A stretch of 64,000 bases of DNA from Patellaria atrata CBS 101060. Its lineage: Eukaryota. The notes under the pieces were generated by a model. It was not told where the DNA came from. It saw nothing but the letters and a program-made list of their open reading frames with translations, and searched no databases. Position 1 is the first letter of the stretch. Every line of letters begins with the position of its first letter. Where the stretch lies: NCBI GenBank assembly GCA_010093705.1, contig MU006093.1:889301-953300 (forward strand), written 5' to 3'. Shown here piece by piece: positions 1 to 64,000 of the stretch. The position numbers were made by a program, and so were the translations under genes.

Positions 1-933
1 TTGGAAGCGGGAAGATCTAGAGGGCCTCTCCCTGGGACTGCCCTCACCCGAAACGACAGCTATATGAGCGATGGTAGTTATCCGGATGAGAAAGCAGGAT
101 ATGTTCATACGTAAGACCTAATTCCTTCCTTTGGACGCTTATTTGGTTAACGAAATTTCAGCACTGTTCACCCCGTTGAAAATCCGTTCGAAACGAAAGA
201 TGGAGAGCTTCCCTCTGAGATGCCAGCATGGTTTGTCGCATTCTACAAACAATATGTTCGCCAACGTGACGAGCTTATTGCAATGGTCACGCGAGTACCC
301 AGTTATACACCCGATCCACAACCCCAAGCTTATCCCGCTGTCTCAAGTTTTGATCGTGATGAAGAAGGATGGGTTGATCCTCTTGTTCTTAAGAAGATGA
401 ACCTGAACATTACCCTTCTTGAAGGTGGTATTCTTTTCCACTCAATTTTCGTTGGCATGACGATCTCAATAACAAGTGAGGGCTTCATCATCCTCCTCAT
501 TGCTATTCTCTTCCACCAATTCTTCGAAGGTCTTGGTCTTGGTTCTCGCATTGCAGAGGTCCCCTATCCAAAGAAGAGCCCGAGGCCTTGGATTCTTGTT
601 GTTGCCTTTGGCACCACATGCCCCATTGGTCAAGTCATCGGACTCGTGACGAGAAATAGCTATGATCCAAGCAGTGCCTTCGCCCTCATTCTTGTCGGAG
701 TCTTCAATGCTATGTAAGCTAACTCAACAAGTATGTTGATCCCTGTGGTCGAGACTAACATTCACTTTAGATCTTCTGGCCTCCTGATCTACGCTGCTTT
801 GGTGGACTTGCTCCAGGAAGATTTCCTTTCCGAGGAGGCTAACCGCACCCTTTCGGGCAAGGATAAGATCGTTGCGTTTCTCATTTTGCTCCTCGGCGCC
901 CTTGGTATGGCTATCGTCGGTGCTTTCGCATAG
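1..933 (+). CDS. ZIP-family (Zrt/Irt) zinc/iron transporter, 3' part; 5' end lies outside the window
   Basis: ZIP motifs LEGGILFHSIFVG, LFHQFFEGLGLG and SSGLLIYAALVDLL. Frame-consistent GT-AG introns 111-161 and 714-770. Confidence 0.9.
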
Positions 934-2269
934 ACCATGTCAGTGGATAGCCTTCGAGTTGCATATAAGATAACACGGTCTTTGTTCATCTATTCACTAT
1001 GTATATTACTTTCCAAGAAAATGGATCAGAAAAAGATGGAATATTGGACACTACTACGCACAAATTACCGGCTCGTGTTGGATCAAGCCGAAGCAATCGT
1101 TTATCATTCTCTCCATCTATGTTCAAGGCGTCGGGCGATTGCGGGAAATTAATGATGATGACTATATATAAAGAGTAGAGTCGATCGCTTCTCACGCCAT
1201 GACTGTTGCTCCACTACACTAGGAGCTGTATGGAGTATTTGACCAATCTCGACAGAGGCTCTTCAGGGCGTATATAGCCCCTGTACGGCGTTGGGAGTGG
1301 TTCCCGTCAGCTATCTATCACGCGTTAGAGAAATGACAATCATGTCAGCCTTTTCAACTTTCTATATAGACAAATGTGCTTAGGCGCAGTGGGAATTAGT
1401 AGGCTAAATGCACCATCATCTCCCAAGCCATGCACTATGTTTCATGTCGACAGATTGGTGTCAGGAACAATTGAGGCACAACCCCGCACACTCACTCTCG
1501 ATCCACTTCCCCGGAATATCTACGCGAAGCCGCTCTCAAAACGGACGACCAGATTTCAACCTCAATCTAATCCTCTGAGCGAATTGTGTGATATTGGGCC
1601 ACGCCGGAAATATTGTTACTGCTTTCCGCAGAGATACTCCTGACGATATCTATTAGAGATATGTTTTCCTCCCTCGCCAGGATCGTCTTGATAGCTACAT
1701 ATCTCCAAACAACTCCAGTTACTGAGAAACCCGATGGCTTATTGTCCATAACGGGAAGATTTCAAGGAGGCTCTGCATGCACGATGTTATCGTCTATATC
1801 CCTACTGCTTGGCCCTTCTGTCAGGAACTCCCGGGATCGGTAGTCAATGTGACCCGGTTCAAGAGGTGATCGATATGAATATCCCACTTGGCTTTCTGTT
1901 CAGTTGGGTGGATGGCAGTTTTTCGCCGAGCTCATTGGATTTCGGCTATTGTCAGCAATCTGAGAGCGTTTAAAATGTGTTCTGGAAGATGAAGAAATTA
2001 GATGAGGTGGTCCTGCCCGTTCATATATATCGAAATCCACATGGAACGTATCTGACAACGGCTCAACTCGGATTGGTCCGTGAATAGATGGATAGATACC
2101 CATGTCCACCGCGTGTCCTGGGAACATCAATGGAATCTATATTTTCTATGATGAAAGATGTAAAATATGATGATGCCCAGGAGACCGACTATAAAGGTTC
2201 AGCTTGCTCCAAAACGTAATGTAGACAGTGACAGTCGAACAACGAACTTACTACACTCCTTTGTCCAAT

Positions 2270-4795
2270 ATGAGAGTATCCAGTGTAGCTGCCGGTCTTG
2301 CGGCATTGGCTAGCCTCGGTTAGTGTATGAAGGGAAATACTAAAGTCAATTGCTTATAAAGTCAGTTCATGGCCAAACGTACAAATACTGCGATGCCGTC
2401 GGTATCTGCTACGCAGGGTACACCACCGAACAAGGGATACAGTATGGTGTCGCCATCCCTGCCGGTAGGGAACCGCCATTCCAGATTATACTTCAGATCG
2501 CGGCACCAAAGTCAGTGGGTTGGGCTGGAATAGCATGGCAAGGGACTATGGCCTACAACCCTCTGGCTGTTGCATGGCCCAACGGTGATTCAGACGTAGT
2601 TGTCTCGTCTAGAATGGCATAGTATGTCCATATCTTCGCTCTAAATGGGAATCAAGCTGAATGTTGATAGTGGTCTATCACTCCCGCAACCGTATCCTGA
2701 TGCTACATATACGGAGCTCAAAGGAACTGGTCAAAATGCCACCCATTGGACCCTCACAACGCTTTGCGAGGGTTGCAGTGCTTTCTTAGATGTCAATGGT
2801 GGTGACTACATGATTCCCACCACAGGAGAAGCTCGTCTTGCGTGGGCACAGTCTGCAGAGCAGGTTATTGAACCAGCCAACAATGAAAGCGCTTTCTTTG
2901 CGCACGACACGTTCGGCAAATGGGGTCATGACATGGCTATGGCCCAGAGCCCTGATTTTGACGCATGGGTGGCAGCATATTCCCCAGGTGGTGAGCCTTC
3001 ACCGTTTCCTAGTAATAGCTCAGTTGAGGGCAGTTCCCTGATCAGTGACTCCTCTTCAAACAGCCAACCAATCAGTAGTCCTCCGACGTCGTCCACGTCG
3101 GTCGCTACCCCTATTTTAATCTCCAGTTCGACCCCCAGCTCCACTTCGAGAACCACTCGTAGGGTCATCTCTCCAAGACCACCATCTACCACCATTTTGA
3201 GTTCTACGGCACAAGTAACATCGACGCTTAGCTTAAGTTCCACAGCACAAGCAACATCTACCGTTCCCTCAAGTTCTACAGTACAAGCGACATCTACCGT
3301 TCCTTCAAGTTCTACGAGAAATCCTAGTTCCACACGAATTATAACAACCACTCGGAGGTCGACGACTTCCAGAAGACCGACAACTACACTGACATTGGAA
3401 CCAACATCTACACGAAGCCGACTTTTTCCATGGTTACCAACGCCAACAACTACACGAAGGATAACCTTGCCAACATTACCAACATTACCAATATTACCGT
3501 GGGGTAAACGGTTCCCGAGTCCTGCCGCGGTTCGGCCAAATGATTTCTCTCGTGCTGCTGCCATACCGGAATCATGTCCAGGGACTGCAAGTCCACGTTT
3601 TCCTGGTTCGGTTGCGGAAGGATGGAGGGCCACAAAGGTTAAGGGTAGTCTACGATCTCCGAGAACTGTCATTTCGGACCCACTTGGAAATCTTCTAGTC
3701 ATTGAAAATGGAAAAGGCATTACTGCGCACAAACTTGACGCGAATGGGTGCATAGTTGAAAGTAAGGACCTTGTGCGCCAATTTAACCTTAACCATGGCC
3801 TTACCCTTACCCCTGACGGTAAGAGCTTGTATGCCAGCTCTATGACGCAGGTCTTAAGATGGACCTATGACCCTGCGACCATGTCCGTAGTCGGTGGCTC
3901 CACCATCGTCGTCAAAACTATGTATAGTGGTGGACATCCCACACGATCCGTATATGTCCCTCCCCATCTCCCCAATCTGCTTCTCATCTCTCACGGCTCG
4001 AATGACAACTGGGACTACGGTGCCGGGGACAAGACCGTCGGGCGTTCCGTCATCAAAGCCTTCGACATGACCTCCGTCCCTACCGGCGGCCACGCTTACA
4101 ACAGCACCGGCTATCTGACCGGTTGGGGTCTCCGCAACACTGTCGGCCTCACCTTTGACGGCAACAACATGCTCTGGGGCGTGGAGAACAGCATGGATGA
4201 GCTCAAGCGCACGGGACCCTCCGGTGTCGCGCTCGATATCCACATCGACAACCCAGCCGACGAGCTCAACTACATCGGCGACGTGAGCAAGCCGAACGAG
4301 GATTGGTACGGCTACCCGACCTGCTTCACCGTCTGGGCCCCCGAGAGCATCGTCGACCGTAACTTCACGGTAGGCGACCAGTTCGTAGCCGCGCCCAACG
4401 CGACCTTCGACGACGACACGTGCAGGAACATGTCGGTGCCGGCCAAACTCAGCTTCCAGGCCCACTCGGCTCCGCTCGACCTCAAGTTCGACAAGGCGTT
4501 CGAGAACCTCTACGTCGCGTTTCACGGGAGCTGGAATAGGGTACCCAGCACCGGCTTCAAGGTCGTGCAGATCCCGTTCCACAAGGACGCCGCGGGTAAT
4601 TATAACCCCGTCGCGAGCCCGCATAGCAATTCGGGGTATACGGATATCTGGTGGAATACGAATACGACGGTGTGTAATCCATCGACGCAGTGCTTCAGGC
4701 CGGTGGGCTTGCATTTCGACACTCAGACGGAGAGGATGTATGTTACGAGTGATGCTGCTATGGAGGGGGAGCTGTGGGTGCTGGGTAAGATTTGA
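2270..4795 (+). CDS. Secreted AA8 (CDH-type cytochrome b) + Ser/Thr linker + AA12 PQQ-dependent sugar dehydrogenase
   Basis: Signal peptide MRVSSVAAGLAALASLVHG. Introns 2319-2365 and 2622-2670 join in frame. Cytochrome domain GWAGIAW..GTM..NPLAVAWP, HWTLTTLCEGC, FFAHD. AA12 motifs GHPTR, GLRN, NPADELN, AHSAPLD, FHGSWNR, CFRPVGL. Confidence 0.85.
3200..3316 (+). repeat. Coding tandem repeat, about 3 x 36 bp (SST[AV]Q[VA]TST[LV][SP][LS]), in the linker
   Basis: agttctacggcacaagtaacatcgacg.. / agttccacagcacaagcaacatctacc.. / agttctacagtacaagcgacatctacc.. Confidence 0.85.
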
Positions 4796-5481
4796 TAATT
4801 TTTAGAATTTTCTAGAACTAGAAAAGGATAGATTTATTTTAGGTGGGAGGGTGGTTTGTAGGCCTTTGTTTTTCTTCTTGTTTGGGATTGGGGATAGATA
4901 TGGTAGAGTCCAGTAGACAGTAGAATTGTATTGGTACACCGAGATATTTTTTTTCCTCTGTACCACGCATTCTTGCTATTCTATTACCCGATTAGGAAGT
5001 TCTTACAACCTTGATTTTGTTGTAAAACTGATCCTGAATCAGAATTGGTGTACAGTACCGTATACGGGTTTACTTATACTCGAGCAGATTAGTATACTTA
5101 CGGCGCGACTATGAGCAAACTGGCGACTGCGAAATATTTTGAAGCAAGACTGACCACTCCTAAGATATAGGGGAGCGAAACTTGCCAGAAGCACGGCCAA
5201 GAAAGTCCGCATGCGCTCAGGGCGGTTGGAAATACAATATTCCAACTTCTTAGGTGGGTACCGTTCGTCTGTACTTCATATGTCAAAGTTAGCGGAGCGA
5301 TCTGTACGGGGGTTCACACGATCTCACAACATCACGGAAGGCAAATATAGGTAAAGTTGTACAGCGCGTACATTACGAATGAATATTTTGAGGAAAAAAC
5401 CCATATTTCCTGAACGCCATGCTGAGGGTCCAAATGGGAGACATATATACAGTACGACACACGGCACCCACTCCTCTCGCT

Positions 5482-8400
5482 CTATACAGCCTGTACCTTC
5501 CGATAACTAGGCGGCCTCAACGTCCTCCCTAGCACCTTACCCGCATACGGCGGGACCAGCGCAACAGCCGCGATGACCGCGACCCTCCACACAAACGCGA
5601 CGCTCGCGACGTAGCCAAGATCGAAATAGTCGCCTAGAAACGGGACGCTGCCGAAATAGACAGCCGCGGTGCCAAGGATGGAGAAGATCATGACGGGATG
5701 CCAAGTCGTGATCTCGGCGGCGACCATCACGAGCTCGTTGAGGACGAGGACGGTAAAGCTGACCGAGACCATTTTCTTACCGACGGTGGTTTCTTCCGGG
5801 TTGACGCCGACGAGGATCTGGGAGAGGCCTTGGATGATGGAGCCTTGGTAGATGGAGACGAAGACCCAGATGAAGAAGGTGCGGTAGCTGAGGGATTTGC
5901 CTGTCGTCAGTTCTTTGTAAAGTTCTGGGTAGAGGTTTGCGAGGGGTTCGTCGACGTCGCGGTCGAGGACGAGGGAGAAGACGGGCGCCATTGTGTAGAC
6001 TGTTGCGTAGCCGACGAGGAGCCAATCCTGTGAATTCTCTGTTAGATACTGATGCTCTGGGGGATTACTGACGGGATTTGCTTACCCTGTATAAAGCGTG
6101 CGGTTCGAATCTCGTTGCTATGCTGTACAGCGTTTGGCAGACGCTGATTATCAAACCACGATGGATGACGAATTGGGCTAGTTTGGCACTGCGCTTGTAG
6201 CTGTTGCGCCCATGCCAGACCAGAAGTTTGGTCAGGTAACAGAACTGCTCGATGGAGAAATCTGCAGCGAGACTGGCTTGTCGACCTTCTTTTCCGACGA
6301 TGCCGACGCCAACGTCGGCGGCTTGAATCATCGACACATCGTTACCACCGTCGCCTATACAGCATACACGCTTCTTCGTGTACTCTCGGATCAGTTTGGC
6401 GACGTCTGCTTTCTGGGTAGGAGAGCAACGACAAGCCACTACTGCGGGCAGACGAACGGCGATGGAGATGAAGGCGTCACGGTGATGCGCTAGCATGAGT
6501 GCAAGCGACTCGCCATCAATGAGGAGACAGGAATCCGGTTTGCCTCGTAGGAAGTCGAGGGAGTCGTGCGCTAAATCCTTACGTTTTAATTTTGCAATAG
6601 TGTGGACGTATTGTCCACGGGCGACGAGTTTAGAGCTGACTGCAACACAGCGCGCCGTTTCCACCTTATCGCCTGTCAGCATCCATATTTTGATCCCTGC
6701 ATTACGTAGTAACTCAAGTGCTGGTTTGACGTCGCGTTGAAGTTTGTCTTCGACGCCGGTTACCCCGAGTAGTTCTAGGTCGTGCTCGAGGAACTCTTTT
6801 ACTATCGCAGCCATAGCAGCATCTCTACCCTGGAGGGATAACGATGCCTGGGTATGCTGGTTGGAGAATTCACGATATTGTTGTGCGGAGAGCTTCTTAC
6901 GGCCTACAACAAGGGTACGCAGACCTTCTCTTGCCATATTCGCAGTTTCTTCGTCCAACCAGTCGTTTGTGGCGACAATTGTTGTCATCACTGTGTCTGC
7001 ACCTTTCTGATAGAACCAGATCTCGCTATCATCGGTGATGGACTCAGTGTCGGAGCTGGTGCCATTTGAGAACTGCACGATGATACCCATCCTTTTACCT
7101 TCTGATGTGAAAGGAAAGACATTTAATATTCGTACCCGTACAGCAGCCTTGCCGGTCTGTGCCGATTGAAGAGTCATCCTGTGCCGGTCCCGATGGAGAA
7201 GCCGGAGACCGACCAATTCCGTCCAACGTACAATGGCAATCTCATCCGGGGACGAGGCTTGATATGTCGTGATGGGTTTGCCGTTCTCCTCCTCAGTAGT
7301 GGGTGTGACATTGTGGCATAGTGCGAGAGCCAGCACCAGATCTCGAACACGTGACCCAATTTCTCTCCTTGTTCTTTTGGCTGATGTAGTTGGGACATAA
7401 GCTGAAGAAGGAGTGATAAGTACGGACGAATCGGAGTTGGAAGAGGCAAGACCTTGACGGACATATGAAGATACTTCTTCCATAGCTTCGTTAGCATAAG
7501 ACACTGTTCCTACATGTATCTTTTTCAATTCCATCTCATTCTGAGTTAGCGTTCCAGTCTTGTCACTTAGGATATATTCGACTCGACCCAGATCTTCCGG
7601 AATCGTGCTCGTTCGCACAACGGTGCCAGGGATTCCTTGATCCTTCTCGATGAAGCGTGCATATACCGATTTGCCCATGTCAAGATTGACCCTCAAACTG
7701 ATAGGTACAATCGTAGAGAACAGAATCAAGAATCGCATCACGGAGACATACCAACGTTTCCCATCTTCCGCTTCAAAGCCTTTCAGGGCGACCAAGATGA
7801 ACGAAAGAGCCAAGGTTAGGAAGCATAGAATTTTTGTTAAGGAGTTAATCTCATACTCTAGCAGACCTGTCTTTGAGCGTGAGGGAGATGTTGATAATGC
7901 TTGACGAGTTTGAGAGCCAGTATAAACGACCACAGCTAGAACTGTACAACTAGATGCAAGCACAGTATTTGCCCATGCGGTGTTGTCGATTATGAGAGCT
8001 GCGGAGTTCACTTGGCCTGAGGTCTCATTTCCTCTTTCGGCATCAAGATGTGGGTCGTAGCCGGGCTTTTTGTAAGGTAGTAATTCTATGGTCCCTACAA
8101 AGTCGTTCACTTTCTTATCTGGCTTTCCTGCGGTGATACGTAGTCTTGTATATTCGCTAACGTCCAGATTCTGGGACATTGGAGATGCAAGACGAAGCTT
8201 CCAGTCAGTCTCGCCGTCAAGTTGATCGGTACGAATAAATGCTTCCCCTCCAGAGTTCGCTTGACTTTTGGCTTCTTGTGAGGTTGGAGCTTGAAGTTTG
8301 ATATCAATATTCCCCTTGGAACCTTCTGCATCAGGATCAATCAAAAGAGATGGTGACTGGGGATGCTCCGAAGGACTGGTCTCGGTAGTCGCGCTGTTTA

Positions 8401-9514
8401 AAGTCTCAGAGTAACTCTTGAGGATAACCATGTCTGCCGGAACTCTTTGATCTTTATTTAATTTAACAACGTCGCCAACCTTCAAGTCTCTAGAAAGCTT
8501 GACAACCTCCCTAATCCGAGACGTGGGGGCGTCCTTGTCGTCCAATCGTCGCTCCTCGTCTTCAATGTCCGTCAATCGACTTCCCATGTCCTGTTTCTTC
8601 TTTCCTTTCCGTAACCTCCGTCGCTTCTCTGACTCTGTCGTTGGTGGTGATGCTCCCAGGCCAGTTTTATCTTGCTCGAACTTCAATATTGTGTAGTTTT
8701 CCGAGTTAGCCTCCGTATCCCGACGCCGCCGCGTAATATCATCAATCGCCTCTTTTCCCAATGTTATAGTCAAAACAAACGCCAATGGAAAGATGTAAGT
8801 CGAAAGATATCCGATTCGCAATGCGGGTATAATTTGAGACAATGCTACGAGCAGAAAATACATGTTAAAGAAAAAGGAAAATTCATTATACAGTGTCCGT
8901 GGAAGAAAGCTCCAAGGGGTATATTTAGCATTAGAAACAGCGTTCGGAGGAAATCGTGTAGTTTGTATTTGGCCAACAGCAACCGTGCGAGTAGAACTTG
9001 GGTCATGTTCAGTATCAGCTTCGTCCCCTTCAAGAGTTCCCGAGAGATCTACGTTGGTCTTCGAGCCTGAAGATATGAAGCTGGGCAAACGAATGCGCGA
9101 GGTTATCCTCGATAGAGCACTCTGAGGTTGTCTATTCCGTCTCCATCCTTGATTTGTAGAAAGGAGCGGCGCATCGTCATTGCCTAGGGTTGAGCTCCCC
9201 GTTGACTGGCGCTTTGTATCTTCATCGTCATTCAACAGACCTTGAAGATCCTCCTCCGGGGGATATTCATCTTGCCGTCTGTTTCGCAAACGTCCCACTC
9301 GTAAGTTCCTAAGGGGAATTCTGGCGCCCAGCTGCTGAATACGGTGGCCATGTTCTTTAGATGTGCGCCTGGATGCTTGCCTTGAGGAGGAATCCCGGGC
9401 ACTCGACAATGTGAGAGGATCAAGTTCTCGTAGGTCGAGTTCGAGGTCGCTATCGTGGTCATCTGTGGGGGAATCCGGAGCGTTTGGTTGGTGATATTGA
9501 TGCGGAGCAGACAT
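5482..9514 (-). CDS. NEO1: P4-ATPase phospholipid flippase, Neo1/ATP9 class
   Basis: DGETDWKLR, DKTGTLTQN, TGDK and GDGGNDVSM motifs; C-terminal RPPSYRKV. Intron 6028-6085 joins ..ALYR to DWLLVGY.. Confidence 0.93.
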
Positions 9515-10329
9515 GCCTCATCGGGGGAGGCGGATGAAGTGTAGTTCTATGAGGGTGCGGATAATCAGGTAAACGGTCTAAGGTATGCTTATAGGAAGAA
9601 TATAGTGTGTTTTGAAGAAGGTGGTCCCTTTGTATTATATCAACTGGACCGGATAGATTTTTGTTTCAATCAAAGTTAGACTGCATCAGCTTCTTTTGTA
9701 TTGTACAAAAGGTACTACTGTACACGAGGCGCAAGCGGGTTGCGCGGCATTAGGTGACAAGTAACAAGCCTGACATGCACCCAAGAACGAGCGCCCAAAA
9801 CGGGTACCTCTTGCGGCCTTCTGGACCTTTTCTCGGGCGTTTGTTTGGGGGGTTTGCATCCTAAAGGGCCTAAAAGGGGGGCCCTGTTATCGGTACTATC
9901 GGGGGTCACGAAGCAGAATGACGCTAAGGGTCGAGATTTATGGATTTGTCCAATAGTTGCCCTTGTTCTAGAAAGGAGACAGAACACCAGAACAGGAGAT
10001 TGACATCTCATAGTTGGCATCATTGTGAACTCCGCATCGAAATGCAACTTTCCCATAACAATTTTTATTCTCTTTGCTTCCTGGTTTCTGCTGCTTGAGA
10101 CTTACGCTATATGTCGTCTCTATAATAAAACGTTCGATTCCTTACTGTGCGAGCTGGCGTTCAGTTCTTGTTCATAGGTACGACTCCTTCGGCTGCTCTC
10201 CTCAAGGGATGACGGGCGAACATATGGGCTACACTCGCGCTCAGGTTGTGACTATCGCGTTACGCGCATCGCTGACTTACGCGGACAGACTTTTTCTAGA
10301 TTCCGTGGATTCGTTCCAAGGCACTTACA

Positions 10330-13300
10330 ATGGCGAGCGACGACGAAGGACCAAACTTCTCTTACGCGTATAACGAGCGGTCATCGTGGAATCCAGCTTT
10401 ACGCCCAAATACAGATAGCGACCATATCTCGAAACAGTCATCAATAGAACACCAAGACCCTGCAGACCCTATACAAGATCCGGAATATCAGCTCGAGTCC
10501 TCGTCGCAAGGCGGAGACTTTCCTGGAAACCTTAGTAGAGCTTCTGCCGGGCTCGGCTTCGAACAACCAGAGATTCACGTAGAACAGGGCGACAACGACG
10601 AATCTTTTGGTCGTTATGGCGGATCAACTGATTCACGACCATCCATGGAACTTGTCGAAACTCGACGAGAAAGCTCTTCTCGAGATCTTGGACCCCAAGC
10701 ATCGAACAGTATACAAGGTGGCGAAACCGCATCATCTCGGGACACCGCCACCTCACCTCATATTTTTAGCACCGAATCGTCTTCTGTAGCTCAAAAAGCT
10801 TTGAATGAGGAAAAGGGAAACGGTTTGGAGGCCACTGAAAACACTGATGCGGTAGGACAGTCTTTAAACAGCGTGGAAGATGAACCTGCAAACCCTGCGG
10901 ATGGATACGAGTATCAGGGCGAAACCACGGCTCTAGAAGAGGCTGTTCAAGAAGATTCCAATGTTTCTTTGATAAATGATCCCGGTACACCAGCAGTCGA
11001 TTGGGGCAATTCTACGGAAGCCTTCGATATAGGCGCTTCAGATACAAGGGAGGAGGCCATCACTCAGAATACCGAGAGAGGTGGACTGGATGGTTTTCCG
11101 GATAATTACAACGAAGATCAGAAAAGAGAATCAGGACTAGACTGGGAAGCATCTGAAGAAGTGGACTTTAACTTTTCTGGTGAAGATAGGCTGAATTTGC
11201 AAGCCATTCAGGATATTGGACCGGATGCTACTAAGCCCTCTGATAAGAACGGAAGCAATGCTGTACAGGAACCTAAGCAGGAAGACCTCGACGCAATGTG
11301 GCAAGCTGCACTCGGGGATGACGAGCTTCTTGAGGATGATGAGGGGATGGATCCGTCTGCGTTCTTTGACGATGGCGAAGGTTTCCTCGAAGATCTTTCG
11401 ACCACCCTAGAAACCACAGCCCCTCCCGTTGGCGGTACAGTACCTACAACGAGCAAATATACACCAGCGACGACTCCAAGTACTGTATCACAAGCACAAA
11501 ATTCATACACTCATCATGGACCACAGTTTACGGACTTCTCTCAACTCAATCAGCAACCTGGGTTTCATAGTGGACGGACTTCATCGTACAATACTTACAC
11601 GCAAGCGAATATTTCCCAAAATCAGCCTATCAAACCGGCATTACCTACAGCGGAAAGCTTCGTTGCTAAGGCCAAAGGCGGATATAGCTCTCCATATGAC
11701 CTCCCCGAAGATCTTTCAAGACCATTACGAAAGCGTCCGACGATGCCGCCTATTTCGACGGCCTCATCTCCCGTGATAACCGCTCCACCGAGAAGTAGCA
11801 GTATCTCGAACGGTCCTCCCAGTGGGCCACCGCGATCAGGCACAATGAGTTCGATTATGTCTCCCCCTTCTTCTAGCCATTCTTCTCAGGTTCCTTTTCA
11901 GTCACCCCTGGCGAATGGTATGAATCCACCTTCTCAGCCTACTCCAAAATCAAGTAGCGAGTTCTTCGCAGACCTACCCATTGTTTCAAAGCCACGACCC
12001 ACGCCTCAACCAGGAAGATATGCCCCTCAAATAACTGCACCTACACCACCTATCCAGGGTCCACCTCAACATTCGCCGCCGCCCCAATTACCATTTGGTC
12101 AAGCACCGTTACCCGCGAATTCATCCTCATCATCATATATTTCACAGTTGCAGCGCAGTGACCCTTTACCCACTTTCCCTGATACGGAACAAGTTGGATT
12201 AGCTCCATTAACCCGCTCCTCAACAATGCCCGTACCTGCACCGCCAGCTCCCTCACGTTATTCTCCAGCCCCGTCCACAGTTTCCGCTGCTCCTGCACGA
12301 TACTCCCCTGCTCCTCCACCGGCGCCCCATGCAGCAGCAAGATACTCACCAGCACCTCCAAATCAGCCACCAGGAGTTTCTAACCACGCGAGATACCAGT
12401 CAGAACCGCCCGGTCCGCCAAAGATCCAAGCGCAACAATATACACCAAGAACCTCGAGTCCTCTGGCATATCATACCGCGTCTCAATCCGAAGATAACCA
12501 ACACTCACCTCCGCGCCCAAATTCCAGTGGACACGGATCAACCCGGTCTGAATCATATCGGAGTGCTTCTCGGTTTGCGGAACACGCACCATCTGTTGGA
12601 GGCGTTCCCCTTGCGCAACTACGAGAAGAAGGTGAACTAGATGCGAGTCAACCACCTCATATACTACAGCAGTATCATCAACCTCCCCCCCAAAGCGAGC
12701 GGTTAGCCACACCTCCACCTCCAAAGAGTGGTGCTTCATCTCTAGTTGGTTCTCCTCGAAGAAGAAACAATTACGCCCCAACGTCGGACACAGGTTTTGC
12801 TCCACCGAAACGTTCACAAACTCAGTCACCGAGTACTCTGATGCGAGGTCCGGGACCAATGTTCTCTATGGGGAGACCAGCATCGGTTCAGGATTTGACT
12901 TCGCCAACCTCAGTTACCAGTCACACGATGTCCTTACCCCATCGCCGTGGTTTTTCCCAGGAACGAAACTTCATCATACCAACTGATGAGCGCGGTAGTG
13001 ATACTCTCGAAAGATGGAAAGGGTATCCTATTTTCAAATGGGGCGTTGGCGGATCTGTTGTTACCACCTTTCCTAAACAGATTCCACGTTATGCGCCAGG
13101 CAGCACAGTACCTATGCTCAAATGTACACCGGGAGAAGTCAAGGTACAGTGTGTTAAAGACCTATTCCCACTCTCGGAAGCTGTGATCAAATTTCCCGGT
13201 CCGCTCAAACCAAAAGCTAAGAAAAAAGAGGTCTGTACCTGGGTTAAAGCGCGGATAGAGACACTGGAGCAAGAAGGACAGCATCTGTTCGGACATCAAC

Positions 13301-15933
13301 AAGGATCGCTAGAAGGACAAACTCGATTTGATGAGAAGCTACTCTTATGGAAAGTGATGGATTTACTCATCGAAAATGATGGCACTCTGGAAGGTAGTCC
13401 TGCCATCACTCAAACTGTGAGAAATCTCCTATCAGCTAGCTCACAAGGCTTTCCGGATGCACCGAAATTAGTCGCAACCAGCGACCTCGTTGGCAGTGCT
13501 AAGGCATCATCAGCACACCTACAACCTGAGCCTCTTGATCCCGAAGCTGTAAATCAGTTGCGGTTATGCTTATCAAAAGGAGATCGTGAAGCAGCGGTAT
13601 GGCATGCTGTCGACCAGCGCCTCTGGGCACATGCTCTGTTGATCTCATCCACCTGTAGTAAGGAGATTTGGAAACAAGTGGTGCAAGAGTTTGTTCGTAA
13701 GGAGGTTAAGAAGATGGGTGATAATACAGAACCCCTAGCAGCGCTTTACCAAGTTTTCGCTGGAAACTGGGAAGATAGTATTGATGAACTTGTACCGGCA
13801 TCCGCTAGAGCTGGATTTCAAATGGTCAGCAAATCTGAAGGTATCGGCTCAACTAAGAACGCTCTCGAAGGGCTGGATCGTTGGCGTGAAACGCTCCTAT
13901 TGATCTTAAGCAACAGAAGCGAAGGCGATTCGCAAGCAATTCTATCGCTAGGTAAACTTCTGGCTGGGTACGGCAGAGTGGAGGCTGCGCACACTTGTTA
14001 CTTGTTTGCAAGGCCTTTGGTGCACCTGAGTGGCGCAGACGACCCAATTTCAAATATCGTCTTACTTGGGTTTGACCATATGAACCATCGGCTAGAGACT
14101 GGTAGCGATCTGGAGTCCATACTTCTGACCGAAGTATACGAATATGCACTATCACTCTCCGGTTCCACGCCTATTCCACACCTACAACCTTACAAGCTTC
14201 AGCATGCATTAACATTGGCCGAGTACGGATATCGGAGCGAAGCGCAGAGCTATTGTGACGCGATATTCACCGCGATCAAATCCACAACCAAAGCATCACC
14301 TTACTATCACGGCCAATTCGTTGGTCCTTTGGAGGATCTAAGCAAGCGTCTATCTCAGTCTCCCAAGGATGGGTCTTCTTCGTGGATCTCGAAGCCAAGC
14401 ATGGATAAGGTATCGAGCAACATGTGGGCTAAGTTTACAACCTTCGTTGCGGGCGATGATAGCGATGCCGCTTCTACTGGCTCAGGCCCGGAAGCTGGCC
14501 CATTCGGTAAAATTGCTGGTGATACACCTGATGCCAGTAGATCACCGTCCACCGCTGATTTATATGGATCTTACATGGGCGGAGGGTCCCCAATACCTCC
14601 TGCTGCGCCAGGCAATTCTCGTTACGCACCATCATCAGCATATGCTCCCCGGACATCGATGGAAAGCATCAGAATACGTCAAGAGGTCACTTCTCCGCAG
14701 TCACCCTACGTACCCGGTAGGACCTCATTGGACTCAATACCCGGAAGAGCATCAATGGAATCGCTTGACAGTTCTGGCATAAGAAGAGGCTCAGATTCAC
14801 CTTATATGCGATCAGGCTCGCCGCAACTTAACCACACACTATCCAATTCATATAACCCTTCCAACCAGAGAATGACGGCGTCCAACCTGCACAATGTCTA
14901 CACCCGAAGCGACTCGAACGACTCTTACACTCCTAGCCCTTACAATGCCACTCCGCCGGTTGAAGAAGAAGTGTCAACTTTATCGGATGTTCAAGAGCCC
15001 AACCACCAAGCATCGTCATACGAGCCTCCCACGAGCGGCTATGAACCGCCAACAAGAAGCTACGAACCACCCAGCTATCAACCTTACGAACCTGAACCCG
15101 AATCCGAATCTCCCCAGGAATCTTCCGCCCCGCCTCCAAAGAAGAAATCCTTCATGGACGACGATGAAGACGATGATATTGCCGCCCGCGCCGCAGCCCT
15201 CAAAAAACAACAACGTGCCGAAGCCGACCGCGCAGCCGACGCCGCCTTCCGCGCAGCGGCCGAAGCAGACGCAGCCAAAGCGCAAGAACCTTCGAGCTCT
15301 AGATCCTCTCGCGGCTGGGGCCTCGGCTGGTTCGGCGGCGGCGGCAGAAAACAACAATCCCTAGATCACGCCAACAAACCCATCGAAGCGAAGCTCGGGG
15401 AGAAAAACAGCTTCGTCTACGACGAGACACTTAAGCAATGGATCAACAAGAAAGCAGGCGCCTCCGAAACCGCAACACCCGTCGCCGCCACCCCACCCCC
15501 GCCGAAAGGCGGCGCACCGAGATCCGCGTCCGGCGGCAGCTTGGCTCCCCCGCCGCCGACCAGCAACCCGACCCTACGGAGCAGCAGCATGCCGCCCCCG
15601 ATGGGGATACCGGGCGCGCGTCCCCCTCCCGGTCCGACATCCGTCCCGCCGCCCGTAGGCTCGCTCGCCAGTCCGCCGATGCTGGCGGTATCTAATCCCG
15701 GCTCTAGAGCAGGCACCCCCGCCCTCAGCGATATGGGCACCCCGCCTATGCTACCCGTACTGAGTGCGCTGAGCGGTGGACCACCGGCCTCCGGCCCGCC
15801 GAGTAGACCCGGCACTAGCATGAGCAATGCAAGTAGTATCGATGATTTACTTGCTGCACCCCCCGGGGGGAGGAAGGCGGCTGGCACGGTGAAGAAGAAG
15901 AAGGGAAGGTATGTTGATGTTATGGCGAAGTAG
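10330..15933 (+). CDS. SEC16: COPII coat assembly scaffold Sec16
   Basis: 1867 aa Pro/Ser-rich ORF with a central conserved domain (KFPGPLK, LWAHALLIS, WRETL, EVYEYA), AKLGEKNSFVYD and terminal KKGRYVDVMAK. Confidence 0.92.
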   Translation: MASDDEGPNFSYAYNERSSWNPALRPNTDSDHISKQSSIEHQDPADPIQDPEYQLESSSQGGDFPGNLSRASAGLGFEQPEIHVEQGDNDESFGRYGGSTDSRPSMELVETRRESSSRDLGPQASNSIQGGETASSRDTATSPHIFSTESSSVAQKALNEEKGNGLEATENTDAVGQSLNSVEDEPANPADGYEYQGETTALEEAVQEDSNVSLINDPGTPAVDWGNSTEAFDIGASDTREEAITQNTERGGLDGFPDNYNEDQKRESGLDWEASEEVDFNFSGEDRLNLQAIQDIGPDATKPSDKNGSNAVQEPKQEDLDAMWQAALGDDELLEDDEGMDPSAFFDDGEGFLEDLSTTLETTAPPVGGTVPTTSKYTPATTPSTVSQAQNSYTHHGPQFTDFSQLNQQPGFHSGRTSSYNTYTQANISQNQPIKPALPTAESFVAKAKGGYSSPYDLPEDLSRPLRKRPTMPPISTASSPVITAPPRSSSISNGPPSGPPRSGTMSSIMSPPSSSHSSQVPFQSPLANGMNPPSQPTPKSSSEFFADLPIVSKPRPTPQPGRYAPQITAPTPPIQGPPQHSPPPQLPFGQAPLPANSSSSSYISQLQRSDPLPTFPDTEQVGLAPLTRSSTMPVPAPPAPSRYSPAPSTVSAAPARYSPAPPPAPHAAARYSPAPPNQPPGVSNHARYQSEPPGPPKIQAQQYTPRTSSPLAYHTASQSEDNQHSPPRPNSSGHGSTRSESYRSASRFAEHAPSVGGVPLAQLREEGELDASQPPHILQQYHQPPPQSERLATPPPPKSGASSLVGSPRRRNNYAPTSDTGFAPPKRSQTQSPSTLMRGPGPMFSMGRPASVQDLTSPTSVTSHTMSLPHRRGFSQERNFIIPTDERGSDTLERWKGYPIFKWGVGGSVVTTFPKQIPRYAPGSTVPMLKCTPGEVKVQCVKDLFPLSEAVIKFPGPLKPKAKKKEVCTWVKARIETLEQEGQHLFGHQQGSLEGQTRFDEKLLLWKVMDLLIENDGTLEGSPAITQTVRNLLSASSQGFPDAPKLVATSDLVGSAKASSAHLQPEPLDPEAVNQLRLCLSKGDREAAVWHAVDQRLWAHALLISSTCSKEIWKQVVQEFVRKEVKKMGDNTEPLAALYQVFAGNWEDSIDELVPASARAGFQMVSKSEGIGSTKNALEGLDRWRETLLLILSNRSEGDSQAILSLGKLLAGYGRVEAAHTCYLFARPLVHLSGADDPISNIVLLGFDHMNHRLETGSDLESILLTEVYEYALSLSGSTPIPHLQPYKLQHALTLAEYGYRSEAQSYCDAIFTAIKSTTKASPYYHGQFVGPLEDLSKRLSQSPKDGSSSWISKPSMDKVSSNMWAKFTTFVAGDDSDAASTGSGPEAGPFGKIAGDTPDASRSPSTADLYGSYMGGGSPIPPAAPGNSRYAPSSAYAPRTSMESIRIRQEVTSPQSPYVPGRTSLDSIPGRASMESLDSSGIRRGSDSPYMRSGSPQLNHTLSNSYNPSNQRMTASNLHNVYTRSDSNDSYTPSPYNATPPVEEEVSTLSDVQEPNHQASSYEPPTSGYEPPTRSYEPPSYQPYEPEPESESPQESSAPPPKKKSFMDDDEDDDIAARAAALKKQQRAEADRAADAAFRAAAEADAAKAQEPSSSRSSRGWGLGWFGGGGRKQQSLDHANKPIEAKLGEKNSFVYDETLKQWINKKAGASETATPVAATPPPPKGGAPRSASGGSLAPPPPTSNPTLRSSSMPPPMGIPGARPPPGPTSVPPPVGSLASPPMLAVSNPGSRAGTPALSDMGTPPMLPVLSALSGGPPASGPPSRPGTSMSNASSIDDLLAAPPGGRKAAGTVKKKKGRYVDVMAK

Positions 15934-16777
15934 GTGTTTTTCGGGTTGGGTGGCGTGTAGAGGACCGGGGGTTTGGTGTGGAGGGATTGTGCAAGAGATG
16001 GGGTGAATGTTTGGTGTTTGATATTTCCACCCAAGCACTTTTTTTTCGTTTGGCGGTTTGGCTTGGTGGAGTACACGGTTGGGACTAATTCTTTTTTTCG
16101 ATGTATATCTACATATCAACTTTTTGTTCTAAGACGGTAAACTTCATTGTAATTGGATGCGTGGGATGAACTATCCCTGGAATTTATAGCTGTTTTCGGA
16201 CTCGTTTGATCGGGAGGGTTCGTGACTTCTACCGTGTTCCGTATTCGCTGGTTGATCGTATGGCAATTGATGGCCATCTCGACACGCATCACCGCCATTC
16301 ACTTGCACAATGTTCAACCCGTTTCACTGAAAGATTGATCATACTATACATCCCTATCTAATGACACTCAGGAAAAACCTCTGACCTAGAGATTATGAAA
16401 AGGGATGTAATACCCCAAACCCCCTACAAGAGAAGCTCAGGCCAATATCGAACTTCCATAACCCAAGAAAAAAGAGAACAATGGGTTCCAGTACTCCAAA
16501 GGATGCACACCACACCCATCGCCCCCATAACTAAACCAGCTGAGCTCATGCACACAATATAAATACAACTCCAAACTTCTCATCCTTTCCCCTACAAATT
16601 CCATCCACCATCTTCCAAACCTCACCGGTTCCGAACCGTATGGATCTGTACCACAAAAGCGACCGCACCATCTCCTCTCCTGTACGCTGCTTCTGAGATG
16701 GCGTTTGCCAAAGTGCCTCGAGTCCATAGTCAACGATCGGGCGTACGATTGACGTTTGTCCAACAATAGCCTCCCCC

Positions 16778-18639
16778 TCAGAAAGCACTACCGCTCATAT
16801 CCTCACCGTTCAAGGCCCTCAGACTCGCCTCGGCCAACTCGCTCCTGAGACCGGCATTCTCTGCCTCCCGTTCCAAATTGGCCCACTCTCGCTCTCCCTT
16901 CCTCTTGGCGTCTTCTTTGGCCTTAATGGCCTCCCGTAGCTTGCGAGCCTCCTCTTCGAGCTTCTCGATTTTGGCGGCCTTAGCCGGCTCATATTCGGGC
17001 AGAAGTTGTCCCCCCGGAACGATGGATGGGAGATCTGAGAGATGGTCTCGAAAGCGTTGGGTTCGTGGATACGTTGTGGACGTGCTGTTGTGGGATCCAC
17101 GGAACGGTGGACCACGGGGACCGGCTGGTGGTCCCGAATGCGCGTAGCTCGGTGGTGGGCCGGAACCACGTCCTGTCCAATGGGCAGATCCTCGGCGTGT
17201 AGGATAATCGCGCGGGGGATAGTCGTAGGATGGATCCCTACCGTAGCCGCCTCGACCGCCTCCGCCACGAGGACGGGAAGGTGCAGAGAGCAGAGGATTG
17301 TTAGGAGCGCGATTGTGGGCTGAGATCGAGATGGATGATGAAGATGGTCCGGCTGGGGGAGAAATTGCTGCAGCAGGGAAGTTTCGAGGCCCAGTTGGAG
17401 GGCCTGATGGAGGGGGACGAGCATAGCTGCTGTCACCGTTACGATAGGAAGGTCCAGACGGAGGCGCATTATAGGAGCGCTCTCTTGGCGGTGGAGAATC
17501 GCGTTTGGGAATAGGGGATCGTTCGGTGGGATTCGCTGGATATGGTGACCGTCTATTGGAATTAGTATATAGCTTAGGTCGCACAATATTCGTCTTATGT
17601 AGGAAGAGTAGATTGTACGTTAAGCGTGGGTAACTTACGCCGTGTCAACGGGGTATCCGGCACGTGGAGAAGGAGAACGACGTCTCCAATTATCCACTGT
17701 ATAAGGATCCACCCGTTCTACCCTACGAGGAGAACGCGAGCGAGGTCGAAAAGCTGGAGCTGTTTCAAGCGGTGGTGAACGCCTGCCGTCATACGAAGGG
17801 GTGTAGCCTGGGCGACGTGGACTGAACTAAGTCAGATTTGCAGATGGCTGGGTATTCGGAGTACTATACCTATGAGCCCTCGAAGCAGGTCGCGATCCGT
17901 AGGTATCATCCACATAACGAGCCCGTCGCGGTGAAACATGCCTTTCTCTCTTGCTCGGTGCAGGGGATCGCATGCCACGACTTCCAACCGGCGAGACATC
18001 ACGACTACGCTTGAGTGGAGGAGCAACTGGAGACCTCTCTCTAGTCCTCACTGGAGATCGAGCATAACGGGTTTCGCGTATTGGAGACCGACCACGCCCC
18101 TCTCTGTATTCATTGCGATATGTGCCCCGGTAATCCTCCCGACGAGGAGAAAATTCTCGTCGAGGTGGAGGAGACCTTTCCCTTGCTCTATAAGTTCCAG
18201 TATCTCTGTATAGGTTGCGTGGAGGGCTCCGTGACCGTCGGCGATACTCAGGGGATCTACTACGAGTGCGAGGTGCACGGCGAGAGTCTGGGACATAGGT
18301 ATCTCCGGCGGGAGGAGGGGGTCTACGAGGCGGAGAGCGAGCTGGCCGATATGATTCACCAGCTCCACTACCGTAACGGTCGCGATCATAGGGTCTGTAC
18401 AAATTGCGCATTTTTAGTTAGCAGCTAGCCTTGAATGGGGTGTTTGGTCGTAAAATTTTAGAGGGAACGCATGTTGCTATGGAGAACTGTTCAACATGGA
18501 ACAACAATCTCCTTCATTTGCCTGCGAAGTGACAAGTGCATGAAGTAAGGTATAACAATGGTAGGTGTGGACCTTTGACGTAATAAGGGTAGGGCAAAGC
18601 AAACCTTCGGTCGCGGTCTCTATCACGATCTCGATCCAT
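16778..18639 (-). CDS. Arg/Ser/Pro-rich low-complexity protein with C-terminal coiled coil (RS-domain-like; function unknown)
   Basis: Starts MDRDRDRDRDRR at 18639. Introns about 18395-18604, 17822-17869 and 17553-17638 join the RSRSP-rich ORFs. Ends ..EEEARKLREAI..GSAF. Confidence 0.75.
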
Positions 18640-18806
18640 AACTGATGAGCTTGATAGTCTTCGAAAGATGGAGAGTAGTATAGAAGAGATGGAGAAGGCT
18701 CTTAATGACAGATGGAGCAGTGGTTGTAAGTTGCAGGTAAGCAGGTTCGAACTTTTTCCTCTCTGAATGCTTGGGCGGTTTTAAACGAGGCGACGCTTTG
18801 GATCGA

Positions 18807-18823
18807 CGCGTGTGGCACGTGAC
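18807..18823. promoter_or_regulatory. Adjacent MCB-like (ACGCGT) and E-box (CACGTGAC) elements upstream of the RS-rich gene
   Basis: cgacgcgtgtggcacgtgacc about 170 bp upstream of the ATG. Motif match only. Confidence 0.35.
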
Positions 18824-19465
18824 CTCCTCTCTTACCTCCTTAGATTTTTATTGTACCAAGATGTACTCTTGTATTTCTACTTCCTTGTGCATTTTTGATC
18901 TTGCTCCAGCTATTAATCTTCCATGTCATTCAGGTGAGTCAGGTCGCGAATACACAGGATCGTCTTGACCCCTCTTGCGATCCTGGCACAATACTGGTTT
19001 GCGTACAAAGTCTTCAATGTCATGCACATATCACATAACAGGGCCCCAACTAAACATCAAAGGTGATCTTGGTTCTTGCAATGGGAAATATGCCAGCTCG
19101 GCTTTCCCCATAGTCGGTGTCGCCAAAGGAGCTCCGGATAGCATATAGTCTTGACTAGTCTTCCTATTCTTATTAAAGTATCCCGAGCTCCATACCTGAT
19201 TCATTCCAGATATGATCTTCATCTCTAATACTCCCCTTCTATTATACAGTGCCTAGGCCTCTTTATGTCGGCTACTTCAACCACTTCACCGATTACGCCG
19301 GAATCCGAGTAGATATACAATCCAGCGCTAGATATCTTTCAGAATCTTAAATTATGTTCTTCAGGTCTCACGCAGATACATATTGATTGGTTTGATCACG
19401 TCCTGATAACTCAACAGAGGTAGCCATCGTTACATCTTGATCCTCAAGGTGATATAGCTGTGCGC

Positions 19466-21226
19466 TCATCGTCTCTTTCGCCTTTCTTCATCCTTCTTTA
19501 GGCGTTTGCGGCTCTCTTCTGCATGTATCTGACTTAAATCCTCCTGATCCGCGTTTGATCCCCAAGGATTCTTCTGTTCTTGCCTTCCAGTCTCGTATTG
19601 TCTCCTAACTTCATCTTTACTTAAGCGATCATCCCTTTCAAGTGCATCAACATCTACGGAAACATCAACATCGCCCACCTTGCGCTTCCTTCTGTTATCT
19701 TCTTGGCCAAGTACGGGCATGTTCTCCTGGGCAGTTTTCAAGTCGTAAGCACGCTCACCACCGAAGAAACCTTGCGTACGAATATTATGCTCAGGTAGTA
19801 CCTGATATGCCGAACGGGGATACACGGACTCCTCTGTCTCTGTCCCACGCTTCTGCTTCCTAAGGGAGAAATCACCTTCCGCATTATAGGTACCACCAAC
19901 TTCGGATGGCATAGTGGACGCGATACCGCTTGGGGTTTCCAGTCCACTAGGGATTTCAAGACTTGCTGGGACGTCCTCATCTTCTTCTTCCTCTTCTTCA
20001 CTCTCCTCTTCCTCCTCGGACTCGTCTTCGGGTGGTTGGAGTTCACCCCAGAGAGTTTTCTCCACGGGCTCTCCACTCTGCTGATTTTGCTGGGGCTGTA
20101 ACACGCCAAAGATATCACCACCGTAGAGCGGTCTGTTATACTCGTCAACGGGGGGCTTACCATATCCACCAGGATGAAAACCCCATTGTCCACCAGGTGG
20201 GGGTGGAGCATTGAGGCCGGGTATTTTAAGTGCAGGATACGACGGAGGAGGGCCAAAGCGCTGTTGGTTAATCAACCATGGAGGTGGAGCACCTGGTGGA
20301 ATGTTTAGAGCTTCCTTGAGTTCTTCACTCAGCTCACCAGGTCTAAGATGCTTGAGATTCGTTTCATATTCTTTGCCTTCATAATAGACCTCACCATAAC
20401 GGGTCAGCTCAGGTTTCGTTTGGAACCTAAAGAAAGCTTCGTAAAGCTTCTGATAGTCAATATCGAGCTTGCCCAGTTTTGGTTGTACTCGTTCACGCTG
20501 TTTTTGCTTGAGTGATTGTTGGCCCTCTTTCTCAAGGACTGAATCTCTCATTTCGGCGATTCCAGTATCAGCGATGAATTTTGGGAGCTGAAAGGGCGGT
20601 TTCTCGACACCTCTCTTAGACGAAAGATATTCACGTTTTAGCGACCAGTGAGACGGCACAGGCACGATATTTCTATGTGCCTTAACAGCGACCAATAACC
20701 GAGGATCCGAGGAGGAGACATCTGTCCACTCCACGAGTTCTGGTTTAGCAACCAAGGCCTTTAGCTCTGCGATCGAGAGTCTGCTCTGCAGCTTCCGTTT
20801 CTTTTTGGATAGTTTCTTTTGAGTATCGTCGTCTTCATCAGGTATATCGATATCGTCATCCCACATGACCTCCTCCTGCTGCTCTAGTTCTTTAACCGCA
20901 CCCTGTTGAGACGCGTTCTCCTCAAATTTGTTAAACACTTCCTTGAATTGTGCCAAGAGAGGATCTTCCGCATCTATGTCAAAATCAAGCGATTCTTCCT
21001 TTGTTACCGTGCTGTCTCCATTCGTGACAGGTTCGGATTTGTCCTGAGGCTCGGCGACAGGTGTGGCCTCCTCTGAGGTGTTTTTCGGAGCTGATGTCGA
21101 GTCGGCCTAAGTAGTGTCAGTATCTGTTATAGTAAATATATAAATCGTATGGATGCTTACCGTTTGTTTTTTGGCCTTGATGGCTGCTCGCCGCTTCGCA
21201 TTCTTCGATAACTTTGGGGTCGCCAT
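19466..21226 (-). CDS. CUS1: U2 snRNP splicing factor SF3B2/SAP145/Cus1
   Basis: VPVPSHWSLKREYL, DIDYQKLYEAFFRFQTKP and PSP domain PPPWLINQQRFGPPPSYP. Intron 21107-21160. Confidence 0.93.
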
Positions 21227-21781
21227 GGCGATATTGCGCCCGCTATAGGCGGCGCGTTAACAACTCGAAAATGAGGTATCTGTCTGCCAGTGATCAAATA
21301 ATACGACCCGCAGGATACAGTCAGAAAAAGAATGCTAATGGTGAGGGTATGCACGAGCGGGTGGAGGTTGATGGTGATGGTTAAGGGTTCAAGAACGAAG
21401 TTCTTGCCCTAGATTGAAGATCAAAGCTCTGCCAAGCCTTAGGCCCCGAAATGAATTATGAGGACTGCTATCAACTAAGACTACATCTATAGCTCTACAC
21501 CTCTTCTTTACACAATTGACTCAAGTCATTGGATTCACGAAATTCCCTCATACTTCATGATCTATCTAGCGCTTCGTCGCCCTTTATACCGTTCAATATC
21601 CTTCTCTTGACGGCACCACCTATGAAATATTCAAGCCAAAAAGGTGCCACTAGTCGGAACAGACAGATACCTGTACAGAGATTGAGGAAGTATGGAATAC
21701 TAGAAGTCCCAATGGTGACGATGGAAGGAATTCTCAGAGACCGTAGGGTCTCCCTCCATTAAGATCCTCTACCAAAAACCT

Positions 21782-22915
21782 TCAAGATCGGTCATCAGGG
21801 GCAAACCTCTTCCCCCAGAACGCCCTGTGATGCTTTTCCTCACCTCTTGTCTTAATCTCCCTGATTTCAGTCGGGGTCAGCTTGAAAGTAGTGCACCTTA
21901 AGTAGTCCGACATTCGCTGCTCCTGCAACAAACCTGATTAGTATTTCGTCCCTTTTCAAAGATAGTAAAATTACTCCTTACCCTCGATGACGTCGTAACC
22001 GCAACGATATCCTGATCGATACACCACCTCAAGCAAATCTCAGAATCGCTCACCGCATACTTCTTCGCTAAACTAGCCACGAAGTCGTCTATCGGGCCCG
22101 GCCTCGCTTTTGTAATAGGACTCAAAGGCCCATAAGCACTAGTTGCAATCCCCAGTTTCTTATGATGCTCTAGAAGCTTTGAACGCTGTAGGTACGGGTG
22201 AAACTCAATCTGGTTGATGGCTGGAGTAATCTTCGCCGTCTTCATTACCGCGTCAAGATGCTGAGGGAGAAAGTTCGATACACCGATAGACTTGGCTAGA
22301 CCTTCTTCCTTTATTTCTTCCATGACGGCCCACTGTTTTTGTAGTCCTTCGTTGTTGTCTGCGTACCAGGGCGAGTGGATGAGATAGCTGTTCAATGTAA
22401 GTTGGACTGCTCAAGCTGAAGGGAGGCAATTTCATTTACAGATCCAAATAGTCCAATTGCAACTTTTGCAAGCTCTTTTTGACACACTCCTTGATATCTC
22501 CGACACCGGCCCATTTGGTGGTTATGAAAATCTTCTCCCTTTCGACACCACATTCCTTGATTGCGACTCCCATTTCTGGTTCAGTCTTATACACTGTTGA
22601 CAGAAGGATTAGTTGTATTTCGAGCGAGGAGGTAGATACGTAATGTAAAACCCGATACTCACTTTCTGCGCCGTCAATATGGTTGTACCCCATGCTGATT
22701 GCAGTCTTCATCGACTTCACCAGCTCTTTGTCGATTTGATTCTCGTCCGATTTTGACCATGCTGTTCCTGTCCCATATGCGAGCTATTTGAAAAACAAAC
22801 GATGAGCATTCAGCAAGGGAAAGAATATCCATATGTTAGGACATTAACGCACCATTGGTATGGAATTGCCATCATTGAGCTTTAATTTGGTTATTGGTGT
22901 TCGAATATTCGCCAT
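21782..22915 (-). CDS. Aldo-keto reductase
   Basis: [50 protein letters not shown]. Four short GT-AG introns; ends FAPDDRS*. Confidence 0.9.
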
Positions 22916-23848
22916 ACTGATTAGGCCTCCCACGGGATACGAAAGTAGTAGTAGATGCTTAAAGGAAGAGGGATAAAACTCACAACCTTTACAACTTAGA
23001 GTATCAAGATCTTTCACTTAGGGCGGGGCTTTATCTTGAATCTCTTGAAATTCAGAGGTGCATCAACTTGTATCAGGCGGTAACGCTCATTTTCAAGAGG
23101 GGCATGACGCAAGTGGAGCTTGTGAACGGCACATTACTTGGTAATCGAAGCAGCACCTTTGTAGCTTAGTTCTAGCTACCGATCAAAGCTCCGAGCAGAA
23201 GCCTCGGATGGTCGGTTTAGATATCGAGTAGACTGAGGTAATAGCAAGAATAATCGAACACCGGAAGCGGGGACGGTTTGGCGTAAGGTTTAGCAATGTC
23301 AACCTCACTAGTCCATCTCATTATCCCATATTGTCGGACTACTCCATAAAATGCTTGAAAGGTTTGTTCTAAGGCCGTATAACACACCAGTAAGGTAGCT
23401 CTGAGCATGATACTCATGGGGAGGGTGTGCGTACGCGTATGAGGATGGAGAGATAGCTGGCTATAATTATTGAGGGCTCACGCATGCGTCAATACCACGC
23501 AAGATGATTTAACTTTGAAGACTTCGCATTGATCTAGTGACTCTGTACATCGCCTTCTTCCTATTCCATCCAACCTTTCCTACGCACAATCCCTGGTATT
23601 ACCGAAACACAAACTAGAAAAGAAAATTAATGTAAAAGGGTTTTTTGTGTAAGCGAGTTTTGGTAGACGAATAGCAAGAAGGATAGTGCAGGTTAAGCTT
23701 GAGAAGATGACGATAATTTAGTATCCCGCCCCTAATACCTGTTTTACACATCAACATGGAAGGAATTTCTTTCCTTTTCCAACCCGCAATGCTTCCATGT
23801 ACGTCTCTAGAAATGCAACACATTGGAGTCTTTTTCTTAGCGCGGAAG

Positions 23849-26800
23849 TTATGCGCTCTTTTCGTGTTGTGTTGATACACGTTGGAGGGAGACAACTGGA
23901 ACAGCATGTTAGTATATATCACTACATAGTTGTGCTTTCTAATCCACTAACCGAAATCTTCGAGCGATCTTTGCTTGGTATCCTTCTTGATTGACTTGCC
24001 GTGCATAAGATTATCGAAACCAACGCTGTCTTGGAGCATATAGTAGACACCACCCATCTAAAGTGCAATTAGTATGTGGTATAAGTCTGAATAGGAATCA
24101 GTTACTTACGACGCAGAAAACACCAAAGGAGAAGATCCAAACCCTGACGACTGCGACGATGGAGGTTTGGCCACCAACGAAGAAACCCCAGATACAGAAG
24201 CAGGTGGCGATGATGTCGACAAGGAGAATGGCGCCGCTGAGTTGCCACGACGGAATGGATGACCAGAAGGGACCGTTAGCACGGGTGATGAAGATGAGCC
24301 AGTTCTCGGTGAGGGAGATTTGCAAGAAGAGGACTTCATCACGGACACCAAAGTTCTGAACGATACCACCGGAGATACCTTGACGGGCAGCGTTGGGTAG
24401 ATTCTGGTACGGGAACATAGTGGTCAAGGTAATCCAGGTACCGATAGCAAGAACAACACCGAGCAAGACTGACATGCCCCATAGCTTGGGAAGATTCCAC
24501 TTGACTGGAGTCTTGGAGAAAGGAGCATTGTCGTAGGCAATGGCAAGAGTAGCGATATCGGCGAAGATGGCGATGAAAACAACCAAGTTCAAGTTCATAG
24601 ATTCGTTGAGAATAGCGATCCAAAGACCAAGGAAGAATTCCAAATGTAGCGAAAGCGCGATACGGTAGACGACGTAGGCGTACATACGATGGAAAATCTG
24701 GCGGGAAGTCTTAAGAGCGTCAATGATAGCAGAGAGACCGGGTGCCAAGAAGACGATATCAGCGGCAGAACGGGCGGCATCGGAAGCACCTTCGACGGCA
24801 ATACCGGTATCAGCCTTCTTGAGAGACGGGGCGTCGTTGACACCATCACCAGTCATAGCAACGAGGTAACCACGCTGTTGGAGAATCTCGACGACATTGT
24901 ACTTGTGTTGGGGGAAAACCTCAGCGAAACCATCGGCAGCCTCGACGAAATCGTAGACCTCGGAACCAGGCATCTCACCACCACCACCAAGACCAAGGCG
25001 CTCAGCGTTGTAGACATTTGTACCTAGACCGAGTTGACGGGAAGTCTCACGAGCAATGCCAACGGCATCACCAGTCAACATCTTAATGGACAAACCGAGA
25101 GTCTTGGCTTCATTGATAGTGCGGGCAGTATCGTGACGAGGGGGATCGGCGCAAGGCATGATACCAAGGATTTCCCAAGCATCGTTTCCACGCTTGCGGG
25201 CAACACCGAGAGAACGGAAACCACGGGTAGCGAACTCAGCGACCTTGTTCTTATATGCTTCATCAATCTCAGCGGGAATGGGGTGATCTTCCTCGACGGT
25301 CTTCAGGACGAAAAGAGGTGCACCTTTGACACAGACGATGCGCTCACCCTGGGGAGACTCAACAACGGCTTGGACCTTCTTGGAAACAGGGTCGAAAGGA
25401 TGGAAGTCGAGAACCTTGTACTTGGTGAGGACGCTCTTAGCACGGGGATAGTATCGGAGAGATTTCAAGAAAGCCTTGTCGATCGCATCAATACCCTTCT
25501 TCTTGCGGGATGCGGCCAAGCAGGCAGTCAACATGAGATCATCTGGCTCAACACCAGCGACGGTATATGGCTCTGCGAGAGATAGCTTGTTCTTGGTGAG
25601 GGTACCAGTCTTATCGGAGCAAAGAATTTCGACACCGGCCAAGGATTCAATGGCAGAAAGCTTCTGGACAATAGCTTGTTTCTTGGCGAGGTAGGCGGCA
25701 CCGACAGCCATGGTGGTTGTGACGACAGCGGGGAGACCGACTGGCACACCAATGATGGTAATGGCAAGGGTGAACTCCAATATGAGCTTGATGGGATTGG
25801 AGCGATAAAACGAGGAGACCCAGACGACCAAGAGAGTGACAATGACGAGGATGAGAAGAACGGTACCAATACCGTTCAAGACTTCAGTGAAATGACCAGT
25901 TCCAGCGGAAGCGGAGGCGACCAGAGATGCAGCACGACCAACGAAGGTGCTATCACCAGTCGCAGTGATAACCATAAAGGCTTCACCACGCTTGACGGCT
26001 GAGGAAGCATAGCAAGTGTCACCCTTGTGCTTATCGACGGCAAGAGACTCGCCGGTGATGGACGATTGATCGACTTGGAGGAAAGCGTCTTCAGTGATGA
26101 TGCGACCGTCAGCGGGAATAATGGTACCCTGTGTGATGTGTTAATATTAAGAGTGAGTGAGAATAACAGTTTGGAAGANNNNNNNNNNNNNNNNNNNNNN
26201 NNNNNNNNNNNNNNNNNNNNNNNNNNNNNNNNNNNNNNNNNNNNNNNNNNNNNNNNNNNNNNNNNNNNNNNNNNNNNNAAAAAAAAAACTTACGTCTTCG
26301 ATTTGAAGGACATCACCAGGAACGACTTCGGGTGCCTCAATTTCAGTAAGCTTTCCGTCACGGAGAACGGTTGCCTTCAAAGCGAGAGTCTTCTTGAGTT
26401 CCTCGACAATAGAACCAGCTTGGAATTCCTGAACGAAACCGACAGTAGCGTTAAGCAAAAGCAACGCGCAAATGACACCAAAATCGACCCAATCGCGAAG
26501 ACCGGCAGCAAGGATAGCGGCAGCCTAGTGAAGTCAGTTCGCGTCCAGTACGAGTTGAGACGATAAGGCGATTAGATCTTACCTCCATGACGAACTGAAT
26601 AGGACCAACGAAGTACATAAGGAACTTGAGAATCAGGTTCTCCTTCTCTTCCTTCATCTGATTAAGACCGTACTTTTTCCTTCGAGAGAGGACTTCCTGG
26701 CCTGAAAGACCGTGGCGGGGATCCGTTTGGAGCAAATCCTCGCTACGTCGCGTTAGTCTATGGTGGCAATGATGACGATACTGTTTTACTCACGGGACTG

Positions 26801-27112
26801 TGCGAGCTCCACCTGGTACTGTTACATCTTCCTCCTCGTCGATGTGAGCATCTTGGGATTCGAGCTCCTCGATGAGGGCATCCATGTCCTCTTCCTCGTC
26901 TTCATCCTCCTCGAGTCCTTTCTTGGGAGGCAGGTCAGTAGTTGGTGCATCGCGGTATTCCTTCTTCTCGTCCAGAGCACCGGACGGTACAGAAGTACCT
27001 AAGTGATTAGCTATACAGATGTTAGTGTGTGCGAATTCAAGCAAGAGGAAAAAACTTGACGCGACTTACGAGGGGTGGTCCCCGATTCGCCGTGAGGCGC
27101 TGTGTCCGCCAT
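23849..27112 (-). CDS. PMA1: Plasma membrane H+-ATPase (P3A type)
   Basis: [34 protein letters not shown]-terminal [21 protein letters not shown]. Several introns, one containing the N gap. Confidence 0.97.
26179..26278. other. Assembly gap (100 N) inside a PMA1 intron, next to a poly-A run
   Basis: N run. Confidence 1.
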
Positions 27113-27529
27113 TGCGGATTGTAATCGAGGATACTGTAGCTAAAAATTTACGATTGCTACAATGTCCAAAGTCTACCCAGCTAGGGATGCTTTGATGATG
27201 GAGTGTGAAACGCGTCGGGTGGTGATAATGACGAGAAGGGTGAAGAAAGAATAACTATTGAATGAGGATACGATCAGCTTTTATTTTGACTCTCTCAAAT
27301 CTCCGCAACGCAGCTAGCGTCAATTGGGAATTTAGCTAGGCTGTTGAGATGAACCAGGGCAAGGATAGCACGAAGCTTCCAATTGGGAATTAGGAAGCTT
27401 GACTGGAGGGCTGAACTTCGGAAACAACCGTCTGGGCCAATGATAACCGTGGTCCGGAGCTCCCCTCTTATCGAAACAATTGCAGAACAGTCAAACACCG
27501 AATGTCCTTTTTTCTTTTTTGCTTTCTCC

Positions 27530-27553
27530 AAGCTTACAAGCTTACAAGCTTAC
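27530..27553 (-). repeat. (GTAAGCTT)x3 tandem repeat in the PMA1 leader
   Basis: aagcttacaagcttacaagcttac on the + strand. Confidence 0.9.
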
Positions 27554-27818
27554 GGAGCTTGACCGGTACGTATCAATGTCGTAGTCAAATTCCATATCGT
27601 CGTCGCCAAAAATAAATCCCGCAACGGCCAGTGGAAGCTCCAGGGTAACATAGGTAAAAGGAAAATCAGAGCAATGGCAAACTTACCACTCGAATTACGG
27701 TTCAATTGACCACCGGAGATCCAGCCCGCAACCAAGCTCAGCAGCTCTCACCGTCGAGGGAGAGTTGTGGTGAGGTATCTATCTTGAAGACAAACGCTCA
27801 AACACAACACAAGAGATG

Positions 27819-27857
27819 GAGTGGAGAGGAGAGAGGAGAGGAAAGGAATTGAGGAGG
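27819..27857 (-). promoter_or_regulatory. CT-rich box, probable PMA1 transcription start region
   Basis: Pyrimidine tract cctttcctctcctctctcctctccactcc on the - strand, typical of highly expressed fungal genes. Confidence 0.5.
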
Positions 27858-30800
27858 TCGAGGGGATGACGGATCGATCACTCTTCAGGAACAAGAGCGA
27901 AAGGTAGAGAATTAGGTGATGAGGGGATGCGACAGCTCTTTAAAGGAAGCCACTTGTGTTCTGAACGGCTCTCGTTGCCAATGACATGCTGCACGCTAAA
28001 CTGCGAAGTGACGGGCGTGATCAACCCAATTATGTCTCCACGGATTAGGCGGATTTCCCTATCTCTGTTAGAGTACCTTTGCACTCCCTTGTCACTTTTC
28101 TCTCTGAAGGGATCAAGCGCTGTTGAGGCCTTTTCCCCCAAGGCCCGATCCCGCCCCCCGACGATCAACACCGACCGTGGTAATTTTCCTCACTCCCACA
28201 CCTTCCGATCCCCAACACAGGTAAGCTTCCTATCAATCCATTATTACTCCTCTCGCTACATAATCATTGAATATTCTGCATAAGTTTGCGCTGTTTTATT
28301 TATACTCGATTCTTCTTGTCACTATACAGTTCATTCATCCGTTGCAGGTAAGTCGGGTTTCATTGGACTTGTCAATTGCTTTTTAGAACCGACCAAGCAC
28401 TTGTCCCTTCTTGGTCCTCCATATGGTAATTCGAGCAATAAAGCAACTCTACGCTCGACCGGAAGCGGAAAAGGAATTGGCTATTATTGCTATCTATCGT
28501 TCAGAGGCTAGGGCGGCAAACCTACCTAGAACTAGTGATTCAAAACAATTACATACGCGAACGCCCGCTATGGATGGTTTTCACACTTTTTGCTGGATGA
28601 CAGATGGGTAATCCATAACTGGCTCCACATTCATGATTCGGATAGCCTCTCATAAGGCCCGGTTACGACATGGTCAAGCACCCTTGCGGGATGGTCCAGC
28701 CGACAGAGCCAGCCCGCCCCGCGTGTCAATTTCTGCTGGGCTCGGAGTGCCTGGTCGTTGGAGGTTTTCGGTTTTTCACAGCTGTCCCCTCGGACGAGGA
28801 AGGGTCGGCATCTAGAAGGCTATTCATGGCATCTGGTAGAATAAGGATTGAGCTGGCGTTACGAGCGGTGAGCTTCAACAGTTGCAATTGTCAGTGAATT
28901 GAAGCCGCATGGTCAATAAGTTTCCGTCCGGCGCATGAACCTCCTCGAACAGTGAACGCGGGATTTTCTTTTCTTGGCTTCAAAACAAGCAACTTCTTGG
29001 GTTTCTTTGTGGAAGCGTCTTCAGAAGAATGTATCAAAACTCCGCAAAACAGACGAAACGTTAACCTTGCTAGTGTCCGCCATACGATTCAGCGCTTCAT
29101 GCGTTTGCTACCGAAGACGTTTTTTTCAAGCCTCATCTTTCCTTGCTTCTCTCACCCTCAAGCTTTGTGAAGCTGCCAGGACTGCAAGGGAGATCAAACG
29201 GGCACGGTGTCTCAGAAGTAACGAATCTTCTTTGGTGAAAGTTAGAATAACGTTTGAAAACCGAAATACCTCGTTGATCAAAGTTTGTGAGCCCACATTC
29301 AATTGCAATTCTTCAATGCATATTCTGGCTTTTTGTTACGAGAATATCGGTATGGCTACCTACTAATAATAATACTGCTCCGTGAGGCCAACGACATATC
29401 CAACTAAGGAGAATACGGCAATGCGCATGCCACGTTTGGATGGCACGGATTCCTATTCATCCTTCGGGGTTCATCTGATCAAACCCTATTCCCGTTAATT
29501 GGGTAAACTTGTCAACTACCTTACTAACACTACTCGGCCTTTGAACTTTTAATACAGCACTCAACGCAATCGCCGTTACGTATCCGATCAAAAATGCGAT
29601 CACGATTGTTTATGCTTTTTATCGTGAGTTAGCAGCTTCTCTACTCGATTGTTAATAGTGAAAAACGTCAATGGCGGCAACAAGTGGCATTCGCGCAAGC
29701 CAGCCGGCACTAAAGAGCTTGGGTGCAGCAACACGATCCTGGATCATTGATACGGTTTGGTCCAATCAAATAAGCACAGTTCGCCGATGATTCAAAGATG
29801 ACTGGGTAGCTTAAGGTATGATGCTTTGCGTTTGCGGGGATGTTTCTGTCTCGGGAGTCTTTGGGCGTTGGCCTTCCAACCTCCCTATCAACGACCGAAC
29901 CGTTTATCACGACACTATACAGCCGCTATAACGAATCGTACAGCTACTAACATAGCCTCAAGATGAACAAGATAAATTTTATATTTCTTTTAGTACTTCT
30001 CCATATCTCGGTCGACTACAATTGAAGTCTCGAGGACGTCTTCCCGAGCTTCTCGGGGAGGGAGCACGGACCCGCATCACGTCCGTCGGAGGCTTGCTTA
30101 CACCATAACCTAGACATCTCCAGGTAAGGTTTGCGGATGTACTCCGTACACCGTTCCGTATCCTCACCGTACGCTCACGCTCCTTCGGTCTTTGCGTTAC
30201 CGTACTTTCGAAGGCATATTCAAAATGCCAATGGATACATGATCCAGGAACCTCATGGTTCGCATCAATATCAGAGACGATTTTGACAAGACGATCCGAT
30301 ATCATCCTATCGGCAACCGAGGAAGTGTAGCCGTGCAAAACATATACCAAGAGTGTCCCTTTGCTCAAGCTATGCCTGCCATGACTGCCAACCCTGCCAA
30401 GTCTGGCTAATTATCGATCGCATGCAAATTAAACGAAACGGTCCGGCGCCGGTGCATAATTAAGCTGATCACCCTGTACCCAAACCGAGTCAAATGCACA
30501 CCCACTTCCCTGCATAAGTAGGGATAAGCAAAGATTCTGCAGATAAGCGATCGATGTTCAGTCATAGCAATCGACCGTCAAAGAGAGAACAATGCCCAAC
30601 AGCTACCCTCGAGCAGAAGTTATATCAACCACTAGAGGTTCGCATCAGAGAAAGAGATCTTGTTAGACCTATTTCTAGGGAATGGCTACGAAAGAAATTT
30701 TCTTCGCCGTCGACCTCTCATACGACTTACCAACCGGATTAATCAATGGCTCTTTCGTTTCAAGCAAGATTCCAACCTGGCCGAACAAATTGCAACACGT

Positions 30801-33637
30801 TCCCTTACCATCCCGGTATCAACTTCGAAATGCACGGCATTGAGCTTACAAGAGCCATTTTTGGACAGATGTTCACATCTTGTCGTGAATGTTCAAGCAT
30901 TTGCGGTAATGATGTGATGTTGCGACATTCTCGCAGCTATCTATCGAAAAGTCTTGACTGTCTTGGACGATCAACCCGTAACACTTGGCCCTATAAGACT
31001 GCATCAACTTCTGTATTACTCCCAAAATGTTGGGCTCTCTGAACGATTGATGTTCGTGGACTTTGATATTACATTTCGACGTGTCCATCTGGAAAAATAT
31101 CGAGAACTTGGCTCAATCAGCAGAGTAGTATTGACTGTTGACAGATACCGCAGTGTTTCTAGTTTCAATATCGCTCGACCATTATAGCTCCCCCACGCTA
31201 ACGGGACCTTCACTAAACATTTCCTTTCCACCGTAGCTTCCCGCACATATAATTTTCAATATAGGCTGGCACTACTCTATATTACAGTATTCGAACATAG
31301 ACAGGCTCGGACCGATCCATATAGGGTTCCAGTCGGAAGAGCAAAAGATCAAAAGCGAAGTTATCACAGTCTAGAAAATGTAGTTATGTAACCGTTTGGC
31401 TCAACTGGGAGGATGATGGCGACGTCAAGTTACGATATTTAGCGCAGGTCCATCCTAGAACCCGTAATTCTCTAAATACGTTTCGCCACGATACATGGAA
31501 ATCCGAGGGTGTCAGAAGTCCACTTTAATAAGTTCACGAGGACCTAAGCCGCGATATAGTACGAACTAGTTTTCGGCTGTTGCTACTGAGGTATTGTAGC
31601 CACATTTCACCGTCTCGGCGAACAAGTAAATGGCTCAAATCGGGCGGTAAAAATTCGTCGCACATCGTGTTTCACTATTCGAAGAAAATTTTCATATCCA
31701 GAAACGAAGATGGAGGTATAGCGCTCATGGTCTAAGATCAACGGCAGTTTTTTTTGTTACGATATCATCGTCATACCTTTTCTATCTTGAGTCTCGAGTC
31801 ATCTCATAGCTCTCATGAAGCCTTTTTTTTTTTCTTAGCTCAAGATAGACGGAGTTTTTCAACTCGGGACTCTACCTTACAACTTTATCCATTCGTACCA
31901 TGTGGAAAGCACGTTTCTTGAAACTTGAAAGTGAGGTACATTTTCGCTCCCGACATCTGTGTACCGTGATTTAAATAGCTTAGGATCTACAACGCGGATG
32001 TATTTCTATTTTTTGTCTTCTGGAATTTCCAACCTCGAAACCGAGGAGGCATGGGATTTGGATAGAACTTCAGAATCTTTAGGTCCAAACTGGAACTACG
32101 GTAGGAACTGCTCAACAATCCACACTTTCGTTGATCAAATGTAAGGTACAGTCCCGCGGCTTGCCGTATCTAAGCCAAGCAAAACTCGGGAATAAGAATT
32201 GGATATCTGATTGAGAGAATCATGAGTCTTGTTCTACAACGTATCGAAGAATCGGTATACGTCCTCCTCGTACTACTGAACTATGGACGGCTCCCCATTG
32301 TTCATACCACGTCACGTATACTATCTCTTCGACACACATGTAGGGTGTATATAGAGTTTTAGAATTATTTTAATCACTTCCTTTGCGATTGCATACGTAT
32401 CAATATCTATATCGTGACATCTTCAACTATTCGCATCATTGAGAGCATTACCTCAATTGATATCGACATGTTGTTGTACGAAATGAACCGAATTATCCGA
32501 GTAAATCCAACCCACAATACCACCTTCGACACCCAGCCTTTCTTCAACACAGCGCCATCACTTCGCATAGCATTTCACAGTTGCTTCTATCCTAGAGAGG
32601 GTATTCTCGCCTTATCTAATTCCGTCATTTTCCAATCATTCAGCTCATGTCCCACCTAAGCATCTTCCTCTAGAGACAACGAGCAATGAAGTTGAAGGTA
32701 GTCAATACAGTCCAATGTGATAGGTGAACCTATGCTTTATCAATCCAAAAGCCTTTAGAGTGCAGCTCGTTCGTACCGTCAGTCAACCGACTATGCCGCC
32801 ATATGGCTTCAAAGACATCATATGAACAAAGTTCGACCCATGCTCCCCATCATCCATCCTTCAGATTCTCAATTCCATTTCCATCCCCCATCAAGCAACT
32901 CCGGAGAGATGTGCATAACGGACACCGACTCTTCTGCCCCATCTCTGGCGTTCCGCGCTGGAAGTTTGACAGTGTGAGTGTAAAAATTATCTCTCATATC
33001 CATATGCTCTCCAACTTCTCCTGGTAGACTCGTGTCCATACAGAGTAGAATAACGCCCGATCTCAACCCCCCCCCCTTCCCGTACTTTTGACTGCTTACT
33101 TCGTACTTCGTACTTCCTTATCCTTTCCGTGTCTGGTGTTGTGTGGTGGACACGATATCCCCTCCCCTCACTTTTGACGAGGACGGTGAATTGGTAGTTA
33201 TTGCGGTAAGAACATCCAGCTGAACGAAAGTCCAGCGGAGCGCGAGGACGTTAGTTTAATTCAAGGAAGGTGAGTGGTAGTTATATGTGTGTCGTGAAGC
33301 CGATATGTACGATAAACGTTGGTTATTACACGCAAGAGATTGATTCACTACGAGCTTATGAGTAAAAACACCATACGCCTTCGACAAGGCATTTTAATCC
33401 CAACCCGTATCCCAAACGGAGCGGACGAGCGCAATTCCCAAACCCAACCGCCACGACGTTGATAGAAGTACAAAACTCAAACCCTCGCATACCGCAGATA
33501 CCTTCAGATAATCCATCCGACAATCAGGAATTTTATGAAATACCATGATTTTTGAAACCGTCACGAACGCCTGTAAAAGCCGAGTGGGGGAAGACAACCC
33601 CTTTCCAATTCAATAATCAACATGTATATCTTTTGGC

Positions 33638-34953
33638 CTACCACGCCATCGCCTCCTTAACCTTCGCCTTAGCTTCCTGCGCGCCCCTAACCGCCAGATT
33701 GTCCGCAGCGACGTTACCTGGATCGTTCGCGTGGCCCTTGAGCCAGGTGAATTTAGTCTGGACGCCCGCGGCCTCCCTCTCCTCGATTTTGAGCACGATC
33801 GCCTCGACGAGGTCCTTGTTCTCGACCGGTTTCTTGGCCGACGTGACCCAACCGTTGGTGCGCCAGCTCTTGAACCACTCCGTCACGCACTGGATCCCGT
33901 AATGCGAGTCGGAGTAGATGTTGACGGAGACGTGCATGGCTGCGATGTCGAGGGCGCGCTGGATAGCGGTGAGTTCCGCGCGCTGGTTTGTCTGACGCGC
34001 GCCTTTGAGAGCTTCGGAAACATTCCTGTCGATATCATGTCAGCGATAGCGGTCTGCAACTTGGATATAAAGACGTACCTGGGATCGTTGGGCCCAAAGT
34101 ACACGCCCACTCCAGCGATTGCTCCATGGCGACCGTTTCCTAAGGCACTCCCGTCAGTGTAAATATCCATGGCACCTTTGAGAGCACCGGTTGGATGAGC
34201 TTTCCTAGCAAGCAGCTGTTTCTCGGTCTTGTATTCCGCCATATTCGTCTCAGGATTGAAGATAATACCGCGATCAAAACCATCCTCCGCGTCAATCGGT
34301 AAGGGTGCAGTCCCAGGTTCAGGAGTTGCGAACTCCTCGTCTCCAAAGCTGTCTCCCCCATCGCTGCTCCTCTTCAGCTTCTTGGCTGCCGTTGGTATAT
34401 CAATCTCATCCTCGGGATAGATGCTCACGTTTGGATTCGCTTGCCCGCTGTTGTTACCAGCTCTGACGAACGCCTCCGCTTCCGCCCTGGAAGTGAAACT
34501 CTTATGTTTGGGCTTTGTCCACCCAGTAATCTGCTTTGAAGCTGTTGGCCAATCTGTATAGACTCCAGGTACGCGACCACATTGAACAGCGTAGTACTTC
34601 TGTAAGGATGATTTCGGAGGCTTCACGGCAGTCTTGTCATTGATGAACGCTTCCGCATCCGTAAGTGAACCGAATGACTTATCTGTTGGAGGTAAAGTAA
34701 TCAGCAATCTGAATAGATTCGCGCATTTGGGATACCCACAGATTGCACCTTTGAACCCCTTGACCTGAGAAAAGCAGTCCGCCCAGCTGTGATAGATCCC
34801 AGGGGTGAAGCCATTCCTCACAGCGTAGAACTTGGGTTCTGCTCGCTTTCGCTTACTCCCTGACGAGGCATTGGTGGAAGCGCTCTCTGACTTCACATCT
34901 TCAGCAGCGTTGCCCAGACCATTAGCCATGGTCCAGTTTCCTGTCTCACCCAT
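33638..34953 (-). CDS. RNH1: Ribonuclease H1 with two N-terminal hybrid-binding domains
   Basis: KFYAVRNGFTPGIYHSW and KYYAVQCGRVPGVYTDW repeats; catalytic IYTDGS, TNQRAEL, YSDSHY, KGHA..GNVAAD. Introns 34683-34739 and 34026-34078. Confidence 0.92.
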
Positions 34954-35448
34954 GCTGTCAAACTTGTCACAAGCTCTTCTGTTCCGCGTAGCCAAGTGCT
35001 GATATCCACTGTATAATAAAATCGCACTTGGCAGTGCACAGGGCCCTGCTCGGTGATATGGAGGCTTGTTTATGAGTCTTTGTGCTCCCACCCAGAGCAG
35101 TAGGTAGCTCCTTTGAGTATTACGGAGAAGTATATTGGCGACGAATTCGGGAGAGTGCGTGATTGAGATTGAGCTGTGAAACGAGGATCTAGGGCAATCA
35201 TTAGTAAAGGAGAGACAATAGTGAGGGAGTTAGGTAATGTGGGTGAAAGGTATATACCTTACTGTACTTCAAGTTTGGAGTATCAATAGCTCGGCACACA
35301 AGCTCACCTCTTTGCAGATCTTGTCTTAACGCTTGTTGCGGCGACTCTCTTCGAAGAAATAGGGGAAGACGGAAGAGCTGTCCTCGTGAGGGAGACGTAA
35401 GTTATGAGGGGGAAGAAGGGAGGATGTGGTTTTTTTTTTTGGGGGGGG

Positions 35449-35548
35449 NNNNNNNNNNNNNNNNNNNNNNNNNNNNNNNNNNNNNNNNNNNNNNNNNNNN
35501 NNNNNNNNNNNNNNNNNNNNNNNNNNNNNNNNNNNNNNNNNNNNNNNN
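35449..35548. other. Assembly gap (100 N) flanked by poly-G runs
   Basis: N run with G8 on the left and a longer G run on the right. Confidence 1.
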
Positions 35549-36217
35549 CACGGGGGGGGGGGACCTAGGGTTGGTGGTGCCGAAGGAGGGGGCAGAAAAT
35601 GGGAAACCGCGACCCCCCCAACTCTTTCACCGCACGGGATAAAGCCGACGCCATCAGCGTTCTCTCGCAGGCCTTTGTTGGAGTTTGGTGTCGCCCGTAA
35701 ACAAAGGACGGGATTCTGAAGAAGGTTGGGATCAAAGACAACGAGAAGATCAAGAAAGAGTAGAGAGCCGAAGGTATACAGGAAGGAGTAGCTACTGTAC
35801 CTTAGCACTCTTCCCGACGCAGTTGCACATACATCAAAAGTTACTAACTAAAAGTGACGAAAGCAGATTAATTACCACAACCTAATAATGCAGTGTCAGA
35901 GTGTGTGACTACTTTGTAAACTTGATCCCACCTTTGTCGTGGTGCAGAAAGCGGAGCCGATCATTGCAACCTTGGAGCCGGATACAGTACAGCAGGCCAG
36001 TATCAGAGTATCACAATACTTTATACATACAGTACATGAAATATATTTAATAACGTCCCACCTCAACTGAGCTGCTTCCAATCCCTCCCCGCCTACGTTG
36101 CACTCCAAAGAGATACATATATATTTTGGTATAAATCACCTCGCACAGCCAAGCACTTCCGCCGTCTTGGACACTTTCAAACTTTTCTTATGTCGCATTG
36201 TCTCTGATTGCCAAGTC

Positions 36218-36698
36218 ATGTTTGAAGTAACACATGATCCTCTCCGCTGAAGTCTTTGTAGGGGAATTATCTGTGCTGATTATGAGGACATAGGGAAGAC
36301 GTGCTGCGGACCGTTATCGCCTACGACTACACAGAGCGCGGTCGGTAGTTCTTACTGAGTCCGAATTGGTGGAGATACGTGCTGCACAGAGGACCTTCGA
36401 GGGAGCATACCTTAGAACAGCTCTTGGCCAATTCTCCTTTGCCCTTGTGGTGTTGAAGATTTTTACTTCGGAATTCTACTCCATCGGTGCGCTCTTCGCG
36501 GTGTACGGCGCAGGGGTACTCTTCACCAGTTTGTTTCGGAGACAACAGGGCAATAAGCAATTCTTTTCAGAGATTGGAGAAGACGGATTGAGCAGGAAGA
36601 AATTCAGGACGTCGGGCAATGTCGTCACCGTACTGACTGCATTGAGCATGGCTGCGTACATCTGTTTATTGGTCTTGACGTTTAAACTGGATACATGA
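36218..36698 (+). CDS. Small DUF202-like membrane protein with 3 TM segments
   Basis: EIRAAQRTFEGAYLRTALGQFSF plus hydrophobic segments. Start (ATG TTT GAA, intron 36227-36293) is tentative. Confidence 0.7.
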
Positions 36699-38386
36699 AC
36701 TGGAATGAGGCGAACCGCGATCTTCGCTGCTACAATATATCCGACTGACGTAGAGATCGTATTCGGTTTATATCCTAAATATCAGAAGAGTTGCAAACTT
36801 GACACAGGCAGGGAGGAATAATAGGTCTCATCGAGCCTCCTTACCCGTAGGCAAGGGCAGCGAGCCGACCGGAACTAGAGGCTGAGTGAGATGCGGCAAA
36901 AAAGGAGTATTTAGGTCAGTGAGTTTCCGGCATCGGGCGATAGCTTCTACGGGAATATCAAGAAATTCGAACATGTTTACTCCGTAGATGGTATGATTAC
37001 ATACTGCTTTGCTTGGTGGCTTTTCTTTACGCCTAAATGCGAAAGAAGAAAAGAGAAGTTAAAAGTTCGGACTCACGAGTGGTCATAGACATGGTTGATT
37101 GGCAGGATTTTGCTTGTTAAGTCCCCCAGCAGCCAGGCCCGTGGGGGAAGCCTTGCAGGCGTTCGTGGCAGCCAAAATGTGCAATTCGGCCTTCGGGCCT
37201 TGCTTTTGAACACTTTGCCTGCTGGAGGAAGTGTCGGGTTGCTACAACACCGCAGGACAGGCCAGAGCTGGACGTCCTCCTCCTCTCCACCATGATTCTC
37301 CTTCTGGATTTACCATCGACGCCTATCTCGGATATCACTTGGCAATGTGACAGGAATAGTGTACCTTAGCTGTAGTAAATTGAGTATTTGACGGGCATTA
37401 GCTCGACGGCACCCATTGTTGGATTTTTGACTATAACTATTATTGCTCTCGGTCAATAGTAAAAAGCTGGCTTGATACCCGAGTGACTCTCTATCAGCAT
37501 CTTACACCACCTTCAGCAAAATTCACCAGCATCCCCCTCCTCTCCAGCTGAGTTATTGTTCGTCAGAATAACTCATTATTGCTTCTTCCAAATCTGCCCA
37601 TACTCTTTGCATTATCTATCCGCCTACCTACTAATAATACGTACCGCGCACGTTACGAGATAGCTTCACTATCAACAACTGTTCAACACCACCAACACGG
37701 TTCCCCAGGTTCACCATACTTACGTGCAAACGCCCGACGTTGAACGCGTAATCTTCATTTGTTCATTTCCATTCATCCTCTGCGGATCGGCTTCATCAGC
37801 TTCCTCGTGAACAGCTCATTTGGCCGACGAGTTGTCGAAACAGCATCAAACTTCCAAAGCGGGCGTCCCCCATCCAAGGTCTCCATGAGAGTCTGACTAT
37901 CAGAACAAACCATCCACTCAGCACGCAGTATTTGTTGAGTCGACTGCTGCTTTTTACGGGAATAGCTGTCCAGCCCATCGAGGACTCAAATCCCCAAGAC
38001 CCCGCACTTTTTCAAAGATTCATTCAGTTTCATCGAACGCTTCATTCGACTTCATTTAACTCCTTATTTAGAGTACAAGTGTGAGGGTATATCTTTGAAT
38101 CTGGTTAACTAGCACGCCTAGACAGTTTTCGCTGCACAATCAAGCTCTTTGGGGCTACCCGGGCCTACCTGGGGCCTACCACAGCTACCAACTACGCCCA
38201 ACCAGCGTTCCCTAGCCGAGAAATCCAAGGGGGGCCGACGGGTACCAAGCCTTAGTACCAGCCCTTAAACGAACCTGCACAACCCACCGTGTGCACCTAT
38301 CGCGCGGCCAATTTAGCACGACGTGGTTCAGGGCATTCAGGCACCTCTAGGCTCTAGCCCTGGCTGCTGCTATCGCTTCTGTCAAT

Positions 38387-40746
38387 ATGCCTTTAATCCA
38401 AGACTGTGCTATCGACCAGTCTGACGACACCGCCTCACAAACTTCCGACTGCTCAACGAGCTCCGAACCTATCCCAATTCCGGGGCGCTCTTCACCTCCT
38501 TCAAACCCCGTCAAAACCGTTCGTAGACAAAGTCAACATTCGGTTTTCGCAAGATCTGTACTTATGAGCAAACTCCCGCCGCTTGGCACTGACGGCTCCC
38601 TTTACGCAAACTCGGAGAGAGGCATCGCCCTCGGTGAAAACCATGCTTCCGTTCGAGATCACCCTACAGAAGGCCCTCCAGCCTCTGACGTTCTGAAGCA
38701 GGCACAAGGAGAGCTGAAGCCACGACCGAGAATGAACTCCACACCGAGCGGTCATCTTGGACAGCCGCAAACCAACAGAGATGGTGTAGGAGCTGCATTG
38801 AGCGACACACCACTTCCGTCTGCACCAAATAGTCCCCGGATGTATGATTTTCCAATTCCGTACTTCCCCCCCTTACAAGCTTACTACTAACACGTTGCAG
38901 TACTGTGAAGAGAACAAACTCTACCGCATCTACGCCTCGGATACGACCCACTACACTTGATATCCCCGGCCTGACCAAGTCCAAGGTCTCTCCCGATGGA
39001 CGTATTGCCCAACGTGATGTTGGCTCGAAGCTACTTATATGCATGGTCGGTTTACCGGCCAGGGGAAAGAGTTATATCACAAAGAAGTTGGCCAGATATT
39101 TAAACTGGCTACAACATAGCACGGAGATCTTCAACGTCGGAGAGAGGCGTAGAATTGCTGCTGGAAGCGGTGGCGTTCACCATCCTCCACACTTCAATAT
39201 GCAACCGGCTGAGACTTTGCGCCGAGAGAGCGTTACGAGCGCCGGAGCCAACGGAATTATAAACAATATATCGCCATTGCACGGAATACAAGCCGCCGCG
39301 AAGATACTGGTTAACGGCGAGGTTCCAATTGAGCCTCTTAGCCCTTTGACACTTCCCGCTGCTACTCAGGATATGGTAAACGGTATAAGCACGCTTGATG
39401 CCCACCATGCCCATCTTGAAGCACAGTTTGGGGAGATACATCGACCGTCCACACCCGAAGAGCTCCCAGATACCGAAGCTATGGATCAGTCTGCGAGTTT
39501 CTTTGATCCCTCGAATCGCAAGGCAGCATTGATCCGTGAGCAGGTCGCCATGGAGACCCTAGACGAAGCACTGGAATTTTTATTGGTCAAAAATGGTTCT
39601 GTGAGCATTCTAGATGCAACAAATAGCACAATGGAGCGAAGAAAACTCCTCATGAAGAGGATCCGAGAGAAAGCCGGACCAGAACTGAACGTTCTCTTTG
39701 TGGAGAGTCTATGTCTCGATGAGCATCTTCTCGAGTCGAATATGCGACTAAAGCTTTCCGGACCAGATTATAAAGACAAAGATCCTATTGAGGCGCTCGA
39801 GGACTTTAAGAAGCGTGTGGCTATATACCAAAAGAACTATGTCCCTCTCGGAGAATATGAGGAGAAGAACAACATGCCTTACGTCCAAATGATTGATGTT
39901 GGTCGTAAGGTTATCTCTCATCAGATTCACGGCTTCCTATCTAGTCAAGTTGTATACTACCTGTTGAACTTCAACCTCGCTCCGCGACAGATCTGGATCA
40001 CCCGTCACGGCGAGTCGCTCGACAATCTGCACGGCAAAATTGGTGGTGACTCAGATCTCAGCGAAAATGGTCGTCGGTACGCACAGGCCATGACCAAGTT
40101 CATTGACAGCGAACGCCGAATCTGGGAAATGCGTCAAGTCGATAAAGCGAATCATACACACTTTCCCCCGCATCCAGGCGATCATACCCCTCCAAATCCG
40201 CATTACTATTGCCAGGATGGCGAAGACGTTCCTACCAAGAACTTCTGCGTCTGGACTTCAATGCTTAAACGAAGCATCCAATCTGCGGAATACTTCGACG
40301 ACGAAGATTATGAGGTTAAGCAGATGAAGATGCTTGACGAACTTTATGCTGGCGCCATGGAGGGAATGACTTATGACGAGATTCGTAATAAGCATGCCGA
40401 TGAATTCGAACTCCGCAAGACAGACAAGCTTGCTTATCGCTATCCCGGCCCTGGCGGAGAAGGATATCTGGATGTTGTCAATCGCCTCCGTCCTGTTATC
40501 ATCGAACTTGAGAGGATGACCGATCACGTCCTACTCATCACACATCGCTCCGTTGCAAGGATTTTACTGGCGTACTTTCAGGGTCTGCGGCGCGACCAAG
40601 TTGCAGATCTCGACTGCCCTCTCGGTATGCTCTATTCCTTAGAGCCGAAGCCTTACGGAGTTGAGTTTCGTGCTTACCGCTATAATTCGGAGACGGCATG
40701 GTTTGATAATCTACCAGACTTCCAACTCAAAAGAGAAGGGCATTAG
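38387..40746 (+). CDS. PFK26: 6-phosphofructo-2-kinase / fructose-2,6-bisphosphatase
   Basis: P-loop MVGLPARGKS, FNVGERRR, LDATNST, KLSGPDY; histidine phosphatase motif ITRHGES. Intron about 38842-38900. Confidence 0.9.
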
Positions 40747-41935
40747 GACATGTCGCCCCTTTTAGCAGCCGTCTATTCCGGCGCCACTTTCTCCCCTCCC
40801 GCTTTACGACTTATGAGTTTTTTTTTTCTGATGGATAGTTGAGCGATACTGCTTTAATCCAATTCGTCTTCCTCGGCCTTCTCCACTCAGTCGTTTGACA
40901 GTAACAGCATTCGGGCGGCGTCCTAGCGTGTTTTTGATCCTTATAGTATGGGTTTGCTGTCGTTCCTTACGTATGTCAACGGTCAGGGCTTTTATTCTCG
41001 GCGAGTTTCGAGAGGTAATGATGAGGCCTGCACAATAGCGTATCAAGACATCTTAGCGTTATGTTTACAGTATATTTCGGGTTCAGCTTGAGTGGTCTTC
41101 GGATTAGGTTGTGTCTAGCTTGCTGCGGTTTTCTTGAGGACTATTGGGCGTTGCTGCCGTCGCCGGTTTTTTAAAGTCTTAGTCTTATGATGGTGGCATT
41201 TTCATTCATGGCGTAGTCTCTTGCGTTTGTACTTTTGCGATGGGGAGTACTTAAGGGATCAAATTCTTGCTGATGGCCTTCATTGTGTTGACTGGTGCCG
41301 GTTGGGACAGAGGAAGAGTCCCATGGGCATTCGACGAGAGCCACTTCTTTACAAGCCGCTTTATGTATACCATTATCGACTACCTTTAATGCTCAATTGA
41401 GGTAGTCTAATCGAACCCAATGGGTAATATAGTGACTTTGCAATGCGAAAGGTGATTTTATATTCATTTTCATCATGGTCAGTAAGAAACTACAGCTACC
41501 CTTGTACCTAGGATGTAGCACTTGACATACTGAATGAGCACCAACCAATGATACATATAACGGAAGTAGGTAGCTCTCTTCTCGGTCCCGAGCGACTGAT
41601 GGTAATATATCGTACATGATGCTGATGCATGACGACGCGTGGCATACTTATCTATAATTGCTTTAAACGGAAGGAACATAGCGGATCGTTTCCCAATCCA
41701 ACATTCTTACCTTACCACACCAAGTCGTACCTGCGTGTTCGGGACTTTGCATACATAGTCGATCGAAACTACCGTAATCATGAGCCTGTCTGCCTAAGGT
41801 ATAGATAGTACTTTCAACTTTCTCGTTCATCCAAACCTCAACCAAGCATAACAAACAACATAGTTATCCTCGAAAACTTGTAGTCTCTCATTGCATTTAC
41901 TTATTTTATAACGCTCGTCCTTACCATTCAGCAAC

Positions 41936-43204
41936 ATGTCATCTGACCAAATATACACCCGATTGGAGCGTCTCCAAATGGAAGAGATACCACGGCATTC
42001 CTCGCTGAGAACGTGGCAGAGAATCAATGCGTGCGAATTCGATACACCGGCCGAGTTTGCATGTGCAATACTAAAGGAAGGACAAAAATTCATCACTCAA
42101 TATCTCAGAGATGCCACTGGAACAACAAAGAGGAAAACACCAGCTAGTGATGGTATTATCACCATTAGGTCCAAGCTTTATAAATCCTCGGATCTCCCAG
42201 CTCGTCGGGACGGACACACACGACAAGACGAACGCTGGACTTCTAGATCCAGCACACATGAGGACAAGAGTGCGTTTAGAACAGCAAGTTGGGATGAATT
42301 TAACGCCGTCTTGTTTACCGATCGAAACCGTAACGAGGGAAGATATACACCGGATATCCTCGAAGTTACAGAGGTGTGCAATTGGAATGATAAGATGCCG
42401 CAACTCGAAGATGGCTTGACAGACATTTCTTTAAGCTGTAAGTAAACATCATCATCTTCTTTCCCTTAACCTTGCTTCTTATGAAAGTCTATTCCAGCAA
42501 ATTTCATACTAGAATCATCTCTTCTATTGTCACAAATTTCACTCCTTAGATGCTGTGCGCATGCTCCACCCTCGCTAGAGGACACCCAAGCATATATTTT
42601 GATATGTTTCCAAGGTAGGAAAATTGTATGTTTCACACGGTTTATGGCCATCTGTACGGTTTGATTTCTGGCGTACAGTGGAGTCAAATGTCATTCTAAG
42701 ACCAATGGCAAGCGCACAGCAACCTAGAAGTGTCATGACAAGGGAAAGAAAACGATTTGACATGACCTAACTTTTCATGGGCCTCTGCAAATCTTGTGGA
42801 AATCTTGTGGAAATCTTGTGGAAATCTTGTGGAAATCTTGTGGGCTAATATTCCTTCTAGTATGGGCTATGTATCACAAGATGCCGACGTTCTTGAGCAA
42901 TCGTCGTTTCATGGTTATTGTCGCCACAGCGCGCTTCTCAGACAACATGTTCCTTACCGTGAAAGTTCCTGTCGAACCTGTGCACAATTCAACGCGGCCT
43001 TGTATTGATGGACAGTACGTTAGTATTGAAAAGGTCGAACGTTTTCCAGACTCGAGGGAAATCCAATGGGACATGGCAACGGCAAGTGATGCTGGTGGTA
43101 TGCTACCTTTGTGGGTTCAGAGACCTGGAATTGGACCCGCCATTGCAAAAGATGTTGGTCTGGTTATGAAGTATCTACACTCTTTCCGTGTAGACAGTGA
43201 TTGA
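41936..43204 (+). CDS. DUF3074 / START-like domain protein
   Basis: W..RSSTHE...ASWDEF...NEGRYTP in exon 1; GQYVSIEKV and WDMATASDAGGMLPLWVQ..IAKDV in exon 2. Intron 42438-42860 joins in frame. Confidence 0.75.
42789..42843 (+). repeat. Perfect 11-bp tandem repeat (AAATCTTGTGG)x5
   Basis: Read directly from the sequence. Confidence 0.95.
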
Positions 43205-44277
43205 AATTTTGTAAGTAAAGAGACCCCTAACTGAATTTATGTGTGCGATGTGCTTATAAGGGCTATTCTAGACGTGAATGAAGTAATTCCAAAGATTCGG
43301 TTAGCAGCCGTTACGACTTACCTTAATTAAACCACATTGGTGGGAAAACTTGGGTGTTACAGACACCGATGACGATTTTGGTATGTGTCAGGTCTAGTCA
43401 GAAAATAATCTTGCTAATACCTCTTTGATAGGCTTTTACGTTTCTCACGGCAGGTTAGTGATAAACTGCCGTGCAAGGAACCTAGACTTTGAGATACCAT
43501 TTAACTACGATCTCCTTTACATCAGGAGGATGCTGACATGTTTCTAGGATCCAGTCTTAGTCATGGTCATAATAGGCCAACAGATACCCACACTTCGTTT
43601 TCTTCCTAGTGATTTCTAGTCTAGGCTGGATCTGAATTCTCATTTGGTATATAAGGGTTCATGTCCCTTTCCCAGCCAGAAAGTCAAGTATGGAAGGATG
43701 AGATGTTTTCTATGTGGTTTACTCGCTTGTACTTATTACTCTCTTTAGATACCACTATGGTAATCTTTACTTTCACCACTGACGTAGGGTTCATGTTGGG
43801 TTCTGTGACTGATACTGAAACTCATGTAGGCGAACACTGACATCTCCACTTAAGTCTTCTACCCTACCTTATTCTTGATGATAAGGGGTGGACTAACAAT
43901 TGGTATTGCGGTTCATAGACGCGAGAATTTGTACAGACAATCATTTTGCATATGCGGACACCTTTGGGAACAATTGAATGGCGTACTATACTGCACTGGA
44001 ATGTACAAAGGAGCTTCATCCAAAGGGAGTCAAGAAGAGTAAAGATTGAATGCCGTATGAAAACATCCAACTTGTCCTATGCACAGGTGAGTGGAGGTGA
44101 ACCTAAATTCCGATGTCACTAGTTGTGGCTGGTGACCTTGGGCGCCACAGACCCTTGAACTACCTTAAGGGACGCGCCCCGCGACGACACATCCGCTTAG
44201 GTTGACCTCGAAATATTGGCATAGAATTGCTGATAGAATATAGGACGCTCGCCATATGGATTTTTGGGAACAGGACC

Positions 44278-47121
44278 ATGGCTTCTCATCCTTCGCGATC
44301 AGCATCAACAGCTGAGCGTCGCACAACTTCCGCCTCCACATATGCAGCCGGCTCGCGACCCCGCGTTCCTTCCTCCAACGATACTTCAGACCGAAAACAG
44401 CGAGGTGAAAGAGGTGAAAGAAATGGCAATGAGCAGGTTAGTACTTCAAGAAGGGGAGCAATGGCGACCAACGTTTCAGAACGGCGAACGGAGAAAAAAA
44501 ACACCATCACCCGGGAAACGGTGTCAGTTCGGACGCGAAGCCCATTGAAGCATACAAGTGAAAGTCGCGTCAACGCGAGAAAAGGGAAGGAGAGTGACAA
44601 ACCCTTGAGGGCAAGCGCGACCACCTCAGCCCCGGGACCGAAGAAGACCGAGGAAAAACGTGAGTGCACTTTCAACTCTGAAAATGGAACGATACCTTGC
44701 GTGGAAGAAGTCGAGATTAACAGCGTATCATATAGCACCATGGAATCCGCAAGCCTCACTTATACCGCACACATCTGCCCCATTATCGTCGCGGATATCG
44801 GTTCCTCCACTTGCTTCGTCGGCGCCGCAATCACTAGAAGCCCAACCTCTCAGTGAGCTTTCGCTAGAGTCGCAGGAGGTCTCGATTATTGAGGATCTAT
44901 TGTTCGTATTTATGGGCTTTGAAGGATCATATATACGCTATGCGGACTCTTACAACCCTAAGGAAGAAAAGGATCGATTGATGGGACCTTCGTTCTGTAT
45001 ACTCCCTGGACTGGATCCGAGTTTGCGGGACCTCACAGAATCTATGCTAAAGATGGCAACACAGTACTCGGCATTGGAAGCATTTATAGAGGTCCAGAGC
45101 AGAGAAGAGTTCGGTGCCGTGAACCATGCTCTATGTGCTGCTGTACGGAAACTGTTGAAAGATTACCTGATACTCATGGCCCAATTGGAACATCAGATGC
45201 TGACTAACACATCATTTACGCTACATGTCCTAAACTTACATACCAAACCGACAAGTCATATGCTTTTCCAATTGTATAGTTTAGGATTGGAGTTGCTGAA
45301 AGCTAACAATATCCTCGAGGACGAACTTGATGATTCACTGGACGAAACTGACGGTAATATCGAGGATATATTAGAGTCATTGAGAGAGGGTGGAGGTCAA
45401 GGAGCGACCGGTAAGAAGATGTGTAAAGGTGGGAGTACCTTAGGTCTGATCACAAAGAGATTGGCATCCTTGTCAGGAGATCCGGCCGCGCGAACACTAC
45501 TTACAACACTTCTGCGAGAAGCAAGTCGGCCATATATGGCCATGCTAAACGAGTGGCTACATCATGGCGGGATCAAAGATCCTCATGCTGAGTTCCTGAT
45601 AAAGGAACAAAAGAGCATCAAACGTGAGAGACTCGATCACGATTACACGGATGAATACTGGGAAAAGAGATATACCATTCGTGATAACCTCGTTCCACCT
45701 CAATTGGCCGCTGTTAAAGATAAGGTTCTTCTCGCTGGGAAGTATCTGAATGTTGTCAGAGAGTGCGGAGGTGTTGATGTCAGCAAGACATTGCAAGATG
45801 TACCCACAACTTTCGACGACCCAAGCTTCCTGGATAATGTGAATAGTGCTTACGCTTATGCCAACTCCTCACTACTCGAACTACTACTCACAACGCACGC
45901 GCTACCAGCACGTCTTCGTTCTCTCAAACATTACTTCTTCCTCGACAGATCTGACTTCTTTACCTACTTCCTCGAGCTCTCAACTTCAGAGTTGAAAAAG
46001 CCCGCAAAACACGTCAATATCGGAAAGCTCCAATCACTGCTGGATATCGTGCTCCGGCAACCAGGAAGTGTGGCCGCAGAAGATCCATTCAAAGATGATG
46101 TAAAAGTGCAGATGAACGAGACTGGACTGACAAACTGGCTTATCAAAATCGTCAACGTCACCGGTCTCGATCAAGACGCAGCGCCAGGAACAATATCAAA
46201 CTATTTCACCCCCGCCGCACAACCGAATGCGGCAGACGATAAAGACATCATCGGATTCGACGCATTGGTGTTAGACTATTCCATGCCATTCCCCCTTTCT
46301 CTCGTCGTCAGCAGAGTCACGTTGACGAGATACCAAGTCCTATTCCGCTACCTCCTTTCTCTCCGACATCTAGAAACCCTACTCGTCGGCAGCTGGATGA
46401 ACCACAGCAAAGGTGTAAGCTGGAAACACCGCAGCTCGAACCCGAAAATCGAGCTGTGGAAACGCAAAGCCTGGACTTTAAGGGCGCGCATGCTATGCTT
46501 TGTACAACAGCTTCTGTACTACTGTACGGCCGAGGTCATCGAGCCGAACTGGCAGTCGCTGATGTCGAGACTCGACGCACAGAATGAGGACACGAAAGCC
46601 GGTGAAGGCGACAGTAAGGCGAAGAGGACGGTTGACGAGCTGATGCAGGACCATGTGGACTTCTTGGCGACGTGTTTGAAAGAGTGCATGTTGACGAATT
46701 CGAAGTTGTTGAGGGTACGTTTACCTCCCCCTTTCCATCACCCCCATACTAGACTGGAGAAATAACACCATACCTAACACCCATCCCACAGATCAACTCC
46801 AAAATCCTCGCCACCTGCACCTGGTTCGCAAACTACACCGCGTCCTTCTCCCGCTACCTCGCCGCCGCCGACTCCCAGCTCTCCGCAAACAACCTTTCCA
46901 AGACCGCCGCGTCTCAGCAACAGTACGATCCCGCCAAGCTCGATACCCTCATCGATCTGCTGGGGAAGTATGAGGATAACTTTACGAGGCATTTGAAGGT
47001 GCTGCTGGATGCGCTGAATTATCTCGCGGCGACGGAGACGGTGGTGTTTTTGAGTCTTTGCTCGAGGTTAAGTACGGCGAGTGAGGGCCTGCCGGGGGTG
47101 GGGGTGCCTAGTTTTGGTTGA
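44278..47121 (+). CDS. SPC97: Gamma-tubulin complex component GCP2 (Spc97/Alp4)
   Basis: IIEDLLFVFMGFEG, DYTDEYWEKRYT, VLLAGKYLNVVRECG, SLKHYFFL, CLKECMLTN. Introns about 44660-44734 and 46716-46791. Confidence 0.9.
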
Positions 47122-47446
47122 TTCATCTTGTCTTTGTCGCGTGCGAAAGGGTTTTCATTATTTGTGTTCGTGTTACGCTTGATGTGGGAAATGCTGGGTG
47201 TCTGGTCTCGGGTTGTGGGAGGAGGATTTCGGCGTTACGATTGTGCTTGTAAGGGTGAAAGGTGATGGGAAAAGTGCCCAGCTTGAGAGTTGAGTCTTAG
47301 ATGAAACGAAAACGAAACGAAATGAGGATATCGATCGATTTGGGTATATTACTACAAATTACCAAATATACACTCCCACCCCTTCCCGCTCTACATACAC
47401 CCACCACCCCAAGATAACTAACCCCCCACCCTCGCCCTCACCCAAC

Positions 47447-48529
47447 CTACCGCTTAGCCAACCGCGGATCCCTCGCGCGATCATACCTCCTCTCGATCCC
47501 GGAACCCGCCGTCAAAGGCGTAACAGGCGAAGCAGGACTAGCATCGCTATCCCTCTCCCTCTCCCTCTCCCTCCCGCCTAGACTTCCCCGCCGATCTAAC
47601 CATATATCACCGCCATCCTCTTTATTCCGCGCACGTATCACACCGATGCTGCCTCTTCGGTCTGTCCATACGCCGGTCAAGGGGAGTCCTTTTTCTTTTT
47701 CGGTCGAGGTGGCGTGGTGGGGTTCTGGTCGCGGGTCACGGGGGGAGACGGTGCTGCGGATGGGGCCGCGGTGTGTTGATGGCGAGGCGGGGGAAGTGCG
47801 GGATTTGGGACCTGCGGGGGCAGCGGTGGTGTTGTAGCTCGGCCACGCCGGGGGTCGAGGGGGTGCTTGAGGGGGTGGTGGAGGAGGTGGTGGTTCACTC
47901 TCCTCCTCCTCCTCCTCCTCCTCCGGAGGTAAACCGGCCTCTCTCACCGCCACCCCGTCCTCGACGCTGAAATGTCGTTCCACGTCCTCCTTCTTCCATA
48001 CGCGCGCGGGCTTCGTGCGCGCATCGTACGCTTCCAGCTCGTCGAAAGTGCGTTTAGCGAGCAGGAGCAGCGGGAGGGCTGGCGTGGTGTTTGTGTTCAG
48101 TGGAGGGGGATAGCTGCGCGGGATCGGCGGGATGGAGTGCCCGGGTTTGATCCGCGGGTCTGTTTCGCCTTTTGAGGTGAGAAGGGCGTGGAGCTGGTCG
48201 TGGGAGAGGCCTTTTTCCTTCGGGCGCGTGGGATCGGGGCCTGGGGTTTGGGTGCGGAGGGTCTCGGCTTCGTGGAGGGCGGCGGCGAGGATGTTCTGTT
48301 TCACCGCGAGCGCGTGGGCGGTTTTGTTGGTTTGGAAGGCGGAGGGGTTGCTGGTGGGGAGGGGTGTGAGGGGTGGATGGGGGAGGAAGATGGAAGGGAG
48401 GATTCTGGATTTCTGCGTGGTGGCGGGGAGTTAGGACTTGTAAGGGGGGATTGAGGAGTGGATTTTGGTGGGACTTACGATTTTAGGATCTTCTAGGGCG
48501 TGGATGCCAGGTGACTTTGTGCCCGCCAT
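47447..48529 (-). CDS. Hypothetical protein with acidic/Pro-rich region, ending YDRARDPRLAKR
   Basis: ATG at 48529, GTAAGT donor near 48478 with a CTAAC branch site, then a long open frame. No family recognised. Confidence 0.6.
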
Positions 48530-49065
48530 TTGGTGTTTGGTTACACCGCTGGGTTGTCGTGAGAGTCGTTGGATTTTAGGTCGCGGTGTGGATAAGGAGC
48601 ACCCTGCTAGCCCACTTGTAGTTCTACGCTACTACTTTCTTATCAAAACTACGGTATCTCTAACCTTATGGTACGGGAACATATAGATGTACGGTAATTC
48701 TCATTTGTACAAACAACCTATTCATGTTGGTTCAGGTGCTGTACAGTACAGTACAATACCTTCAGTCGTCTAAAAAAGATCTCTAACTCTACCGTACAGG
48801 AATGCCGAAGCCGTGCGGAGCCCTCCTAGCTGGATGTACGATTGACAGTGTTGAAAGTGAAATCTTTCCGAACTTCGAACTCAACAGTGTGCCAGTCGTT
48901 TAGCAAGAGTAGCAGAAATCGCAGAATCCTCACGGTGAGAGGAGGGTACATACACAAGCACAAGAAAAGCGTATGAGATTCGTAATGCGTTCGCTACATA
49001 AACTCGTATCTAAATGATCATTTACAACTACTTATACTCGTCCGGCTCCAGCCTCTGTCTCTACT

Positions 49066-50224
49066 TCACAGTCCCTTCTCCTTCTCATATACTTTTGCTG
49101 GCTGGCCCGGACCTTGTTCCCCTGTTTGTGCCATATGAAGAACATACGGCTCATTTGTTTGGGCCGGTTGTTCAACACGCGCTTCGTCTGTCTGTACCGC
49201 CCGAGCCCTTACCGGTACTTCGGTTCGTGCTGCTCTTGTAGCCTTCTGTTGCATGCTCAAAGCCGTTGGGGTTGGCTTACCTGGTGTCTCGATCGGTGCC
49301 TTGGTAACGATCGGTTCGGAGGGATACTTCCCAAATTGTTTCTCGAAATACCGGGACAAGACATAGAGTGCAAGATTTTCCGAGCTCCTCGAGGTGTAGT
49401 AGCCCGTGTTGGGATTGTGAGGGCACTCTTCGAAATTCGCTAATATCTTAGCCCTTGTCGGACCGTATGTACCTCCAGTCTCGTTCTTCCCGTTCGTTCT
49501 CCAGGTCATTTGTACGTCCCTGACGAAAAGCTCGTCCCTTGTACGACCGTCAGTCCGCCACACTTTTTCCATGTGGAAGAATTCGTGAGCAACAGTTTTC
49601 ACTACAAGATCGGTAGCATTATTGTCGGCATAGCAACGCTCGGCAGCGATGTCACGAGTATGACGTACCTTTGTTCCATGCTAACTTCTCCATATCTCCT
49701 CTTGCGTCCTTATCCCTCTTACCTAGCTGAATCTTTTCCTCGAGCGTGTCTGCGCTAAACCAAGGTTTACAGAAAGTGACGGTATCACCAGGAATCGAAA
49801 CATACGCGTTTGCGGAGCAACCCATATCACACTTAATCTCCAGTGGAGACGGTGTGCCTTGATTCAAATTGGCCCACTTGGTGAGCAAACCTATACAAAA
49901 TCAGCAATGGTCTCAATATCGATTCGGAATCGAGTCTGGTAACTTACGTTGTATGCGAGCGGCTCTCTTCCCGACATTCTTCCCTAGATAGTCAACTGCA
50001 GCAGGGTGCGTCCAGTTTATAGGGGGGGACTTACGTACAAATTCTAGGACGTTTGATGTTGCTCCAAGCGCGGTTAGAATCGCTTCTTGTTGTTCCGAGC
50101 TGCATGTTTCGTTTCCAGCATCCAAAAAGCGGACGTTGTACTGATTCGCAATACTAGGGATCACTGCAGAGATGACTGGGAGAGAAAAGGAGAGGACTGG
50201 TAGTACTAAGGCCGTCCAATACAT
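49066..50224 (-). CDS. Secreted zincin-like metalloprotease (HEXXH; M35/deuterolysin-like)
   Basis: Hydrophobic signal peptide; TFCKPWF, VAHEFFH, TYGP and SENLALY motifs. Introns 49891-49947 and 49602-49668 join in frame. Confidence 0.7.
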
Positions 50225-50791
50225 TATACCTTGGTTGTGAATTAATATAAAATATGTGAAAAGTTTTCGTTATACAGATATATGAACAAAAATTTGAAAA
50301 TAAGACTGAAAAGGAAATATGAGAATACATCTATCGTGCATAGCGGAGAGGCCATGTTATCCCATAGATATATGCTGGATAATTTTAAACAAAGCTCTTT
50401 GACTATTTATATAGTAACTCAAAGAGGAACTTGAGGAGTTCTTTTACGGATTCATGGTCAAAGCTATGAGAGCTAGGACGACAAAGGAAACAAAGAATAG
50501 AAGTTAGCCAAGCAAGGAATGAACGTGACATCTTGTGAGCTAAAATCAGATTATATATATACGAACTTTAAGATACATGTGTTCACCTAAAACTAGCCAA
50601 TCAGGGTTGTTTGATCTGAATGTTTGACATCACGACTTAGTCTATAATGTCATCTCACTCAGTTGTGTTAAATGGAAGCTTTTGTAATTGTATATAAGAT
50701 TGAAAGGAGACATTGACGTGCAATGTTGAATATGAGTTCTACTTTCGTCCTAAAACACAGATTACACTCATGCAGAAGAGTTATAGCGAGA

Positions 50792-51823
50792 ATGGAAGCC
50801 TTAAAGAATACACTCGCAGAGAACTGGACAGGGACTCACAACCTCGTTTCGAAGGGGCATCAATTCGATCTCTCTTCTGTACCTGATCTCAAAGGTAAAG
50901 TAGCCGTGGTGACGGGAGGTTCGGAAGGTATCGGTTACGGGTGCACACATACACTCTTGACACACAACATTTCCAAACTCTTTATCCTTTCCATGTCTAA
51001 AGCAGTTGTCGACGGTGCAACCGATGCAATCAGGTCCGAACTTGGGGATGCAGCGGCACAAAAAGTACGCTGGCTGCAGTGCGACCTGTCCGACTGGAAA
51101 GCGACAGCAGAGACCGCCTGGAAAATATCCAAAGAGACCGACCGCCTCGATATCTTGATCAACAATGCCGGAAGAGGGATCATGACACGGCAACTCGCAT
51201 CGTCCAACGGTATGGATCTTCATATGGCCACCAATCATTTTGGTCATGTCGTTTTGACCTCACATTTGCTTCCTCTTCTGAAAAAGACTGCGGATCAAGG
51301 TTCCAAAGTACGAATTGTAAATGCCGGGTCAAATGCACATCAAAACGCTCCAAAGGAGGTAAAGTTCGAGTCTGTAGAGGAGTTGAATAAGAACTATGGG
51401 CCCAATGAGCAGTATGGCCGGTCCAAATTAGCAGCGATTCTATATTCCCGCTATCTCGCTCGCCACCTGAAGATTTCACATCCGAACATTCTCGTCAATG
51501 TATATCATCCTGGAGTGGTCGAGACGCGGCAAAGTAGCGAACACATCCTCGAGCCATATCCACTCGCTGGATATGCGATGAAGATAGGTTTGGCGCCATT
51601 CAAGAAGGGCCAGTTTGAAGGAGCTGTGAGCGCAATGTTTGCGGCAACGGTAACCGAGAAGTCTGGCCAATATATTTGCCCTCCGGCAATACCCGAGGAT
51701 GGGAGCGAGCAGTCGCAGAACAAGGAGTTAGGGGAGGCATTGATGAAGTTGACTGGAGACGTGGTACAGAGTAAAACTGCAGAACTGAGTTCAGCAAAGG
51801 GATGTCCCTTCCGCGACCATTAA
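50792..51823 (+). CDS. Short-chain dehydrogenase/reductase, BLI-4/retinol dehydrogenase-like
   Basis: TGGSEGIG, NNAG, YGRSK; N-terminal TLAEN..DLSSVPDLKGKVAVVTGG resembles Neurospora BLI-4. Confidence 0.88.
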   Translation: MEALKNTLAENWTGTHNLVSKGHQFDLSSVPDLKGKVAVVTGGSEGIGYGCTHTLLTHNISKLFILSMSKAVVDGATDAIRSELGDAAAQKVRWLQCDLSDWKATAETAWKISKETDRLDILINNAGRGIMTRQLASSNGMDLHMATNHFGHVVLTSHLLPLLKKTADQGSKVRIVNAGSNAHQNAPKEVKFESVEELNKNYGPNEQYGRSKLAAILYSRYLARHLKISHPNILVNVYHPGVVETRQSSEHILEPYPLAGYAMKIGLAPFKKGQFEGAVSAMFAATVTEKSGQYICPPAIPEDGSEQSQNKELGEALMKLTGDVVQSKTAELSSAKGCPFRDH

Positions 51824-52039
51824 TGATAGATACCGTAATCCAAAGTACTATTTAATGGATTCTCACTGCTGAATCGATACAGCAGTATAATAGATAGATG
51901 GCTGAAATTCTTCCAACCCTTGTATTCCCAATATAGATGGCACAGTGCGTCGTGATATCGTTTCCAATTCAGGGGAATATGTACTAAGGATATATGGTGT
52001 ATATTGTTCAACTTCGCATAGTCCTTCCGCATCTGTACT

Positions 52040-53294
52040 TCAAGGACCCCGTGACTTTTTGGTCGCTAACTTCGGAAGCTGTATCTTTCCTATCGATACT
52101 TTTGCTCCTCTGACCTTTTGAACTTGCGCAACGGCATCACCGGAAAGGAATCTCATCGCGCTTTCCAAACGCTTATCCTTTCTTTTCCGCATCCAGAGCA
52201 AAATAAAGACCAGTAGGACAAAATCAATGGCGATGTGCTTGACTGCAGACCATAAAAACCACCACATCCAACTAATTATTGATTGTCGCCTCCGATAGCT
52301 GAATAATCGTCTGGATTCTAATTGCTCCCTTAGAGCGGCGACCTCTGTGGTCATTTTGGTGAGGGCTTGTTCAACTCGTCGCCGCCATTTCTGATCCTCG
52401 GGATTTGTCGCAGGTTGAACAAAGCCTTGTGCTTTATTGTCGTGAGCTGAAGGCGACTCTGAACCTGAAGAGAGGTGGCGGTCTTCCGGGGAGTCATCAT
52501 CATTATACTGAGAATCTGGCGCATCCACAAACTCTTCGCCATTATCTTCTAGATCATCCTCTTCTTGCGACTGCGAAAGTGGGCTCAGTACTCTAAGAGG
52601 TTGCTCAATCGACCGATCTGTTGAGCGAAATTGTCTCTGCTGAGGCGGGTCGACAGTGGTAGAGTAGCTCGGTGTGGGCCGGAAGTTTGCGGGGACGGAC
52701 CCGATAGTTTGAAGTGGAGAAGACGACGATGAAGATGGTACATTTGACTTAACCTGATCCCACACAAACTCTAGCTCTGCTACGAGTTCGCGTGTATCCG
52801 GGCTGGGAGACGCGTACTTGTGCATTGTTTCTAGAAGTGTACAGATATAGCGGCGTTTAGCCTCAGTGCGCGAAATGCAATTCTGTTCTTTCCATGCGTC
52901 CCTACATAGAGACATGTCAATTCGGTATCCGGCTGATGAAGAGTCAGACTCGTATAAACCATTTATCGCGCGCTCTCTGCGCGTCTTCACTATCTCCAGA
53001 AGGCCGGTCCATTATTCCATCAACATCACCCTCTGCAAGGCGTCAGTAGATGTCTCAAAGCAAAACGAAGATTCTAGATCGTATCGCACCCATGCTCTGT
53101 TTGTATAGACCGTATAGCTTCAGTCGAGTGGACGAAGGAGGCTTTTCAGATCCAGTCTGGATCTTGTTGACGGTATTGAGCGCATGGCTGAACACCCTAT
53201 CTAAATAACAGGATCATTAGCAATGTTCCATAAGAACTTATGATTATTATGTATCGCTTTCAATAAAATGCGACCTACCAACCGAGTCTGACAT
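52040..53294 (-). CDS. Acyl-CoA-binding domain protein with coiled coil and C-terminal TM (Atg37/ACBD5-like)
   Basis: Spliced N-terminus MSDSVDRVF..RLKLYGLYKQSMEGD..KWDAW..SRTEAKRRYI; coiled coil LTKMTTEVAALREQLE; TM followed by basic RKRK. Confidence 0.82.
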
Positions 53295-54035
53295 ACTGAA
53301 ATTCGCTGGATGGGAACAGTGACAATCCGTCAGGTGGTCATCCGTTCAGTAAGCGGTGATAGTATTTTATATACGATTGAAACGTTGACTCCGAGCTAGG
53401 AGCACGCGTAGTCTGTAGAAAATCAATGTTGTTCATGGTTTATACGTGATGCTTATGTATATCTACAAGTCCCTCCATTGACCTTTGCCTCGGTCAAGAG
53501 TTATGCCAAGAGCCGCCGTCCCGTGCTTACTTATTTGATAACGGCGAATTCTGAGCAGAACTGGAGAGCCCATATATTGTCATATGGATAGCTTAGGGCA
53601 CGGTAAGTATGGGGTAATCGTAATTGGATAACTTAAGACCCTAATAATTAGTATGTTAACGGCGGATGCTCTATTGTGGGGAATAGAATGGGTTTGTCGA
53701 CGCGAATATCAGGTCGGATGGGAAAAACGGTAACCAGGTACGAACAAACAAATTGATGCTCTCAATATAATTCATTCTTGCACGAAAGCCGGGAGCGGAC
53801 AGTGAACTTGGTATTGCCTTTGTTTTCTGTACAATCGGGGGCAACGTCTAATCTACAGTCGACACAGCAGAAATGAGCAAACCGAAGGAACCCAGTAACA
53901 ACAAGTGTAAGTGATTCTTGAGTACTTGCTGAAAGGATGGGGGCTTGCCGTGTTCCCCATCCCACAAATAAACTTAAAGAAATATTCATCGGTACTAGTA
54001 GTTGGAAATGGGGTGGTCTCTGTTATAGCTTTGCT

Positions 54036-54814
54036 CTATTCTTCGTCTTCATCGTCCTGAACACCTGATTGTGCTTTTAGGGGACTTTGAACCATCATGC
54101 CCTTGTATCCGGTAATCGGCTCCATCTTGTTTTCCTGTTATTCAATAGTAAGCCACTGCCTTCTAAAAGCTAGGACACATGGATCCCTTAGACCGCAACA
54201 TACCCTCATGTATTCTTCTGTAGCCTCCTGCCATTCCTTCGTCATTGACCTAGGAGGAGGTCCAGCGAAATGTCTTGTAGTTGCGAAGACGATGAAAGAG
54301 ACAAATACACCGGCAAAAGTATAGAGAATGACTTTTCTCGTCTCCCCCGGCGGCGCCTCCGCGCGGGGTCCATGTGGACCAAATGCAATCCAGTAAGCTA
54401 AAGGTAGTGTCAGCAAGCGGTTTTTTCAAGAAATAATGCGTACGCAGTGAAGAGAATCGTAACGGTACAGCTCAGAAGGTATCATCTATGAGCTGGAATC
54501 TCGATGCGCTAAACGACGGTAGCTTCTATGCCGGAAATAGCACACATACCCGCTTTCTTCTCGGCCAAGGTAAGTTCATGCCAGTCAGCCTTCATTCGAT
54601 CCCTCAACTGCATCCACAAGTCTGCCTGTTCCTGAGGAGGCATCCCCTCCCACCTCTTCTCGATATTGGCCAGAGTCGGGTTAGAGATTGCATGGGCTGC
54701 TCGGGTTTGTTGTTGGATGCATAGAGCTGGCGAAGCTTTCACAGCGCCACGAGACGCGGTGGAGGAAAGGAAGGAGGTCGAGCTTCCCGCTCTCAGGAGA
54801 GAAGTCCGAAGCAT
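54036..54814 (-). CDS. COX5: Cytochrome c oxidase subunit V (COX IV family)
   Basis: Mitochondrial presequence, AHAISNPTLANIEKRWE, AYWIAFGPHGPR, MTKEWQEA. Two introns (first 54398-54549). Confidence 0.93.
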
Positions 54815-56488
54815 GCCAGGCAGAGTGGAGAGGAACCAAGGAGGAAGGAAATGAACTAAAAAGAGAAATTACCAAGCCAGGCTCCCCGTGGAGATCCAAT
54901 TGATGGGTTGAAGAGCGCAACTGTTGATGTGGTGCGGAGCTGGATGACGAGGAGGTTGTTGTTTGAGGTGGTGAGACTTGGTGGAAGCGAAAATCATTCG
55001 AGCAACCCAAGCGTGTTCTTTGTCCCGTCAGACCAATCAAATGGCTTAGTTTACTACCTAGGTAGAGCTACCTTAACTTTGAAGTGTCTCCTTCCCGTCT
55101 ACCTTACCTTTCTCTGTACCCTAAAAGAACACAATGTCCATTGCCCTCGTCAGAATATATAGAAGCCATATTCACGACGAAGTCTCCAGCGCACAGTACA
55201 GTACAGTACAACTCACTTTAGCACAACAATTAGGAATAAGGGCACCTTGAAATTCGATCTAGGGTTTGAAAGCAGTCGTTCTCACGAACATCGACCCTAT
55301 CCTGTACGGAGGTACATCTAATCTTTTTTTTTTAATTTCTATAAGCTCTTCCATCTTCCTATTATATTAGTCGGGCTAAAAACTACATTGGATTACACAG
55401 CGGGAATCGCCCATGTATCCTATATTTTCAAACATATACAGTATGCGTGACTGACCAGTTATTAAAATCAAAAGAAACAAAACACTCTTCATTCCGGATC
55501 AGTCGGGATTACAGTAAGAAAAAGCAATTTGGTCTTCATGTTGCGTCACATGTCAGCTAAAATGCGTAATATTCTCACACAGAGAAAAATAGAACCATCC
55601 TTCTTTTGGCCTTAACATGACTGACAAATAGACAACGAAGAGTCATACCATAGTCACAAGGTCTTGGTTTTGTCACCCTACCTTATTCTTGATTTCCACC
55701 GTCCTTCTCCGCTCGCCGTCTGCATATCGCTCAAACGGGCCCTAATATTACAGAACGCATCAGAGTCTTAGAACTACCTTAGCCTTCCAAATTTAATGTA
55801 CGCAGGTACGACCCCTAGAAATCAACGAGTGCTCCAAAGATATCTCGGGAATACACGGGATATTGGCACGGAGCCACGATCAAGGAAGCAGAACTCGAGA
55901 CTCTGGATTTTCTTTCATAGTCGAACAACAGTTTGAGGTAACTCCCAAGTCCCGGAGTGAACCGGAGGCTGGGCGAGTGGTAGAAAGGAAGAGCGCAGAT
56001 GTTTTCCGAGGTCCGACATAGAGAATGGTAATTCGGATAACAGAAGAAAAGCTGTGCTGTACTGTACATCCAGGCATCGTATCCGAGTTCTCGTGGCGAA
56101 GAGGGATTTACAACCGCGTACGGTATCCTCGTGATAGCTGCCTTGAGCTTAAGTGCTTGACAAACATTCCAGATGGAGGAGGGGGAGGTGTCTGTGGTGT
56201 AGATGTCCGTGGCTTCGGATGTGCCCATCATGATTGGTCTCTCTTGTGTGACGTTGTACCCCTCCATCAAAATAAAATGCTCTGCCCCGCTGCCTTTCTT
56301 CGGCCTCAACAACTCATCACTTTTCTTCCCTTAATTCTTCTCACTTCATTGAGAATCTCCAATTCATTAAGAGAGCCCTGAACAACTTTTATCAAACTCA
56401 ATTGTCCGTCGTGAGACCCAATCCTTACAACTTAACAGGAACAAGCACCTTACTAACTAACATTCGATACCTTTAGTCTTCACCCAAC

Positions 56489-57935
<1,447 letters not shown>

Positions 57936-59023
57936 GAAATGGGACAATGCGAGCTCCAACTGAGTAAGCTATGAGATTGTCCGTTAAATTTCACTGGAAT
58001 AGCTCAATCGCTTGCGAGCGTTAGAAGATATTCTTGCTGGTTGCTCAAGTGAACGTAGAAAAAGGTTACAATGTGTATAGAAATGAATTAGATTCCTCAT
58101 ATGTCGACCCAAACTCAAAATTTCCGATTCCAAACAGGAATCTGTATGCAGACAACAGATGATTTGCAATGTTTTGTGATGTAAAGCACTCGAGTGACTC
58201 GACGTTAGAACTGATTAGAGAGCTTTTGTTGGTTATAATGTCACCCCATGAAACTGGCCGCTAGCGGGGTTTAGTTCTGACTTCTAGCGAAACCCGGCCG
58301 ATTCCAGCTTTCACTAATCGCTTCCATTACGACCGTACTCCGTAGTTCTACCTTACCTCGGGACGCCTAGAAACTATTCGCGACGGGAACCTACCTACTT
58401 CCTACCTTCAGCTCCTTACCTTGCAGAGACCTTCAGTATCACCTTGCTCTTATTCGTCCCTAATCACTTACACCTCTTAAGTACATCCTCAGCCACGCTT
58501 ATGATTATTGGACTGACCTTTGATTCGTTATCCCTAATTCAAAGAAGTCCAAGCCAAAGGGATTAGAATCCGTACAAAAAGCACTCTAAGTTTTTGAAGA
58601 ACGTGTACAGTACCGTACGTGCTTTAGAACTAGCTGTACATAGTCAAAACCGGTATTTATTACATGAGTAAGTCACTCGGGTCTTGCCCATCTCGTATTA
58701 TCAGCCAGCTCTACTTCTACTTTGATACTGTTTCAGCTGTTGTTTCTATTTCTTTCAGTTGCTTTCAGTCATTTTCTAATCCCTTTTCCCGAACCCGGAT
58801 CTATCTCTCTGGTATACATTCCTTGATCTATCCACTATTCAACTTCTAAAGATCAAAGTACGACGATAATGACGTTCTGATTATTGAACTCCCTTCTTTC
58901 GAAGACTGACCTAAACCTATGCTGCAGTAATTACTGAGTAAAGAATCAAACAGGGAGATGAGCCGGTGACGTTAAAGAAGCGTTTGCCAGCTTCTAAATC
59001 ATCTGAGGGAAAGCTGAGATATT

Positions 59024-61892
59024 ATGGACGTCGACACGTTGTTCATGGGTGACGGCTCAGTCTTGAATACGACAGAGACCAATGGCGCTCCTACTACTGT
59101 CGACCCTGCTTTCCTTGATGCAAACCTGGCTGCGGGGATAATTCGCAGTTCAAAGTCCTCGAACACTTTCTCAGATACTTCAATGAAGTCTTCTTCTTCT
59201 GATAGCGAAGAGGAACACGAGGTCCTCGATTATGTTCGGCAACCAAGTCCAGAAGTCGTGATTCCAACGTCACGATCAGTAAAACTCCCTTACACCTCTT
59301 CAAGGTCCGGTCTAGTCTACGATGTACGGATGAGATTTCACGCAGAGATAGTTAGCGAATACGCTGATGCTACGGACGTACATCCTGAAGATCCCCGGCG
59401 AATCTTGGAGATATATGAAGAACTACTACACGCCGGTCTCATCGAGGAAGACCCCGCGGAACCGGGGACGGCTCATGAATATACCCTCAAGAGACTTCAA
59501 GCGCGGGAAGCTACGGGTGCAGAGATTTGCCTGGTCCATAGCAAACGACACTTCAAATGGGTCCGTGATCTAGAAAGTAGGTTATGTATCTCTTACATAG
59601 AAAGGGCTTGGTTAAACTTTTACCAGGCATGACACGAGACGAGCTTGTTGATCTGGGCAATCAGATGGATTCTCTTTATCTCCATGGCTCCACCTTTTTT
59701 TGTGCTCGCCTCTCAGCTGGTGGTGCTATTGAAGCATGTCGGGCAGTGGTAACAGGGCACGTCAAGAACTCGATCGCAGTTATTAGACCACCTGGACATC
59801 ACGCAGAACCAAAGAAGCCAGGCGGTTTCTGCCTCTTCAACAATGTTAGCATCGCTGCAAGGGTGTGTCAAGCGGACTACCCTGACCTATGCCGAAAAGT
59901 CCTAATCCTAGACTGGGACGTTCATCACGGGAATGGTGTCCAGGAAGCATTTTATGATGATCCCAATGTCCTTTATATCTCCTTACATGTCCATAAGGAT
60001 GGGACATTCTATCCAACCGGACCGACGGGAAATCACACTTACTGTGGTGGGCCGTCAGCAATAGGGAAGAATGTCAATATCCCATGGAGTCGTCACGGAA
60101 TGGGGGATGGAGATTATATGCTCGCTTTTCAAACTATCATTATGCCAGTAGCTATGGAGTTCGACCCAGACCTCGTGATAATCTCTGCAGGCTTTGACGC
60201 TGCGGAAGGAGACACTCTTGGTGGATGCCATGTATCACCGGCTTGCTATGCACATATGACCCATATGCTCATGTCTCTAGCTCATGGGAAGGTCGCCGTA
60301 TGCTTAGAAGGAGGTTATAATCTCCGTTCTATTGCCAAATCTGCGCTCGCAGTAACACGGACGTTGATGGGGGAACCTCCTGACCGACTAGAGAATCTCA
60401 TAGCTACAGATTCCGGTGCAGAAGTCATTGATCTCGTAATAAAGCAGCAGTCGCGCTTCTGGAAATGTCTATATCCAAAAACAGAATCCCGCGCTGTTGT
60501 GAAAGGCAACCCCATCCACGATATACTCCGTGAGTGGCAGTCGATGCTCTTGGGCTCTGAATACAATATGTCAGAGTTGTTCATACTTCGAGAGGAGATC
60601 TCTCCTTCATTTTCAAAGCAGGTTCTAGCAACGTATGTGCACTAATATTATAGAATTGGTCCTCTTCTTGACACCTTCGGCAGAGAAAACTACGCCCACA
60701 GCGGTCCTCTCTTAGTAATCGTCCATGATCCACCACAAGCTAATGGACAAGCACACCATCGAACTGGCCTTTTGGATCTTCACAACACTCATCTGGTACG
60801 TGACAAGTGCAGAGATGTACTGACTGTCCGCTGACGTTTGACAACAAGGCTGATGAGACTAAGACCTATATTGACTGGGCCTGCACACACGGGTTTGCCG
60901 TAATAGACGTCAATATACCAAAGCAGATAACTGGCCTTGAGGTAAGAGTCTATTATACGAAGTTTGCCCTAAACTCAACGCTGTATAGGACCCCTCGGTG
61001 TCTGAAGAAAGTGCGGAAAAGCACACTCAACTATCTAGGGATTTGCTCCAATACATCTGGGAGAATTATATTGAGTAAGTATCAAAACTGAGTTTGAAAT
61101 ATTATACTAAATGTGCTCTAGGATCAATGACTCTCAACAGATCTTCATGATGGGTGTTGGCGCGGCCGGTGCACATGTCCTTCACCTACTTAGCTCGAAT
61201 GGTATGAAGCACTGCTAAACCTTTGTTGTTTGCAATATTAACGAAATCTAATCCTATTGTTTGGTAGAGGAGATAATGGATCGAGTAGCACATGTGATAA
61301 ACTTTGTAGCGGATAATGCTCTCCTCGCCGTACGTCGACAGACAGACGATGCGAGCGCTTGGTACTGGAGGGTAAGTGCAGTTCTCGCCTTTCTTGGACC
61401 GTTCCGTCTTTCCCAATTCATTACATCTCTAACTTCATTCTCGTTGGAAGGTCATGATCTTATGCCGTATAGACTATATCCGATACCTTGCTGACGTACT
61501 CGTAGAACTCTCATGTTTTTGTCGCTAACAGCCATTTGGCCTGGGACCCAGAGCGAAAGAAGCGCAAGAAGTACGGAAACATCATTAAATCTCCGTATGA
61601 TGGTATAAACGATATGTTGTATGCGCATAGGCATGATGTGACTACGTTCCTAGACCAGTCAACCCAAGAGTGGCAAAAGGGACAGACCGAACAGCAGAGA
61701 CGTAAACGTAAAGAGTTGAACAGCAACTTGCTTAATGCTTCTACTCATCTCCAAGAAATCACTTCTACCAGCGACGAAAGAAGTGGGCTGAGAAGCCCAG
61801 GTGGTCCACCCATTGGAATGTTCGGAGTCTCAGCCGGTCCGTTTGGAGGAGTCCGCCAGCAAGGCCTGGGTGGTGGTAGGGAGATCAAGTAG
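59024..61892 (+). CDS. HDA1: Class II histone deacetylase (Hda1/Clr3) with C-terminal Arb2-like domain
   Basis: HPEDPRRI, IRPPGHHAE, DWDVHHGNG, SAGFDAA, LEGGY. Multiple short introns in the 3' half. Confidence 0.93.
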
Positions 61893-62286
61893 AGGAAAGG
61901 GTGGGACTTGAATACTTTAATAACGTAGGCATGAGTAAAAGTCAAGCGATTGTCCGGCCTGGTCATTTGGATAGGACATCTCAATGGGTTGGGGTGCAGA
62001 TAAGGATTACTGTTTAACAGAGGTGTTGCCGCGTGGACTCCACAATAGTCAGTTTGAGCTCCCCTTATCGCAGGTCATCAGCACAAAAAATTTATTCTAC
62101 AAACGACAACCCTGTCTTCTATTGTCTCCTGTGTTCTTATAAAGCTCGTAGACATTCCCCAACGCATCTCAAGTCTCTTACTACCTTTCAGGCCTCCTAA
62201 TAAACGAGGCCTATTGAGATTGTCAACGGCTGTCTCATTCTTGAACAAAGCTGTTTGACCCTTCATCAATATCTGTCCTTTACAAT

Positions 62287-63657
62287 ATGGCGAAAGAATC
62301 CCGCCGCGGTTCTACTTCCGCTTGGTCTGGGTTTCCAGTTGACTTCGAGGTCTCGCCCGAGCGTCATCGCACCCGCGCTTCTCGCCGCCAATCTGCTGTT
62401 CCGTTCTTACCACAACCTCAAAGCAACAACGTCTTGGCCTATCAAACCATGGACAAGAACGTCAATGCTGAAATGGAACATACCGTCTGTGGATCTTCAG
62501 TTCATCGTGCAGGTACTCCATTAGAACACGGAATGATGCATCTCCCATCGAACCTCCTCTCCACACACGACCCTACCGACAACTTTGACAACCATCTCGA
62601 TAAGCGTTTTGAGCGTTTGTCTATGGATTCGAGCTTTGAGCAACGTCATGCTGATGAAAACGGAGGAGTCAAGCTCCAACAAGGTGCCGCCGCTCCTATT
62701 CCTGCCCACGAGTTGATGAAATTCTCCAACAACTCCATACTTGATACACCCGTTCCTGAGGATTTGAGGGATGTGCCGATGAAGAAGACCTCCCGCTCTA
62801 ACTCCATGGAAAATACTGTGGCAGGTGCAGTAGGACCTTCTGGCTGTGCATCTTCTCCCTCTTCCCTAGATATGGTCTTGAACCGCGTTCGTGCTAGTAC
62901 CGGTGGCTCCATCGTCCTTCAAAGCTCCTCACCTAGTAGTCACGACTCACTCCAGGCTCCAATTGCCACTGTGGTGAACTGCATCTTCGTATATCATATT
63001 CATGATCCTCAGCAGCGTTACCACATGATTCCAGTGGGAGTTCTCAACCAACCTGGAGTAAGCAGCTCTTCAATTCTAACTATGTTTCAGTTACTAATCG
63101 TAACCTAGGGTCTCGAATTTTTGATTAACTCTCTCTATGGAACCGAGGGCCCTGTTCACATATATCTATCCAGTGAACCTCTACCACACCCATGTGTCGA
63201 TTCCCGCGAAACGGTTGGCATGCTCAGGCCATATTATCTTTACCCGGTATTGACCGCCACGTATCCTTTCATCGAGATCACTGTCGTTCCCCGCTACAAA
63301 GAGTTCTCTCAATTTCGCTTCGTCATCAAACTTCCTGCTAACGCTGGCGTCTGGGAACTCCGCAACCTGGCCATGACTGAGATACGTAAGCTGACAAAGA
63401 ACGGACCCGATTTCAAGATGCTGGTTCTTATCGAGACCGTCGGGAACAAGATCATGCGAGACTATGAGGAGATTGGTAACTACATCCTCAAGAAAGGTTT
63501 CTGCGAACACCGTAAAATGATGGTCTCCACGGCGTGGCAGAGTGCTCCCGGTTTCGCTATCATTCAGCAGCCAAAGTATACTTGGTTTGCTCCCAGCGAC
63601 CGTGAAGACGTTTGTGCTATCATGGAAGGCGCACCATGGAACCGCTCGAATGTTTGA
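62287..63657 (+). CDS. Hypothetical protein (about 440 aa)
   Basis: ORFs 62287-63057 and 63109-63657 joined by phase-0 intron 63058-63108 (GTAAGC..CTAAT..TAG). Codon usage looks coding; no family recognised. Confidence 0.65.
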
Positions 63658-64000
63658 GACTCGAACATAGGACAGGCTGTCGCCGTTGAAATTCACTAGG
63701 ATGTATGCGGTAACAGTTACCTGAATCACTTGGGCTTCAGCTGAGAGAACACCTTGATAAGAGATATTGAAGCATCAGAGCGTCTAAGTTTATATATTGG
63801 AGATCACATATTACATATCGCTGAGAGACGTTGGCTATTGAGCGTTGAGTTGGACTTTGGACGGCTAAAACCCTTATTGGACCTCGTCTGCCATTGGTTG
63901 TAAATGACGAATTTTCCCTTATGTGATTCTAAAGGCCCCGGTTTATGAAATTTCTTTGTCTTCTGGGATGTTGGGCATGCAACCTTACACTATCAAACCA

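Follow-up and report, generated by a model that had tools for sequence, protein, structure and literature searches.

Does the GAPDH gene of Patellaria atrata CBS 101060 encode, besides the ordinary cytosolic enzyme, a second form that would be carried into peroxisomes by a targeting signal (PTS1) lying behind its stop codon? The question is raised by the 64,000-nt stretch of contig MU006093.1 analysed here (hereafter, the window), for which the initial annotation had proposed a signal of this kind, reached by translational readthrough.

The GAPDH gene and its stop codon

The gene model comprises the following features (window coordinates):

56489..57935, + strand: GAPDH gene, 6 exons, all introns GT-AG, 337 aa
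56489-56500, 56571-56620, 56681-56744, 56855-57539, 57590-57760, 57904-57935, + strand: the GAPDH exons of the model
57761..57903, + strand: last intron (intron 5), 143 nt, phase 1, GTAAGT...CATAG, placed from homologue C-termini
57933..57935, + strand: GAPDH stop TAG, the proposed readthrough site (from sequence, gene model and homologue C-termini)

The Pfam domains Gp_dh_N and Gp_dh_C on exon 4 assign the product to the GAPDH family, and a search with exon 4 gave a single match in the genome, a first look that a distant paralogue could escape. The closest named homologues of the protein are mostly from Dothideomycetes, at 85-89% identity. Its normal C-terminus is DGNA, which is not a PTS1. 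The TAG at 57933-57935 is the true stop, since among 71 homologues with the C-terminus present 30 share its exact last 18 residues; none of these 71 annotated proteins ends in a PTS1. Introns 2-4 are bridged, with 0 other letters, by a spliced contig (run X3, record 10) that ends at 57730, upstream of intron 5 and the extension, and RNA support thus covers introns 2-4. Deep runs X1 and X2 carry the region unchanged, an agreement that is not independent because both come from one sample, possibly the source of the same DNA. A 159-nt contig of run X4 spans 57906-58064 unchanged; it is no evidence on expression, since its RNA or DNA type is unstated and it contains no splice joint.

A hidden PTS1 behind the stop

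57936..57971, + strand: in-frame extension EMGQCELQLSKL, 12 sense codons
57963..57971, + strand: cryptic PTS1 tripeptide SKL at the end of the 12-codon extension
57972..57974, + strand: second stop, TGA, which leaves SKL C-terminal (from sequence)

The description of a TAG followed by 12 codons that end in SKL was accurate: X-EMGQCELQLSKL and a stop are read at 57933-57974 in frame with the GAPDH model, the codons after TAG being GAA ATG GGA CAA TGC GAG CTC CAA CTG AGT AAG CTA, then TGA. At the local base composition, 0.00036 of random extensions end in SKL and 0.003 in a canonical PTS1 ([SAC][KRH][LM]). Within the window, none of 73 long open frames has a PTS1 behind it, and the share of stop-to-stop segments with one at their end is 20 of 5196 (0.004). 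SKL is given among the commonest Pex5-dependent signals of an ascomycete in the available part of PMC13343957.

Conservation in fungal relatives

A scan of metagenomes with the pattern of the GAPDH C-terminus gave at least 118 loci, 119 with the window's own, and a stop could be read in 118 of the 119. Among the loci listed, 45 were of eukaryote type; one was dropped because a contig end cuts it (L039) and four because they are without the fungal-type last helix (L045, L076, L081, L111), leaving, besides the window gene, 39 relatives that form 28 clusters at 90% clustering.

The check that the initial annotation had suggested, conservation in orthologues, gave a positive and patchy answer: in these listed loci a canonical hidden PTS1 is found in 6 of 28 clusters (SRL three times, SHL, AKL and ARL), a hidden PTS1 in 9 of 28 when P[KRH]L is also counted, and none in 19 of 28, against a null of about 0.003 (shuffle nulls of 0.0028 for canonical signals and 0.0033 with P[KRH]L); binomial values overstate the independence of these counts, because the clusters are related to one another. 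The counts, also that of the 19 clusters with none, are of in-frame extensions only. With clustering at 97% they become 6/34 canonical and 15/34 with P[KRH]L, and at 80% 5/25 and 6/25, again for the listed loci. The two other frames of the listed fungal loci hold a PTS1 in 0/39 and 0/40 cases, and the listed GAPDHs of non-eukaryote type (mostly bacterial) with a complete extension in 0/64. PKL drives import as a PTS1 in Histoplasma (PMC13343957, in part).

The window extension is itself related to some of these. It shares 12 of its first 18 nucleotides with extensions of the ESGQSQAMPKL type in relatives; among 20000 shuffles, 116 reach this level, and the 9 listed loci that match best all end in a PTS1. 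By this comparison the window extension is homologous to PTS1-bearing extensions of the ESGQ...PKL type. The codons for the K and L of the PTS1 differ synonymously among relatives. Taken as a feature of the sequence, then, a cryptic PTS1 behind the GAPDH stop is confirmed as real and conserved.

A tree built from 37 of these 40 fragments, all short, in which a single branch of 31 is well supported, gives no order of gains and losses, and a further search for fungal orthologues found 74 loci in genome contigs, all with bacterial titles, and 0 in viral contigs. Two closely related GAPDH types were seen on the way: L003/L026, which have no last intron, a similar stop context and an extension that stops after 3 codons, and L022/L057/L085, which have the last intron and hide SHL. 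These are possibly paralogues, or sister species of which one has lost the signal.

The stop codons also bear on a different route to the extension, A-to-I editing of UAG to UGG (Trp) in sexual tissue, by which the frame would be opened in the RNA. TAG is the commonest stop in the eukaryote-type loci (26/43 listed), and TAG stop-loss editing is documented in Sordariomycetes (PMC13123824, in part). The same source, however, ties such editing to Sordariomycetes, whereas the nearest named homologues here are mostly Dothideomycetes; the UAG is predicted to lie in a stem rather than in a hairpin loop; and some relatives hide a PTS1 behind TAA and TGA stops. We regard editing as extremely improbable.

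Stop context as a candidate stimulating signal

57936..57944, + strand: 3' stop context GAA ATG GGA, homologous to GAA TCA GGA or CAA TTA GGA of relatives

The mismatch with the UGA-CUA readthrough motif that had been pointed out for this gene is real: its stop and context read TAG GAA. Two other contexts are described for UAG, the type I context of tobacco mosaic virus (TMV), UAG-CAR-YYA, with the yeast consensus UAG-CAR-NBA (PMC4615788, PMC4973966), and the type III context of gammaretroviruses, UAG-G with a downstream pseudoknot (PMC4615788), in the parts of these articles available to us. The type I context is matched exactly by two relatives, L090:160-207 (-) with TAG CAA TTA and L024:782-829 (+) with TAG CAA TCA, and at 5 of 6 positions by five more clusters, which have G at +4 (GAR TCA). 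The window gene, in contrast, matches CAR-YYA at 3 of 6 positions and CAR-NBA at 4 of 6, with ATG in the place of YYA, which leaves it outside type I; among the first six codons, this one alone (TCA versus ATG) is wholly unlike its counterpart in the relatives.

Among the listed loci, TAG-(C/G)AR-YYA occurs in 7 of 28 clusters, against a null of 0.004, for a motif that was defined after the data had been seen. All 12 listed rows with serine at this position encode it by TCA, which suggests from the sequences a constraint at the nucleotide level. The extension behind the exact CAA TTA context of L090 ends in SRL. A recognised PTS1 is missing from three of the seven clusters that have the motif (two of these three end in SVL), and five of the nine PTS1 clusters are without the motif; an association between motif and PTS1 is not established, Fisher p being 0.012 with clustering at 97%, 0.17 at 90% and 0.56 at 80%. 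Genome-wide the motif is not enriched (84 matches versus 145 for a reversed control). As a side observation, L023:90-137 (-) and L024:782-829 (+) have distinct extensions, each ending in SVL with a basic residue before it, and this could be a non-canonical PTS1.

From these sequences it is likely that a TMV-like UAG-(C/G)AR-YYA was the ancestral stimulus of GAPDH readthrough, and the context of the window gene would be a partly lost or decayed form of it. A broader proposal, that a cellular counterpart of the TMV readthrough signal, UAG-(C/G)AR-YYA-G(G/C)A, possibly together with a small hairpin formed by the extension, operates in the GAPDH genes of filamentous ascomycetes, is one that we make tentatively and consider quite possible, though short of probable.

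The ATG that has replaced YYA lies in frame at 57939, three bases past the stop, and could in principle serve for reinitiation, which would yield a free 11-residue peptide ending in SKL. An ATG at this codon is, however, found in 0 of the 13 listed motif-type extensions of relatives, and a free SKL peptide would have no apparent function; reinitiation has next to no probability in our estimate.

RNA structure downstream of the stop

57942..57982, + strand: a lead only: 57942-57948 may pair with 57976-57982 in a 7-bp stem that begins 6 nt past the TAG

Like type III contexts, the window gene has UAG, then G, then a purine-rich stretch; compared with them, no significant downstream structure was found for it under pseudoknot-free folding, in which the sequence after the stop showed no greater stability than its shuffles (z of -0.48, -0.51, -1.41, +0.40 and -0.71). 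Across the 14 loci folded, z ran from -3.29 to +1.83. The extension of L023 folds well (z -3.25). In the relatives with PKL, a 9-bp hairpin is paired in 54 of 54 cells, all changes being outside the stems or compatible with G-U pairing; it is unproven, because no pair is changed on both sides and every shuffle equals its score over the 6 distinct rows.

Splice routes to the PTS1 frame

Peroxisomal GAPDH of Ustilago maydis arises by alternative splicing (PMC3798556, PMC3798809, each in part; the U. maydis cases are repeated in PMC10688622 and PMC12316961), and a similar event could join the coding sequence of the window gene to the SKL frame with no need of readthrough. The initial annotation had stated that the splice options tried in the last intron miss this frame, which stands for the normal intron-5 donor, from which the PTS1 was reached by 0 of the 13 AG acceptors tested between 57860 and 58060. 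Non-consensus donors (GTTAAA at 57787, GTCGAT at 57918 and several GC) alone reach the frame and on paper give SKL or AKL. The relatives L022, L090 and L091, which have the last intron, lend some substance to splicing, since the AG of YYA-G/GA is an in-frame acceptor in them. The window gene, however, is without an acceptor at this site because ATGG/GA stands there; L052, L068 and L089 have no last intron, yet keep the motif, and look genomic (the frame is interrupted about 44 codons upstream of the match); and most of the routes would cut into the enzyme's final helix. The gene resembles U. maydis GAPDH in enzyme and proposed destination and differs from it in that no consensus-donor splice route was found with the acceptors tested, and we give very little credence to splicing as the source of the SKL form.

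Companion genes in the same genome

Two other glycolytic genes of this genome carry PTS1 sequences. In PGK (G000:C2:1834568-1838299, minus strand), AKL stands in frame 14 codons past TAG-CTC. A GTAAGT donor overlaps the PGK stop; an intron of 27 nt from it would lead to this AKL too, and introns of 203-290 nt to a second AKL, so that on paper the signal could be reached by readthrough or by splicing. TPI (G000:C9:28766-31978, minus strand) has an overt ARL C-terminus once its 52-nt last intron is removed. In five control genes (enolase, pyruvate kinase, two aldolase-family genes and a second TIM-family gene) no hidden PTS1 was found (0/5). Two separate Pex14_N matches (one in G000:C6 and one in G000:C10) indicate that the peroxisomal import machinery is present.

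Gene order and comparison with known systems

54138-54868, - strand: cytochrome c oxidase subunit gene, COX4 (Pfam), divergent from GAPDH
59018-60645 and beyond, + strand: Hist_deacetyl + Arb2 gene (histone deacetylase with Arb2-like domain; Pfam), directly downstream of GAPDH

The combination of Hist_deacetyl and Arb2 domains is one that we take to mark HdaA. In Aspergillus nidulans, gpdA and hdaA have the adjacent numbers AN8041 and AN8042 (PMC11502334, PMC9604699, in part). Because an HdaA-type gene follows GAPDH in the window, as this numbering would have it, we infer conserved gene order and orthology with gpdA; the window GAPDH, which is also the one match found in its genome, is the probable orthologue of A. 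nidulans GAPDH.

The readthrough-derived peroxisomal GAPDH of A. nidulans was reportedly described by Freitag, Ast and Bolker in 2012. The initial annotation had invoked this precedent, and it is named in two reviews, each available in part: A. nidulans GAPDH acquires a PTS1 through readthrough (PMC4973966), and readthrough targets GAPDH, PGK and TPI (PMC3798809). The two systems share the enzyme, the PTS1 in frame behind the stop and the accompanying PGK and TPI signals. They differ in fungal class and in PGK, which in A. nidulans is spliced (PMC3798809, PMC4973966), whereas in the window genome it has the in-frame AKL described above. In our analysis the cryptic PTS1 is thus the published A. 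nidulans case in a probable orthologue, and the supplement of the 2012 paper may already list this lineage or context. In the open literature, a scope that excludes that primary paper and its supplement, no account of a CAR-YYA-like context for fungal GAPDH was found, and the supplements of PMC4207609 contain no mention of GAPDH.

The window gene is also comparable with the UGA-CU(A) class (U. maydis Tpi1 and other enzymes, human LDHB and MDH1), in which a small share of a cytosolic enzyme gains a PTS1 (PMC4207609, in part), and is unlike it in that the stop is UAG-GAA. That article also gives a readthrough of about 1% as enough for human LDHB, and its U. maydis reporters leaked less at UAG than at UGA. 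Proximity labelling in Histoplasma puts GAPDH among the cytosolic proteins (PMC13343957, in part), as one would also expect if a minor share of the enzyme were peroxisomal.

Proposed mechanism and its significance

We consider it probable, at roughly four chances in five, that low-level readthrough of the UAG yields a 350-aa GAPDH ending in SKL that is imported by Pex5 and serves peroxisomal NAD+/NADH balance, with readthrough, its rate, import and role all argued from the sequence. One GAPDH mRNA would thus give two proteins: most ribosomes would end at UAG and make cytosolic GAPDH, and a small share would insert a residue there, read 12 more codons and end at UGA, and the longer form with its SKL end would be taken into peroxisomes. 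There it would probably act with readthrough or spliced PGK (AKL) and with TPI (ARL). The initial annotation had read the locus in this way, and the reading draws support from the relatives, the PGK and TPI signals, the lack of a credible splice route and the A. nidulans reviews. GAPDH mRNA is generally abundant, and as the YYA context has decayed, weak leakage at the UAG-GAA of such an abundant message is the probable source of readthrough, perhaps with help from a downstream stem. A role in peroxisomal NAD+/NADH balance has been proposed (PMC9549241, PMC3798556, in part).

What counts against readthrough is a context other than the proven UGA-CU(A), the lower leakiness of UAG in U. maydis reporters, the loss of the YYA that relatives keep, the lack of a significant fold after the stop and the 19 of 28 listed clusters without a hidden PTS1. 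Two of these points, the lost YYA and the clusters with no PTS1, would suit a vestige, that is, an extension inherited from an ancestor with working readthrough which, with YYA lost, now gives too little extended protein to matter. The YYA position as the sole wholly changed codon among the first six would fit such a loss, as would the clusters without a PTS1 and the L003/L026 type, which has a similar context and stops after 3 codons. Against this, the frame is still open and has the strongest tripeptide at its end, though the gene is only about 85-90% identical to its nearest homologues; the PGK and TPI signals are intact; and 5 listed clusters have a PTS1 without the motif. A vestige is unlikely on this balance, and readthrough of the UAG is preferred.

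If the TMV-like proposal is true, it would give fungi a second readthrough code beside UGA-CUA, and it is a candidate for the non-UGA readthrough signal left open by PMC4207609. Natural variants for testing it are at hand in CAA TTA, CAA TCA, GAA TCA and GAA ATG; as the last of these, the window gene is without YYA and retains SKL, so that the signal is directly testable. With signals for GAPDH, PGK and TPI in one genome, the locus would add a further fungal lineage to those in which glycolytic enzymes are cryptically targeted to peroxisomes, and isoforms of this kind are overlooked by annotation and transcriptomics. What deserves to be followed up is the TMV-like context of the relatives and its apparent loss in the window gene.
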